From positions 1 through 7,229 of the forward strand of contig JBHLRO010000054.1 in NCBI GenBank assembly GCA_048882505.1: a stretch of 7,229 nt of DNA, read 5' to 3'. Source of the stretch: Candidatus Thorarchaeota archaeon (GTDB taxonomy: Archaea; Asgardarchaeota; Heimdallarchaeia; Hodarchaeales; Hodarchaeaceae). This document shows positions 1 through 7,229 of the stretch, piece after piece. The stretch's first letter is position 1; every line of letters starts with the position of its first letter. The notes beneath the pieces are model-generated. The model ran no database searches. It had not been told where the DNA came from and saw only the letters and a list, made by a program, of their open reading frames with translations. Position numbers and translations under genes: made by a program.

Positions 1-579
1 TCGAAGCTGGATCCTGCCCTCCTTGAACATCTTGTCCAAGACCGTACCCTTCTGAAAGAGCAAATCCAAATGCTGACTAAACTCATGAGTGAATTCTGTG
101 GCGCAGTCCTTGATGCTGGCTCTGATGGCCTTTTCTTGACAACCCAACACTTTAATTCTCTCCTCAGCGCATCTAGCCTCAACGATTTTGAGTTCCAACC
201 TCTAAAAGCACTTCTCGATCAATACCACCATAAATCGGCCTTCAATGTGCTTCATCTGCACGGAAATTCTCCATTTTTCCATAAAGCCACAGAACTTCCT
301 CATGTCTCAGCTATTAATTGGCATGATCAGAGAACGAAACCTTCACTTCTTGAAGCTCGTCAACATTTCGACAGGGGCCTCCTGGGAGGTCTTGATGAAA
401 TGGGGATACTGAAAACCGGAACCAGAGGCGATATCGAACAGGCCATTTACTCTATTCACAGGCAATTTAATGATTGGGGCTTAATGTTTGCCCCAGGATG
501 TGTCCTCCCCCTCGATATTCCTGATGAACACCTAACATGGGTAGCAGAAGCAATAAACTCTCTGCAGCCCATAGGTTGA
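1..579 (+). CDS. Uroporphyrinogen decarboxylase (URO-D)/MtaA-CmuA superfamily TIM-barrel protein, 5'-truncated by the window edge; probably not true HemE
   Basis: The frame is open from base 1 (SKLDPALLEHLVQDRTLLKEQIQ-MLTKL...), so ATG 70 is probably internal. Stop is TGA 577-579. The C-terminal half has family-typical motifs: AGSDGLF, FNVLHLHG, AINWHD, LLGGLDE..L..GT...I, and GLMFAPGCVLPLDIPDEHL. Confidence 0.8.
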   Translation, partial: SKLDPALLEHLVQDRTLLKEQIQMLTKLMSEFCGAVLDAGSDGLFLTTQHFNSLLSASSLNDFEFQPLKALLDQYHHKSAFNVLHLHGNSPFFHKATELPHVSAINWHDQRTKPSLLEARQHFDRGLLGGLDEMGILKTGTRGDIEQAIYSIHRQFNDWGLMFAPGCVLPLDIPDEHLTWVAEAINSLQPIG

Positions 580-588
580 CTTCATTCA

Positions 589-631
589 TGAAAAAGGCAT
601 GAGGTGTCCTTTGTTATCATCTAGAAAAAGC
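589..631 (-). terminator. Possible oligo-T (archaeal-type) termination tracts in the 59-bp convergent intergenic gap
   Basis: Downstream of the permease TAA the minus strand has two T5 runs (ggcTTTTTcta and gccTTTTTcat). No GC-rich hairpin is evident. Confidence 0.25.
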
Positions 632-638
632 CCATTGC

Positions 639-3578
639 TTATGATGAAATGTCCTGCACCAATTCGTTAGTTTTTTGGCTTGCTTTAGCTACAATCACTG
701 CAACATTTGAACCTAATATAGTTAAGATAATACCCAGATCTATTTGTGGACGGATGATCATGCCTCCAACATTCACATTTCTTAGTTCTGGGAAAAGAGT
801 CATGAGCCACATACCTATAAAGGCTCCAACAGCACTTGCAAAAAACCCGAGAAGTGATAATTGAGTTACTACTCCCATTAGGACTTGCGCTCTACTAGTA
901 CCCAGCTGACGAAAGACTCTCAAAGTCTTGGAATTGGAAACAATCGGATGCGAAATTACGGACGCGATACTTAGTAGAGACAGCACGGAAACGATAATTA
1001 CGAGACTAGAAAAAGTTGTAATGATGATATTCAATGTTGATTGCAGAAAACCAGATACAAAGTCTCCAGAAAGAACAATTGAGTAAGATTGTCCTTGGCG
1101 AAAATTAAATCCTGATAAGTCGATGACAATGCCCGCTGTAACTTGAATCGGAATTTTATCTTCAAATGCCGTGAACGAAATGAGCTGTCTTGGAAACGAT
1201 TCCTCAAAGAATGTTGCCTTCACTGTCCAGTTTCCCCAAGGCATCTTATAGAATGTTACCTCCCCATTAACATCAGTAAAACCTTCAAAAGTCAAATTGT
1301 AGTAAGAATTGGTGATTTGGATGAATCCCTTGTTCATTTTTTGAGAAAATTTGTTGAGAAGCTCCAGTGTCATCCTTCCGCTCAGTTTCATTGTTTTGAC
1401 GACTGTAAGGATTTGGCTTTCAGATAAGGTAATGTTTTCTTGGAGGATATTCGGCCCCTTTATGAATTTCATGATATAAGTTCCTATTGGGACTATAACT
1501 TCAGATCGCCCTTTCTTGTTTGTCCGTGATTCGGAAGAATACCCATTTTGGTCAATCAAAATTACAGAAATCCCCTCTAAGGGTACGCCATCAGGAGTGA
1601 GGGTGGTAATGTTCAGTTTTACCTTTCCCAAAGGGATTTGATATATGTGATTTCTTAACCGAATTTGGGTTGTCCTATTTATATTGTAGATATCTTTTTC
1701 CACCTGAATATTGTATTGACCAGGGATAGTAAGACTAAAGGAAACTTGACCCGATGAATCAGATATATCTGTCCCTATCAAATGGTTTGAAGCGTTAAAT
1801 ATCCTAATTGTTGCTCCTACAAGCGTATTATTTGGTTGAGATGCTAGTGTACCATTTACCACAATCAGATCCAAACGATAGATATTCACCAGGTCTATGG
1901 CGAGCGTGAAATCGTTTTGAAACGTAATACTGTTGTTTTGTAATTGGCTTTGGTTAGCTGGTGAAATTGCAATCACCTGGTACTCTACTCCCACTTCCAC
2001 TTGGAAATCCACAATTCCATTACTATTCGTGAAATCTTGGGCGACCCTTTGTCCTTCGCTCATAATGGTGACATTGGAAGAAACTAATCCTAATCCATTC
2101 TCTCCTCGTACCCAAACTCTGAGATTTCTCCTCCCTATCTGAATGTATCTTCTAACGTGGGAATAGATGGAAGCAAACTGCCGTTTTATAACACCTCCCA
2201 ATTCAAACCTAATTTCATACTCAGCAGGTTCTAAGAAAATCAAGGTACCATTTTGATAATTCTCGTTGTCATAGATCAAGGTCTGATTCGATGTAAATAG
2301 AATTTGTAAGTGCCCTCCGTTTACCTCAGCTCCCGTATTAATGTCAGTGACAATTAATTCAAGAGAACTCTCAAGTTCAAGTTCAACCGTTGTAGATTCA
2401 TTTACAACAATGTCATACGATTGAAATATCTCACCATGTTCAACATAAAGTGTATGAAAAGTCGCTGTCAGATTATCAAACCTAGCGAATCCTGAGCTGT
2501 TTGTCGGAGATATATGCAAAAACCTATCCCCAAATGTTTCCCAGAGGGTCAACGACGCATTAATAGCTGCTTCCTTATTGTAAGTAACATTGAAAAAGAG
2601 GGTATACCGAGGTTCGCCTATGGTTAGGGAGACAGGGGCGCTAAAAGTTTGATTAACGAGAACAGTCAAAACGGGGCTATTTGGAAGATCGGGAGGAGTT
2701 GCGATAAATTCGTACGTCCCGAAACCCAGTGTAAAATCAATAATACTTCCTATGTTGGCCATTTGCTCTTTGACAAAAGCTCCCTGCGCGGTGTACACTA
2801 CAATAGGGACTTGTGTTGCAGGTGTATTCAGTCTTGGGTCTAAGCTTTTCAAAACCACGGGCACGGTGTATTCAGTGTTTAATATCGTGAATAATTTATC
2901 TTTTGTAATTTCCGCTTCATCAATTAGTACCCGAAAAAAGGAGACATAGCCAATATCCTTGTTTGTTAGTGATTTGCCTAAGGATAACGAGACCAATATC
3001 TCTTCATCGCTAGGAGTATCAGTTTTGATGACCCCCGTTACAAAAACATCCAGCACCATATCAGTTATAGTACTTGCTAGCTTAATGGTATCACCCAGCC
3101 CAATTCCCAGACTTGACGATAAAATATACCCTATTACTGCACCTTTTGGCCGATCTATATCCGCTGTGCCATAACTTGAATCAAACCACGAACCTTCAAG
3201 AAGGGTAATTTCCGCCAATTGTGTGAAAACCGGTGTGACACCTCTAACGAGTACTGATTTTTCGTCAAAATTCTGCGCGACGGCAAAACCCAGTGTTTCT
3301 GCGCTAATTGCCCTAACGCCTCTTATATTTTCAATATCATGTTGAAGGTACTCTGGAACTGCCCCCGTAATGGGGGTCGTCGTTCCTGGCTGCGCAACAA
3401 TTAAAATATCATCGGCTTCTCCTATGAGAAATTCCTCAGTAGTCACTCCGAGCATGAAGGCACCAATCGCTCCTGATGTCGCTGATACTAGCATTATCCC
3501 GATAATGAATAACCATACATCTCGGAGGGCAAATATTTTCACCCTTATTAAATCAAGAGCATTGAATGTGTTCTTCAA
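639..3578 (-). CDS. MacB/FtsX-family (type VII) ABC transporter permease, 979 aa, with about 7 inserted beta-sandwich (carboxypeptidase-regulatory-like/Cna-B-like) repeats
   Basis: TTG start at 3578, 9 nt after the upstream gene's TAG; TAA at 639-641. TM1 is at about aa 22-45. A MacB periplasmic-core-like segment spans about aa 46-236 (VLVRGV, LLEGSWF, AVIGYILSSSLGIGLGDTI, VTGVI, DEEILVSL). The repeat array spans about aa 237-814. The C-terminal FtsX domain has 3 TMs and the motif TLRVFRQLGTSRAQV. The exact start is less certain than the frame. Confidence 0.88.
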   Translation of the reverse strand: MKNTFNALDLIRVKIFALRDVWLFIIGIMLVSATSGAIGAFMLGVTTEEFLIGEADDILIVAQPGTTTPITGAVPEYLQHDIENIRGVRAISAETLGFAVAQNFDEKSVLVRGVTPVFTQLAEITLLEGSWFDSSYGTADIDRPKGAVIGYILSSSLGIGLGDTIKLASTITDMVLDVFVTGVIKTDTPSDEEILVSLSLGKSLTNKDIGYVSFFRVLIDEAEITKDKLFTILNTEYTVPVVLKSLDPRLNTPATQVPIVVYTAQGAFVKEQMANIGSIIDFTLGFGTYEFIATPPDLPNSPVLTVLVNQTFSAPVSLTIGEPRYTLFFNVTYNKEAAINASLTLWETFGDRFLHISPTNSSGFARFDNLTATFHTLYVEHGEIFQSYDIVVNESTTVELELESSLELIVTDINTGAEVNGGHLQILFTSNQTLIYDNENYQNGTLIFLEPAEYEIRFELGGVIKRQFASIYSHVRRYIQIGRRNLRVWVRGENGLGLVSSNVTIMSEGQRVAQDFTNSNGIVDFQVEVGVEYQVIAISPANQSQLQNNSITFQNDFTLAIDLVNIYRLDLIVVNGTLASQPNNTLVGATIRIFNASNHLIGTDISDSSGQVSFSLTIPGQYNIQVEKDIYNINRTTQIRLRNHIYQIPLGKVKLNITTLTPDGVPLEGISVILIDQNGYSSESRTNKKGRSEVIVPIGTYIMKFIKGPNILQENITLSESQILTVVKTMKLSGRMTLELLNKFSQKMNKGFIQITNSYYNLTFEGFTDVNGEVTFYKMPWGNWTVKATFFEESFPRQLISFTAFEDKIPIQVTAGIVIDLSGFNFRQGQSYSIVLSGDFVSGFLQSTLNIIITTFSSLVIIVSVLSLLSIASVISHPIVSNSKTLRVFRQLGTSRAQVLMGVVTQLSLLGFFASAVGAFIGMWLMTLFPELRNVNVGGMIIRPQIDLGIILTILGSNVAVIVAKASQKTNELVQDISS
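1137..2870 (-). repeat. Protein-level tandem array of about seven 79-87-aa beta-rich domains inside the 979-aa permease
   Basis: Approximate units are aa 237-321, 322-403, 404-482, 483-564, 565-651, 652-731 and 732-814. Each follows the pattern hydrophobic strand - G/P-x-V/I-x-I strand - (T/S)(N/D)xxG turn - F - G/P-x-Y strand. The turn motif is seen as PTNSSG, FTNSNG, ISDSSG, RTNKKG and FTDVNG. No DNA-level identity between units is apparent. Confidence 0.75.
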
Positions 3579-3587
3579 TCTTTTACC

Positions 3588-4757
3588 CTACCGATCTCTC
3601 CCATGGGTCGATAACGAAAGGAGACCTGGTGACTTACGAGTAATACGAGTAGCTGGAAAAAGACCAGCAGCTATTGAGACAATATTGGATAGTACAAACA
3701 GGATTAAGATGACATCAGCATTAAAGTCAGGTGCAAAGAATCCTCCCTCAAAAAATAAGGTTAACAATGTGAATAATGAGGAAGGAATTAATATCCCAAA
3801 GAAAAAACCCGCAAAAAATCCAAATAGGCCAATTATTTCTGCAAGGAATAAGATTAGGAAAAACAATTGATTGGATGATAATCCAAACGACCGCATAATT
3901 AAAAGATCTCTTTCATATTTACGCACAAACCAGGAAATAGCGTGGGATTCCCTGATTAAGGCAATAATAAACAAAACAGTGAAGAGAAGATTTAACTTAC
4001 TTACAATATCAGAGAAAAGTCCATCTGCAAAAATATCGGTTTGCTGTTCAGGTTTTATTGTTATCTCAGGAAAGTCTTCTAGAACCTTGTATAAATCACT
4101 AATCGTTTCTTTGATGAATACACCATTCTTTAGACTGATTTTTATCTTCTGGTAGCTCTTGGGTTGAGTTTCGTTATTTTTATCAAAAAGCAACTGAAAT
4201 TTGTCAACATTTAGCAAGATAGAACTCTGAAATTCCTTTATTCCTTGTATAAGTCCACTAATTTGTAGGGTTCCAAATATTCCATCGGATGCATCAGTGA
4301 CATTAATGATAGAAGATTCTAGAAGTGATTGGAGATCACTTCCTGCCAAACACTCACTGGTACTGGAATTCGACGAAGGAATAGATCCTGCGATCACATC
4401 TGCCTTTACGTAATAGCTCAATAGACTAGTAACATTGATACCAACAAGGCGCGTTTGAAATGTTCTATTGCCAGTTGTGATATTAACGTCTCTTTCAAGA
4501 ATAGGCATAACTTGTTGTATGTTAGGATGAATTAACAAAGGGAGAACATCTGAAGATATATTTACATTGCTTGTTTCGAGAAAAAGGCTCGAGGATTCAC
4601 CGGCCCTCTGGGTAATACCGAATATCTGTACAGAAAACCCTGAGATAACCCCTGAGATAGCGACCATCATTGTAATGATCAGGGCAAACCCAATAATCGA
4701 CCGAAGCGAATGCTTATAGCTTCGGCCTATAATTCTCACAATATAGCTTACTAACAC
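3588..4757 (-). CDS. MacB/FtsX-family (type VII) ABC transporter permease, 389 aa
   Basis: GTG start at 4757 with AGGAG 8 nt upstream; TAG at 3588-3590. Architecture is TM1 (SIIGFALIITMMVAISGVISGF), a MacB-PCD-like domain (LVGIN, VIAGSIP, CLAGSDL, ISGLI) and three C-terminal TMs. It has the motifs ERDLLIMRSFGLSSNQL and the terminal LFPATRITRKSP typical of FtsX-domain proteins. Confidence 0.9.
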   Translation of the reverse strand: MLVSYIVRIIGRSYKHSLRSIIGFALIITMMVAISGVISGFSVQIFGITQRAGESSSLFLETSNVNISSDVLPLLIHPNIQQVMPILERDVNITTGNRTFQTRLVGINVTSLLSYYVKADVIAGSIPSSNSSTSECLAGSDLQSLLESSIINVTDASDGIFGTLQISGLIQGIKEFQSSILLNVDKFQLLFDKNNETQPKSYQKIKISLKNGVFIKETISDLYKVLEDFPEITIKPEQQTDIFADGLFSDIVSKLNLLFTVLFIIALIRESHAISWFVRKYERDLLIMRSFGLSSNQLFFLILFLAEIIGLFGFFAGFFFGILIPSSLFTLLTLFFEGGFFAPDFNADVILILFVLSNIVSIAAGLFPATRITRKSPGLLSLSTHGRDR

Positions 4758-4764
4758 CTATTGT

Positions 4765-4771
4765 ACTCCTA
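4765..4771 (-). promoter_or_regulatory. Ribosome-binding site for the 389-aa permease
   Basis: The minus strand reads ttAGGAGtacaatagGTG, a Shine-Dalgarno-like AGGAG 8 nt before the GTG. Confidence 0.65.
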
Positions 4772-4927
4772 ATATTGATCCATTCAAGAATTTTAATTCT
4801 TTCATCCGTTTTCTAGAATCATAGATTTGTTTGAGAGGAGATCATAACTACTTAATTCCGTTGAACTATCACTCCTATATGTATTGTATATTCTTAGATA
4901 AATGAAATTATATCGTCACTAAGACTA

Positions 4928-4940
4928 TATTTAATTTCCT
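4928..4940 (-). promoter_or_regulatory. Candidate archaeal-type promoter (BRE + TATA box) for the permease unit; may also serve the divergent GT-C gene
   Basis: The minus strand reads AGGAAA-TTAAATA, a purine-rich BRE-like hexamer directly followed by a TTWAATA box. The same bases read TATATTTAA on the plus strand (4926-4934), about 40 nt upstream of ATG 4973. The region is AT-rich, so a chance match is possible. Confidence 0.4.
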
Positions 4941-4972
4941 AATAAGCCCTCGAAGACCAAAAGGTTAATCAA

Positions 4973-7229
4973 ATGGATTTAATACTCAATTTCCTGCCAG
5001 TCATCACAATTTTGGCTGTTGGAGGGGGAGTGTGGCAGATTTTTTACAAGTTTAATAAAAAGAAGCTCCGTATCGCCGAGCACTTCAATGTTTTCTTATT
5101 AATCGGCTCCTTTCTCCTTATTGTTCCCTTAACTTGGGTCGGAATACAACCAAACGGTGTATGGACCGTTACAGTAGGATCCCAAAGCTTGGATCTAGTT
5201 AACTTCTCAGGATGGAATTTGCTCTATTTTTTTACGGGCCTGATTATTTGCTTGATCGGGGGTTATTTTGCCCTGCGCAGGATATTGGGATCCTTTGAAG
5301 AGTTTCATATAGATTTTGCAGAACTTATCAACTATCGCACGGTTTTGATCGGCTTTCTCATCCTAGATTATTTGTTCCTATCAATTGTGTTGCCTTTGAG
5401 AGGTTTCGACACATTATATTATTATTTACCAGAAACAGAGGTCTTTCACCAAACTAATCGCATAACCGAAGCAAACTATCTTTCGTTTCTCCCTGTTGTC
5501 AAAAGTCCCATGAATGTCCTCATTTTTGTCTATGGGTATTACATAACAAATGATTTAGCGATCTACCTTATCCCCTTTCTCTTTTTTCTTGGGTTAGTGT
5601 TCCTTGTTTATGATTTTTCACTAGAACTTTTCGACAACAGGCTCCTAGCTCAAACTAGCGTTATTTTCTTACTGACATTGCCGTTATTATATTGGTTCAT
5701 GGATTTTTGGGCCTTTTACCAGGATCTATTCCTCTGCTACTTCGTTTCAGTAACCTGCTATTTCAGTTACAAGTGGTTTAAATCTCCCTCGAATCAGATT
5801 AACGGGATTTTTGTTGGGATGGGACTAATCCTTTCAATCCTAACCAAAATAACTGCGTGGATATTGCCTATAATCCTCGTATGCTGGCTTCCCTCTGGGT
5901 CAAAAGGCAAAGTAATTCGAATTGGGCTTATTTTGGGATTAGGACTTTTTACTTACCTTCAAGTGGCTACGCGAATCTATATAGGTGCGATCCTCCCTAT
6001 CGCGCTTGCCATCATCGCCGTCATCTATCTAATTGGAATCGAGCAGAATCCTGGGACTTCGACGCGGGGTTTTTTGCGTCAGATTCCAGTTTTCGGAGGT
6101 ATGCTTATAGGAAGTTTCTGGATTCTCGATCGCATTTCTCTATCAGATGCGGTTTGGGAGGAGATTTCCAGAACATATTTCGAGGTGGTTCATGTAATCA
6201 AATGGGTTTATCCGAGTCAACCACAAGATCCTCTCCTACACACGCTTGAAGTCGTACATAGAATTAATTTTTTCTCAGCCGCTGGGATATTGTTCTTGGG
6301 ATCTGCATTTGTTTTACCGTGGATTGTTTTGAAATTCTATTCACTGAGGGAACTTAAACCGATCACTCCACTTCTCATCTGGATTCTCTTATTCTTCATT
6401 GTTTGGGTCACCTACTACCTTACAGGCTCCATTCGTTATCTCGCACCCATTATCGTTCCTATGGTTCTTTGGGTTGCTTGGGGATTCCATCAATTGGTTA
6501 AAATCGTGAATCATAGGATTAGTTCCGACTTTTTACTCATTTTATTCGCCTCCTTTGGAACTTTTAGTTTTTATTATTTAATTCCTTTAGATAGCTTAAC
6601 CATTTCCGATCAAACTCAAGAATCGATTGGCCTTGCTTATAACCAAGCTGCTTTGAGTTATTATTCCCATCCTGAGGTTTTGTTGATACTTGGCCTGCTG
6701 CTTATAGTCGTCTTTATGGGACTTACTCGCGAATACACAGTTACCAGGTTAAAATGGCCAAGATATTCAGTTTATTTTCAACGAATTCGAAATGGGCTCC
6801 TCTCCGCTGTTCTCATTGTCATAATCTTAACCCCGATTGCTGTCCAAGGTTACTTACTAGTGTACACAAACGGGAATTTGAGAGAATTCCATTCGATTGT
6901 TGAATATGAATATCGACCCGAGTATCAAGATCTAGTGAAAGTAATACAACAACAGAATCAACCCATCGCAGGGATCATGACCGTTAGAACGCCAGGTTTC
7001 CAGTTTTTCGTCGGTCAACCTACCCTTGATATTTATTACCAGAGAAGTCTTTTTGCCGGCAATCCATTCTTTACTTTAACAAATCTAACTGAAATTATTG
7101 ACATTTTACAGAACCCTCTTGATTATATTATCGAGACTGATTTCTCTTTCAACATCTCAGTATCTTTTAATTTCATTGTTGTCCCTTCTATGGCTAATCT
7201 TTATTATGAGATCTATCTCTCGGAAATTC
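4973..7229 (+). CDS. Polytopic GT-C-fold glycosyltransferase (ArnT/PMT/GT39-GT83-like), at least 752 aa, runs off the 3' end of the window; absent from the supplied ORF track
   Basis: I translated it manually from ATG 4973 (MDLILNFLPVITILAVGGGVWQIF...). The frame is stop-free to the window end (...NLYYEIYLSEI) and has many hydrophobic segments. GT-C-like motifs are LPLRGFD(146)TLYYYLPE in the first large loop, KSP, FYQD(251)LFL, LSILTK(292)ITAW and SIR(488)YLAPIIVP. A soluble C-terminal domain begins after about aa 630. Confidence 0.85.
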   Translation, partial: MDLILNFLPVITILAVGGGVWQIFYKFNKKKLRIAEHFNVFLLIGSFLLIVPLTWVGIQPNGVWTVTVGSQSLDLVNFSGWNLLYFFTGLIICLIGGYFALRRILGSFEEFHIDFAELINYRTVLIGFLILDYLFLSIVLPLRGFDTLYYYLPETEVFHQTNRITEANYLSFLPVVKSPMNVLIFVYGYYITNDLAIYLIPFLFFLGLVFLVYDFSLELFDNRLLAQTSVIFLLTLPLLYWFMDFWAFYQDLFLCYFVSVTCYFSYKWFKSPSNQINGIFVGMGLILSILTKITAWILPIILVCWLPSGSKGKVIRIGLILGLGLFTYLQVATRIYIGAILPIALAIIAVIYLIGIEQNPGTSTRGFLRQIPVFGGMLIGSFWILDRISLSDAVWEEISRTYFEVVHVIKWVYPSQPQDPLLHTLEVVHRINFFSAAGILFLGSAFVLPWIVLKFYSLRELKPITPLLIWILLFFIVWVTYYLTGSIRYLAPIIVPMVLWVAWGFHQLVKIVNHRISSDFLLILFASFGTFSFYYLIPLDSLTISDQTQESIGLAYNQAALSYYSHPEVLLILGLLLIVVFMGLTREYTVTRLKWPRYSVYFQRIRNGLLSAVLIVIILTPIAVQGYLLVYTNGNLREFHSIVEYEYRPEYQDLVKVIQQQNQPIAGIMTVRTPGFQFFVGQPTLDIYYQRSLFAGNPFFTLTNLTEIIDILQNPLDYIIETDFSFNISVSFNFIVVPSMANLYYEIYLSEI

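Follow-up and report, generated by a model that had tools for sequence, protein, structure and literature searches.

A giant FtsX-type permease carrying an inserted array of seven beta-sandwich domains, and its GT-C-fold neighbour: a candidate envelope module of Hodarchaeales and related archaea

Introduction

What is known of type VII ABC systems is bacterial (MacAB-TolC, LolCDE, FtsEX, YbbAP), and we found no archaeal treatment of the class in the literature. FtsEX-EnvC is one of the systems that work through an extracytoplasmic partner, while the ADOP family (TIGR03434, Acidobacteria) consists of FtsX-type permeases that typically have no adjacent ATPase gene. GT-C enzymes, the other kind of membrane protein considered here, use lipid-phosphate-linked sugars at the membrane's outer face. 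Type VII mechanotransmission systems act via an extracytoplasmic partner and not through a pore (PMC8277102; PMC12646458), and the part that varies among them is the Sabre subdomain, which is spliced between Porter beta2 and beta3 (PMC8277102). One of them, YbbAP-TesA, pulls hydrophobic compounds out of the membrane (PMC12646458).

Here, we analyse a stretch of 7,229 nucleotides (the window) from an Asgard archaeon (Hodarchaeales). It belongs to the archaeal lineage that is placed closest to eukaryotes, and cultures have only recently made the cell surface of this lineage accessible to observation. The window contains the following features:

639..3578, minus: giant permease gene (979 aa), TTG start, stop codon 639-641
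3588..4757, minus: small partner permease (389 aa, GTG start), LolC/LolE-like, four TMs (Pfam, NCBIfam, profile)
4758..4972, no strand: AT-rich intergenic stretch from which the permease operon and the GT-C gene diverge; a presumed shared promoter region
4973..7228, plus: GT-C-fold glycosyltransferase (fold comparison), 752 aa within the window, the gene being truncated on its 3' side where the contig stops

Comparison with described systems

The locus resembles LolCDE in having two paralogous four-TM FtsX-type permeases side by side and a periplasmic core domain (PCD) of Porter plus Sabre layout between TM1 and TM2; among solved proteins, those of this class are also nearest in sequence, for the PCD and for TM2-4 alike. 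It differs in that the giant subunit carries a 579-aa insert of seven domains, the operon has no LolD-type ATPase gene, the host is a single-membrane archaeon, and the conserved neighbour is a GT-C gene, with no LolA-like gene seen in the loci. MacB, FtsEX and YbbAP-TesA belong to the same permease class as the giant and small pair; unlike in those systems, the insert, an Ig-like array, appears to sit where the Porter module ends, and the candidate partner is a polytopic GT-C enzyme instead of a soluble hydrolase or adaptor. The similarity of the small subunit to ADOP TIGR03434 is weak (E 0.016; 13 bits against a cut-off of 622, which places it outside the family), and ADOP proteins are bacterial single-chain duplicated permeases that do not carry Ig-like arrays.

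In fold and in its beads-on-a-string arrangement, the array is comparable to those of Gram-positive adhesins and pilins (Bacillus anthracis TIE protein 6fwv, SdrD, BcpA), but these are free-ended and anchored at one end, whereas the array described here is a closed insert within a permease and, in contrast to CnaB-type arrays, has no invariant Lys. Like ArnT, PMT and AglB, the neighbouring enzyme has the GT-C fold, and its first outer loop contains an invariant Asp; unlike them, it lacks a Pfam or PDB sequence match and has an extra three-TM extension at its N-terminus. Searches of the literature on FtsX combined with Asgard, GT-C, carboxypeptidase regulatory-like and archaeal type VII ABC did not turn up this architecture, in agreement with the original prediction, which had recognised no characterised protein of this kind. 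In databases, such array permeases are labelled merely "ABC transporter permease".

The giant permease

The giant permease can be divided as follows:

3441..3521, minus: TM1, residues ~20-46 (hydropathy; AF2 helix 18-41)
2874..3440, minus: MacB/LolC-like PCD, residues 47-235 (Pfam MacB_PCD; profile A3)
1137..2873, minus: array of seven beta-sandwich domains, residues 236-814, 579 residues (AF2, Foldseek, hhalign, Pfam)
2613-2873, minus: D1
2370-2612, minus: D2
2133-2369, minus: D3
1887-2132, minus: D4
1626-1886, minus: D5, CarboxypepD_reg (Pfam)
1386-1625, minus: D6
1137-1385, minus: D7
1041..1136, minus: return linker, residues 815-846, with SYSIVLS-GDFVSGF, candidate last Porter strand and start of the TM2 stalk helix
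642..1040, minus: FtsX C-terminal domain (TM2, coupling helix, TM3, TM4), residues 847-979 (Pfam, hhalign)

The open reading frame at 639-3578 is real: 12 full-length orthologues (37-46% identity, all from Hodarchaeota) share its M-K start position. Hydropathy places TMs at residues ~20-46, 847-881, 899-930 and 945-967, the AF2 helices agree, and the basic N-terminal tail lies on the cytoplasmic side in our annotation of TM1. This is the layout of a type VII ABC permease, in which four TMs are combined with a large extracytoplasmic domain that follows the first of them. MacB_PCD (PF12704) was found by Pfam at residues 25-202 (E 1.3e-12, 48.8 bits against a cut-off of 27), and PCD profile A3 matched the PCD structures of LolC and LolE (E 3e-5 to 4e-4). 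FtsX, at residues 858-954, is marginal when the whole protein is searched (25.4 bits against a cut-off of 25.5) and reaches 29.8 bits with residues 815-979 alone; by hhalign, this domain also matches the small-permease family (E 1.4e-5). Taken together, the two flanks of the array form a complete canonical permease: an Atlas model of a short archaeal FtsX/MacB_PCD protein aligned over 387 of its 391 residues to query residues 8-971 (TM 0.81). The original prediction of a MacB/FtsX-class permease with one N-terminal TM, three C-terminal TMs and an extracytoplasmic array of seven domains (~580 aa) is thus borne out by Pfam, hydropathy and AF2.

Conservation in the giant family peaks in TM2 and the coupling helix (mean column identity 0.81, 33% of columns invariant), followed by the PCD (0.74, 25% invariant), D1 (0.68), D7 (0.62) and D2-D6 (0.54-0.59). 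The coupling-helix motif is degenerate, the family consensus being without the usual acidic residues.

The beta-sandwich array

AF2 was run on a 12-sequence alignment of the giant family (model pTM 0.48). Residues 230-815 are predicted to be all-beta with a mean pLDDT of ~73-93 per 10-residue block, and the 49 strands of the array fall into seven units, each with seven strands and 79-87 aa long. The structural matches of the array in Foldseek are tandem CnaB, SdrD-B, pilin and MG-domain arrays, and a single non-repetitive fold was not predicted. Self-BLAST of the giant protein found no internal repeats; the case for repeats therefore draws on AF2 and on profile comparison. D2, D4, D5, D6 and D7 are mutually linked over their full length by hhalign profile-profile comparison (E 5e-7 to 4e-4), while D1 and D3 are marginal there and owe their assignment as sandwiches to the AF2 fold only. 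According to the model and the profiles, the array is made up of diverged structural repeats, five of seven being mutually homologous. The seven tandem domains first proposed consequently hold as structural units, but not as sequence repeats.

CarboxypepD_reg, one of the families anticipated for the array, was found by Pfam at residues 574-642 of the whole protein (56.1 bits, cut-off 32.3). D5 by itself scores 33.7 bits against the same cut-off, belongs to this seven-stranded-sandwich family and is the sole domain above the cut-off; D6 and D4 were matched weakly, and D1, D2, D3 and D7 had no match in a single-domain Pfam search. All 19 N-x-S/T sequons of the protein lie within residues 309-783, that is, inside the array and concentrated in D2-D6, and the Ser+Thr content of the array is 13-20%.

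An isopeptide-stabilised CnaB stalk was considered and rejected. The Lys-Asn/Asp-Glu triad that forms the intramolecular isopeptide bond of such domains is not evident, because invariant Lys residues are absent from the array in the giant-family alignment; K628, in the fifth strand of D5, is the sole Lys that is nearly invariant.

Insertion point and loop geometry

The array had been placed between the last helix and the last strand of the Porter subdomain. In line with this, the LolC-PCD profile alignment stops at the strand preceding the proposed insertion point, predicted D1 reaches seven strands only if strand 236-245 is counted, and SYSIVLS directly precedes a long TM2 helix that AF2 predicts from residue 838. 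The short conserved segment reported ahead of the FtsX TMs is present as SYSIVLS-GDFVSGF at 832-845, where S833, S837, V841, S842, F844 and L845 are invariant. Against this, the pLDDT is <50 here, as throughout the PCD and TM domain in this 12-sequence model, and when the giant and small-permease families were compared by hhalign, the alignment covered TM2-4 alone and did not place the insertion point. An insertion that follows the final Porter helix and precedes the final strand and the stalk helix is for these reasons only plausible.

From the topology, one can deduce that the array must be a closed loop or hairpin with both ends at the membrane-proximal domain, and not a free-ended stalk, since the insert returns to that domain at both ends. 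The "long arm" of the original prediction has to be shortened accordingly: an array tethered to the base by both of its ends can extend no further than about half of its contour length. D1 and D7 would form a conserved base, and D2-D6 the variable, sequon-rich distal part. Taking roughly 4 nm per domain (our estimate for domains of such size), the loop might extend ~12-15 nm, which would be enough to cross the space beneath a glycosylated S-layer-like lattice. Such a lattice has been reported for cultured Hodarchaeales (bioRxiv 10.1101/2025.02.26.640444).

The small partner permease

The small permease gene ends (stop codon 3588-3590) 9 nt upstream of the start of the giant gene. Its product is matched by Pfam FtsX (E 5e-10) and by NCBIfam lolCE TIGR02212 (E 4.6e-7, 29 bits against a cut-off of 362, so that it is not an equivalog), and the profile of its family matches the structures of LolF, LolC and YtrF. 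Unlike in the giant subunit, the FtsX motif is intact. A partner permease of ~385 aa adjoins or overlaps the giant gene in related loci wherever the contig reaches; the exceptions are L025 and Odinarchaeota, the latter having two giant genes in tandem in place of the giant and small pair. The two proteins may be the unlike halves of a LolCE-like heterodimeric type VII ABC permease that forms a functional unit with the GT-C enzyme; the putative heterodimer is read from the conserved gene pair.

The ATPase question

No ABC ATPase gene was found in 25 loci (the window and 24 related ones, flanks of as much as 10 kb included), and the giant permease has a MacB-type ATPase neither fused to it nor in the same operon. 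The proposed coupling to an ATP-driven membrane motor therefore finds no counterpart in the gene content of these loci. Elsewhere in the genome, one orphan MacB-type ATPase is encoded (C18:56587-57288), all others lying within 1.6 kb of an FtsX gene, and orphan MacB-type ATPases are also present in two complete Heimdallarchaeia genomes. We tried this orphan as a dedicated partner and rejected it: an orthologue (72-97% identical) is found in 22 of 22 genomes of the genus, including 14 without the module, so the ATPase is not dedicated to it. Its distribution speaks neither for nor against a role with the permease pair. Use of an ATPase is favoured because TM2 and the coupling helix are the most conserved segment and an orphan MacB-type ATPase exists in the genome; the permease pair is probably powered by an ATPase encoded in trans. 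The lack of an ATPase gene in the 25 loci and the degenerate coupling-helix motif of the giant subunit weigh against this.

The GT-C neighbour

Because sequence searches of Pfam and PDB with the GT-C protein returned no match, its identity is drawn from comparison of folds. The AF2 model (pTM 0.81) has as its top Foldseek matches GT-C enzymes throughout (AglB, ArnT, Pmt4, PglB, STT3 and Emb, all with prob 1.0), with ArnT giving the best TM-score normalised by target (0.53-0.55), and its structural neighbours in the Atlas are of the PMT_2/ArnT families (TM 0.64-0.72). Besides the fold, the protein has the acidic residue in the first extracytoplasmic loop that is looked for in GT-C enzymes: D146 is invariant in 16 GT-C sequences and is a putative catalytic residue. 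Orthologues are 780-805 aa long.

A GT-C gene adjoins the giant permease or lies within ~3 kb of it in 20 of 25 loci (window counted), and the link is kept across three gene orders (divergent, convergent and co-directional); the divergent layout of the window recurs in L001, L002, L015, L017, L018 and L019. The contigs of L008, L016 and L021 end before the expected position, that of L020 ends ~1 kb past the giant gene, and L013 and L025 lack the adjacency. The module is flanked by further genes of glycan synthesis. The original prediction had overlooked this conserved glycosyltransferase partner.

The module of giant permease, ~385-aa permease and GT-C enzyme spans Hodarchaeales, other Heimdallarchaeia and Odinarchaeota. 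Within the genus, it is patchy (absent from 14 of 22 genomes), and the giant permease and GT-C are jointly present or jointly absent in 19 of the 22; one genome (G208) has two of each. The two genes are gained and lost together within the genus. For the same genome pairs, identity is 42-45% for the giant permease and 72-80% for the orphan ATPase.

Proposed function and alternatives

Adjacency in 20 of 25 loci, co-occurrence in 19 of 22 genomes and the glycan-synthesis neighbours favour a functional link. In our preferred, though tentative, reading, the permease pair and the GT-C enzyme would act together on a surface glycoconjugate. An ATPase encoded elsewhere would drive movements of the stalk helices of the pair, which would be passed on to the extracytoplasmic domains; these movements may serve to deliver a lipid-linked glycan or a glyco-acceptor to the GT-C enzyme, to take one over from it, or to regulate the enzyme, with the loop as a spacer or a contact to the surface layer. 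The module would then be an accessory, fast-evolving surface-glycan system. A bolder version would be an undescribed archaeal envelope machine, an FtsX heterodimer with a looped arm of 7 to ~30 Ig-like domains that is physically coupled to a GT-C enzyme and uses a shared trans ATPase or none; as a whole, we regard it as possible but doubtful. If true, the machine would build, deliver or regulate a surface glycoconjugate with an arm spanning the space below the S-layer. The module would extend the class by an Ig-like loop at a new Porter site, by a conserved partner that is a polytopic GT-C enzyme where other systems have a soluble adaptor or hydrolase, and by routine separation from the ATPase gene. 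The module is a concrete candidate for building or varying the glycosylated envelope in the Hodarchaeales lineage.

The protein might instead be a displayed glycoprotein, its permease body serving mainly as an anchor that uses no ATPase, its loop as an adhesin or glycocalyx, and the GT-C enzyme as a dedicated modifier, together giving a strain-variable decoration. This would suit the missing ATPase genes, the degenerate FtsX and coupling motif of the giant subunit, the sequons and Ser+Thr content of the array and the patchy, fast-evolving distribution; ADOP offers a precedent for orphan FtsX proteins, and the same sandwich type builds surface-protein-like proteins of 3000-6300 aa with up to 37 copies. 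However, a passive anchor is hard to square with TM2 and the coupling helix being best conserved, the small partner, canonical and with its FtsX motif intact, is retained (save in Odinarchaeota and L025), and N-x-S/T sequons are normally the business of AglB, not of a PMT/ArnT-like enzyme. We judge this alternative to be rather unlikely.

Closer to LolCDE, the heterodimer could pull a lipid-anchored product of the GT-C enzyme (glycolipid or glycoprotein) from the outer leaflet and convey it to the surface layer by way of the loop, either along its length or through its interior. The two unlike permease subunits, the closest solved relatives of the PCD and TM regions (LolC, LolE and LolF), the NCBIfam lolCE match and, by analogy, a partner using lipid-linked substrates all point this way, as does the precedent of YbbAP-TesA, which takes hydrophobic compounds from the membrane (PMC12646458). 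Yet the loci showed no LolA-like carrier, a lipid-carrying groove is not known from Ig-like sandwiches, the locus is without an ATPase gene, and the match to LolC/E is a weak one (E 1e-4 to 1e-5) that possibly reflects shared class only, making such an extractor improbable. An envelope defence in which a BceAB/MacB-like resistance permease and an ArnT-like lipid modifier act against antimicrobial peptides or viruses, with the array as sensor or shield, is very improbable: although the TM-score of the GT-C model is best with ArnT, the distribution is patchy and fast-evolving, and MacB/BceAB-class systems often make cells resistant to peptides (PMC5985334), the loci contain no two-component or other regulator, the neighbours are glycan-synthesis and not defence genes, and archaea lack lipid A.

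Relatives of the array

A weaker corollary of the envelope machine is that membrane-anchored CarboxypepD_reg arrays of Heimdallarchaeia might have relatives among the luminal spacers of eukaryotes that belong to this domain clan (e.g., NOMO and EMC7). A survey of homologues for range and repeat-number variation, as suggested at the outset, indicated that permeases of this array-bearing architecture are common in archaeal metagenomes and not rare, with ~7 to 30 domains. Faint matches to the NOMO/EMC7 families were also observed among the relatives.

Gene Content and Annotation

The genome comprises 4.3 Mb in 83 contigs, and the window, which is contig C54 in its entirety (7,229 bp), holds four genes:

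1-579, + strand: 3' part of a URO-D/MtaA-like gene
639-3578, - strand: giant permease gene, 979 aa
3588-4757, - strand: FtsX-type small permease gene, 389 aa, its stop codon 9 nt upstream of the giant gene
4973-7228, + strand: divergent gene, product polytopic, 752 aa or longer, without a Pfam match

The names of homologues assign the genome to the Hodarchaeales of the Asgard archaea. Twelve full-length orthologues (37-46% identity), all from Hodarchaeota, confirm that the giant gene starts at the TTG and is read in this frame. Family-profile matches identify the 389-aa neighbor as a LolC/LolE-like permease with four transmembrane segments (TMs). The partial URO-D/MtaA-like gene, of a methyltransferase family, is a conserved downstream neighbor of the module formed by the other three genes in the related loci L001 and L002.

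Architecture of the Giant Permease

Hydropathy places one TM near the N-terminus (residues ~20-46) and three near the C-terminus (~847-967), with about 800 residues between them. The original prediction had anticipated MacB_PCD in the flanks and CarboxypepD_reg, or one of several like domains, in the middle, and Pfam finds both above cut-off, at residues 25-202 (E 1.3e-12) and 574-642, respectively. The FtsX domain, also expected, is borderline: 29.8 bits when the C-terminal piece is searched alone, but 25.4 against a cut-off of 25.5 (residues 858-954) in the whole protein. In topology, periplasmic core domain (PCD), and FtsX domain, the giant permease has the structure that defines the MacB/FtsX class.

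An AlphaFold2 model built on the 12-orthologue alignment resolves residues 230-815 into 49 beta-strands (block-mean pLDDT ~73-93), which divide cleanly into seven units of 7 strands and 79-87 residues each (D1-D7), rather than into a single non-repetitive fold. Foldseek likens the array to tandem CnaB/SdrD-B/pilin/macroglobulin-type arrays, and ESM Atlas neighbors agree. The proposed ~80-aa repeats hold up as structural units but not as sequence repeats: self-BLAST detects no internal repeats in the protein, and Pfam recognizes D5, more weakly D6 and D4, and none of the others. When the seven sub-alignments were compared profile against profile, D2, D4, D5, D6, and D7 proved linked over their full length (E 5e-7 to 4e-4), with D1 and D3 marginal. 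"Repeat", as used for these domains, is thus a structural statement. The protein has 19 N-x-S/T sequons, every one of them within the insert, as expected of an exposed archaeal ectodomain. We are highly confident that the architecture first described, a MacB/FtsX permease with a spliced-in array of seven beta-sandwiches, is correct.

Insertion Point and Shape of the Array

Over query residues 8-971, the Atlas model of the giant permease aligns with a short archaeal FtsX/MacB_PCD protein at 387 of its 391 residues (TM 0.81); as modeled, the two flanks jointly form a complete canonical permease. A profile built from 22 relatives over the N-terminal 260 residues matches the periplasmic domains of LolC and LolE (E 3e-5 to 4e-4) as far as the strand RVLID, which is followed by a helix at 226-234, and the AlphaFold2 model requires the strand at 236-245 as the first of the seven in D1. 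Beyond D7, a conserved SYSIVLS segment directly precedes the long helix running from 838 into TM2, the same order of strand and stalk helix as in LolC. It is thus plausible, and we judge it likely, that the array sits, as predicted, between the last helix and the last strand of the Porter subdomain, although model confidence around the insertion point is below 50 and hhalign aligns the giant and small permease families over TM2-4 alone. In type VII relatives the usual site of variation is another one: the Sabre subdomain, which interrupts the Porter module between beta2 and beta3 (PMC8277102).

Since the insert leaves and returns at one membrane-proximal spot, the array must be a loop or hairpin; the long arm of the original prediction stands as an array of seven domains but not as a stalk with a free end. 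Mean column identity is 0.74 in the PCD, 0.68 in D1, 0.54-0.59 in D2-D6, and 0.62 in D7; the share of invariant columns is 17% in D1, 11% in D7, and 2-8% in the middle domains, and the sequons are concentrated in D2-D6. Such a distribution is consistent with a base that is fixed and a tip that varies. At roughly 4 nm per domain, with three to four domains each way, we estimate a reach of ~12-15 nm. An S-layer-like lattice of N-glycosylated proteins, as found in cultured Hodarchaeales (bioRxiv 10.1101/2025.02.26.640444), is a plausible target for such a loop.

A Linked Predicted Glycosyltransferase

Neither Pfam nor PDB yields a sequence match for the product of the divergent gene. Its Atlas neighbors are PMT_2/ArnT families (TM 0.64-0.72), and the top Foldseek matches of its AlphaFold2 model (pTM 0.81) are all GT-C enzymes (AglB, ArnT, Pmt4, PglB, STT3, DPY19, and Emb); an Asp in its first outer loop is shared by all 16 sequences compared. 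The predicted fold is that of a GT-C glycosyltransferase.

We compared 25 loci (the window, 20 related loci, and four added). Small permease, giant permease, and GT-C occur together as a trio in 20 of them, window included. Contigs stop short of the expected GT-C position in L008, L016, and L021, and ~1 kb beyond the giant gene in L020; only L013 and L025 have ample flank on both sides, yet no GT-C. The linkage persists despite differing gene order:

Genus of the window: divergent
Paralogous locus of genome G208: co-directional
Another family of the class: convergent, with giants of 1,330-1,445 aa
Odinarchaeota: divergent, with two tandem giant genes and no small permease

The tandem array-bearing genes of the Odinarchaeota locus L023 lie at 4460-7552 (1,030 aa) and 7986-11093 (1,035 aa), divergent from a 932-aa GT-C gene, with a Ribophorin_I-domain gene ~7 kb downstream.

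As supporting evidence only, giant permease and GT-C are jointly found or jointly not found in 19 of 22 genus genomes, counts that kinship inflates; copy number also matches in G208, which has two of each. In the discordant G181 and G292, the matches to the giant permease are at the ends of contigs; in G211 (74% complete), the GT-C match (C242:16135-18378) carries one in-frame TGA and the giant permease was not found. Other glycan-synthesis genes also flank the module.

The whole trio also occurs in L015 (G252:C152:14900-25626), from a genome that is assigned to another family of the phylum. Compared with the window, its GT-C matches at E 9e-237 and its small permease at E 9e-121 (phmmer), and its giant permease is 37% identical; mis-binning of the contig or lateral transfer could account for this.

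ATPase Supply and Proposed Function

MacB/FtsX permeases are also recognized by a cognate ATPase in the operon, which the giant permease lacks: no MacB-type ATPase gene was found in the 25 loci within up to 10 kb. FtsX-type permease genes number 26 in the genome (46 FtsX domain matches), most adjoining an ATPase gene; besides the giant permease, four large FtsX-type ORFs (883-1,227 aa) have no adjoining MacB-type ATPase gene:

C1:57131-60751
C3:270388-274071
C6:39298-42204
C5:126275-128926

When all ATPases of the genome were ranked against a MacB-type seed, every one above 107 bits lay within 1.6 kb of an FtsX gene, with one exception. This 233-aa orphan, beside a TFB (TFIIB) gene (C18:56587-57288, + strand; L022:8587-9288), is the sole MacB-type ATPase of the genome without an FtsX gene on its contig, and is a candidate engine of the permease pair. 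Its orthologue (72-97% identity; paralogues at most 55%) occurs in all 22 genus genomes, whether or not the module is present, so at most it would serve as a shared engine. Two complete Heimdallarchaeia genomes likewise contain both orphan ATPases and orphan permeases.

On ATPase use by the giant permease, the evidence points both ways. Its TM2 together with the coupling helix is conserved more strongly than any other segment (mean column identity 0.81; 33% invariant columns), which counts for such use; the degenerate FtsX motif counts against it, and would suit the main rival explanation, in which a glycoprotein is displayed, a glycosyltransferase is dedicated to it, and no ATPase takes part. 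We consider this rival rather unlikely. From the anatomy and the conserved linkage we tentatively favor, at somewhat short of even odds, a LolCE-like heterodimer of small and giant permease, probably powered in trans, that would act on a surface glycoconjugate together with the GT-C enzyme, the beta-sandwich loop serving as spacer or contact.

Known type VII systems work through an extracytoplasmic partner (MacA-TolC, LolA, EnvC or PcsB, TesA; PMC12646458); none of these is a polytopic GT-C or an Ig-like loop. As an equivalog of LolC/E, the window permease was rejected, its match to the lolCE family profile reaching 29 bits against a cut-off of 362.

Range of the Architecture

Our literature search found no published account of this architecture or of type VII systems in archaea, and the source labels read only "ABC transporter permease" or "FtsX-like permease family protein". 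An exhaustive profile search returned 2,879 proteins at E <=1e-3 and 114 at E <=1e-30. Proteins anchored by an N-terminal PCD range from ~940 to 2,889 aa, with FtsX at the far C-terminus in the 1,458-aa and 2,067-aa examples scanned. Their sources include Heimdallarchaeota, Odinarchaeota, and Geothermarchaeales, and their arrays, judged by length, hold roughly 7 to 30 domains. The same sandwich type recurs in 12-37 matched copies in proteins of 3,000-6,300 aa (e.g., P0026, 6,305 aa; P0035-P0039), presumably surface proteins.

Two complete Heimdallarchaeia genomes also carry ORFs of ~1,430-1,505 aa with weak FtsX matches, one beside a 588-aa ATPase, which may represent another giant FtsX permease family:

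G074:C1, at ~245988, 264925, and 292261
G026:C1, at ~102600, 133735, and 152822
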